Shown: positions 1 to 64,000 of the stretch, in pieces
Numbering within the stretch: position 1 is the stretch's first letter
Layout: every line of letters starts with the position of its first letter
From: Octopus vulgaris
Taxonomy: Eukaryota
Length of the DNA stretch: 64,000 bases
NCBI GenBank assembly: GCA_951406725.2
Contig: OX597833.1
Coordinates: 28,768,001 to 28,832,000 of the forward strand
Direction of reading: 5' to 3'
The notes under the pieces: model-generated
Database searches by the model: none
What the model was told of the DNA's origin: nothing
The model's input: the letters and a program-made list of their open reading frames with translations, nothing else
Translations under genes and position numbers: made by a program

Positions 1-109
1 TCTCTTCCATCCTTCTTTCTATCAATCCAGCCATCAATGGCCACAAGGAACTGATGTTTGGCATCGAAATGATAAGTCTCCATTTAACCATTCAGTTGTC
101 TATCAACTT

Positions 110-239
110 GGTAATCACTCTCTCTCTCTCCCCCTCTCTTTTTCTATCTCCCTCTCTCTCTCTTTATTTCTCTCACTCGCTCTCTTTCCATATGTACTTA
201 AAGACACACACATGGATTTATATATACATTTATACAAAT

Positions 240-289
<50 letters not shown>

Positions 290-470
290 GCATATATATA
301 TACATTCATATACATATGTATTTGTATATATGTACATATATATTACATACCTCCACATATACGTGTTCGTTTCTCTTTCTCTTTCTCTCTCTCTGTGGTA
401 TTGTAGAGGATACACACACACACACATACACACACACATACAAACACAAACACACAAATACACACACATA
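110..470. repeat. Compound microsatellite (CT)n/(CA)n/(TA)n
   Basis: Dinucleotide runs visible directly. The overlapping ORFs are repeat translations. Confidence 0.95.
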
Positions 471-839
471 TTACCATTAAGCTGAAATTTCCAGAACAAT
501 AGTTAATCTATCATACACCTACACACATCTGTAGAGATCTTTGTCAACAGACAACCCACACATATTTCTTTCATAGATCCATACTAACAAACTAAGGACG
601 AGTCCATTCACCTCAGTCTACTTCTCTTCTCGTCTTTTGCGTGTTTCATTTGCTGCACAGCGAAAACGGCTTTAATTCTTCTATAAATATTTCTCTTCAG
701 AAAAACATTTTCGACGCCTAAATTTAGTAACTGAATTTTAAAACATGCACATACAACACAACACATACACAAGCAGCCAGGTATATAGACATGCAATTTC
801 TTTTCACATGTTCGCGGTTTATAAGCAAATCCTAGAGTC

Positions 840-1700
840 GGGTGTAGATGTTGATTCATCGTTTGGTTAGACAGATACAGTATATAGATTTCCACGAGAT
901 AGAGAAACAAGTGTGTAGCTGTTAACTGAATAGATAAACTCAGTATGAACATGTTCTCTTGAAAAATAGACACAGTAATGTAGATAGACTTTCTGTACAA
1001 TGTTGATTAAATACCTTGATAAAGAGTTTAAATTTTAACCGATTATTTGTAGATGTTGCTTTATGTGTAGGTTGTACATAGGTGTTGACTGTATGGTTAG
1101 ACAGAGTGCGCAGATTGTCACTGGATACGGACCGTAGCTCTTAACATGTGTAGATGATAATTGGGGAGATGATCGACATAGTGTGTTGTTGGTAACTGTA
1201 TAAATTGACAGATCCAGTGTATAGCTGGCGAGTGGAAAAGGAGATACAGTGCGTAGTTATTGGCTGAAAAGATAGACACAATTTATAGATGTTGATTGTA
1301 TCGAAAAACAAAGCCAGATCACAATTTTGTAGACTATTGGGCAAGAAGCAGTGTGAAGCAAGATGTGACTTTGTCTTTGAAGGCGCTTGTGTTAGCAGAG
1401 GCCCCGAGGCTCCAGCGCCTAAAGCCCATGCCTTAATCCAGCACAGGATAGACACAGTGTGTATGTAGATCAGGCATGGGCAACCTTTTTCGAGAAGCAA
1501 ACCAAATGAAACATGACTCATCATCAGGCGGACTGCACTACTAAAAGCATTCAAAGTAATTTTTCGTTAGGCATGCTAATCAGAAAGTCTCGCAGGCCGC
1601 ATTTTGCCCATGACTGCTGTAAGTGTTGACTGTATACATAAGCAGAGTACACAAAGTGAGTAGGTATTGATGTTATACAAAGTGCGTATATATTAAAAGT
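840..1700 (+). repeat. Degenerate ~30-40 bp minisatellite array (consensus approx. GTGTGTAGATGTTGACTGAATAGATAGACACA)
   Basis: Recurrent gtagatgttga / tagacaca / actgaatagata motifs. The same unit recurs at 31950-32620. Confidence 0.7.
1471..1616. mobile_element. hAT/Charlie-like MITE
   Basis: Imperfect TIRs CAGGCATGGGCAA ... TTGCCCATGACTG. The left flank ATGTAGAT fits the Charlie-type NTNTANAN target. A related partial copy lies at 32464-32585. Confidence 0.7.
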
Positions 1701-2249
1701 TTTGGGAGAAGATAGTTTCTGTTGTTTCTCATCCAAAATGACTTTGTCAGAATAAACCTATGATTCAAAGGCATTCAAGTGGTACAAATACCAAAAGAGG
1801 AAACGCAACATTTAGAATGCAGTTTTGGTACCAATTAACGTTTCTTGTAAATTAGTGCTTCTACTGGAGCCTTAGGTGTGTTTTATGACTTTATTTGTCG
1901 CAATGCTTAATGAAAAGGGAGAAAGAATTGTAGTATCCCAGAAGACCCACCTCAGTGGTGTAACGTGGGATATGGTGTGTGTGCTGGGTTTGCAAAGTGT
2001 GTGAACCATACAAAGAACCCCTTTATATACATGTGTTTGCTTTATTCGAAGGAACATTACGTTTGAGTGGAGGTGGTCAATTTGATTACCTTATAAAGCG
2101 GCCAAATCTCATACTACGCCATTAATCCACCTCGTATCAACTTCACTGTTCGTTATATTACAAACTTCAGTCGGTAGATGTCGGTAGATGCTTTCATTCT
2201 GAGGGTTGCTGTGCATGAGCAGGACAGCATTGCTGTTGTAGCTAAGCCG

Positions 2250-3010
2250 CGAGCAGCTCAGTTCTGCTGTTAATAATACGTGATTTGTTCATACTAATGA
2301 TGATGGCTTCTTTTATTCTTAAGTTCCCAATGTTTCGTTCTATGGCGTCAATGGAAACCTGAATATCGGAAATGATATTTTCGTAGTGTTTTCTGATGGA
2401 ACACACATTAGCGTTGAAGTGTTCTTTAACCCGTTTGTGTATTTATCTGACAGTACGGCCGATGTAAGATTCATTACATTTACTATATGTTATTTTATAG
2501 GAGAGAAGGCCGGAAAGTGCCGGTCGCATATTCAGTCCCCATTCCACAGACTACACGGCAGATTGCAGCAGTTATTGTCTCGTTAAAATGTGACAGTTTA
2601 AAAAAACACGTTATTTTTTAATGTGGGGTTTTGTTAGGATGGTTAATGATTCCTGGTATTCTCAATAGAGGTTTATCGGAATTGCATGGTTTGGGTTTTT
2701 GCGTCATTTGCTTCGCTGCCTTTCGTGCGTATTCTATGGATCTCATATCTTATATAGGTCGTCTTAGTTCTGATGAATAGGGATGAATTATAATGCACAA
2801 ATAGGCCCTTTAATGCCACTTTTCTGTGACAGTTAGTAGAGATAGACACCTTCTCTGTGGTTTTGTGTTCAAAATGAAACAGACAAGGAACTGGTCTTAC
2901 TGGGGCATTCCACTTCAAATGGATCACTAAAAAAGCAGGGTGCTGAATACCTGTCGTTGCAGCAGTTTTCCAGGTGTGTAGGTGACATCATTACATTAAC
3001 AGTCTCCCGC
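2250..3010 (-). mobile_element. Decayed Penelope-like retroelement fragment (RT C-terminus/thumb plus GIY-YIG endonuclease)
   Basis: Minus-strand translation gives YKITYSKCNESYIGRTVR*IHKRVKEHFN (2410-2500), then LRIKEAIII...INSRTE. Upstream are HRKVALKGLFVHYNSS...RYEIHRIR and FEVECPSKTSSLS. Stops and frameshifts present. Confidence 0.8.
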
Positions 3011-3680
3011 GAGGAGGCCATTAAAACACACCATATATTCAATAACATTGATGAACACGTGAAATTTGGAGAGTGAGTGAGGTAATGCAGGTGGGGGTAG
3101 ATTACAGGAATGGGAAGAGATTTCATGGTAGGGTTCAACGGTAGGAGGACAAAGAATAGTGAAAGTAAAGGTGGACAGATGCAAGTATTTCGAGAGATAG
3201 GGGAGAAAATGGTAGGAAGCGTTGTGAATAAAGTGAGAGGCTGACAGAAAAGTGTAGAAGAAATAAGGAGAGTATATAAATGGGGGATAGGAAGTTCAGG
3301 GTGTGGAGAGAGTAGGTCCCAGAGGAGTATAGAAGGTGGTGTATAGAATGGTGTATAAAGGAGGGTGGTGTATAGAACGAGAATGGGAGAGTTGTAGAAA
3401 ATGGTGAGAGCGAGTGACAAAAGAGTGTTGGAAGAATGTCGAAGAGGGTGGTGTACAGAGACTGAGAGAAAGGTGAAGTAAATATAGAGAGAGAACACAA
3501 GAGAAGTATAGAAGAGAAGAGAGGTTGGTGTATGCTTAAAAAGAATAACAGAGGGAGATGAAATGTAGAAAGTGAATGGGCGCAAGAGCTTACGTTAAAG
3601 ATTCCGGTGACCAAAATAGCTATGCAGACACTCTAAGGTGTGAATATTTTTACGTTCGAAAAATTTCAATCATCAACTAC

Positions 3681-3847
3681 TAGGCGTAGGAGTGGCTGTG
3701 TGGTAAGTAGCTTGCTTATGAACCACATGGTTCCGGGATCAGTCCCACTGCGGGGCACCTTGGGTAAGTGTCTTCTACTACAGCCTCGGGCCGACCAAAG
3801 CCTTGTGTGTGGATTTGGTAGACGGAAACTGAAAGAAGCCCGTCGTA

Positions 3848-3920
<73 letters not shown>

Positions 3921-4147
3921 GTATGTGTGTGTGTGTGTGTGTTTGTGTGTCTATGTTTGTTCCCCCCAACTTCTCTTGACAACCGATGCCGGTATTTTTA
4001 CGTCCCCGTAACTTAGCGGCTCGGCAAAAGACACCCGATAGAATAAGTACTAGGCTTACAAAGAATAAGTCCTGGGGTCGATTTGCTCGACTAAAAGGCG
4101 GTGCTCCACCATGGCCACAGTCAAATGACTGAAACAAGTAAAAGAGT
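3681..4147 (+). mobile_element. tRNA-derived SINE, family A, full length, with internal microsatellite
   Basis: Head GGCGTAGGAGTGGCTGTGTGGTAAG with A-box-like and B-box-like motifs, internal (TA)n(TG)n, tail GGCGGTGCTCCACCATGGCCACAGTC...GAAACAAGTAAAAGA. Close copy at 55504-55905. Confidence 0.9.
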
Positions 4148-4262
4148 ACTGTTGGTATTGCTATTGTTTCAATATAGGGCTGTTGTAGCTGTTTTGCTGT
4201 GTTGGTTAATAGTTATCTTTGTTATAATTGTCGCTACTTTCTGTTAGTTTTAACTGTAACAT

Positions 4263-4316
<54 letters not shown>

Positions 4317-4444
4317 TGTATGCATGCATGCATCCATCTACAAATATGTAAACTTTACAAGGCCATTATTTGAATTGTCTGATCCGGGAATTATTTTCCC
4401 TGACCTGACCATGCTTCACCGAGGTGTTCTATTGGCTTCAAATT

Positions 4445-4637
4445 CTGGCACAAAGCCAGCAATTTCAAGGAAGTGGGTAAATCGATTTCATCACTCCCTG
4501 ACAATTATTTTATCGACTTCCGAAACGATGAAAAGTATAGTCGACCTTGGTTGAATTTGAACTCTGAACGTAAGGACGGGCAAAATGCCGCTAAGCATTC
4601 TGCCTGCCATGTTAACGATTCTGCCTGTTCACCACCT
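4445..4637 (-). mobile_element. SINE family B copy
   Basis: Reverse complement matches the family motif GCAGAATCGTTA...GAGTTCAAATTC...AGGTCGACT seen at 16575-16790. Confidence 0.75.
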
Positions 4638-4717
4638 TAAACCAAAGAGTTCTATTAAGATCAGAACATGTCTGAAGATCTCACCTTCGCTGCCAGCGAT
4701 CAGACTCATTCCCTCAT

Positions 4718-4878
4718 TTATTCTTTTATTCTTTTACTTGTTTTAGTCATTTGACTGTGGCCATGCTGGAGCACCGTCTTTAGTCGAGCAAATCGACCCC
4801 AGGACTTATTCTTTGTAAGCCTATTACTTATTCTATCGAGTGTCTTTTGCCGAATCGCTAAGTTACGGGGACGTAAAC
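4718..4878 (-). mobile_element. SINE family A, 3' half
   Basis: Reverse complement of 3999-4147. Confidence 0.85.
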
Positions 4879-5022
4879 GTATATCTCCATTCAATTTTTC
4901 ATGTGTCCTCTTCTTTTCCCCTTTGGAGAATAATTTCACTAATGCAAATGACGTTTTTCTCATTACGTTTATAATATCACTCAAAAATTATTTTCGTCTT
5001 CTTTAAGTGTTGCAGTCTGCAT

Positions 5023-5061
<39 letters not shown>

Positions 5062-5334
5062 GCAGCAGCAGCAACAGCAGTACACACATACATATCAGAA
5101 AGAGATGGGGAAGAAACGGGCAGACTAGTTCAGCATAAGGCTTTCCCCACTCTTTCCCCACTTCACACATACACAGACTACATGTCAATGTCCCAAAGAG
5201 CATTGCCATTACATTTTCCATGTATGACCGTCTTAAAAGTGTCTACAGACAGAGGAAGCCTGAATCAGACGCCCACCCAAATAGACCTAAGTCTTGGGTG
5301 GCCTGACCACTCTGAGCTAGTGAGATGGAACAAC

Positions 5335-5620
5335 ACTAGTGTTAGTAGCAGCAGCAGTAGTAGTAGTAATAGTAGTAGTAGTTGTAGTAGTAGTAGTAGC
5401 AGTAGTATTAGTAGTGGTGGTGATGGTAGTAGTAGTGGTCGTAGTGGTGATGATGGTGGCTGTAGTGATTGTGGTGGTAGTAGTAGTAGTGGTGGTGGTG
5501 GTGGGGCAGCGGTGTAGTCATGGTGCTAGTGAAGATAAAGAAGTTGGTAGTGATGGACATGTGTGTAGGCATCATCAGGTTCGGGATGATGATGAAGTTG
5601 ATTGTAGTTGCAGCGATGGT
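5335..5620. repeat. Degenerate trinucleotide repeat (TAG/TGG/GAT)n
   Basis: Visible directly. Confidence 0.85.
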
Positions 5621-6162
5621 GTAAGTGGCATTTGTGTTTCTCAAGTTAAAAGCTGGACAAATAACCTCTTCAGTTACCTTTTCCTCTCCTCATTATCTTC
5701 ATATCGTCAAATATGACACGGTATTCCTCACACCGGATTCTTTCCTCCTCGTTCTACCCCGCTAACTCTAACCATAATCCTAACTTTAATCCCCCCCACC
5801 CCCGACTCCACTCTCTTTCCCTTAACTCTCTCTCCTTTCACTTACCCCTCCCCTTCCTCTTACTCAACTCCCCTTTTCCCTAACCCACTCTCCTTCCGGT
5901 AACCCTAGCCACTTCCCTCTCACACCACCCTACTTCTACTTGATCCAAAATTCTGTCCCCATTCTCCTTCCGCCATCTTACGCTTCTTTCTTTACTCTTC
6001 TTACACCCCCACACTCCCCTGTCAATCACGTTCTTCATTTTCTTTTTTTAACCAATGACCTTTGAAGGTCCTCCAAGACACGAGAGATTGGAACAGTTAA
6101 TGCCCCTGTTGCCATAATTCTCAGGTGAACTGGGCTGGTACTTTTTGTATCAATCTTGAAAG

Positions 6163-6258
<96 letters not shown>

Positions 6259-6287
6259 ATTGTTGTTGTTGTTGTTGTTGTTGTTGT
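6163..6287. repeat. (TTA)n(TTG)n microsatellite at the 3' end of a LINE
   Basis: Visible directly. Confidence 0.95.
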
Positions 6288-6289
6288 TT

Positions 6290-7567
6290 GACTTTTTGCT
6301 TTGTATTTATACAAGTTGGCTCCAAGTCTCAACCAGAGACCTCAAGAGACAACAAGTTAGAAGTTCATGCTAGTGTTATGCCTAGGGTGTCATATATTTG
6401 GTTTTGTACATAGTATTGTTGTAGAGAATGTTAAAGAAAGCATAAGAAAATTATGAGTTTGTTTTAAAATTTGAGACTACATAGACGGTATTTTAGGTTG
6501 GATATGGGCAGTTCCCATGAGCACTATCTTGAATTTCTGCCATTTTGGAGTTTTCTGGTATCTGAGCTAGGTAGCAATCAGCCCCTTTTGCTATCATTCC
6601 TAAGGCACCTATGACAATAGGTATTGTTTTATTCTTAAGGTTCCACATTTTGCCAATTTCTATTTCAAGATCTTTATACTTGCTCAGTTTCTGGTAGGTC
6701 TTGACATATACATTTATATCGATTGGGTCAGTCATATCAATGAGGAAGCATGATTTTTGTCAGAAGTCTTTCAATATAATGTTTGGCATCTATCTTTTTG
6801 TCAGTTTGTTCTAGAGGAGTGAGATGTGATCATTTTCAAGCACTGGAGGTGATTTGTGTTCCTACCAGTTTTTTTTTATTTTGGGGCAGGTTCAGGTTTT
6901 TGCAAATTACCCAGTGAATATATTGTGCTGCTCTATCATGCCTGTGAGATACTCTGTAGGTGCAAGAAGACTGCACATAGAGACAACATGATCGATGGTT
7001 TCGTTTTGTTGTTGACATACACGACATGGGCTACTGCTGTTCTTTAATATGTTGGCCTGGCAGTTTCTTGTAGGTAGACATTGATATTGGGCTGCTATGA
7101 TAAACCTTTGTGTTTCAGATTTTAAGCCAGAAGCCACAAACCGTTGATGGGTAAGGGCTTTGTCAACCTCGGCACTATTAGTTCTCTTTGGGTATTTGCC
7201 ATTGAGAGGTTTTTCTTGCCATTTATCAGTAAGAATATCTAAGGCAGCAGTTTTAGTACGGGTTTTCTTATGCTTAGCTTTTTCTGTGCTTGTTTCTAGT
7301 ACGACTCATTCTGGAATTTGTTGTATTTGGAATTCACTTTGATATTCCTTTGTCTGTTTTATTACTGAGTATAATGTTTTCTTGTTTCATGCTTTGAGAC
7401 AAGTTTTAACATCCAGTCATCAGAGTTTTTCAGATAGGTGTCTCGGCCAATTGTGGCAATCTTTATTGTTAATTCCAGTTGTAAAAGTCTACGGCCACCC
7501 TCTTTTCTTGGCAGGTAAAGTCGTTCTATATCTGCCTTAGGGTGATGCATTCATTGCATTGTCAACA

Positions 7568-7568
<1 letters not shown>
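6290..7568 (-). mobile_element. 5'-truncated R4/Dong-type non-LTR retrotransposon (RT C-terminus, CCHC knuckle, restriction-like endonuclease)
   Basis: Fragments MHHPKADIERLYLPRKEGGR, CRVCQQQNETIDHVVSMC, RHDRAAQYIHW and KYKDLEIEIGKMW...IPIVIGALG. TAA-type repeats flank both sides. Confidence 0.85.
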
Positions 7569-7634
<66 letters not shown>

Positions 7635-7635
<1 letters not shown>

Positions 7636-8237
7636 AGACGTCGCACAATATACAATTTTATGAGGTTGTTGATTGAAGAGATTGTATCTACCGGGGGTTT
7701 GTACTGTTTGTCAAGTCACAGCAAGGATCTCAAACAGACAGTTCTTTAAGAACTGTCTATTTGAGATCCTTGCTGTAATATGCGTGCAGTTCCAAGTAAT
7801 GCCGACTTTTGCAATAAGGTTTTCAGAAGTTTTTTCAGATTGGGTGGTATTAAACCCAATGACAATAGGAATAGCCTTATGTTTGACTCTCGTAGCTGCC
7901 GCGTCTTAACGATCTCAGTTATTAGGTCTCCATATTTATCAACCTTCTTCTTTCATGATGATATGTTGATCTCTTGGCATTGCCATGTCAATTATTAGGC
8001 ACCCTTGTTTGTCCCTACTAAAACTTACTATCTCCGGCCTTCTGTGCTCTAACACCCTGTCTGTCTGGAAATCGCAGTCCCAGAAGATCTTTGCCTTCCC
8101 CTTTTTCTTCCATTATGTTCTCGGGTGTATGTTGGTACCAAGCACCCGTAACCTCATATCCATACTTATGGCATATTAGCCAGTGGAGGTTTTGGGCTAT
8201 CTTGTCGTGTCTACGCTTGTACTCTTTCTGCGCAAGA

Positions 8238-8238
<1 letters not shown>
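7635..8238 (-). mobile_element. Second R4/Dong-type 3' fragment (RLE domain)
   Basis: Minus strand gives AQKEYKRRHDKIAQNLHWLICHKYG...IFWDCDFQTDRVLEHRRPEIV...CLIIDMAMP and IPIVIG. Bounded by (TTA)n at 7570-7632 and 8239-8400. Confidence 0.85.
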
Positions 8239-8288
<50 letters not shown>

Positions 8289-8318
8289 CATTATTATTAT
8301 CATTATTATTATTATTAA

Positions 8319-8384
<66 letters not shown>

Positions 8385-9269
8385 CATTATTATTATTATT
8401 GTGGATGATATCTCAAAACAAAGCAGTGTCGAACTGCCGAAGACTTTGTCTTTGCCTTCACCATTGTAACAAGAGAGAACGTGTTAAGTGAATTTCCCCG
8501 ACTAAGAAGCGAAACTGCATCACAAATAAAACTACTGACTCTCCGACAAGTAACTATCACAGTACAGCGCGTGCAGGTGGATGATATGAGAGAAAAACAT
8601 GTCGGTGATATTACAAAAATTGTTTTGTATTTAAACATACTGACATGTAAAACAAAGCGATGATATTTTCCACATTGGATATTTACAGATTCCACAAGCC
8701 ATATCATCTTACATTATCATATTAATAAATGTAATGCCTGTTAACGGTCATTCAACCTGCTTTGTGCAGCATCAACCGGGTTAGATTCCAGTAGGTGGCG
8801 CCGTGACGTGAGGTCACCAGTGGGATATTGCCTTGGTGAAGCGAACGTTGAGGAAGATGTTTAAGACTTAAGCTCTCAGTCATAATACAGACGTTAGTAT
8901 TTTATTCCAAATATACAGCAACGATCTATTTTCTTCAATACACTTAGTAGCTTATTCTCAGTATATAACTAATTTATAGTATATACCTTGTAGTTTATGT
9001 TTTGCTGCCTCTTCAACAATCGTTTTTAACTTTTTAGTGACCTATATCAGAAGTCGTAAGTTTCATTGTAACTAAAACATGAAAATTAGTGAATATAGAA
9101 TACAATTACGTATATTATAACTAATGAAATATTTTGCATAATATAAAAGTAATGAGCTAAAAATTGTTTGGTTTGTGTCACGGTGCCTTTTTTTCTGTGC
9201 TCGCTCCTCCTAACTTTAGAACCTGGCTACCCCTCTGATATATATGTAAATCTCTAAATGTAAATTTTG

Positions 9270-9386
9270 TATTATTTGATTCTCTGAAGAAATGCTAATA
9301 GAAGATTTCTTATATGTTTATCCTACATGTACAATTTTGTAATTTGTATTAGCAAACAAAACATGTGTAATGGTGAATAAATAATA
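9270..9386 (+). ncRNA. Degenerate type-I hammerhead motif, probably inactive
   Basis: CTGAAGA at 9284, stem II TGCTAATA/TATTAGCA, then AAAA-CATGT-GTA in place of GAAA-CATGT-GTA. Stem I is offset. Confidence 0.45.
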
Positions 9387-9561
9387 CTAAAATCTTTTCC
9401 AATCTCCTTTTTTCATACATAATTACTCTGCAAAAAATATTTCCTAAATGTTCAACTCTTATGCGTATAACAACTACACACGGAATTGGAATATTGGAAT
9501 AAGCAGATGTGTTTCAAGAGGACAAATCTTTGATTTGAACTCTACTTACATAATACACACA

Positions 9562-9636
<75 letters not shown>

Positions 9637-10045
9637 TCATACATACACACTTATATACCTTAAGTTCAAACAAACGATATTGAGCATTAACAGATAGAAT
9701 TAAAATATTTTTGTATAAATTCATTCGTATTAATACAAAATCCTATTTTACCATAAGAAAAACAAAATGCAGAGTGATATATGAAGGTGCATCACACACA
9801 TACGCACATACACAGGCATATACACACATACACACGCACGCATGCGTGCGTACAAACACACACACACACACACACACAAGCGCACATTCAGCCAAAGAGG
9901 GAGCCTTTCTGTCAATATTTCTCAGTTCGCACACTATTATCCTTAAAAATTATGGACACGTTGGCCAATATAGTTCTGGATATATAAGAATGTCTGGATA
10001 ATTATGAGTCTACTCGATTAGGGCTAACCTATAAATAAACACGTA

Positions 10046-10345
10046 GAGGCACATGGCCTAGTGGTTAGAGCAGTGGATTTGCGGTCGAGGGATCGCGGGT
10101 TCGAATTTCAGTCCAGGCGATGTGTGTGTTTATGAGCGAAACACCTAAGCTCCACGCGGCTCCGGCAGAAGGTAATGGCGAACTTCTGCAGACTTTTTCG
10201 CCACGACTTTCTCTCACTCTTTCCTCCTGCATCTTGCAGCTCACCTGCGACAGACCGGCGTCCCGTTCAGGTGGGGAGCCTATACGCCAAGAAACCGGGA
10301 GACCGGCCCTTATGAGCCAGGCATGGCTCGAGAAGGAACAAACAA
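10046..10345 (+). mobile_element. tRNA-derived SINE, family C
   Basis: A box TGGCCTAGTGG and B box GGTTCGAATT. The head is shared with 41354-41665. Confidence 0.85.
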
Positions 10346-10743
10346 TAAACACAATACAAACACGTACATGCATAGTCTGTAGAAAATGTGGACGTGAGAG
10401 ATAACAGCAGTAAATTACATGTAATAGTTGTCTTTATTTTCTACGTAGCACTCGAAGTATAGATCTCTACCATCTTATATCGCACCATAATTAATGAAGT
10501 TAAATGACATTTGTTCAGTCCCCAAATTTTGCAATTACAGTTTTGATGGTACAACAATTCCTGGGCAAAATACTTCATAAGCTCTCTCTTTGCACACCAG
10601 GCTAACGATATTGTTTAGACTAATAAAGGACTCGAAGTATTCTTATGGTAAGATCCGAGGTTATAGTTTATCACCATTCTATATTGTAAATCTGTGTTTG
10701 CGCTCCAGTTACACAGAGTGATATACAAGACAAAATGGAAATA

Positions 10744-11015
10744 ATGGTCATTACATATTTTTCCTTTATTGGAGTAAATTTGGCTTACAGCTGTTTCCAG
10801 TAATCGTTATAGGTTTGTTACTGATTAGGTTTCTCAAGTGATCAGTTGTTTAAGTTTAATACCTATAAAATTAATGCTATTTTTAGGTAGATCAACTTTT
10901 CTCAACTAATCAATAGACCAATTAAGTAAACCTATCAGTAACGAACCTATAATGACAACTGGAAACAGCTGTAAGCCAAATTTACTACAATAAAAAAAGA
11001 ATATGCAATGACCAT
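10744..11015. repeat. Fold-back inverted repeat (arms 10744-10832 and 10928-11015) containing GAAACAGCTGTA
   Basis: The arms are diverged reverse complements. The right arm abuts (TA)n. Confidence 0.85.
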
Positions 11016-11016
11016 A

Positions 11017-11061
<45 letters not shown>

Positions 11062-11230
11062 TAAGTAGGTGAATATATATATATATATATATACATACAT
11101 AAGTAGGTGAATGAATTATCCTATGTTTATTGTCAGCATGGAAAATTCGTTTAACCGAAACCTGGGTAGCAAATTCACGTCAGAAAACACGGTTGAAGCG
11201 ACCTGTCAAGGGTAGAAATTTATGTGTTGT

Positions 11231-13300
11231 ATATGAATAAATGAAAGAATGGAGTCGAACGAAGATGTTAACAAAATTCCTTTACTCTCGATACATGTTT
11301 CGAAGACAGCATATTTTCATTCCGAAGGAATAAAGGGTGCATTATGCAATCTTCTCATCAGGAAAGAAAAGGAGCCTCTCTCAACAACAAGACAAACAAA
11401 AATTTCGATGATTGCCTACATGGCAACCAAAGCGATAATGAGTGTTTTTTTAAATCCGTTATAAGCATTGACGTCAAAAATAGATAGTAGGAGGAAGTAA
11501 AAATAGGTAGGGGACAGTATGTTTGCTGTATGTATGGAAATGTGTGGGTGTGTGCTTGTGTTAATGAGTGCGTGTGTTTATGTGTGTGTGTATATAACTG
11601 CATTTGTGTCTGTGTGTGTGAGTGTGTGTGTGTGAGAGTGAGACAGACGTCAAAGATAGGTAGTAGTAAGGGAAGATATAAAGGAGTAATAGGTAGGGAA
11701 GGGGAAGTGTACGTTGATTGAAAGAATGTTCGGAGGCTTAGGGAAGAATTTCTCTATAGCAGTGGTGTGGACGTGAAGCTAATTGTTAAAACCACAGTGA
11801 CTATCGTTATAAGGGAAGGTTCGATTTAATTTGTTTTCCGAAAGGTATTACAAACCAGATACAGTTTTTTGTGGACTTTGAATTGTTCTTAGTGTTATTT
11901 GTGATAGTAAGGGGAAAATTTCTGTGTTGGAAATTTGGGGTTGCATAGCGCTTACTTCCCCTTGTCCGTAAAGAATTTATTTTATGTACAGGGGTGCTGG
12001 CACTATTAGAATTGAAATCATTATTCCTATTACGAGTAACTTTACTATCTTGAGAAGCAGATGTTGGTTTAGAATAAGCTGGGTCGATGTATGACACTTT
12101 TTCCTTATAACCGGCTCTTGACAAAGCGGCGTTATAGAATTCTGATTTTTGGTTAAAGATGTCGACATTAGCAGATAATTTGGACAGTCTCAGTGATATG
12201 TTTTTAACTAAATTATCGGTAATTGGCTTGGCATGGTTACTAAAAATGCTGATATACTTAAGATTAGTGGAAGGTTTATGATAAGGGAAGTATGAGTTAT
12301 TCTGCAGATTGAGGGTAATGTCCAAGAAGTTGGCTTTAGTTAATTCATCGTCAAAAACTATGCGCCAGCCCATTCTACTAAAAAACCTAACTAATCTGTT
12401 CTTAACCTTCTGTATTTTTTGGTTCGAAGCGTTTTGGAGGTAAAGCAGACAATCGTCGTGATAAAGACCTCCACAGATGTCCGGTAATTGGTCGGCCATT
12501 TCATAAAGAATATAAATTCCGACCAAATCGGCTATCTAGGCGCTGTCTGTACTTCCCATTAGTACATCAAACGCATTAGGGGTATCTCTACGGACCCACA
12601 ACTTGCTATCGAACTATATGAAAGATTTCCTAGCTGTCAATATCACACTAATTTCCTCCCTGGAGAGGCCTGTCTTATTGTGTGCGTGCCGTAGGGCCTT
12701 ATTATGTACAATAGGGTTGATTGAAGGATAGAAACTAGATATATCGAATTGTATAAATTTAGTGTTGGCCCCATCAGTAATAGAAGTAAACCAATCTACG
12801 ACTTGAACAAAATTGGACCATAAGCTAAGTTTTAATTTATTAATTAATATAGGGATATACTTATCTAATATGTATTTACTAAGGGTACCAATGTCTGAAC
12901 TGGAAGGGCATATGAGCCGCAATGCTGGGTTGGTATGAAAGTTCTGTTTGTGGTCCTTTAAGATGAATCTGGGTTGTCTGGGGTTCAATGGTTGCGTCTT
13001 CATCTGTAATCCGTAAGTCTCCATAATCTTCTTAGTTTCTAAGTTGGCCTGCCTGAGCGTATTCCTACTGGTGGTCCTGTAATTCTTATGTATCTCCCTT
13101 TTGAGCAGTTCTAAATAATGGCTCTTGGTAAGCTTATATGTGTTGCCGGTTTTATCCGATTGGACCAGGATGGAGTCTAATCTGTTTATATCTCTAGAGA
13201 CTTTATCGAGGTATCTGAGGTGTTTATTCCTGGGAGGGGACTTATGAAATTTAATATTCCTTACGATGTCCCAAAGATCATCTTCGAATTTCTTCAATCT
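11231..13300 (-). mobile_element. Naiad-type Penelope-like element, left copy: RT region fused directly to 3' UTR (endonuclease deleted)
   Basis: ORFs 12614-13297 and 11807-12526 give LRLICPSSSDIG, FIQFDISSFYPSI, FDVLMGSTDSA*IADLVG, GLYHDDCL, NFLDITLNL, PYHKP..SNH and WFVIPF. Segment 11231-11810 is the reverse complement of 14895-15484. Confidence 0.9.
11280..11371 (-). ncRNA. Type-I hammerhead ribozyme in the PLE 3' region, left copy
   Basis: Reverse complement reads CTTTTCTTTC-CTGATGA-GAAGATTGCAT...ATGCTGTCTTC-GAAA-CATGT-ATC-GAGAGTAAAG. The G16.2-to-A change breaks stem III. Confidence 0.7.
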
Positions 13301-15477
13301 AGATAGCTGATTTGGTCGGAATTTATATTCTTTATGAAATGGCCGACCAATTCCCGGACATCTGTGGAGGTCTTTATCACGACGATTGTCTGCTTTACCT
13401 CCAAAACGCTTCGAACCAAAGAATATAGAAGGTTAAGAACAGATTAGTTAGGTTTTTTAGTAGAATGGGCTTGCGCATAGTTTTTGACGATGAATTAACT
13501 AAAGCCAACTTCTTGGACATTACCATCAATCTGCAGAATAACTCATACTTCCCTTATCATAAACCTTCCACTAATCTTAAGTATATCAGCATTTTCAGTA
13601 ATCATGCCAAGCCAATTACCGATAATTTAGTTAAAAACATATCTGAGACTGTCCAAATTATCTGCTAATGTCGACATCTTTAACCAAAAATCAGAATTCT
13701 ATAACGCCGCTTTGTCAAGAGTCGGTTATAAGGAAAAAGTGTCATACATCGACCCAGCTCATTCTAAACCAGCATCTGCTTCTCAAGATAGTAAAGTTAC
13801 TCGTAATAGGAATAATGATTTCAATTCTAATAGTGCCAGCACCCCTGTACATAAAATAAATTCTTTACGGACAAGGGGAAGTAAGCGCTATGCAACCCCA
13901 AATTTCCAACACAGAAATTTTCCCCTTACTATCACAAATAACACTAAGAACAATTCAAAGTCCACAAAAAACTGTATCTGGTTTGTAATACCTTTCGGAA
14001 AAAAATTAAATCGAACCTTCCCTTACAGTTCCGTGAAGCCGTTGCTAGGAACTTTCCCAGAAATTCTAGATATCATTCCATTATCAATTCCCGCAAAGTC
14101 AGAATCGCTTTCTCTAACACTAGGAATCTTTCACAAATTATATCTTCCCACAATACCAAGCTGCTAAACAAAGATTCTTCACCCGGCAGTTCCAACACTA
14201 ATCTTACCAATTCCAACCCATCATACAATCATAATAATAGAAATAGTATTAACAGTACCAGCATTGGTAGCAGCGATAGTGTTAACAATAATAATATTAA
14301 TAATAGTATTAGTCGGGTTAATAACATTGGTAGTGTTGATGGTAACAACAATAACGGTATTATTGTCGGTGATATTGCTGGTTGTAGTACAATTAATAAT
14401 ACTAATAATAATAGAAATAGTGTAGTTGTTAGCCCTAGTATTAATAAAAACAACAATCAAAACAATAAAAACTTCGTCTCGATCTCGGAGGACAACCCTA
14501 ACAGAATAAAATTTTTGTCTAGTAATTCCAAAATTAAGAATTCCATTTACCAGTGTAGAATTTCTTCCGGTACCGATGTTTTCTTCTATATAGGAGCGTC
14601 CACTTCTCAGTTATCCAAGAGAATTTCTAACCACTATTCGACATTCAGAGATAGGAAAAAACGACATAGTTTAGGGCTAAGTAAATTAGTTTGGCGTCTT
14701 AAAGACAACAATATAACTTTCAAATTGGATTGGTTCATATTGTCTGTATCCTTTCCTTTTGATAAGGGCAGGAGATTTTGTAACTCTGAGCTCTTCCATA
14801 TTCTTTTCGCTGAGGTTCCCCTAGTAAACACACTCATAGAAAAATCGTACAAATGTAAACATTGACAGAAACACACTTTCTACTCATATAAATGATAACG
14901 ATAGTCACTGTGGTTTTAACAATTAGCTTCACGTCCACACCACTGCTATAGAGAAATTCTTCCCTAAGCCTCCGAACATTCTTTCAATCAACGTACACTT
15001 CCCCTTCCCTATCTATTACTCCTTTATAGCTTCCCTTACTACTACCTATCTTTGACGTCTGTCTCACTCTCACACACACAATCACACACACAGACACAAA
15101 TGCAGTTATATACACACATACACACACACATAAACACACGCACTCATTAACACAAGCACACACCCACACATTTCCATACATACAGCAAACATACTGTCCC
15201 CTACCTATTTTTACTTCTTCCTACTATCTATTTTTGACGTCAATGCTTATAACGGATTTAAAAAAAACAACACTCATTATCGCTTTGGTTGCCATGTAGG
15301 CAATCATCGAAATTTTTGTTTGTCTTGTTGTTGAGAGAGGCTCCTTTTCTTTCCTGATGAGAAGATTGCATAATGCACCCTTTATTCCTTCGGAATGAAA
15401 ATATGCTGTCTTCGAAACATGTGTCGAGAGTAAAAGAATTTTGTTAACATCTTCGTTCGACTCCATTCTTTCATTTA

Positions 15478-15484
<7 letters not shown>
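13299..15484 (+). mobile_element. Naiad-type Penelope-like element, right copy: RT C-half, Asn-rich linker, GIY-YIG endonuclease, 3' UTR
   Basis: 13299-14025 duplicates the left copy in inverted orientation. It continues RNFPRNSRYHSIINSRKVRIAFS..HNTKLL and SIYQCR...FFYIGAST...KRISNHYSTF...LSKLVWRLK...KCKH. The element ends in (TA)n. Confidence 0.9.
15344..15436 (+). ncRNA. Type-I hammerhead ribozyme in the PLE 3' region, right copy
   Basis: Stem I CTTTTCTTTC/GAGAG(T)AAAAG, CTGATGA 15354-15360, long stem II with inner hairpin ATTCC-TTC-GGAAT, GAAA 15414-15417, C-ATGT-GTC. Predicted cut after 15425. Confidence 0.8.
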
Positions 15485-15534
<50 letters not shown>

Positions 15535-15537
<3 letters not shown>

Positions 15538-15695
15538 GACGGGCTTCTTTCAGTTTCCATCTACCAAATCCATTCACAAGACTTTGGTCAGCCAAGACTA
15601 TAATAGGAGATTCTTGCTCGAGGTCCACGCGGTGGAACTGTACCCGAAACCATGTGGTTGGGAAGCAGACTTCTTACTACACAGCCACGCCTGCA
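15535..15695 (-). mobile_element. SINE family A, 5' half
   Basis: Reverse complement of the 3681-3845 head. Confidence 0.8.
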
Positions 15696-16088
15696 TCTGT
15701 TGAATTAAATTAGTTTTTGTGTCATAAATGTTGCTGAGGTAAAAATAAGTGAAATAAACAAATGAAATTCGTCACCTGGCGGAGTGGCTGAAACTAGGTT
15801 TGTATTGATACAAGTTGAAACCATGTAGACAGCGATCAATTCTGTCGATTGTTTGCTTAAGCCGAGTGTTTGTTATAAAGAGAGTAAGAGCACATTTGGC
15901 GGGGTTCTACTGAAAAAGTCATGACTAGACAGCGTGCTCCTGCTGTCTTCTGCTGAAAAAAACAGGTGAGAACTTGGAGTTCCACTTAATATAGCCACTA
16001 TGGCCTATGCCTTGTTGCGAGATAAACATTTAGTTTAAATAAACGACACCAACTCCCTCACTCACTCAAGCAACACACACACACACAT

Positions 16089-16176
<88 letters not shown>

Positions 16177-16574
16177 TTGCACGCATGCATATGATGTTTT
16201 ATATGTTTTAGTAAAGACGAAATTTTTGTGGACTATATGTATTTTTGTATTTTATAATATGCTATCTGATTGAGACGATGGACACCATTAATTAGCTTAT
16301 ATTCTTGTTTTTTTCTTCTTTTGACAGAATACATCTACGATCTGCAGCAATTGTCCAGGGAAGACTAAGGACAGCAAATGTGAGCAGAAACGAATCCAAA
16401 AACCTAATCTCCGGTGATATTGCAGAGATAATAAAAATATTAATATTAATAATTGTTATTTATTAATTGGCTTCGTTCATTGGACTGTGGCCATCCTGCA
16501 ACGCGGTTTCCAGTAGTTTCAGTTAGTTTTATCAACTACCGTACTTATTGCACACTATTATTTACTTCGCTAAA

Positions 16575-16790
16575 TGCGGCAAGCTAGCAGAATTGTTAGC
16601 ACGCTGGACAAAGTGCTTAGCGTTATTTCGCCTGCTTCTACGTTCTGAGTTCAAATTCCGCCGAGGTTAACTTTGCCTTTCCACCTTTCGATGTTGATAA
16701 AATAAGTTTCAGTGAAACACTGGGGTCGATTGTAATCGACTAGTCCCCTCCCCTAAAATTTCAGGCCTCGTGCCTTTAGTAGAAAGGATT
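16575..16790 (+). mobile_element. SINE family B copy
   Basis: GCGGCAAGCTAGCAGAATTGTTAGC...GAGTTCAAATTCCGCCGAGG...TTTGCCTTTC. Several homologues in the window. Confidence 0.8.
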
Positions 16791-17399
16791 ATTTACTGAT
16801 GTATAGCTGTCAAGACGCTAAGTTAACTTTTGATGCAACAACGGTATTTTAATTAGTGGTGTTGTGTCATGAACATATACACAGAAGCGCATACGCTCGC
16901 ATGTATGTGTGTGTGTGGGTATAGATGTGTGTGTGTAGCACAAGGTTGTTCACCAGATCACCAGAACTGATGAGCTAGCTTTCTTTATCTACATTGATTT
17001 GTAAATATACAATTGCATTATATAATGTGTAGCACGCCTATTAGCGCACTGATGTAAAATAATTTATTGTACGCTTATTACTTTGTGACGAAGGCTACGA
17101 AACGGCTGTAACACTAAGGAAGACAAGTAGTTTGATGAATATATTCACCACTCATATCCCCTGACTTTTTACGAAATAATTTTATTAACAGGATCTCCTG
17201 GGTTTCCGCTGCATAGAACTCTGAATTATACTCCTCCATATGAATTTACTATGTGGTCTGCTAGCCGGGTCCGCCTGAGGAGCTTTTCGTGATAGTCACT
17301 TGATTCTATGAATCTATATATTACTCCACAAAGATATAAACGTCAGTGTATATACTCGTATGCATTTAGGACTTTTAGGAAAACACAAGTATCTTTCAT

Positions 17400-17735
17400 T
17401 TTTTCCTTGTTTCAGTTATTAACTACGGTCATGCTGGGGCACCGCCTTGAATTTTTATTCGAATGAATCGAGCCCAGTACTTATTTAATTTTTTTTTGTT
17501 AAGCCTTGTAATTATCGGTTCTATTTGTCGAACCGCTAATTTGCGGGGACGTAAGCACACCAACACTGGTTGTTAAGCGATGGTGGGGGACAAACGCAGA
17601 CACAAAGACGCGCGCGCACACACACACACGCCAGGCTTCTCTCAGTTTCCGTCAACCAAATTCACTAGCCGGCTCGGGGCATTAGTAGAAGACACTTGCC
17701 CAAGGTGCCACACAGTGGGACAGCCACGCCTGAGC
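17400..17735 (-). mobile_element. SINE family A, diverged and internally deleted copy
   Basis: Reverse complement matches both halves of 3681-4147. Confidence 0.75.
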
Positions 17736-18179
17736 CTTAAAACAGAAACAGATTCGATAACGTACATTTATTAACACAGATGCTTTTATTTTAGTAATAA
17801 TAAACATACAACTTTCAAACTAGTCCCTACAATTGTGAGAATAGGAATATGTTTTTCTCTATTCTTATAGTAACAACTTTGAGGCTTTTTAGTCTCACAG
17901 TCTGTCTTACTTCATACTACGCATGCACAAAAATCTAGCCTTACTAGATTCTGAAGTCGAATTTCGACCAAAATATATGACCTATCGTCCTTATAAACAT
18001 GCTCTAATTAGTCATATATATTCTCGTATCCGGCAAATATAAATTTCCAACCAATCTGAATTTTCCCCTCAACTTGCTTATCTTGTATTATAAATAAAAC
18101 AAATTTATAGTGCTCTATGTTTTATTAACCTCGCTAAGCAACAGATCATAGATTTTTGCCGTTAAATATTTAGTGATAT

Positions 18180-18360
18180 AGGTGCAAGTGTGACTGTGCG
18201 GTAAGAAGCTTGCTTCCCAACCACATGGTTCCATGTTCAGTACCACTGCGTGGCTGGCACCTTGGGAGTGGATTTGTAAAGACGGCACTTGTGAGTGGAT
18301 TTGTAAAGACGGCACTTGTGAGTGGATTTGTAAAGAGGGAAACTGAAAGAAATCCCCCAC
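18180..18360 (+). mobile_element. SINE family A 5' half with an internal 27-bp tandem triplication
   Basis: SINE head followed by GAGTGGATTTGTAAAGACGGCACTTGT twice plus a partial third copy. Confidence 0.8.
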
Positions 18361-18423
18361 GTAAATATGAATATCATTACTACGTCATGTTGCAAGACAA
18401 AACTTGCACCGACCATCAATATA

Positions 18424-18809
18424 CTAGCAGTATCGCCCGGTGTTGCTCGGGTTTGTTTCGACCCGCTGGAATTGGAATTTTTGAAAAGTAAAAATTTTAC
18501 ATTATGTAGCTTGTTATTCTCTTCAAGTGAACATTTTTGTGGTTGAAATACACCGAAAAGTGGCAACACAGCAGTGAAAAAATCGTAAAAAATCGGGATT
18601 TTCATAGAAAAAAGCACCTTTTTGATGTAAATAATTTTTGGTGTTAACATGGTCCGATTTGAATTTTATCTTCTACGGAAGGAAGAGCAACCCTTCTATC
18701 ATACTCTCAATTTTGGTCAACTTGTGCCGCAGGGTCTTGGAGGAGATAGTGTTAGTTGAAGGCTACCAAACCTGGTGCACACAGACAACTTCAGCTTTAT
18801 ATATAGAGA
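18424..18809 (-). mobile_element. Non-autonomous Helitron
   Basis: Minus strand begins TCTCTATATATAAAG and ends with hairpin CCCGAGCAACACCGGG plus CTAG. Inserted between A and T with no TSD. Confidence 0.8.
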
Positions 18810-18825
18810 TAACACACACACATTA

Positions 18826-18879
<54 letters not shown>

Positions 18880-18961
18880 ATGTATGTATGGATGGATGGA
18901 TGTATATATATATATATGTACATCTGTCCACTTCTTGCCATATTTTTATCCTTCACTTCCT

Positions 18962-18992
<31 letters not shown>

Positions 18993-19020
18993 TACACAGA
19001 CACAGACACACACACACACA

Positions 19021-19059
<39 letters not shown>

Positions 19060-19598
19060 TCTTAGCTTACAATTTTCTTTCAACAATTGACAACTGAAGT
19101 ACGCTCGCAAATTAATACTACGAAAACTTAGCGACAGAAAGTAAATTAAAAACCAATTTACCTTTTCTGTTGAGTTATCATTCTAATTCGACCGTCTGAT
19201 TTCCTTAAATCCGTCTCTTTTCTTCAACTGAACTTACTTCCTATCGTTTCTTAAAGTCCTTTGTGAAATCTAGGAGTGTTTTTTTTTTGTTATTTCTCGA
19301 GAAAGTTTTGTTTCCTGGACACTAAAAACTAACGGGAAGTAGACAACAGTCCCAGTACAATTGGTGTAATAGTGTAACTCATAATGTGAGCGGCTAGCAT
19401 CTACTCACCATATATCAGTGAATTGTTGCTGTATGTTTGCAAATGTGTTCGAATGAGAAAGTGAATTGTGTTTGGTGCCATTTTTACTAATAACACACAC
19501 ACACACGTGTGTGTGTGTTTGAGTGTTTGTATGTAGTTGTTTGAAATGTTTGTGTTTGTCACAATCATATATGTATATGTTTGCGTGTCTATGTGTGT

Positions 19599-20135
19599 AA
19601 AGAGAAAGTAGGAGAAAGTGTGGTAATAGGCGGAGTAAAGCCTTTGAAGTGAGAGAGGGAAATCGTAAAATATTGAGTTTTCTCGAATTTTTGCTTAATT
19701 GGGGGTCAAATTGAAAGAAAGTTATATGCCATGACTGAATGGAATGTACTTCGAAAAATCATAGGTAAATTCCAATTGAAGAAATTGTGTGAGGAGTAAA
19801 TCGTTATGTATTTATTTGTTTCTGTTTGCTCTGTATTTTTTTTTGAGTAGTGGTTTAAGGTACACTTGCAAAGAGAAAGTAGGAGAAAGTGTGGTAATAG
19901 AAGGAGTGAAGCAGTTGAAATTAGAGAGGCAAATCGTTACACTTGCAAAGAGAAAGTAGGAGAAAGTGTGGTAATAGAAGGAGTGAAGCAGTTGAAATTA
20001 GAGAGGCAAATCGTAAAATATTTAGTTTTCTCGAATTTTTGCTTAATTGGGGGTCAAATTGAAAAAAACTTTATATACCATGACCCAATCGAATCTACTT
20101 CGAAAAATCATAGGTAAATTCCAATTGAAGAAATT
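19599..20135 (+). repeat. Local tandem duplication (19599-19785 vs 19947-20135, extra partial unit at 19868)
   Basis: AAAGAGAAAGTAGGAGAAAGTGTGGTAATAG occurs three times. Confidence 0.85.
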
Positions 20136-20501
20136 CTATATTGTAGAATTGTATTAAAAACAAACATGGTAACAGGCAGAGAAAATCTGCCTTTTATCAT
20201 AAGAGGTTTAGTTACAATAAATAGACTATGTTCTAACTCGGTACTGAGTCCTTTAAGCTACTTTTTTTTATTCCAATCAACGGAAATTGCTTTAAACACC
20301 AAGGACTTCCAAATATTGTATTCAAATTTTTAATTACAAGGTATTTCTTCACAAATTCTCTAGTATTTAAATATGTCTGTGTGTGCGCGCGTGGGCATCC
20401 GCAAATGTTTGCGTATACGTCGTTGCAAACATTTATGGAATGCTAAGTGGAATTTTTCACTCTGAATATTTGTTTGTGCACATTATCTCGAATCTCAATG
20501 A

Positions 20502-20532
<31 letters not shown>

Positions 20533-20595
20533 TGTATTATGTATGTATGTATGTATCTATCTATCTATCTATCTAGCTAGCTAGCTAGCTAGCTG

Positions 20596-20642
<47 letters not shown>

Positions 20643-20649
<7 letters not shown>

Positions 20650-20716
20650 AAAGTAAAAAGAAAAAGAGAAAATGCACACTGGATATAAAAAAATAAGGCT
20701 TTTTTATGAAAAGTAA

Positions 20717-20755
<39 letters not shown>

Positions 20756-21063
20756 TAGATGAACTGAGGTAGAATTAAGAGGTATAAAAGTCATTATTAT
20801 GAATTGTTAAAGAAGATTCAGAGTCAAACCGGTATCGTCAAAAACTGTTCACTGACTTTGAACAGCGAACAGCTTTTGACGATACCGGTATGACTCTGAA
20901 TCTTCTTTAACAATGCATAGTAATGGCTTTTATACCTCTTGATTCTACCTCTGTTCATCTAATTGTATATATATATATAGATCGTTACTTTTCATAAAAA
21001 AGCCATTATTTTTTTTATATCCAATGTGCATTTTCTCTTTTTTTCTTTTCACTTTTCCCCCTA
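20643..21063. repeat. Large hairpin: ~200-bp arms with a 16-nt spacer (20851-20866), in (TA)n context
   Basis: 20643-20850 is a close reverse complement of 20867-21063. Confidence 0.92.
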
Positions 21064-21113
21064 TTTATACCACGTGTAGTTTCTTTTCTCTTTGAAATCT
21101 ATAAATATATTTC

Positions 21114-21154
<41 letters not shown>

Positions 21155-21331
21155 GGGCTTAGTAAAATAAATTACTTTGCCACATACTGAACTTAGTAGA
21201 AATAGCAGCCAAAAAAAATTTTCTTAGCATTTCTACTACTTAAAGAAAATTTCTCTCAGATAATGTTTACTCCAGACAGCTCACGAAGGTTTGGGGGTAA
21301 ATACAGAAAAATATCACAAGTACATAGATCG

Positions 21332-21394
21332 TTTGAGTACGTCAACGTTTCAAGATTAGCCAAATAAAATCAGCATTTCTTTCGTCAGCTCAAA
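21332..21394 (-). ncRNA. Type-I hammerhead ribozyme with intact core
   Basis: Reverse complement reads TTTGAG-CTGACGA-AAGA..GCTGA TTTTAT TTGGC..TCTT-GAAA-CG TTGA CG-TA-CTCAAA. Stem I is a perfect 6 bp and the cleavage triplet is GUA. Confidence 0.85.
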
Positions 21395-21702
21395 ATTTCT
21401 TAATTTGGATTTGGAAACACTAAAAAGAAGGAACTTTACCTATCAGCGGACTTGTCGCTTCAGATGAACCACTCCAACTAACAGTGTCAACAAATTCAAA
21501 ATGCGCAGGCCTAAAATTCTGCACTCCCCATTCCACCCACGTGGTCTATCTAGCAAACATTATATTTTAACCGCGAGAACCGAGGCAGTATGACCGAGAG
21601 AAATGAATTATAATATCATACCCTCAAATATAATAATTTTACCCTCAATTGTTGATATATATATATATATATATATGTGTATATATATATATATATATAT
21701 AA

Positions 21703-22672
21703 TGTTACGGACCACCTGCCGTCGCTCGGTCGAACGGAGAATTCGCCACACAGAGAGGACTCGGTGGGGGAATGGCAGCGACGAACTCGAACCGGCGACC
21801 GGAGAGAACGACGACAACAAACAGTAGGAAGAGATACAGAGATACGGCGGAAGGCAATTGGCTACATTTAACAACTAGTTTATGACAATCATTACAACAT
21901 CAAATACATTTAAAGATACATCAGATATATCAAAGAAGGAAACAACAGATCAAAGCATTTAAACAGTATGCAGATGCAATATACAGTTCAGAGACAATAG
22001 TTCGAATCCAATTAAAACAACGATACAGTTCATAGACAAATAAGTTCAGATCACATTAAAGTCCTTCTCTTTTTCTTTAGCACTTATCAATACATTTCAA
22101 CAACTCTTTTTTTCTTTCCTTAATTCACAATGTCTTTTTACTGTCTCATTTCTTTTCCAGCCTTTAGCACTGTTCTTTATAACATATCAACAAGTCCTTT
22201 ACTCAATTCACATTGTTCAATTCTTTTACATAAGTAACACAACTCAATAATCAACACATACCGTACAACAGCCAATGCCTCACACCGTAGTCCATCTCTA
22301 TTAGCTGTTTAATCCTATGTGTATGCCTTCCTCAGCCCCTCATCCTCTCACTGTCTGCCTGTCGCTCTCAACGCTGTCCTGTCACTATCTCGCCTGTCAT
22401 CTCTCATGACTGTGTGTCTGTCTTTCTCTGCGCTTCCTTCGTAATCCTTTTGCTGTCTCTGGCAGAACTACCTGTTGCCAACTCACTCTGTTCCCGACTA
22501 CCTAACAGACTCACATCTCTTTGCTTTTTAAGGGGTTTCCTCGAACTTTCCATGACCGGCACAAATGGAGGGGTCCTTCCAAAAGCCATCACTCTTTCGT
22601 GAATCTGACAGAACAATGGGTTTATTCCAAAAGTAGGTCGCAACCAACTGTCCTTAAATTGAACTCACAACA
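21703..22672. mobile_element. Possible solo LTR
   Basis: Starts TGTT after (TA)n, ends AACA, non-coding. No exact TSD found. Confidence 0.35.
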
Positions 22673-22679
22673 ATATCAA

Positions 22680-22987
22680 ATACAAAATGGGACAAGAACG
22701 CAAAACATCCAGACAGTTAGGTGATACAAAAAGGGACAAAACATCCAGATAGACGATACAAAGAGAACAAGGACGGGTCATTCGAAGATTTTCGCAATTT
22801 CGGCTTATTATTCTTGAGATTGCTCCAATCTGGCCAGCTCCAAGGAAGAACTAAGCTAAGAGCATTAGATTCCTTGGAAGAAAGCAGCGAATGTATACAA
22901 AAAACAAGGACGGAAAAAACAGACAAAGTTACACATATAAATACAATAATAAATACATATACAATAATAACAGGACATAACAACAGG

Positions 22988-22990
<3 letters not shown>
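22680..22990. mobile_element. Dispersed repeat, probably a PLE-derived terminal fragment
   Basis: Homologous to 55216-55500 (GGGACAAGAACGCAAAACAT..., TTAGATTCCTTGGAAGAAAG). Confidence 0.6.
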
Positions 22991-23066
<76 letters not shown>

Positions 23067-23083
23067 GTCTGTCTGTCTGACTG

Positions 23084-23146
<63 letters not shown>

Positions 23147-23355
23147 CTATTTATATATATGTTCAACTCTACACAGTTTTTATCTCTCCGTTTTGTTTTC
23201 GTTCTCTCTTAATTTTTTCCTCTTATTCCTTTTTGTCGAAGAGTGTAGGCTCGATACGTAAAAGACTTCTCCATTTTTCCCGAACGTTAAACTAATACAC
23301 TTGCTTATTGTTCCTACACCTATCTTCGTCTTTTTTTTGGGGGGGGGGGAATTTG

Positions 23356-23412
<57 letters not shown>

Positions 23413-23413
<1 letters not shown>

Positions 23414-23717
23414 GTAATGTTAAGATCCAAAGATCAAGGTGTAGGAAGTTAGTAAGCTTCGAGCAGTCCGTAGAAAGTATAAAAAAACAACTTTCAGGAA
23501 CAATAGTGGTTTATTGACGTAGAAGGTTGTGAATTTTTCCGATATTAAAGTTCGATAAGCTGAAGGAAGTTATTTTATAGTTCACGGTTAGCACCTGGGG
23601 TTGTTGTGTATGCGAGTTAACATAGGATCCCTTGATAACAATGTAAACTTCATTTGATTAAGGTATCTATCTACATATGTAGTCCGGATTTTACCTGCTC
23701 CATTCCCTAAATTTGCA
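23413..23717 (-). mobile_element. Probable solo LTR inserted in (TA)n
   Basis: TGTAA...TTTGCA ends. The minus strand has TATAAAA (~23575) upstream of AATAAA (~23510). Confidence 0.45.
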
Positions 23718-23734
23718 TATATATATCTTCTGCA

Positions 23735-23817
<83 letters not shown>

Positions 23818-23818
<1 letters not shown>

Positions 23819-24050
23819 CAACAGACATAATAGAGCTGCATAATATATTCATTGGATAAATTGCAAAAGCCTGGACTTGCCCCATGATAAAAACTATTGG
23901 GAACACAAACCACCTCCAGTGCTTGAAAATGACCACATCTCACTCCTCTGGAACTTCGCCATTCAAACTGACAGAAAGATAGATGCGAATAGGCCAGACA
24001 TCGTAGTAAAAGACTTCAGACAAAAAACATGCCTCCTCATTGATATGACT
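23818..24050 (+). mobile_element. R4/Dong-type RLE fragment following (TAA)n
   Basis: YIHWINCKSLDLPHDKNYWEHKPPPVLEN...LLWNFAIQTDRKIDANRPDIVVKD...CLLIDM. Same family as 6290-7568. Confidence 0.85.
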
Positions 24051-27000
24051 CTCTCAGATGAGAATTCATTTCCGTTGCAGATTTGCATGATTTGTAGCAT
24101 AGGTGTCAGATGAAAGTTGTGACTTACTGTGCACTTCCAGCTGGTTAGGTCTGCATCCGTTACTTCTTCTCCATAGCCATAGAACTTTTCAATAGACGGA
24201 ATGCCGAATAAGATCATCATAAAGAAACATCTGTACGTCATGAAAATGATAAGCGTTTGTACACCACGAGTACCACTCTCTGAATTTCCGTGATTAGACA
24301 CTAGTGACAAGTTGAAGTGAAATGACCAATAATCATGTGAAAACATAGGTTTTACATTATAGTGTCCCTTTTCTAGAAGGGTGCTCTGACAACAGCTAAG
24401 GGTCCCTCACTCTTGGTGATTTTACTGCGTGCCCTGACACCAACCAATGTCATTTCTACGTTCTCGCACACTCATACAGAGTATCATCACATGCGCTAGT
24501 TAACCCATAACTGGTGCTACTACTCTGGGTCAGAGTAGACCTGGGAACTAGACCCCCCTCTACCTGGTACTGTTTAAAGTCATACTTTTATATCCTAACA
24601 CAGGTTGGATATATAAATTAACGAAACGGAGGTTAATCAATGTGTTCACACGATGTACTTCGTAAGACTACCAAGCGCTCTCTATTTCATTTTATTTGGC
24701 CATTGTAGGCCCTATACAGAGAGGACGAACAAGGACAGACAATACAGTACAAGTGGGGGCATAAAACATAAACTAATGAATAAAATGGATTTATATAATG
24801 AATGAAGGTGTAATGGCTACTCGAACCCCCACTTTCGAGTAGTACCATTTTAACTATATTTTCTCCTCTTCTTTATACTAACGTTTGTGAAACTGATTCA
24901 TCTTAATATATAAAATATGGTGTCAATTGTTCAAATTCTATCACAGGTGATAGATAATCATATCTTACTTCCCGACCTAGTGGGTTCACATCATCGCCAA
25001 AGCTTGCCGTTAATTTTTTGTAATTGTTTATGTATATTAATATACATTCCATGCCTGGTATGCGTAAATCGTCCTTCTCTATAATTCTTATTACCGTCTT
25101 GATTTTTGCAATTTTTCCTCAATGGCCGAGTTCGAACAGTAGTGCGTTAGATACGCCTTATGTTTATAACTGGCCTGTAATGCTTGTGTGCCTATTTGTG
25201 TGTATTTAACTGGAGATTCTGGGCTGTCTGTGTGTACTTGACTGGGGATGCTAGTCTGTCTGTGTGTGATGGCGATTCTGGGTTGTCTAGGATATTCTTG
25301 TATTTTTACCGTAACGGAATATATTGTGTGGGTGCTTGTATGTTACTTACATCCTTCTTTTTTTTTTTTTAGTTCTTCGGGGGTGGGGAGTTTTTAAAGT
25401 CCTTCCTCTTATTATTTTGTACTTCCTGGAATCCTTCATCTCCGCTTTCTACATCTGATTCTTCTGTATTTTCCTTTAATTCCTCATCTCTGTTATTTTC
25501 TTCTTGTTTCTCCTCTACCGGTGTCTGGCTGTTAAGAAGGAGACAATTAACAAGAGCAATAAGAGCAAGCCACTAGCAACAATACCACCACCACCACCAC
25601 CACCACCACAACTATCAATGCAGTAACTTTTGAATAATCAATTGGCAGTAACAATAATAGTACCAGCATGATAGTAATGTTTGTAGCTACATATGTTGTA
25701 TGTCAACACAATTGTGCACTTCAGCTCTTTAACTAATGGTAATCATGCAGTATTTCCTTCCAACTAGCTCCTTCGCCTTTTGATCTTCTCGTTTCCATTT
25801 TTACATCTATAACAATACGACAATAATGTCTGGCGCTCACAAAACAGTTCTTTCCTTATGCTATTGTTTTACTATATATTTATTGAGCCTAATTGTTGAC
25901 CATCACTGATTTTAGATTTGCCTACAGTTCAAGATGTCTGGGAAAGTCATCAAGTGGAACTGAAGGTGGTATTGCGAAAAGGATCCGTAAAAGATTATAC
26001 TGTATATTAAGCTTGATCTTTTATAAAGGCTTGAAGCGGGAGAAACACAATTAATCACACTGTCAAAACAATCCTTGCAACGTCTACATTAGGAACAATG
26101 AGTCACTGTAGAGAGGAATTTAAGTCAATTACTCAAGAAGTTACTCTTTATGAAATTTCGTAGGGCGACTAGCTGTAACACAGTTTAGCACGACAACAAA
26201 AGGGTTTGTTTCCTTTGGAGTAAAACAGGTATGAGTCAAGAGATGTAGAGAAAATGACAGTTATGATGGTGTAATAGTTGAGCTGGACTGTTAGTGCAAG
26301 ATACAAACAGAAACATTGTCAGTTTGTCAAAACACTGTTTATTTTTCTCCTCCAGTCTTTCTTTAACCTCTCTCTTTCTGTCTCTCACACACACGAACAC
26401 ATTTTTACTCACCTCTCATAATACACACACTCATGCGCGTACACACATACAAATATGCACACATTTAATAAATGAATGGCAAAAAGCATTCGTCAGTCGT
26501 AGGCTAATTAATCTGATTACGTAACTCTTGTTCTTTTGCCATTAATCTATCAATATTAAGTTCTATACTTCTGATTCATATAAGAGTTCGAAACTGAGAA
26601 AGTTTACATAATTACACACACGCACTCGCACGCACGCGCGCGCGCACACACACAATTTAATACGAATAGATGGACAGCCTTTATTATACATCACTACAAT
26701 GGTTTCAACGCATCATCATCAATTGTTGGTTGTTGAATGTTACACGTATTATACGCAATATTGTATTAATATGATTTAACAATAACTGTATACATGCGCA
26801 TCCAAGGGTGACTAGAGTCAAAGCACTGACGTACTATCTTTAGTTTCTCCACGTTTTATTTATCTACACCAAAATGTTATTTTTAGTATTCTTCTGACAA
26901 AGAAGAACAAGGAAATACAAAGAGATACAAATGAGAAAAACAACAAAAATAAATTAAGGCAAATGAATTATAAAGAATAAAGAAATTACATATTCATTCG

Positions 27001-27269
27001 ATCTTTAACTACAGACTTGTCTGGAATTTTAGTAAAATATAACTTAGATAACTTAGATATGTTTCAGCCAAAGACTAGCCCAAGCCATGTCTAATTTAAT
27101 AGCAGAACCTGATAGGATAATTCTCTTGAGGAAGAGGGAATCTAATATAGCTGTAAATAATAGCGTGTTAGTATTGGGTAAAACACAGATAGAAAAAGTA
27201 GGAAAGCTCCATGAACATCCTTCGACATTTTGCACCCAAAAGGTTTTTATCCCAATTATATTATATATA

Positions 27270-30200
27270 TGATTTGATTTTGATTTTGATTTTTCTAGTT
27301 TCAGCTAATGAGCTGTGGCCATGCTGGGGCACCGCCATTTGGTTTGCTACACGATTTTACCTCACGGATGCTTTTTAGCAAACGCCATCTGATGCATGAG
27401 AGAGTTCGATGCAGCTGCCCTCATCTGCACCTCCTGCCGTGAAGTTGGTTCATCCGGGACACCTGACAGGAAGAGATCCAGTCCTACTTTAAAGACATCC
27501 GCATCCACACCATGCAGGTCCCTCAGGTTCTTTGGGAGGTTATTGAAGAGCTGTGGGCCTCTGAAGCCCAGGTTATCACAGTATCTTGTCCTACATCTTG
27601 ATGGCAAATTTGGAGTCCTTGGTACTACGCAGTGGCGTCCGGTTCTGGCATTTGTGTGACTCTCGATGCCAAAGTCTGGGACAAGTCCTTCCAGGATCTT
27701 CCAGATATATATTATGGCATATCTTTCTCGCCTACGCTCCAGGGAATAGAGCTTTAATCTCTTGAGTCTTTCCCAGTAGCTCATATGTTGCACAGAGGCT
27801 ATCTTCTTCGTGTAGCTTCGTTGGATCGCCTCAAGTTCTGTGATCAACTTGACACTGGATGGTGACCATAGCTGAGAGCAATAGTCAAAGTGGCTTAGGA
27901 TAAGTGTCTTCCAGAGGACCATCATGGTTTTTTGTTCTCTTGTTCTAAAGGTTCTAAGAATCCATCCAGCAAGCCGTCTACATTTCATTGCCAGTTTAGC
28001 AACATGTACATGAAAGGTCGCGTCATCACTCATGTGAATACCCAGGTCACGCACTGATTGTGCCTCTGGGATTGCAATCCCTCCGGGTCCAGTGTATTCA
28101 TTGGGTATTGCATTCAGTTTTGCATGCTGATAGTATAAAGCTTGAAACTTTTCAGCATTGAACTGCATGCTATTCTTTTCAGCCCACTTCTATATTTCGT
28201 CCAGCTCACATTGCAGGTGCTTAGTGTCTTCAGGGTTCTGTATTGCCTGTGAAACTTTTGTATCATCTGCATAACTTGTGATCGTGGCTCTCTGCGTGGC
28301 TGAGGGCATGTCTGAGAGGGCCATTATGAACATTAGTGGTCCCAAAACAGTGCCCTGCGGAACACCGCTCACTATTTGCGTGCTACCACCTGACTTCTAT
28401 TCTTCAGAAGGTCATGAAGCCATTCTCCCAATTTTCCAACTATGCCAAGATCACGCAGTTTGTGACATATCATTCCATGATCGACTTTATCCAAGGCCTT
28501 TGCAAAGTCGAGATATATGACTTCCACTTTTGAGTGGTTGAGCAGTTGTTTCAGCACCCAGTCATAGTGTTGTAGGAGCTGAGTTAAGCAGCTTCTTCCT
28601 GGTCGGAAACCATGTTGGGTGTCAGGCAGCAAGTCATTTTCTTCAAGGAAGGTGATTAGTTTCCTTCTGACTATTCGTTCCATGACCTTGCTGATGTGTG
28701 AGGTGAGAGAGATAGGTCTGTAGTTCTTGGCCTCTGCTCTGCTACCTCCTTTATGAATAGGGCATATTTTACCTTCCTTCAGTTTTTTTGGAAGTTTGCC
28801 AGCTGCAAGGAAGCTCTGAAAGAGGATCTGCAGTGGTCTTGCTAGGACTCTCTTACATACTTTTAGGAGGATTGCCGGGAATCGATCGGGGCCAATAGCT
28901 GAGTCTGTTTTCATTTCATCTATGGCCTTTATTACATCGTCTTCCTTTATATCGATGTAATTTATCGTCGCCGCCTCTGATTTTATATCTGCAGTGGTAA
29001 AGAAGTAAGTTGGATTGCTGATTTGGAAATGCCCGAGGGGTGGAGTGAAAACACTCTTGAATTGCTCATTCAGTATTTCACTTACCCTCATTGGTTTTCC
29101 TGTAAGTGTGCCATCCTTTTCAAGGAGTGGCCCTATCCTACAGTGCACTGTAGCTGTTTCTTTGGCATACCTGTAGAAAGCTCTGGGGTTAGATTTTATG
29201 TTGTCTATAGCCCAGGCTTCTTTGTCTGCTCTTTCCTTTTCATGGGAGAGTTGCAGACATTTTTCAATTTCCAGCAGTTTTATTTTCAGGCGGGACTTTT
29301 CACTGCTTTCAATTTGTTTGTTTAGGCGATTTGAAATTTTTGTACGCCGTCTCATTAAAATTTTCCTCTCTCTGGGGATTTTGTTCTTGTGTACAGTGGC
29401 CTTTCTCTCTGGGACACATTTGTAGCATATGGCTTGCGTTACAGAGATGAGTTGTTGAAGTTTCACGTCGATGTCTGGCGAGGAGAGACATTTAGGCCAG
29501 TTTTGTTTGAGGATCTCTTTCTCAATTTGTTTCCAGTTTGCCTTATGGTAGTTCAAGCTGGAAAGATTCTGAGGGTTTCTTGTAGGCTGCATGTCCGTGC
29601 TCTCTTTTGGCCCGTGCATGGTCAGCTCTACCATGTTGTGATCCGAGAGTAGTGTCGGTGTCACTTTCACATTATGGATGAGATCCATATTATTTGTGAA
29701 GCAGAGATCCAGTATGTTACCTGCCCTAGTTGGTTGGAGTATTACTTGCTCCATGTACAGGGTGTTGATGAGGTTCAGGAGGGACCTCGCCTGTCCTCGT
29801 TCACATCTTGTCATTCCTGGGAGAGAAAGGCCCTCAGGCCATCTGACATTGGGTAGATTGAAGTCTCCCATGAGAAGTACACTTATGTGTTGTTCTAATG
29901 TGATTAGAACTTCTATTTTTATAAGGCAGTCTTCGAACTTACCTACATGGCTTGGGGCATCTGGAGGGCGATATGTAGCACACACAACTACATCAAGTTG
30001 CCTTATGTGTACAATTAGTGTGTCACACACCGAGTTTGAGTATGACAAGAGGACCTGGGGTGTGAGGTCCTCACGGATGTACATAGCAACTCCTCCATGA
30101 CTCCTTTCTTTTCTGACGGTCCGTAGTACAACATACTGTGGTATGTGTAATTCCGCATCTGCTATGTCCGGTTTCAGGTGCGTTTCCGTGAGTGCTATGC

Positions 30201-30565
30201 ATAAGGCTTGATTGCATGCGACAAAGTCTCTCAAGAACGGGATTTTTGTCCTGTTACTGAGTGTTTGCAGTCCTCTGATGTTCAGTAGGAGCATCGAGGT
30301 GAGGTGTATGTTGTTGCCGGCGGTGTCCATCTTGGGTCTGTTTGCTGTGGTGGTCTTGTATATTGTGGGTAGTCCCACCTGCGAGCTTGGGTTTGATGAA
30401 GCCAGGTCAGCTGCTGTACAATCTTTTGTGCCATGCACAAAAAAGATTCTTGCTCAGCAGCTGCCCTTTCAACAACATCATGTTGGCGGTTTGTGGCACG
30501 CACCACATCTGCGTACCTCCGTTTTGGGGCAGGTGGTGCGTGGTCCATCCCTTATGTATTTTATA
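27270..30565 (-). mobile_element. CR1/L2-group LINE with near-complete ORF2 (APE endonuclease plus RT), disrupted
   Basis: APE motifs LNIRGL, LTETHL, YRPP, MGDFN, LDLCF, SDH. RT motifs NYRPISLTS, QHGFRPGRSC, LDFAKALDKV, GVPQGTVLGP, YADDTK. A deletion/frameshift near 28375 and a stop at 28190. The 3' tail is (AAATC)n-like. Confidence 0.95.
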
Positions 30566-31949
30566 TAGGCATTAGATTTGACAGAATAATCTGAATGCTA
30601 AAAGGTTAAACTTCTAAACTGCTCAGTGGAGCTACCCGTACCAATACTGAGAGATCATGAAATCGGTTAAACCACCGCAAGTTCAATCTCAGCAAATTTC
30701 AGATTTAAAATTATACAGCCACAACAAACATGGAAAGCAGAAGTGAAATAAGACGTTGAGTCTCTCAACGATACTGGGAGTGGGGGGGGGGCATTGTTGG
30801 TATCCAAACTAAAATTGCAATTTCTCACAAAGTTATGAAGCTACTCAGCCGTAATGAAGAAAATAGACGACACCATTAGAAACAACTTTTTCGATAATTT
30901 ATTAATATAAATCAATGAGAAGGAAAATGATCAAACAGATGGCGGTGTTTAATCCTTTTGATACCAAATCGCTCGAGACCAAACTTTGTTCTGTTATACA
31001 AAAACCTCTCATTTTAAAGTGTTCATATTTAAATTAAAATCTTCCATTATAATTTTAATACCATCTTATTAAGTTATATCCCAAACACAGTTTAACGACA
31101 AAATTAAATATTTTACTAAATCTCTCTGAAATTAATTGAAACACACTGATGGTGTATTTCTTTAGAAATATGGCCACGAATGAGATATCTAAAATAGGAC
31201 AGATTTCCTGATAATATTGAAGGCAAAAATGTAGCTAAAAGAGGGGGGAAAGTAGACAGTAATGTGTAGTAGAGAGAATAACCACAACTGGGACAATAGC
31301 AGAACTGTTAAGTAGATCGCTGAATGAGATAGGCTACATTATTTAGTTACGTTTCTTTACGTTTTGAGTTCAAATGCATCTTGGGAAGACTTTATAATTC
31401 CCCCTTCCTTGGTTGAAGCTATGTATCACTCAAATACTTGATCAGAATAGTCGATTATACCTTTACTCCAAACGAGCCTTCTGACTGTGTCCGAAATCAA
31501 TATTGCTTTTAAAGAGTTGTTAGGAAGGAAAATAAGATTCAAACGACAGCGTAAAACAGAGAGCATATCTACATTTGGAGTCGATTATCTCGCAACTGAT
31601 GTTATAAACGTACACGTGCATATAGCACAAAGAAAACAACAACAAAAACAAAAAAAAAGGAACTAGTGCAGTTAAAGGGAGACAAAGGAAAGTTAGCATG
31701 GCAGAGTTTGCCGCCATAATATAGAGCTAGATTTTCTGACGAATATCCAACATTGAGATTAATTAATGTGGTGACACACTTCAACAGGGAACCATATCAA
31801 ATTTGCTATAATTACTTTCTATACTTAGCCAGTTTTTCATTACTATTACTTTAATGATGATGGTGGTGATTATGGTTTTCTTTTTTGATAATTGCTATAT
31901 GTAAATGTCGACATGATAGAGTTCCTAAATGTAAACAGCCTGAGGACGC

Positions 31950-32620
31950 TAACTGGATAGACAGACGCTGCGCAAACGAGATAGACAATATGTAGATACA
32001 GACTTCATAGAGAGACAGTGTATAGATTTTGACTGAATAGACAGACATGGTTGGTCGATGTTGACGAGATAGATAGACGTAGTGTGTAGATGTTGATAAA
32101 GCAGATACTGTGAGTAGGTGTTGGCTGTGTAGATAGATATTGATTTCAAATTTTAGCACAAGGCCAACAGTTTCGGGGTAGGGGCTGAGTCGATTAAATT
32201 GACCCCTGTGCTCAACTGGTACCTATTTTATCAACTCGGAAGGGTGAAAGACAAAGTTGACCCCGGTGGCATTTGAACCCAGAACGAAAAAACGGACGAA
32301 CTGCCGCTAATTATTTTGCAAGGTGTGCTAACGATTCTGCCAGTTCGCCGCCTAATTGGCTGCATAGATACAGTCTAGTCAGATAGACACAGTGGATAGA
32401 TGTTGACTGAATAGCTAGGTTGAGTGGATAGATTTTGACTGGATGAATGGGTAATGTGTAGATCAGGCATGAACATCTTTTTCGAAAAACGGATCGCATG
32501 GAATATGACGTATCACCAGGCGGGTCACACTGCTAAAAAATTCAAGGGAATTTTTTATTCAGGCGTACCATTAAGAAAGTCTCATATATTGTATAGATTT
32601 TGACCAAATAGATCAGTGGT
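31950..32620 (+). repeat. Second array of the GTGTAGATGTTGA minisatellite, interrupted by a family B SINE (32150-32353, minus) and hAT MITE ends (32464, 32614)
   Basis: Same unit as 840-1700. Confidence 0.7.
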
Positions 32621-33135
32621 TCCCAACGGGGTCCATACGGGGATCTGTTCAATTTGGTCCACAGATTTTTTGATTATTTTTTTTAACTAAACAGTTTGAA
32701 ACTTCGTATACTGGTGTAATTTCTCATGCAGAACACCGTTTACTTTGAACATTTTTGACAAAATTTCGTATTTTAGAAATTATTTCGTGTTAAAGTTGAC
32801 GTGTTTGGGTAATTTTAATCAATCAACGACATAGTGTAGATATTGATCGTGTACGTAGACACAAGTAGAATGAGAACTCCGTCAATGTTGCTGATGCTGA
32901 TCACGACAATAACGAAGAGAATGAGGAGGATACGATGAAGCGGAAGAGGATGATGACGGAGGATGAAGCATCTCACCTCCATATCTACGACGAACATTTC
33001 GGTTCTGCCTTTATTATTTAGTGTGTCTGAAAATTCCACAAGGTACAATAACGTACACTCGTGCAGAGAAAGAGAGTAGCAGACAGACAGACAGACAGAC
33101 AGAAAGAGAAATGAGGACGGGAGAGAGAGAGAGAG

Positions 33136-33166
<31 letters not shown>

Positions 33167-33169
33167 GCT

Positions 33170-33325
33170 CATGCATGGCAATGTCATTAAAAAGTTCGCT
33201 TCGAAACCACATACTTTCAGGTTCGGTCCCACTGCGCTGAACATTGGACAAGTCATCTATTACAGCTCCAGACAAACTAATGGCTTGTGAGTAGATTTGG
33301 TAGTTGGAAATTGTGTAGAGGTCAG
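33170..33325 (+). mobile_element. Old SINE family A 5' half
   Basis: AACCACAT...GGTTCGGTCCCACTGCG...TTGTGAGTAGATTTGGTAG matches the family A head. Confidence 0.65.
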
Positions 33326-33389
33326 TCATACATACATACATACATACATACATACATACATACATACATACATACATACATACATACAT

Positions 33390-33802
33390 GGTGGCTGCCC
33401 CCTCGTTATCGAGTATGGCCATTGCACGAAGCGTAATCAATGTTGTTATCGTGCAATGCCTGTGCATGAAGATTGTTTTTTAAGTGAGGAAAGGCAACAG
33501 CAGCCATAATCCGAAAAGAAGAACAAGTCAACATCATCGGTAACCACTGAGCCGCAGGTTTTATGTCGGAGTTATCCCAGTTACCTGAGTTACCTTCTCC
33601 TAGAAGGATGCCCTAACAAAGGCTAGGAGTCCTTCACTCCCAATGGTTTAACTGCACGATCGGGTATTCAGTCCGATTATTTCTATGTCCCTTAAGACAT
33701 TTATTGGATGGCCGTTGACTCTCAAGAGTTCCTCCGCCCTTTGACGGGTTTTGTTTTTCATCCCGCAGGGTGTCCAATAAACACCCTCCTCACCAAGCAA
33801 GC
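33390..33802 (-). mobile_element. Non-coding repeat inserted in (TACA)n, possibly an RTE-derived non-autonomous element
   Basis: GC-richer, structured block between two (CATA)n tracts. The motif GTTAGGGCATCCTTCTAGGAGAAGG resembles RTE 5' UTRs from recollection only. Confidence 0.4.
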
Positions 33803-33887
33803 ATACATACATACATACATACATACATACATACATACATACATACATACATACACACATACATACATACATACATACATACATACA

Positions 33888-33918
<31 letters not shown>

Positions 33919-34857
33919 GCGCGCGCGTGTGTATTTTTCACCGCTCGACGACCGGTGTTGGTTTGTCTACGTCTTCGTAACTTAAGCTCTTTGGCAAAAT
34001 CAAAGTGATGTTAAAGTGATTTCAGCTGAGAGGTTTTCTCTCTTGTTCTTAGCATGTTATTACCAATTCTTTGTGGAAAATGTACAAATCATAAAAGAGA
34101 GCAACAGCCAGCATTTAACTCTTTCTCCAAATATTTGATATTTGAATGTAAGCTTTGAAAAATAGCATTCAAATCTTCTCTTTCACTGAACAATTTAAGT
34201 GAATGAATAAAGTACAGTTTGCATGGTACTACTTATGTTAACTGGTACCATTGTCTAGAAGCATTTCTATTGTCTACCATATCACATCTAAGATAATAAA
34301 AACTTATGACAATAGGGAGTTGATCCCCGGACATGGTATAGGCGATTCTGGATTTTTAGCCATCGACAATGATTACTTTGTTTTTTTAGTCCATTGATAT
34401 TTTTTAAACGTAGCTTCAAATATGTTTGTTATATTTGAGTTGCCAACAAGTTATATATTGATAAAATCATCAACAAAGAGAGATCTACGGGACAGCCCTC
34501 ACCAGACAGCGTAGCCATTTCCTTCTTGCAGAAATAAATTATAAAATCCATCATAAAACTTCAGACATAGTGAGTGTACGTCTATATTTTGAGAGAGCAG
34601 TGTGTGATCAGAGGTTATTTGGCTATTGTTTCTTGCAAGTCGTTCAATGACTTCATTGGCTCGATATGGCTGGATGTTTTACCTATGGATATGTGCGTAT
34701 ATATTTGTTTATGCGTATGGCTGTACTATGTTTATTATGTAAAAATGGGTATGCATGTATATATGTGTGTACGTGTATATGTGTGTTTGTGTGCATGAAT
34801 ATGCATGCATATATCAGTATATGTGTCTACTTGTGTGTGCATACATACATACATACA

Positions 34858-34889
<32 letters not shown>

Positions 34890-35241
34890 CATACATATAC
34901 ATGCACACACAAATACAAACACACACACACACACACACACACACATGATGTTTCAATGAATCTTGTTCAGTCTAATATATCTCACCCTCAACCTGAACAA
35001 CTCTTCCTCACTCCTACCCACTTATCATAAATAATGTCGTTCTCTCTCTCCTTCTCCTTCCACCCCTCTCTCTCTCTCTGTTAAGTATTCTCCCTTTATC
35101 ATTTCTCTCATACTCAAATACTGTCTACTTCACTCTCTTAGTCTTTCTTTCTGAACTAATAAATATTACTTAGAAGAAATGAAACGTTTTCTTTTATCTC
35201 ACAGTCTTTCCATTTCTCCATCTTTCTTTCTTACCCCTCTT

Positions 35242-35278
<37 letters not shown>

Positions 35279-35579
35279 TTTGTCTTACTTTCTCTCTCCA
35301 ACTCTTGTCGATTTTACTCTCTTGTCCTATCTCCATTTCTTACTTTCTCATTCTCCTCTTTCCCTCTCTCTCAGGCGACTTGCTGTTATTTCAAGCGGAG
35401 TATAAGATTTACCTCCCTTGACTCTCCTTCAATGACCTCACCGAGTTGCTGACCTCATTCCTACAGACCAACTAAAACTGTCCGCATCCAACCATTCAAC
35501 TGTTGGTAAGCTCATTACAGACTTTGCTTACATCTTCTTGCATCTCTTTACCCCCTCCTCTTGCTCACACTCCAAACTC

Positions 35580-35950
35580 TTTACCACTACAACCATCGCC
35601 ACCGTCGCCACCACCTTCCTTACCATCATTGTTGTCGTAATTGTTTTTGTTATGATTATTAACATCATCATCATCCAGTTTCACCTCAATCCCAACGGAT
35701 CGATCTTTCGATTTTGCTACCACCACCACCACCACCACCACCACCACCGTCGCCGCCGTCGCCGCTGCGGCCATCACCATCACCACCACCGCCGCTGACA
35801 CCACCACCGCTGACACCCCACCCCACCACTGTTACTATCATGGTAGCCACCACTGTATCTACGATCATCACCACCACCACCTCCAAATCTACCACTACAA
35901 CTACCACCTTCGCCACCATCACCACCACTATGCTGGTACCTCTATCACCA
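35580..35950. repeat. Degenerate (CAC/CAT/CGC)n repeat
   Basis: Visible directly. The poly-P/H/T ORFs are artefacts. Confidence 0.85.
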
Positions 35951-36285
35951 TATTCAATGAAAGTCAGCACTCACTAATAATCATCCCATTATTTTCATTG
36001 AAGAAATTGTTGCTTCGAAATCGATTTTCTATTCATTCTTAATATTAATCCATTAATCCGTTAATCTGTTCTATCCAGTATTTTTTAATTATTTGAATTG
36101 TTGCTATAAAGAAGGAATTTTAAAACAAAGAAGCACATCTTCATCGCTAGAATTTAGATTAAAATGATGAAGGGCTCAATGTGGAACTTTAGAAGTGTCT
36201 TCTATATCATTATTGTTCCATTTGCTAACATTTGTGAAAAGCGTGTTAGCTGGTTACTTTCTTAACCCGAAAAACCTGCCGAATG

Positions 36286-36316
<31 letters not shown>

Positions 36317-36800
36317 TGTGTGTGTGATATGAGTGATGTCTTCACAGCCTGGAGGTTTAGACGCATTCATATATCTTTTTGTTGATCAGGTATTTAGTAG
36401 CTATCTCTTATTCTTGGACAGTAAAGGCATAAGCTTCTTATGCCTTTACTGGGATGGTGGTGGTGGTAGCAAAATCGAAAGGTGAGACATGTACTTAACA
36501 CAGGTCCAAAAGCTACTATTCCTCTCAGTGTTGTTGGGATTCTCTAGCTTGTGGAATATGTATTCACGCATAACTTTCTGCTCGTATGATGAGTATTTCT
36601 CTTCCAGGTTTCTGTTAAATAAGTCAGCTCAACTACCCTTGGTTTGCATGGAACAGTTGTACACTCAGCGTATCTATTCAGGAGTTCTTCACCGAATTAT
36701 TTGTTATGTTGTGTGATGTACCCATTTCTCCTTTAACTGTTCAGTATGATGCGGTTCTCAAAAACCGTCTGGACCGATCTTAATGCTTCTCCCTCTAGAT

Positions 36801-37111
36801 CAGTGATTTTCCAAAGTGAGGCATACGCCCCACCGGTGGGGCTCAGGAAAATTATAGTGGTATGTTGTGCTGCTGTTTGTTGCCAGGCACAAGATTCTCA
36901 TTAAAGGGATTTCCTTTTTTTCTTCTTAGTCAGTAACGTGCATTTTTGTTCTTAGTGCTTAATAAAAAGAGTTACCCGTAGATTTTTTGTATTAAATAAT
37001 TGTTATAGAATATTAAAAAATAAAGTCGTTTTTTTTTTCAACCACTGGTTGGGCATACATTTTTGTGGAAAGTTATAGAGGGGCCTGGTGGGAATATGTT
37101 GAGAAAGACTG
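36801..37111. mobile_element. hAT/Charlie MITE
   Basis: TIRs CAGTGATTTTCCAA / TTGAGAAAGACTG with 8-bp flanks CTCTAGAT and ATCTAGAC (NTCTAGAN). Confidence 0.75.
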
Positions 37112-37124
37112 ATCTAGACCCTGT

Positions 37125-38000
37125 CAGTTTCACTGTCGATGATGAAGTTATTAGTTACTTCCTAGTCCTGATGTCCAAGCTGCAGATTTCTTCAAGTGCC
37201 CAGTCTAGTACTCCAAATATTGGTGCTAGCACTGTCACTTCAAAAGCATAGTGGGATATAGTTTTATTGACAGCAGACAACTCTGACTTCCATACCTTCC
37301 AAATTCTGCTGAAGTACTCTTTTATCACTCTAGCTTTACTCGCAGCATCACCTTAGCTTTGCTCACAGGACTGCAATATTATCCTTGATTCCAAAGTATT
37401 TGTAACATCCATCACTTGTAATACGCGAAATAGACAAACCATTGATGTCCATATTTTCTGTCTGGTCGCTGGTCGCCAATCTTTTCTCATTTCACTATCA
37501 AATATGAACTCTTGTCCTGACCAAACTTCATTCCTATGATGCATGAAAATGTTATGACCAGTTCTGTCTCATGGTGTCATAAATATTACTTGAAGACAGT
37601 GTTAGGTCAAAAACAAAAAATGGTGTGGATGACATTAGTCTTCCTTTCATCGGTAATTTCAATCATGTAGGCTTTGTATATCCTTGACAAGGCTGATAAG
37701 GGGCTAACTGCTAGAACAAAAAGCATTAAGATAAGCTGTTACTCTGAAATATTCCTTCTGGTAGTCTAATTCTGTTAGTGATTGTGGGAGCGTCAGTTCT
37801 TATTAATAGCTCTGTGTACAATGTTGCTGTCAGCCTGTACCAAAGAACTTTTCGAATGTTAATACTTATAGTATTGACTTCAGAAGAATTATTCGACGTA
37901 GCTCCAGACACCTTTCATTCCTCCTCGTTGCTTCCTTCTCACTACATTGTGTGTTTCGCAGTGATCCTGGAGGGATGCATCCAAATAAACTTTATATAAT
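37125..38000 (-). mobile_element. Decayed R4/Dong-type RT fragment
   Basis: Minus strand gives IRLPEGIFQSNSLS, FVLAVSPLS and KEYFSRIWKVWKSELSAVNK...PIFGVLDWALEEICSLDIRTRK. Confidence 0.7.
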
Positions 38001-38119
38001 TTATACATCAAATTCAAATATGGGATGGGCTAATAGTTTTTGGCCACATGCGTCTCGCGGTTTTTAGCTGCTAGTATTGTACGCACAACTGCAAACCAGT
38101 CTGAAACATCGATCTCAGC

Positions 38120-38566
38120 ATGTATGTATGTATGTATGTATGTATGTATGTATGTATGTATGTATGTATGTATGTATGTATGTATGTATGTATGCATTAT
38201 GTATGCATGTATGTATGTATGTATGTATGTATGTATGCATTATGTATGTATGTATGTATGCATTATGTATGTATGTATGTATGTATGTATGTATGTATGT
38301 ATGTATGTATGTATGTGTGTATGTATGTGTGTATGTGTCTGTCTGTCTGTCTGTATGTATGTATGTGTGTGTATATGTGTGTATGTATGTATGTATGTAT
38401 GTGTGTATGTATGTATGAAGTATGTATGTATGTGGATGTGTATGTGTGTGTATGTATGTATGTTTTATGTATGTATATATTATGTATGCATGTATTTGTG
38501 TATATGTGTATGTATGCATGTATGTATGTATGTATGCGTGTGTGTGTGTATGTGTGTATGTATGCA
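38120..38566. repeat. (TATG)n microsatellite complex
   Basis: Visible directly. Confidence 0.95.
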
Positions 38567-39529
38567 TACTCCTGGGTATGACTTCAAACTGCATCCAATA
38601 GTGAGGCCCTGGTATGAGAGTTCCAAGGTTTTGAGGCGTGTAGAACTACCTCTTAGCCACAATTGTTCCTAGATCTACCCCGACCCAGAGTAATAGCACC
38701 TTTTAGTGTCCCAGTTATGGGTTAATTAGCATGTGAACCACTGGATGAGAAGATCACCTACATCCCATTCTAACATCCTTCTCGTATAAAATATCTGAAC
38801 TATAGTCAGTTTCTAGTCGTCTCAACCGCTGTTGTGCCACTGGTTTATATAGCTGATTGCTCTGAAACGTGGGTTCAGTGCTATGCGACGTTTTATCTAC
38901 TCAAAACAAATTCCCGCACAGGAACTTCTTGGACTCCCGGAATGTTTGCATGGACTTACTGATTTTAGGAAGTGGTCTTACTCGGTCAGGAGTTGACTTC
39001 CACCATGTATGTATGTATGTATGTATGTATGTATGTATGTATGTATGTATGTATGTATGTATGTCTGTCTGTATGTATGTATGTCTGTCTGTCTGTCTGT
39101 ATGTATGTCTGTCTGTCTGTCTGTATGTGTGTATGTATGTATGTATGTATGTATGTGTATGCGTGCGTGTGTATGTATACATGTTTATATGCATGTTTGA
39201 ATGTATGTAATGTGTGTATGTGTAGGCAGTCCCCTGCTTTCTAACTGGATGCGTTCTTGAAAATGGGCAGGTAAGTTGAATTTCCGAATCTTAAATTATT
39301 GAAGTATTCATTGATTGGGGAGGGAGGGGAGGGGCTTTTTCCACATGAATTACTCAGAATCTCTGGGGGAATGATGACATCCCGAAGATAAGGAGAAATA
39401 AGGAACATAAGGAACATTATGTTCCTTACATAAGGAACTTGATTTCCTTACAAAGTCATTTTATAATTTCCAATGATAAAATAAATTCATGACAAATGTG
39501 GAGAAATAAAAAACAATAAATGAATATTG

Positions 39530-39708
39530 AATTTTGGCACAAGACCAGCAATTTCGGGGGAAACGGGATTACATCAACCCCAGTGTTCAACGATCCCGAA
39601 AAGGATGAAAGGCAAAGTCGATCTCGGCAGAATTTGACCTCAGAAACGGACGAAATGCCGCTAAGCACTTTAGCTGGCGTGCTAACGGTTCTTCCGGTTC
39701 GTTGCCCT
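39530..39708 (-). mobile_element. SINE family B copy
   Basis: CCCGAAAAGGATGAAAGGCAAAGTCGA...GAAATGCCGCTAAGCA. Confidence 0.8.
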
Positions 39709-39806
39709 AATTTTATCAAATGAATATTGATATGGCTATACATTTGTGCATTATAGATTAATTATATATTTTTGTTCAAAACTTATCAAGTGTTTGCCGA
39801 ATAAAT

Positions 39807-40032
39807 TAATCCCTCGACTATCGCGGGCGTTACATTCCAAAATCCCCGCGATTTTGTGTATATTTTATTATTATTTTATTATTAGTATTTTATTATATAT
39901 TTTATCATTATTATTTTTATAATTTGTATATATTTATTTTATTATAAATGCAAAACAACACCACGGAGGAATCGATGTAGGCTTAAATAATAATACGCGA
40001 TAGGTGAACCGCGATATAGCGAGGGATTACTG
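39807..40032. mobile_element. Tigger/pogo-type MITE
   Basis: TIRs TAATCCCTCGACTATCGCGG / CCGCGATATAGCGAGGGATTACTG around an AT-rich core. Confidence 0.7.
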
Positions 40033-40214
40033 TGTCACACTTCTCTCGATAAAGGCATTCAAGCATATTATTGACGATCAGAGTTTTCCTTTTATGCATA
40101 ATGATGTCTATATCGTTGTCACTTATGTTGTTATAAATATTAGCGAATCGTAGGGCACAGATGATCAGAGATTATTTCGTATGGTTGTTACTTTCTTCAA
40201 CTTGCTATTAATAT

Positions 40215-40581
40215 TGGTTTCCAAATTTGGTACAAGGCCAGTAATCTCGAGGAAGGGTTAAGTCGATTACATCAATCCCAGTGCTCAACTGGTACTTATT
40301 TTATCGACCCAAAAGGATAAAAGGCAAAGTCGACCTAGGTGGAATTTGAGCTCAGAACGTAAAGATGGACGAAATGCCGCTATGCGTATGGCTCAGCATG
40401 CTAACGATTCTTTTCTATTATAGGCACAAGGCTTGAAATTTAGTGGGAGAGGGATAGCCGATGACCCCGAAAGGATGAAAGGCAAAGTCGACCTCGGCGG
40501 AATTTGAACTCAGAACGCAGCGACGGGCGAACTACCGCTATGCATTTTGCCCAGCTAACGATTCTGCTAGCTCGCCGCCTT
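40215..40581 (-). mobile_element. Two tandem SINE family B copies
   Basis: AAAGGCAAAGTCGACCT...GGAATTTGA.CTCAGAACG occurs twice (about 40320 and 40480). Confidence 0.8.
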
Positions 40582-40758
40582 ACTTGCTATTAATATTCGT
40601 AGGATTTTGTTTACACATTAATAATCCGATCTTGGCTTTAGCGGCAATAATTAATCTGCATTTAGGATGGAGGCAAAATTCACCTTATGATCATTGATTG
40701 TGATGTACTCATCGCGTTTAGCTAAATATTCTAATCCATTGTCTAATTTAAGTTAATG

Positions 40759-40835
<77 letters not shown>

Positions 40836-41029
40836 CTTCACTATTTCAATCCCGGTATGCAATAGCGGAAACTCTGAACATCATTGAAAATTATAAATCT
40901 CTGAATGAAACATTATTATTTTATTATCTGATAATTACACGGTACTCCTGGATATGAAACTTCGAGTTACGATATACAACCACTGAAGACTTTATAATTA
41001 AGAAATATATGCATACATACATACATACA

Positions 41030-41137
<108 letters not shown>

Positions 41138-41269
41138 TATATTAATGATAAGTAACGGGGACGTAAACAAACCAAAACCGGTTGGAAAGCGATGGTGGGG
41201 GATAAATACATACACAGAGACTCATGCAGATGGATCTATCTATTTATAATACATACATACATACATACA

Positions 41270-41328
<59 letters not shown>

Positions 41329-41353
41329 TGAGCGAGAGAGAGAGAGAGAGAGA

Positions 41354-41665
41354 GATGCACAATGGCCCAGTGGTTAGAGCAGCGGACTCGCAGTTGGGGG
41401 ATCGCGATTTCGATTCACAGACCTGGCGTTGTGAGTGTTCATTGAGCGAAAACACCTAAAGCTCCACGACGCTCCGGTGGGGGAGGAGAATCCTGCTCTA
41501 CACTTTCACCAAAACTTTCTCTCACGCTTATTCTCCCCGAAAACTACGCTAAGGGTACACGTATCTGCGGAGTACTCAGCCACTTGCACGTTAAGTTCAC
41601 GAGCAAGCTGTTCCGTTGATCGGATCAACTAGAACCCTCGACCCCGTAACCGACGGAGTGCCACG
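41354..41665 (+). mobile_element. SINE family C-like copy
   Basis: Head TGGCCCAGTGGTTAGAGCAGCGGAC..., shared with 10046. The 3' part differs. Confidence 0.75.
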
Positions 41666-41733
41666 ATATATATAGGAAAATAGAAAATGGAGACGAACGC
41701 TCAAGGTGTTATTAAATCATCTATATCTTCATA

Positions 41734-41822
41734 TCTCCTACACATGTTTCGATAGAAGCATCCAAACTACGTTTGAAATGATGAAAATAACGGTCAGCTA
41801 TGCATCAATCTCTTCAGGGAGA
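41734..41822 (-). ncRNA. Type-I hammerhead ribozyme with intact core
   Basis: Reverse complement reads TCTCC-CTGAAGA-GATTGATGCAT...ATGCTTCTATC-GAAA-C ATGT G-TA-GGAGA. An inverted partial copy lies at 41880-41942. Confidence 0.8.
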
Positions 41823-42769
41823 ATAACAGTACTCATCAAATAGACATTTTAACAGATATATGAAACCCCAGACATATCTTAGATGCATACATCAAAACAT
41901 GTGTAGGAGATATGGAGATATAAATGATTTAATAACATCTTGCTTGTTTCCGGATTCAAATCCCACACAAGTGTGTCCATTGTTTCCTAGGACACTTAAG
42001 CAACATTTAGCTCCCTTTGAATTATTCCCTCGGATCGGTTGTTGCTATATTATCTTTTAAACAGTTTTAATTTAGCTTTAAGCGTAGCAAAGTTTTAAAA
42101 TAATAGTTAATTACAAGTACACTTTTATTAGTACCTTTTTTTATAAATTTATTGCTTTTAATAGTTAGTGGTAAGTTTACCTTATAGCTTATAAGGGTAA
42201 TATATATTAAGAGTATGTGGTGTTTTTATTATTAACTTTTGAATTATGAAATAATGTATTTCACTCATAATTATTATATTATTCATTAAATTCAATGGTG
42301 TTTTTGTTTTGAAGAGAATTGAAATAAAGCTTTCACTTTCTGTTATTATAGTAATAACTACGGAAGACTGGTGTGATTATTATTTGTATGCACTTAAAGA
42401 TTGGTCGCTATTTAGTATATAATTTAGTTATTGTAGGTTTACAATTAATACCGATACAGATGTACATAGATTTATGTGTTTCTTGTTGTAGTTTAATCTT
42501 AAAGTTAGTGTTTAATCCTGCCTATATTTGATTGAATACTGTTGTTCATAGGGTAAATGTGTTTGAAAGTCGTGTGTTTTGCTCTTTTGGTATGTTTGTT
42601 TCCAAACAGCACCTCTTTAAGTGCTGTTGACACCGCCGGATAGAATAATGGTACTACCCAGGTGTCGAAACCATAATGATATCCGTGAGGTAGCTGATGA
42701 TGGAGGTATGGTGGATTGTTGGTAGGGCTGTTTGTGTGTATGTGGAATAGTGTTATAACACATCTTTTG

Positions 42770-42824
<55 letters not shown>

Positions 42825-42830
<6 letters not shown>

Positions 42831-43487
42831 TATGCATATATGGGTACAGGAGGTCACAAACTGTGTAAACAACATGGAGTACGAAAACAAGCGAGTTAAA
42901 CAGCAAACAACGAAAGAAAAATGGAAAACAGGACAAGTAAACACAACGACCAAACAACCCTTCATCAGTTGTCTATCTATTCCTCAATTCGAGCATTGAA
43001 CGATAATATGAGTCTTCAAAGATAGTTGTTACCATAAATCTAAAATAAAATTTGGGATTTATAGAGGGTCAAAATTGGAAACAAAAACAGGACAGCGGAG
43101 ACATACAAGGAAACAGAACGAAAACAAACATGGAGGGTCGTTAGACCAGAACGAGAGGAAAATAGTGAACGCAGGGAAACATTTTCTTTGAAAAGATAAA
43201 AGATAGAATAGAGAGAAAGAAAACGCCTAATCCTCAGAACGTCGTACAGGAAAAGAGAGATCGTCACGTGAGGAAAAGAAAGATGGGCGATGGTCACGTG
43301 TGAGCAACGAGAGAGACAGAGAGGGGAAAAAGAGAAAGAGGGGAGAGAGAAAGACTGATAGAAAATGGTGAAGGGAAGTAAAAAGGAATTAGAGAAGGAT
43401 GGGGGGCGAAAGCAGTGTAGAGTAGAGTCACATCAAAAAGGTTAAAATAAACTTACTTGGAAATAGATGCGTGGCGTTCAATTAAAT

Positions 43488-43490
<3 letters not shown>
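42825..43490. mobile_element. Dispersed repeat in (TA)n, probably PLE-derived
   Basis: 42825-43000 is homologous to 44562-44735 (ATGCATATATGGG...GTGTAAACAACATG.AGTACGAAAACAA). Confidence 0.55.
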
Positions 43491-43530
<40 letters not shown>

Positions 43531-43653
43531 CAACAACAAATTGAGGAACGGCTATAATAGGCCGTTCGACCCACTAGAAATAGCAACCAGGGCTAACCGC
43601 AAATAGTAGTAATTCCGAATCAGAGGAAAAATTAAAAAAACATTTACCCTGTT

Positions 43654-43769
43654 CTTCTTTAGACAATGCATTGTTTCAGCGTTTTTTGATGGCAAACCAG
43701 CCTGATTAAATTAAATTAAACTCAATCAAGTCAATCTTCCAAAGGCCAACGCGTTCATCAGTAAAGGAG
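43654..43769 (-). ncRNA. Type-I hammerhead ribozyme, copy 1 of a tandem pair
   Basis: Reverse complement reads CTCCTTTA-CTGATGA-ACGCGTT...AACGCT-GAAA-CAA TGCA TTG-TC-TAAAGAAG. Palindromic stem III, GUC site. Confidence 0.85.
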
Positions 43770-44141
43770 CCAGAAAGGGACAGAAATTACACGAGGCAGC
43801 TACCTTCATGCCTCGGCAATATCTGACCTAAAATTTTCAAAATCATCGTACTCGCACCAACTTATCGGCAGCAAATATAAACTGCCGATTCAATTTCGGA
43901 ATTAATCAGAAAATTATCAATTAATCAATATTAGGGTAGCAAAAAATTCAATAGAAATTATTTTGCCACCAGCGGTCCAGTGAGAAAAAGGAAATAGTCA
44001 GAGACTATTAATAAATTCAACAACAAATTGAGGAACGGCTATAATAGGCCGTTCGACCCACTAGAAATAGCAACCAGGGCTAACCGCAAATAGTAGTAAT
44101 TCCGGAATCAGAGGAAAAATTAAAAAAACATTTACCCTGTT

Positions 44142-44257
44142 CTTCTTTAGACAATGCATTGTTTCAGCGTTTTTTGATGGCAAACCAGCCTGATTAAATT
44201 AAATTAAACTCAATCAAGTCAATCTTCCAAAGGCCAACGCGTTCATCAGTAAAGGAG
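44142..44257 (-). ncRNA. Type-I hammerhead ribozyme, copy 2 of a tandem pair
   Basis: Same sequence as 43654-43769. Confidence 0.85.
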
Positions 44258-44500
44258 CCAGTAAAGGAGCCAGAAGAACAGGGTAAATGTTTTTTAAATT
44301 TTTCCTCTGATTCCGGAATGACTACTATTTGCGGTTAGCCCTGGTTGTTATTTCTAGTGGGTCGAACGGCCTATTATAGCCGTTCCTCAATTTGTTGTTG
44401 AATTTATTAATAGTCTCTGACTATTTCCTTTTTCTCACTGGACCGCTGGTGGCAAAATAATTTCTATTGAATTTTTTGCTACCCTAATATTGATCAATTG

Positions 44501-44566
<66 letters not shown>

Positions 44567-44767
44567 TATATGGGCAGAGGACATCACCAACTGTGTGTAA
44601 ACAACATGTAGTACGAAAACAAACGAGGTAAGTACGCAAACAACGAGAGAAAAATGGAAGACAAGACAAGTAAACACAGAGAACGACCTCTCATTAGTAG
44701 TCGGCTGTCTATCTACTCCTTATTTCGAGCATTCAACAGATATATATATGGATATATACATATATGG

Positions 44768-44798
<31 letters not shown>

Positions 44799-45185
44799 TG
44801 TATGTATGTATGTATGTATGTATGTATGTATGCATGCATGTATGTATGTATGAATGTATGTATGTGTGTGTGTATGTATGGTGTGCTGAGAGGATCAAAA
44901 TAAGGCTATGGGCATTCACTGCGGGATTTTTATCTCAGAGAAAAACTTATCTCTGTAGAGACTTTGTTTTTAAAAAACACACCGAGTCAAGCGCCAAGTA
45001 AAGTTAGCAGATGACCAGAAACAATGTTTCAGCTGAATTTCATCTCTTTAGTAAGCGGTACAGCCATGGTCATTTGGATTTAAAACAGAACTTATCTAAT
45101 TATGTATACAGAAAACAGCAAACAATACATTTACTGGTGTGTTGAAGCTTGCCAAACATGAATTACTTTAGTGTGAGTACGTGTA

Positions 45186-45235
<50 letters not shown>

Positions 45236-45921
45236 TTCAAAAAGCTGAAGATCTTTAGAGGAAGGGCCAGACGTAGTGGCTGGTTTAGGGCCAGGCAAAA
45301 GCACATAATGCAGATGACAAGTAGCGGTGGCATGTGACCAGCATTCTTCGACCGGCAAGGCTATCTCTATTAGCTATCTAAAAGGCAGAGAAAGCAGACA
45401 GTTCGTCTTTGAACCACTGGTTTTGGCGTGTTTGTGACTGATTTCATGCCACTTAGGGGATTGGTTTTTATTTGAATGCGGTCTTCTGCACCTGAACTGG
45501 TTGCAATCTGGTTGCAATCTAGAAAACCTTATGCCATATCTGCACTCGCTCCATAAAAAGACACCACGAAAACATCCTCCAACGACACAATCGCTGCATG
45601 TTTCAAGAAAACATCACACCTACTAAACAAGTAGATCATGCAACAAGAGTCCTCAGGATTCCTTCAATTTTTAGTCTTCTCAATCACAGAGGATGGATCT
45701 AGCCTCGTGTGTGCTCATCCTAAACATTCTAAAAACTCTATTTCAAAATTTGGCCATTTTCTACAGAGCCACACAATACTTTGACCCCAACAACTTGTAA
45801 CACAAAGTTCAAGAGAGGGTTCAACTCCTTATGTATGGGAGTATGTGTGTATACATGCATGCACAAACAAATACAGATACATATATTCATACATACATAC
45901 AAACATACATACATACATACA

Positions 45922-46005
<84 letters not shown>

Positions 46006-46099
46006 GAGAAGCACATTCATACATATAGCTGTATTTGTATGTATATGCACGTATGAGTGTGTGTGTGTATGTATGTGTGTGTATGTGTGTGTGTGTGTG

Positions 46100-46385
46100 C
46101 AGCCGCGTGACCTATTTGTTTGGGTTTTTCATCCGCGATCAAAGGTTAATGAGTTCGATTGCGGACCGAGCGACGCGTTGTATTCTTGAGTAAATCACTT
46201 CATTTCGCATTGCTCCAGTCCAGTCATCTGTAAATGGGTGATAACTCCGCGACAGGCTAGCCTTCCCATCGATGGAAATGTTGGCCTTCTCGCCTAACCA
46301 GCGGAGGGCGCATCATTCGAAAGCCGAAGCTATGCAAAGCGCATTGTGACCAGCAATATATAACAGCACCCGATAGTCTGGTCCA
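46100..46385 (+). mobile_element. Old tRNA-derived SINE
   Basis: Degenerate A and B boxes (GAGTTCGATT), then TTCTTGAGTAAATCACTTCATTTC...CTGTAAATGGGTG central domain. Confidence 0.55.
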
Positions 46386-46399
46386 TGATATGATTTCAG

Positions 46400-46497
<98 letters not shown>

Positions 46498-46976
46498 ACA
46501 CACACACAAACACACATACTCACTCACTCTCTCTCTCTCTCTCTCACACACGCACACAGTATGTATATCACTTGGAGTAGTGTAACACATGCTAGTCACA
46601 ATCGATGGAGTGTGACGTATATACCTGACCTCCTGTAGTCGTGTAACACGCTAGTCACACACCTGTGGTAGTCCATCTCACGTATACCAACTAAATACAT
46701 ATTTACTCAATGAATTAAGATTAACCAAGTCTAGATCTTCAATAATCTCTTGCATTCATTGATCTCTGACACATTTCGGTTGATCGGATTTAAGTTAATC
46801 TGTGCAGCATTGATTCATATAATCTCTTTTCGTGACCATTCAGTGAATGAGTTGACAAAACCGAACCAGTCAACATAGGTTCTAACTGATTGTTATAACA
46901 GCCAAATACCTTTCCAAATAACACCCTACCGTTAATTAAATGTAAGGCGACGTTAGATTACTTCTGGTTACAGTAT

Positions 46977-47081
<105 letters not shown>

Positions 47082-48259
47082 CGATGGTCATAATTAAATT
47101 TATGATCATGTGTTTGTATGATCAAAATTGATCTGGGACCGAGTAACATCAATACCATAAACAACAACGACAGCAACAACAACAACAACAATGACAGCAA
47201 CACCGTAGGCTGGAACTATGTATACAAGTATATGTGAAGTTGCATTAAGTGAAAATCGAAACGCGATATATATTCATCTCAGCACTGATGTGCTCACACA
47301 GTTTCTTACGTGCTTTCAGTTCTCCCCTGCTACTACAAAAGTTTTATTTCCATTTTGTTTTGAGGAAATGGTAGGTCTATACGAAAAAAATAAAACACTG
47401 GAGAAGGCTGCGATTTTTCATAAGCAAAACTTTTATTCTCTCGTACACACACACACGCACACACATTGGCTCGGAAACGAAATTAGTTTCGCGGGTGTAA
47501 ACCTAGATCCAAATTTTTTGAAAACAAGTTGCTTTTTTTTATTCATTTTTGTTCCTTGTTCTCCAAAGAAGAAACTTACTTCAAGCTATTTTTTACAGAT
47601 CAATTTTTACACAGTTTTCTAAACTTGAGAAACTCAAGTAGAAGGTTCAAATTTTGATTTTGCACTTCCAAACAATTTTGGGCGGTGCACTTGCACTCCC
47701 TGCACCCCCTGTTCTCGAGCACATGTGCGCGCTCACACACATACGCACAAAGCCACAGGAAATACTGTCTGTACTACGAACGACAAAATGTCGAGAGTTT
47801 TGAATGTTATTATTCTTGATATAGTTGTTGCAGCAGATAAAATGTGGTTAGTTGCTTGCCGTGCTACTGACTTCTAATGTCTTCCGTCCTCCGACTCTTC
47901 ATCACCTTTTAGTTGTCAGCTGCTGTCCGCTGTCTCTGTTGACTATATCCTTCAGTATCTGTCAATGTTCACTCTGCTACATCACAAAAGCTCTCTCTCA
48001 GGTAGTCACGGCGTATCGAATTTATACTGATGGATAAGCTCAGAAAGAATCCCACCAAAATATAAGATAGTCGCTGGAGCCTATTCCACGCGATGTCGTG
48101 ATTAGTTAGGTTTTGTTGATCACGTGGGTAGTACTCTAGCGAATCGCGACATCGGGTGATTGCTGAATATTCCCGCTAAAGACCCATTGTGTGCGCGCAC
48201 GCGCGTATGTGTTGGTCTACTTGTTTTCAAAGAAACGCGAGATAGATTCTTTAAGCCAT

Positions 48260-48446
48260 GTCAACCTAGCGGGTAGACTAAGAATGAAATGGTTAGATAA
48301 AATACATAATCTCAGTTGGTTACGCTTAGGAGTCAAGCTGCAAAGTCTTATGATGGTTCCTTCTGATAGGACCTTATGGAGGAGATGCCTGAGGATGCGA
48401 CCCCTACAGTCCGACCACAGGAATGGTGAGCAGAGAAGATGGATGG
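48260..48446 (+). mobile_element. RTE-clade LINE 3' fragment
   Basis: GRLRMKWLDKI...LG...SDRTLWRR matches the RTE C-terminal pattern GRPRxRWxD...DRxxWR. Confidence 0.6.
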
Positions 48447-48479
48447 CTACATACATACATACATACATACATACAATGT

Positions 48480-48945
48480 TATCCTCAAGAAAGATTTTCC
48501 TGACATCATATACATCAAAGGCATATCAGAAGCAGTAAGTATTCACACCTTTAAAAATAAGGAATACTGATGGCACACTCTAATAAAAACAGCTGTTCGT
48601 GGGAAACATAACAGACCTGATATTGTTCTGTAGGACAGGGAACAAAAGTTAGGAACTGTTGAAGAGGTTAGCTGCCCAGCGCATGTGAATGTACAGTTCA
48701 AATTTCAAGGAAAAGAAAATATTTATGGTGAATTAATGCAAAACTTGCAGCTCTTGTGCCCTGACTATGAATTCTCATTTGTTCCTGCCATCATAGGTGC
48801 ATTTGGTTGTGTACCAATAAATTGGCACAAAATCCTAGAAATACTCGGTTTCAAGAGCAAAAGAAACTGACGCGGATTCACGAGATCCAATATATTAGTG
48901 GCACAGTGAAGATTTGTAAGACATTCCAAAGATTCTCCATCTGAG
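48480..48945 (+). mobile_element. R4/Dong-type RLE fragment
   Basis: HNRPDIVL*DREQK...EVSCPAHVNV...KENIYGELM...VPAIIGAFG. Confidence 0.75.
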
Positions 48946-50341
48946 GTTCTTTATGTGAATAGATGCATAAACTTGGGTGTGTGGATCGATAGATCAACCA
49001 ACGCAAAAACTCAGCCACATATTTAGAATCGCCGGTAACGTTTTTAACTCAAAGAGTCTTGCCACATTGCTACCGACCGACACACAAATACATACATACA
49101 TGCATACACACACAGGTGACAAAAATACATACTTACACACATACACTCAAATACGTACATACACATACACACAAATACATACATACATACATACATACAT
49201 ACATGCATACATACATACATAATACATACCTACATGCATACATACATACATACATGCATACATACATACATAATACATACCTACATGCATACACGTATAC
49301 ATACATACATACGTACATACATACATACATACATACATACATACATACATACATACATACATACATACAGTGAACTCTGCTCTGTTTCGTTGATCTCTCT
49401 TCGGTTATCTATTTGACCCTTTCTCATGAAAACATCGGAAACAGACGATGAAAATTAAACTAGACAGCACAACAGGTAAAGCTCTGAGCTTTGTCGTGTG
49501 AACTGGGCCACACTAACTCACTCACCTGAATGAACATACAGAGGAATTATATAATGTTAATCCAGCACAACTAAGTTTAAAACTAGCCAAGGCAACTGAA
49601 ATGCAAGCGCGATCAATGGATGTAGCAGAATATTTTTATATTTATTTTGGAGAGAGTGAAGATGGTGGGATGGAAGAGTTGGTAGAGTGACAAATAGTAT
49701 GTCTTGCAGAGTTTGGTAAAATGACGAAGTCAGTAGAGTAGAGGTCAAAATATAATATACCCTGCAGTGAATGTACGAATTTATTGCAAATTCCACCAGC
49801 ATTAACATTACCTCTCATCGTTTTGGAATCAATAGAAATATAATCGATCTCTTCGACTATTCTACCGCCTGCTTCACCTCTCCTTGTATTTGTGTTCTGT
49901 GCTACTGTTAGAAACCATTATTAAGGCAGTGGTGTTGTGGATTTACTTGTGCCAAACAAAATGTTTTGGGATGTGATTATATACAAGTTCTAATCCCGGT
50001 GATATTGCTTTAGCATTTTTTCTTGAAGGCATTATTATTCAAGCTAAAGGAGAGACGTCTACGATGTAATGGAAATAGCAGCCAAATCTCCCTCAAACTA
50101 CACTCTACCATCTTAGAAACGTGTTCGACGGAATAAATAATGCACACCTATATACACTTTTATTAAAGTAAAAAAAAAAAGTAAAGTAGGACCCGAGGAG
50201 AATAAAGATAGTCTATTTCGTCCAATAGTAAGTAAAAGAGAGCTCAACATAGAATACAATATTTTGCTGTAAGGAAGAAGGGAAGCCTAATGTATCGGTA
50301 GATCCCTGCGGGAGAAACTTTATTAAAATTATTTCTGTTGC

Positions 50342-50372
<31 letters not shown>

Positions 50373-51125
50373 CATTATGTATATGTATGTATGTATGCAT
50401 AAATATATATCTGTGTGTGTGTGTGCTTGTGTGTGTGTGTTTGGCCCTCACCACGGATAACAACCGGTGTTGGTGCACTTACGTCCACATAAATTAGCGA
50501 TTCGGCAAAAGGGAATGATAAAACAAGTAACGGGTTTTAAAAATTCTGTGGTTGATTCGGTCTACTATAATTCTTCAAGGCAGTACCCCAGTATGGCTGC
50601 CGTCTAATAACTGGAACAATCAAAAGATCAAAAATAAACGATATAATTATTAATTCATAAAAAAAGTTCAGTAAAATTGCTGTGAAAATTATATTAATGA
50701 AAACCTGAGAGTTTTAGTATTTCTCCACGGTTGTTAATCGTCAGTCCCAATTATGAGTGGAGAGAAGAGTTTGTGTGTTTTACAACGAATGTCTTCTCTG
50801 GCATGTTTAATTATATTTCGTGCAAGAAGGCAATATCCACTCGGAGTCTCAGTAGTGTTGGTCAGAAAGAATAGACGAAAGGAATGATTTCATCATTGAT
50901 ACACGGTGCAAAGGCGCTCAAAGAGTTACTAATACACTATCAGCTTTTTATGTTTTACATGTGTGTGTGTTTGTATGTGTGTGTGCGTGCGTGTGCATGT
51001 ATGCAGGCATGCATGTCTATGCACATACATATATGTATATGTATATACAGATGCATTGATATATACCTGGACTTATGATTCTGTATGCATGTATATGTTT
51101 ATGCGTGTTTATATATATGTATATG

Positions 51126-51202
<77 letters not shown>

Positions 51203-51204
51203 TC

Positions 51205-51415
51205 TTTACTCTTTTACTTGTTTCAGTCATTTAACTGCGGCCATGCTGGAGCAGAACCTTTAGTCGAGCATATCGACCCCACGACTTATTTTTTGTACGC
51301 CTAGTACTTATTCTATCGGCCTTTTTCGCCGAACCACTAAGTTACGGGGACGTAAACACACCAACATCGGTTGTCAAGTGATGTTGGGGGGGGGGACAAA
51401 CACAGACACACAAAC
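51205..51415 (-). mobile_element. SINE family A, 3' half
   Basis: Reverse complement of 3940-4147. A more diverged plus-strand copy lies at 50445-50635. Confidence 0.8.
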
Positions 51416-51515
51416 GTATACACACCCCTATATATATACATATATACATGTGCATATGCACATATGCATATATATGCATGTAAATGCATATACACTCAAT
51501 ATATATGTGCAGTAC

Positions 51516-51576
<61 letters not shown>

Positions 51577-51734
51577 CATTTATATATATACCCATTTATA
51601 TAACGGACTCTACCGTCGAAAACGACGCATAGGTGTTCAGCGAGAATATAGAAAAACGAATACCAGATAGACAATGAACAACACACTCACATTACTATTA
51701 CTACTATTCACCAATGTTTGCAATTCATTCCCTT

Positions 51735-51940
51735 CACCTGGTGACTCCTCATGTCAGTCCTCAGGTCACCAAAAGCAATATGAATATGAGCATGAGCACG
51801 TGATCAAGCTGAGAAATCACAATGTGTACAATAGTGGCTTGCAGGAAAACTTGTTCTGCTCGTTTTCTTTTTCTATTTTTCTGTAACTGTTCTTCATGAA
51901 AAACCCTTTGAGTTTTGAAATTTTGAAGTTGGAAAAAGCA
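51735..51940 (-). mobile_element. Possible RTE-type LINE 3' end with C2H2-like zinc finger remnant
   Basis: Minus strand gives FHEEQLQKNRKRKRA, then in another frame YCTHCDFSA*SRAHAHIH. Confidence 0.45.
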
Positions 51941-52025
51941 CACTCTCCTCTAGCCTGTACGGTTTCTCGCAAGATTCTGAAAGTTTCTTTCAAGCATTAC
52001 AAATTATCTTACACACACGCGCGCG

Positions 52026-52069
<44 letters not shown>

Positions 52070-52256
52070 TAATAGCTTATATACATAGAGAAATTGAGGC
52101 TTAACTAGTCCCTTAGAAGTTAAGTCAATTTCATCCCTCACTAACCCCTCTTTATATATATGTGTGTGCGGGTGTGTTTGATAAGTGCCAACGTACGAAA
52201 CTCTCGGACCTTGAGTCACTCTCTTACTTCTACATATTAATAAAAATGTACATATA

Positions 52257-54404
52257 CAATAATACCTCGTAGTACGAGTTTAATTCGTTCCATGACCGAG
52301 CTCGCTTTACGATTTATTCGCTTTTCAAATCAATTTTCCCCATTGAAATTAACTAAAATATAATTAATCCATTCCAGCCCCACAAAGCCACCCTAAAATA
52401 ATTTTTATGGGTTTTAAAGCAAAAAAGGTGTAGTTACAAGTAAAATGACAGTTATAAAAAAAGAGAATACAGAAAAAATATGTAAACTGACTTGATTAAC
52501 TTAATTATCTTAAAGATTGGACGATTTGTGCGTGGGGATGACGATAGACCAGGTAGGAGGGGGATTACTGTTTGGAAGGAGAATCTCCTTCCATTAAGAC
52601 TTCAGGAAGGACAATTTCTGGCGTGTTTTCTCTCACTTCGCTTAATTTAGGCTCTTTGGACACGCTTTCTTTACTTTTTACACTTGCAGGTCGTTTCATA
52701 AGAAATATATAAAGAGAAGTCTGCTTTTTCCTGCCTTTCAAAATGTTACGAAAATGCGCCAGTGCAGTGTAATTAAATAAAGCAGCTGCACGACCTGTAG
52801 ATACTTTTACAGGATGATATTTCTCTACAAATTCAGAAACATATTGCCATTTTGCCAACACTGCCTTTATGTCAGTCGTAGAGATAGCATGCTCTGCAAC
52901 ACTGTCCTCCGCTACACTGCCAGGCTATATCAATGATTTTACAATGTTGTAGTTTACAATATTGTTGCAGTTTACAATTTTGTAGTGCTCCTTTCAAAAC
53001 TCACGAAGTGTTAGATTTGTATATTCGGCGACTTCAAAACACCGACGAAACAGGTGTTTGATGTACAACTTATTAAAATTAGAAATTACCTGTTGCTCCA
53101 TGAGCTGCAAGATAAGGATGGTGTTTGTTGCGTGAAAGGTACATAACTATTATAAAGTTAAATTCGTTCAGGATATCATTTTCGAGGTTAAGAGGGTGGG
53201 CAGGTTCACAGTCGAGGATGATGAGAGCCTTGACGGGAAGATTGTTCTCCAGAAGATACTTTTTCACTGCTGGTCTAAAGACAAGATTGACTCACTCGGA
53301 GAAGAATTGTCTGGTGACCCAAGCTTTAACGTTTGCCCTCCATATGACCTGCAGCTTCTCCTTCAGGATTTTGTGAGACTTGAACGCTCATGGGTTTTCG
53401 GAATGGTAGACAAGGAGCGGCTTAGTCTTCAAGTCTCCACTTGCATTGGCACAAAGGGCGAGAGGTAGCCTATCTTCTCCTCTGCGGTTATGTTGGTTCT
53501 TCTGGGCATTTTTTCCAAAAAAAGGCCATTTTTCTCACAGTTGAATACTTGTGCGATGTACCCCCCGGCTGCAATGAGCTGACGGAATTCACGCACGAAA
53601 TCTTCAGCTGCCTTCGTATCAGAGCTCGCTGCTTCTCCATACCTGACGGCGCTATGAACACCAGTTCTCTTCTTGAAATTATCAAACCAGCCGCGACTGG
53701 CCTTAAATGCATCCGCTGATGTTTCCTCTGTCGCTGTTCCAGGGTGTTGCTTCAGGATATCCCCATACAGCGCTCGTGCTTTCTCGCAGATGATGGTCTC
53801 CGTAATCGTATTCTCTGCAAGTTACTTCTAGTTGATCCACAGGAGAAGCAATTTTCCGATCCTTTCGTGGACAGATGTGCGTTGCTTAGAGAGCCTGGAG
53901 ATACCCTTTGCTGTTGTAATGGCCTTGATCTCATCCATTCTCTTCAGGATTGTGCAGATCGACGAAGTGCTTCGGTCGTATTGAGGTGTGATGTCCACTA
54001 CACGCATTCCTCTCTCATTTTTATCAATGATTTCTTTCTACAATTCTATCGTAATCAGTTTTTTCTTCTTTTCAGCACTGTCTTTTGCACTAATATTCTA
54101 AGGAGCCATGGCTAGCACAACTAATTATAAAATAAGAGCAAAATATATACAAAAATAAACAAAATTATTTGGGTAAAACATAACAGGGATGCTGCCACAA
54201 CGCGATAAACACGTGAACTGAGCGAGCGGAGGCTGCGCTTGTTGGAAGAGCGTGTGTGAGTTCAGCGTCGACTAGCGGTCGTTTGCATGAAACTCGGTCG
54301 TACTGCGAATTTCCGTTCGTGCTTCAAGACAAAATGTGCACGAGTCTCGGCTTGTACAGCAAACTACTCGTACAATGGTGCACTCGTACTGCGAGGTTCT
54401 ACTG
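52257..54404 (-). mobile_element. Tigger/pogo DNA transposon with decayed transposase
   Basis: TIRs CAATAATACCTCGTAGTACGAGT / ACTCGTACTGCGAGGTTCTACTG with TA flanks. Transposase fragments KKKLITIEL*KEII, FFWKKCP and ALIILDCEPAHP. Confidence 0.9.
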
Positions 54405-54470
54405 TACTCATATTTTGCGTAGTATTTTTCCTTTCTGTATCAACATCCCTATATATACATATAAATATAT

Positions 54471-55100
54471 AAAATTGTTATTAAATCGTGGTTTTGGCCG
54501 TGTTGGCTGCTATTTCTACCTATTAAAGGGTAGTTTTCTTTTGTGTTTAAATGTACACTATTTTAAAATATGAATATGTTGTCTACTGACTATTTATACA
54601 TGCTAGACCACATGTGGTGATATTTATAACGAATATTCGCTACCCTACATATGTATCTTATGAATATGTTCTTAGCATTCTCGAAGATTCGGCTCGGCAT
54701 TGTATTTATTGCCGACTGTAAATGTGCCTGCGCGCGAAGTTTTGAAAAATTATAACATATAATGACGGGGCACGTGTTCTTGTCTCTGAATTATAAGTAA
54801 TTTATTGAGGCCGGTTACTGATGAGAATTCGCCTGGCGATAATATTGTTTTGCTAAATTACCTACTAAAGGATGGCAAATAATCTTATCTTCTAAAGAAA
54901 TTCGAGACCATGTTGATACAGATGTTGATAACCGCTAATAAAAATAACAAGGTAAAAGTTTTTAGTTTTCAATTCCTTCGAAAATTGCTATTAAATCGTG
55001 GTTTTGGCCGTGTTGGCTGCTATTTCTAGCATGCAAAAATTACCTATTAAAGGGTAGTTTTCTTTTGTGTTTAAATGTACACTATTTTAAAATATGAATA
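54471..55100 (+). mobile_element. Non-coding unit with ~110-bp direct terminal repeats (period 510 bp) and a degenerate HHR
   Basis: 54471-54577 repeats at 54981-55100. Internal CGGTTA-CTGATGA-GAATT...AATTC-GAGA...TAACCG at 54812-54934. TA-rich flanks. Confidence 0.65.
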
Positions 55101-55169
55101 TCTATATATATATATACATACATACATATATATATATACATATATATACATACATATATATATATATAT

Positions 55170-55219
<50 letters not shown>

Positions 55220-55503
55220 ATAAATGTAAAAAAACACAAACTGGGACAAGAACGCAAAACATTTAGAAGACGATACAAAAAAAACGGACGGGACATTCGA
55301 AGCCTTCGATCTTCAGTCAAAAACCGGATCATCTTCGCAATTTCGGCTGATTAATTTTGAGATTGCTCCGACTTGGCCAGCCCCAAAGGAAAATCTAAGC
55401 CAAGCGCCTTAGATTCCTTGGAAGAAAGCCTCGAATGTATACAAAACAAGGACGGGAACGGATAAGAATACAAAAATACGTAAAAAATAATAATGATAAT
55501 TAT

Positions 55504-55905
55504 AGGCGTAGGAGTGGCTGCGTGGTAAGTAGTTTGCTTACCAGCCACATGGTTCCGGGTTCAGTCCCACTGCGTGGCACCTTGGGCAAGTGTCTTCTAC
55601 TATAGCCTCGGGCCGACCAAAGCCTTGAGTGGATTTGGTGGACGGAAACTGAAAGAAGCCCGTCGTATATATGTATATATATATATGTGTGCGTGTGTGT
55701 TTTTGTGTCTGTGTTTGTCCCCCTTGCATTGCTTGACAACCGATGCTGGTGTGTTTATGTCCCCGTCACTTAGCGGTTCGGCAAAAGAGACCGATAGAAT
55801 AAGTACTGGGCTTACAAAGAATAAGTTCCGGGGTCGAGTTGCTCGACTAAAGGCGGTGCTCCAGCATGGCCGCAGTCAAATGACTGAAACAAGTAAAAGA
55901 AAAAA
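55504..55905 (+). mobile_element. tRNA-derived SINE family A, full length
   Basis: Close homologue of 3681-4147, B box GGTTCAGTCC. Confidence 0.9.
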
Positions 55906-56336
55906 TAAAAGAAATAACACGAATAAGAATACGAAAATACGTAAAAACAATAATGATAATAATAATAACAAAAACAGGACGTTACAGACAGGTGTCTTTT
56001 CGACTGGACGGGTGAACTTGAGCTGGCGCATTGAAAAATTCCCTAAAGGCGAAGAGAGAAATAAAATGTATCTGGCCTATACGGCTGTTGATCACGAAAA
56101 GGCAGAACAGCAGACCAAAAGTTAGTCACGTGTGAGCGGGACAGAGGAAGAGAGAAAAAAGGGAACAAGGAACAAAGGAGGAGGAGGGGAGAGAGAGAGA
56201 AAGAGACGGGTCAAAGTGGAGTGCAAAGTGTGAAAGGCAGAGAAATGTAGGAGAGGGGGAGAGAGAGAGACAGTGTTGTAGAATCGTACCATGTATTAGA
56301 GAAAAAATGTATTTCACATACATATATATATATATA

Positions 56337-57656
56337 CTAGCAGCATAGCCCGGCGTTGCCCGGGTATGTAAGAAACTTTGTCGATAAGCAATGCCCTTTA
56401 CCTTTTTACCCTTTTTTGTACTCATTGAACCGTTATTTTGTAAAATGAAGCCTAAAAGGCATTAAGGCATTCAAGGCACCGTTCCCTTGCATGCATGAAG
56501 AAAATCTATGACAGTCAAAGTGCATTTTCTGGTTTTGTTTAGCACACCCAACCCAGTTCTGCGGAATCAGTGTCACGACGGGAACGCATGGGTTGGGAGT
56601 TTGACAGGCAGAGGTGATAAGGTTGCACATGCTGGCCCTTTTGACACCGCCCCACCGAACCCAAGTTGGGTTCGGACCACAGCTAAGCCCTATCTAATCC
56701 TAACCTAAATCTAGCGAAAGGGGGCTGGGGGCTCGGGAGCCTCTAGTAGGCAACGGCTAATCCCGATCTAGTCTTTTCCCTCTAGGGAACGAAGGCGCAT
56801 GTGTAGGTTGCAACGTCTTCTCTTCACTCCAATACTTCTGTGTATACGACGTTCCTAGCTGAAGTGGCAAAAATCGACTAAATCGCCTGAAATCCGCGAA
56901 CTATTTAACAAAAGTCAGTTTTGTAGGGTTCGCATGGTCGGTCTCAAAGTGATATGGTTTTGTCGATTTCTCCCAATACTTGTTAACTGCATTGACAAAA
57001 GGTCGTTAGTTTGACATTTAATGCAAACTTGATGTCCAACATTGGTGTAGGGAAAATCTATGTGAACTTTCAAAAATTATCACAGAAAATTCGGTTTGCT
57101 ATGTGTGCCACATATGATGTAATTAACCGATTTTTTCCAGTAATGACGTATCCTATTGGAATCAAAAGGACCATATAGCTTCTTGGAGCAGACATGATAC
57201 TAGCTGTGAATTTCAAAAAAATTCCTGCCAATTTGTTAAAGATATTGTCGAAAATATGTAATCTTGAATTTGAATGCGATTTCCCAAAATGGCATGATTT
57301 TATCGATTTTTTCTGATGGTAAGGTATTGCATGGAAAACTAACGTCAGAATTAAGTTCCTTAGGGTAACATTAAACTTCAACATGAGTCTGGTGAAAATC
57401 GATTGCAAGTTGCGAAAACTACAACGGAAAATGTGTTGCATATGATAAGCTTAGATTCTCGACCCCATGTCGAATTTATTGATTTTTTTCAGAACTGGGG
57501 GAACTTTTCAAAATTTTCGCTGGGTTAGTTTTGAATTATGACATTGGGCTATGTGTGTGTCAAGTTTCATCAGAATCGGTTGAAAGCCGTGGTCAGGGTC
57601 AGGGTACAACCTGACAGACACACAGACAGACAAACTGCCTTTTATATATATAAAGA
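56337..57656 (-). mobile_element. Non-autonomous Helitron
   Basis: Minus strand 5' end TCTTTATATATATAAAAGG, 3' hairpin CCCGGGCAACGCCGGG plus CTAG, A|T insertion site in (TA)n. Confidence 0.85.
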
Positions 57657-57708
57657 TATATATACATACATACATACATACATACACATACATACATACA
57701 TACATACA

Positions 57709-57776
<68 letters not shown>

Positions 57777-57778
57777 CA

Positions 57779-58704
57779 TAAAGCAAATGCACCCGTCCTT
57801 TGGGCGGTTTAAATTGCTTTGGTATTTTTTAAACCAAATAATTGAACTACCGAGAAGGTTTATGAGTAACACGGCAATCTATGCTTTCGATTAACCTAGG
57901 AATGGAAAATCGAATTGAAGGCTGGTTATTGTGGAAGTCGTTGCACTTTAATGTTCATGGAACATATAAGTTTGCAAGCGATGTAAAGTATAGCTACTGA
58001 AGTGTTTTGGGAGTAGATTACAGATAATGTCTACAAACTATAGTTGTTTTACATGAAAGCGAAATTTATTGTCAGAAGCAGCCATATAAATGGTGTAAGG
58101 AAATTGAAGGAAGACGTTGAAACTTCCCCTCTGCGAGTTTATTTTTCTCAACAGCAAAGGGAGTAATTTCTTCGGAGAGATAAGCAAACAAAATCCCCCT
58201 TTATTCTGTCTTCCCACATAGCCTGCGCTTAAACTAACAGTGAATGCGGCATAAAGTTAAATTGGCGTGAAGCTTTCTGAAAATACGTATAGCTTTTGCT
58301 AGTAGAAACAAGACTGTTATCTAATGATTGATTCTTTGGTCTACGAATCATAAGTGATTGTTTAAAAAAAGCTAAATCGACAATGCTAAAATGTATTTGA
58401 AACAATGGACAACAGTCAAAATATAATGGATGGGTAAATAAACATCCTTAAAGTGACACAACGCATTGGTAGGTAAATAAGGGTATCAACAGATAGAAGA
58501 CAGGGAAGGGAACATCACCTCTCATGTAATTTAGGATAGGTAAAGGTAAGCTTGTCAAAGTTTGATGCAGTTTGAATATGGAGATTAAGATTTTTTGGTA
58601 TTGGATAACCCTCGCGTACAGTGTTCCTAGTCAATTTAATCATGGTGGCAGGTGGACTGTCGAAATAAATAAATAGACAAAATCCTTTCACTTTTATATA
58701 AAGA
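57779..58704 (-). mobile_element. Non-autonomous Helitron with degenerate 3' end, followed by another 5' Helitron piece to 58913
   Basis: Minus strand 5' end TCTTTATATAAAAG and 3' hairpin ACCGCCCAAAGGACGGGT. Confidence 0.65.
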
Positions 58705-58912
58705 TTAAAAAAGTATGTAAGATCCTACACACAAAAAAAACTATGTCCATTTAGGTCCATTTACGCAGGAACTCTGGGCAAAATGTTTAGTGCATGACCA
58801 TCCTTGAGACATAAGTAATGTGTGTGTAAAGTTTGGTGAAAATCGGGTGAGAATTGTGGAAATGTATGCGTTAGTCATTATACACACACATACTGTGATT
58901 TATCTATACTAG

Positions 58913-58960
<48 letters not shown>

Positions 58961-58962
58961 TG

Positions 58963-59026
<64 letters not shown>

Positions 59027-59058
59027 TGTATGTATGTATATATATATATATATATCTG

Positions 59059-59100
<42 letters not shown>

Positions 59101-59236
59101 TGTATGTATATATCTGTATGTATGTATATATATATATATATATGTATGTATGTAAATATATGTATGTATGTATATATATATGAATGTATGTAAATATATG
59201 TATGTATATATATGTGTTTGTATATATGTATGTGTA

Positions 59237-60271
59237 TCTTTATATATATAAAACTGAGGATGTGTGTCTGTCTGTCTGTCTGTATGTATGTTTCCCTTAA
59301 ACTTGAGAACTACACAACCAATTTCATTCAAATTTTACGCATGCCTTACTTAGGGTCCATGTAGTTTCATGGGTAAAAAAAAATGTTCAACTTCTTACCT
59401 AGAGCAAGCCCATAGCAATATCATATCTTCTCCACTATTACGTGTTAAAAGTGAAACAAAAATATTTCTCTATTTTATGTCAGATGCTTTCACTTTAACA
59501 ATAAAAATAATAATAACAATTGAATTATATGTTGTAAGTAATAATTAAAATCAAACTAAAGTATAATATAATCGTAACATAACAAAAGTAAAAATAGCAA
59601 TTGGTATAAAATTGCATCAATGATTTGAACTTGAATAAGTGGTTTCACATGAATGGGAATAAATTAAAAATAAAATTAGCCTGCAGAAATGGAATAGTCC
59701 AGATGGATAATAAAAAATTAGATTAAAGAAAAGACTATTGTCTATAAAGTATGCAATGTAGAGAAAAAAGATTTGAACACATGGAGGAAAGCACCTTCGA
59801 AAAGTGTCTTGGTGCGACTATGAAAGATATCTAATCAGAGGCGGTAAATTTGCCACAATAGAAACAAGGTTCGAGTCAACGGAGCATGCAAGGGAGTACT
59901 CGACTCGAATTTGCAAAGTGGAAATATTTTACCTTTACCTTTATATCTGGGACGTAGGACGTCCCGGAAAAAAATTTAAAATGCCCCCCCCCCCCCCGAA
60001 GTAGAGATAGGCTGGATTGTAACCACACTTCTATACAAGAGGGAGGACAAGATACAATTGATCGAAATTACAAGAGACGGGCTAACAATTCCAGTCTGTT
60101 ATATATTTTGAGTATTGTTATCACTAGCGATATCAAGATATAACTTTGTATTTTGCATTTTATGTGTAGATGTATATATATATAGATCTACATGTAATAT
60201 GTACACATATATATACACATATATACATGCACTAGCACTATGACCCGGCAACGACGGGTCTTTAATGCTAG
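59237..60271 (+). mobile_element. Non-autonomous Helitron
   Basis: 5' A|TCTTTATATATATAAAA followed by (GTCT)n, 3' hairpin GACCCG-GCAACGA-CGGGTC and CTAG|T. Confidence 0.75.
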
Positions 60272-60330
60272 TATATATATATGCATGCATGTGTATGTAT
60301 GTGTATATATATTGGTAATATATATATATA

Positions 60331-62448
60331 TTTGATTTGATCTAGTTTCAGCTCATGAGCTGTGGCCATGCTGGGGCACTGCCATTTGGTGTTGCTACAT
60401 AATTTTGCTTCACTAATTCTTTTTAGAAATCGACATTTGGTGCATGAGGGAGTTTGATGCCGCTGTCCTCATCTGCACTTCCTGCTGTGAAGTTGGTTCA
60501 TCTGGGACACTTGACAGTAGGTCTCTCAGGTTCTTCGGGAGGATATTGAGCTGTCGGCCTTTAAAGCCCAGGTTGTCGCAATATCTTGTCTTATACCTTA
60601 ATGGTAAAGTTGAAGTCTTTGGCACTATGCAGTGGCCCCCTATTCTAGCATTAGTATAACTCTCGATGCCGACGTTTAGGACAAGTCCATCTAGGATCTT
60701 CCAGATGGCATATCTTATGGCCTATTTTATGGCATATCTTTCCCGCCTACGCTCTAGGGAACAGAGTCTCAATCTCTTGAGTCTTTCCCAGTAGCTTATT
60801 TGCTGCATAGAGGCTATCTTCTTCGTTGGATTGCCTCAAGTTCTGCAATTAATTTTACACTGGTTGGTGACCATAGCTGGAAGCAATAGTCAAAACAGCT
60901 TAGGACAACTGCCCTCCAGCGGACCATCATGGTTTCCTGATTTCTCGTTCTAAAAGTTCTAAGAATCCATCCGGTCAGCCCCTCTATTTCATTGCCAAGT
61001 TAGCAATATGCACATGGAAGGATGCATCATTACTCATGTAAATGCCCAGGCCTCGCATTGACTTTGTTTCTGGGATTGCAATCCCTTTAGGTCCAGTGTA
61101 TTTAACTGGTATTGCATTTAGCACAAGGCTTGAAACTTTTCAGCATTAAATTGCATGCTATTCTTCTCAGCCCATTTGTATATTTCATCCAACTCACGTT
61201 GCAGGTGCATAGCGTCTTAAAGGTTCTGTATCACCTGTAAGACTTTTGTATCATCTGCATAATTAGTGATGGTGACTCTCTGTGTGGCTGAGGGCATATC
61301 TGAGAGGGTCATTATGAACAGTAGTGGTCCCAAGACAGTGCCTTGTGGAACACGGCTCACTATTTGTGTGTCACTGGAGGTGGCCCCATTGGCTACTCCC
61401 ACCTGACTCCTATCCTTCAAAAAGTCATGCAGCCATTCTCCTAATTTTCCGACTATGCCGAGATCACGCAGTTTGTGACATATTCCATGATCGACTTTAT
61501 CGAAGGCCTTTGCAAAGTAGAAATATATCACATCCACATTTGAGTGGTTGAGCAGCTGTTTCAACAACCAGTCATAGCGTTGTAAGAGCTGAATCAAGCA
61601 GCTTCTTCCTGGTTGGAAACCATGTTGGGTGTCAGTCAGCAAGTCATTTTCTTCAAGGAAGATGGTTAGTTTTCTTCTGACTATTCATTCCATGACTTTG
61701 CTGATGTGCGAAGTCAGAGAGATAGTCTGTAGTTTTTGGCCTCTGCTCTGCTACCGCCTTTATGAATACGGCATATTTTACCTTCCTCCAGCTTGCTTGG
61801 AAGTTTGTCTGTTGCAAAGAAGCTCTGGAAGAGGGAATGCAGTGGTCTTGCTAGAACTCGCTTACATGATTTTCATCTATAGCCCTTATTATATCGTCTT
61901 ATTTTATATTGATGTAATTAATCATCACTGCCTCTGTTTTTATATCTGCAGTGGTAAAAAAAAGTCAGTTGGATTGCTGACTTGCAAGTGTCCTAGGGTG
62001 GACTGAAAATACTTCTGAATTACTCATTTAGTATTTTACTTATCCTCCTCTTTGGGGTTTCCTGTGAGTGAACCATCTTTTTCGAGGAGTGGCCCTACCC
62101 TGCAGTGCACTGAGGCTGTTTCTTTGACAAACTTGTAGAAGGCTCTGGGGTTAGATTTTATGTTGTCTTTAGCTTAGGCTTCTTTGTCTGCTCTTTCTTA
62201 TTCATGGGTGAGTTGCAGATTGTTTTTCAATCTCCAGCAGTTGTATTTTCAGGCTGGATTTCTCAGTGCTTTCAGTTTGTGTTTAGGCGATTTGAAATCT
62301 TTGTATGCCGTCTCATAAAAGTTTTCCTCTACCTCGGGATTTTGTTCTTGAGTACAGTGGCCGTTCTCTCCGGGACACATTTGTAGCATATGTCTTGCAT
62401 TACAGACATGAATTGTTGAAGTTTCATGTCGATGTCCGGTGAGGAGAG
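60331..62448 (-). mobile_element. Second, older 5'-truncated copy of the CR1/L2-group LINE
   Basis: Colinear with 27270-29490. Motifs QHGFQPGRSC, FAKAFDKVDHG, VPQGTVLGP and YADDTK, with many indels. Confidence 0.93.
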
Positions 62449-62516
62449 AAGATATGTATATATATAAATATGTGTATGTGTATGTGTGAGCGTGTGTTTA
62501 TTTATATATGTATGTC

Positions 62517-62563
<47 letters not shown>

Positions 62564-62582
62564 ATGAATGTCTATATATATG

Positions 62583-62641
<59 letters not shown>

Positions 62642-62715
62642 GTATGTATATGTATGTATGTATGTGAATATATATATATGTATGTGTATATATGTATATG
62701 TAGACATATGTATGC

Positions 62716-62770
<55 letters not shown>

Positions 62771-62771
<1 letters not shown>

Positions 62772-64000
62772 TAAGTCATCTCATAAATAATGCCATATTT
62801 TTATACTTCTTTTATTTTTCATAATTAAGATAAACAATTTTTTTTTAAATGTAAAATATACTCTCCTTAATTTTCTACAATGTTCTTCCATCTGTCTGGA
62901 AGACTCGCAAGGCTCCTCTTCCAAAATTCTCTTGTCCGCGACGAAAATTTTCCTCCCACATTGTTCTGACCTCGTCTACAGAATTCATATTTTACCCGTC
63001 CATATGATTTTGAAGACTGCGGAATAAATGACCATCAGATGGGGCAATGTTTGGCGAATATGGTGGATGGTGCATCATTCGTTTGCACATTCAAATTGCT
63101 CTAGCCTTTGGAATGTCATCCTCGGTATATGTGGTCGAGTATTATCCTGATGGAAGAACACCTTTCGTCTTGAAACCAAAGATGGTCGTTTTTCTTCCAG
63201 CACTGACTTAAGCCGCCCAAGCTGCTCTCGGTAGATCTCCTTTGTTATCGTTTGGTTTGGATTTAAAAGTTCAAAGTGGACTAAACCTTTCACATCCCAC
63301 GAAACAGAACAACACCTTACGCAGTTGAAGATCTTTAGCCTGGGGTGCCGGTGTTTCTCTTTTCCCTACCTACCGTCTTCGGCGCTTGATATTTTTATAG
63401 AGAACCCATTTCTCGTCACCAGTCACTATTCAATCCAAAAACGGGTCATTCGTGAGACGTGACTGCAAAGATCACACATTCACTCTCTGCGAACGATTAG
63501 AGTCGGAAAGTTTGGCCCGAATTGCTGACTTTTCCGATGGCACGCAGGTATTGATGAATGGTTTCTCTGCTAGTTCCTCAACAGTTACGACAGGATTTTG
63601 TTCCACTAGGTTTTGCAGTACGTCCTCGTCGAACTCTACAGATCTTCCAGGACGAGGCTCGACTTCTAGGTTGTAGTTCCCGGCTCGGAATTTCTGGAAC
63701 CACTGTTGACACGGCTTACATTTATTGTCCGGTCTCCATATACTGCATTATTATTCCTCGCACTTTCTGTTGCGTTGTTGCCTTTATTGAACTCATAAAG
63801 CGAAATATACTAAATATAGTCCCTAGTCACTTCCAGATAGCTTTGTAAAATAACTGTTACAATCGAACTGCACTCTTCAAAACTTGTACTAAGAATAGGT
63901 TCAAAGTAAAATTACTACTTATTTTTATAGCAAGTTGATGCAGGTAGTTTATCTCATTCCCCTCCAACTTTTTGTTCATGCAATTGAAAAAACTGCATTA
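62771..64000 (-). mobile_element. mariner (DD34D-type) transposon, decayed, running off the window end
   Basis: IVTGDEKWVLYKN, WDVKGLVHFELL...FHQDNTRPH, HPPYSPNIAPSD. The left TIR contains TAATGC and the window ends with the complementary GCATTA. Confidence 0.9.

Follow-up and report, generated by a model that had tools for sequence, protein, structure and literature searches.

A likely non-autonomous Penelope-like element with tandem hammerhead ribozymes and an inverted copy that starts just past a predicted cleavage site

Penelope-like elements (PLEs), as described by Craig et al. 2021 (PMC8557442), leave insertions made of partial tandems, at whose 5' end a 5'-truncated copy frequently sits in inverted orientation, and several clades show a bias toward (TA)n targets; the same insertion pattern appears in Arkhipova et al. 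2013 (PMC3846280). The hammerhead ribozymes of these elements have a palindromic stem III and an extra base at the foot of stem II and work as dimers, and circles have been proposed as templates for reverse transcription over more than one unit (Cervera and de la Pena 2014, PMC4209133). Circular RNAs derived from non-LTR retrozyme repeats were shown in mussel (Cervera and de la Pena 2020, PMC7229834), and a recent preprint argues that retrozymes derive from PLE pLTRs and reports that one of nine predicted dimers of Xenopus retrozymes cleaved in vitro (Li, Clavereau and Pollet 2026, bioRxiv 10.64898/2026.07.22.740005). PMC8557442 regards the role of PLE hammerheads as unclear. In the in vitro system of PMC11167929, both strands of the target were cut and extended by a PLE protein; the ribozyme of the Anolis PLE required protein, and PLE insertion in that system did not depend on hammerhead cleavage.

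The window analysed here, a whole stretch of 64,000 nucleotides of microsatellite-rich eukaryotic DNA, contains at 43531-44505 an element whose entire build is, by analogy, that of a standard Penelope-like insertion as outlined in PMC8557442, a correspondence that the original prediction for this DNA had overlooked. Read in the sense of its ribozymes, which lie on the minus strand, the locus consists of (TA)n, an inverted arm, a junction, 114 nt of a unit, one full unit, 131 nt of a unit and again (TA)n, the tandem extending over about 1.5 units of 488 nt and including two complete ribozymes. The left (TA)n microsatellite (43488-43529, from the sequence and the tandem-repeat listing) is the likely target site and is touched by the 3' end of the direct arm, that is, by the last partial unit (43531-43661, minus strand), which sequence comparison places at +1 to +132 past the cut of hammerhead 1 with one base deleted. 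The core descriptor and folding place hammerhead 1, of type I, at 43662-43773 (minus), with its predicted cut after 43662; the full unit, from cut to cut, occupies 43662-44149 (minus, 36.9% GC); and hammerhead 2, of the same sequence as hammerhead 1, lies at 44150-44261 (minus), with its predicted cut after 44150. On the plus strand, two perfect copies of the 12-mer TAAAGGAGCCAG, a templated duplication at the junction, stand at 44250-44273, and an inverted 5'-truncated copy of the unit from +4 to +237 follows at 44272-44505, up to the right (TA)n microsatellite (44504-44571). Both element ends abut (TA)n in the tandem-repeat listing; TRF has no 488-nt array among its listed repeats, the element holding only about 1.5 units. 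A single 1-nt indel, which falls outside the ribozyme, separates the direct copies over about 245 nt; the inverted arm is 98% alike to 43913-44146 over 234 nt, with four substitutions relative to the adjacent unit.

Two copies (83.5% alike) of another repeat, at 42767-43009 and 44498-44747, each touching (TA)n, flank the element. As a target duplication these direct repeats were rejected, being too diverged, with the left copy about 520 nt from the element.

The locus shares with EN+ PLE insertions (PMC8557442 and PMC3846280) the partial tandem, the adjacent inverted truncated copy at the 5' end, the (TA)n target, a hammerhead with a palindromic stem III and microhomology at the junction. It differs from them in having no RT or GIY-YIG open frame within 43531-44505, and its two 3' ends, at +132 and +237, are 105 nt apart, whereas the PLE tail between 3' ends, which is optional and is not found here, measures 30-40 nt. 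The longest stop-free stretch is 46 codons, even when the 488-nt unit is read as a circle. Since the build is of the PLE type (partial tandem, inverted 5'-truncated copy, (TA)n target), with no coding frame and a GC content of 36.9%, a PLE derivative is the most likely identity, and it is filed as non-autonomous because of the missing RT plus GIY-YIG frame. We therefore think it probable that the element is a non-autonomous PLE, that is, a non-LTR retrozyme, inserted by a Penelope RT/endonuclease that primed one cDNA per cut target strand.

With the non-LTR retrozymes of PMC7229834 and of the 2026 preprint (bioRxiv 10.64898/2026.07.22.740005) the element has in common non-coding low-GC (under 45%) tandem units with a type I hammerhead in each, a dispersed multi-copy family, hammerhead-bearing PLEs nearby and a proposed circular RNA intermediate. 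Its unit of 488 nt is longer than the circles of 170-400 nt in PMC7229834 but within the range of 51-972 bp in the preprint, and it is set apart by 77 nt in stem II, by its extent of only about 1.5 units and by the inverted arm; its cleavage and circles are predicted ones. The kind of element is thus already known, its unit and its stem II being at the long end, and the family may already stand in the consensus files of Craig et al. or in Repbase entries.

Hammerhead numbering and the NUH rule for the cleavage triplet are used in their conventional form. The minus strand carries two cores of the pattern CUGAUGA...GAAA...GUC, at 44249-44150 and 43761-43662, which are spaced by 488 nt and do not differ across the ribozyme. 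In hammerhead 1 the 5' strand of stem I (43773-43762) is followed by CUGAUGA (43761-43755), by the 77 nt of stem II (43754-43678), which are predicted to fold as a single long hairpin, and then by GAAA, the palindromic stem III and GUC. Stem III is the palindrome ACAATGCATTGT, 12 nt long when A15.1 and U16.1 are counted, and ends in GUC; stem I is paired at seven of eight positions, the inner five perfectly. The bulged base at the foot of stem II that goes with the palindrome in PLE hammerheads is likewise present, and this foot is an A-U pair in this copy. A strict descriptor (stem I at least 5, stem II at least 5, stem III at least 3) gave three matches in the window, namely both cores of the element and one in another element, and none in 20 first-order-Markov resamplings of the window. 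Rfam returned no match at its gathering threshold across the whole window, and no hammerhead family up to an E value of 10 in 43400-44600, probably because stem II is long. The hammerheads of the window have 53-155 nt in stem II and were missed by Rfam, so counts obtained with short descriptors may be too low.

In folding predictions the double hammerhead lies 4.7 kcal/mol above the minimum, as against 13.3 for two monomer folds, and cleavage in the monomer fold was accordingly rejected as the favoured form. The two palindromes pair with each other with a probability of 0.79-1.0, and stem I is rarely formed in the unconstrained fold (pair probability at most 0.015). Much of what had been read from the letters before this analysis was borne out. 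It had called identical tandem hammerheads 488 bp apart on the minus strand, with a palindromic stem III and a stem II of about 77 nt, an inverted copy at 44272-44505, and a 12-nt duplication at the join containing the complement of the 5' strand of stem I, all of which were recovered; and its further proposal, a 488-nt monomer released by two cuts that might circularise, agrees with the dimer-type cleavage that the modelled energies would favour and with the circles published for non-LTR retrozymes (PMC7229834).

Copies of the family were found in sequencing runs of at least two organisms. Part of the stretch is contained in 20 of the 24 runs listed, under four organism codes, and four of the 24 were compared by aligning their contigs to one rotated unit (43600-44086) at a likeness of at least 85%. 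A total of 2,365 contigs matched the unit (652, 993, 583 and 137 in the four runs), most of them 90-99% alike, and all 29 bins of the unit were covered in each run. As judged from these contigs, which give no copy number, the family is dispersed and multi-copy, with many variants. Run X14, which is presumed to be RNA, has contigs in every one of the 29 bins, and these carry no strand, end or circle information; none of the runs listed as containing the stretch is on record as RNA, which says nothing on expression. Joints at which a contig goes back along the unit fall at the artificial edge of the rotated unit and are no sign of tandems or circles.

The family also bears on the G10.1-C11.1 pair, with an extra base at 9/10.1, that is a trait of PLE hammerheads. 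A-U in the present copy, these unphased sites carry G at 10.1 in 53-65% of the summed depth in each of the four runs, while C at 11.1 makes up 65-75% in three of them and 11% in X1; all variant figures come from the 40 of 72 rows listed. The cut triplet is changed from GUC to GUA in 19-29% of the summed depth in three of the four runs, and CUGAUGA, GAAA and the inner stem I show no change among the 40 of 72 variant rows listed. Sparing of the ribozyme by family variants makes it look like a conserved ribozyme and is no proof of activity. In organism B, run X4 contains variants that skip all or most of the ribozyme (43652-43862, depth 437; 43678-43809, depth 197). The summed contig depth, which is no copy number, reaches 100,000-560,000 at 43804-43990 in three runs, as against less than 8,000 at 43753-43803, and this middle part of the unit may be either common to a more abundant repeat or better conserved. 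Searches with a 21-nt core pattern in metagenome contigs gave two loci, both chance matches of 16-17 nt without further likeness to the unit, and a 25-nt pattern gave no match in genome contigs and none in viral contigs.

Other hammerhead elements in the window provide a local comparison. At 11230-15485 there is a PLE with a broken RT plus GIY-YIG, made of a direct arm (13299-15485, plus) and an inverted arm (13298-11230, minus) that are 96.6-98% alike; each arm has a hammerhead with a 53-nt stem II and ends 57 nt past the cut, and an Asn-rich stretch precedes the nuclease. Its assignment as Hydra-like follows from a DKT motif and the (TA)n target, as described in PMC8557442, and not from a tree. 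The inverted arm carries 0.75 kb missing from the direct arm and therefore cannot be a fold-back of it. Pfam had no match in the frames of this PLE, no homologues of its RT fragment were found among longer proteins, and in the Atlas the fragment fell with unnamed eukaryotic clusters and DUF8422 (43% of one cluster). No autonomous partner of the 488-nt unit was found in the window, the PLE at 11-15 kb having no significant DNA likeness to it (score 12). At 41660-41942 there is a further hammerhead (core 41817-41739, minus; 60-nt stem II) that resembles, by eye, that of the 11-15 kb element, and a 64-nt inverted arm of this third element runs through its cut site (41702-41765 versus 41879-41942). 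Finally, 54471-55101 is a diverged relative of the 488-nt unit (likeness score 36, against at most 23 in 100 shuffles), a partial tandem of about 510-524 nt in TA-rich DNA.

How the inverted arm of the 488-nt element arose is constrained by its junction. The 4-nt microhomology AGAA (44272-44275, plus) belongs both to the end of the direct arm (unit 375-378) and to the start of the inverted arm (+4 to +7); since it fits both sides, the arm start lies anywhere from +4 to +8 after the predicted cut. The original prediction, which had put this start 3 nt past the cut, was right that it falls just after the predicted site, and the exact position has to be widened to that range. It had further proposed that stem I complementarity guided a template switch during reverse transcription. 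In that exact form the proposal is unsupported, because the join lies outside the stem I register: it pairs +4 to +7 with unit 375-378, whereas the stem I register is +1 to +5 with 384-388.

In the explanation that we prefer, tandem transcripts would fold both palindromes into a double hammerhead and be cut to 488-nt monomers, some of which would circularise. A first cDNA would begin near +132 and extend over about 1.5 units of a circle or of an uncut multimer, crossing two ribozyme sites left uncut; a second, begun at +237 on the same template lineage, would stop at the 3' edge of the ribozyme; and the two cDNA ends would be joined via the microhomology AGAA, slippage giving rise to the 12-nt duplication. 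A recurrent end near +134 is weakly hinted at by loose ends at 44026 among the family contigs. At all 13 family-variable sites checked within it, the inverted arm has the letter of this locus, even at sites where X1 mostly carries another, and so derives from the same template lineage as the direct arm, which from the sequence fits a second target-primed cDNA and a self-primed fold-back equally. We lean toward the second cDNA on account of the extension of both strands by PLE protein in vitro (PMC11167929), the arm of the PLE at 11230-15485, the (TA)n at the outer end of the arm and the position of the join outside the stem I register. As for what stopped that cDNA, we give roughly equal weight to run-off at a 5' end made by self-cleavage and to a stall at the folded ribozyme or chance.

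The junction may thus record a ribozyme cleavage, and a single junction cannot show that. Extended to a family rule, inverted arms would be cDNAs that ran off ribozyme-cut linear monomers, with starts piling up at +1 to +8; this rule, a sharper form of the stop step of the second cDNA in the preferred explanation, whose confidence it partly shares, strikes us as possible if somewhat doubtful. The arm start at +4 to +8 would come about by chance for one uniform breakpoint with a probability of 8/488, or 1.6% (3.4% within 237 nt), and a cDNA that ended at +1 would need only a 3-nt flap trimmed for the AGAA join; this is nevertheless one event, and the chance rises to 12-22% with eight breakpoints inspected. 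The contig class of organism B that runs from 43652 to 43862 skips the ribozyme with a breakpoint at about +10. Of the window's three inverted arms, the present one alone begins directly behind a cut: the start of one of the others is 2,127 nt upstream, within the RT frame, and that of the other is 11-27 nt upstream, so that this arm passes through the cut. In the diverged relative at 54.5-55.1 kb the start lies some 12 nt upstream of a putative and degenerate cut. From the sequence, these other starts suggest that copying stops both before and after the cut, in the neighbourhood of the folded ribozyme. That a ribozyme cut can set a genomic 5' junction has a precedent in R2, whose HDV-like ribozyme cuts at the 5' junction of the element (PMC3774820); both the ribozyme and the retrotransposon class are different, and the match is experimental there, whereas here it consists of one junction 3-7 nt from a predicted cut. 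In Anolis, according to PMC11167929, not one RNA-seq read started or finished at the hammerhead cut. Moreover, the arm start coincides with the 3' boundary of a large folded domain, a position that stalling or fold-back would give without any cut. The observed start is predicted alike by run-off where a cut RNA ends, by stalling at the folded ribozyme and by self-priming.

A more specific version, to which we give rather little credence, is that this one insertion recorded both RNA forms, the direct arm representing 1.5 laps of a ligated 488-nt circle and the inverted arm a run-off copy of a cut linear monomer. If this were true, arm starts in the family would pile up just 3' of GUC and would provide a genome-only readout of germ-line hammerhead cutting in Penelope-type elements. 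A multi-copy, short-unit family with inverted arms allows arm starts to be compared with the cut in silico: starts that set in abruptly at +1 would be a sign of cleavage in living cells, and starts scattered across the ribozyme would suggest that the RT stalls. In the literature covered, with most subscription papers and older Penelope structure papers outside the search, we found no mapping of PLE inverted-arm starts against the hammerhead cut.

A self-primed fold-back would need no cleavage: the first cDNA would have passed the second ribozyme, folded its 3' end onto its own post-cut segment, copied the hairpin and later joined the right flank. Self-priming has been proposed for PLE inverted junctions with palindromes (Arkhipova et al. 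2013, PMC3846280), and such an origin accords with the 125-nt spacer between the arms, whose two breakpoints bracket one ribozyme domain, and with an arm that lies wholly inside the direct arm and has its letters at the 13 variable sites. We nonetheless judge it unlikely, since the join is outside the stem I register and left the available 5-nt stem I match (+1 to +5 with 384-388) unused, the outer end of the arm abuts (TA)n directly, as a primed end would, and the PLE at 11-15 kb indicates that inverted arms which fold-back cannot explain do arise in this genome. The four substitutions in the 234 nt of the arm, against one indel between the direct copies, also speak against it, although this excess (three of the four fall in the part that the three copies have in common) does not reach significance (p 0.11; Fisher 0.21).

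Very improbable, finally, is a later rearrangement or assembly artefact, whether an inverted duplication at the DNA level after insertion or a chimeric fold-back read: PLE tandem and inverted structures do trouble assemblies (PMC8557442), and no strand-change joint, the present junction included, is listed among the 2,365 contigs of the four runs, but contigs drop rare variants, only 76-80% of X1 and X2 was covered in the comparison, the insertion may be private to one individual, the arm has four substitutions of its own, the one at +52 also occurring in a contig of run X2, the microhomology is clean with a templated duplication, and inverted arms occur in two further hammerhead elements of the window as well. 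The four joint rows and the six rows with intervening letters that were listed contain no strand change, and none of the 24 loose contig ends listed, out of 237, falls at 43655-43662, which does not amount to evidence of absence.

Several further features of the window were observed. The relative at 54471-55101 has a degenerate hammerhead with 155 nt in stem II and has the motif GCTATTTCTA in common with the 488-nt unit. The same motif is carried by a single hammerhead element at 21151-21654 (core 21388-21338, minus), which lies between two (TA)n runs and whose far end resembles an inverted 3' end. At 20637-21069 there is a large imperfect hairpin (an 83% inverted repeat) with internal (TA)n runs and (TA)n adjoining. 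LINE-type frames were seen on the minus strand, with an AP endonuclease plus RT at 28372-30453 and a separate RT fragment at 61217-61684.
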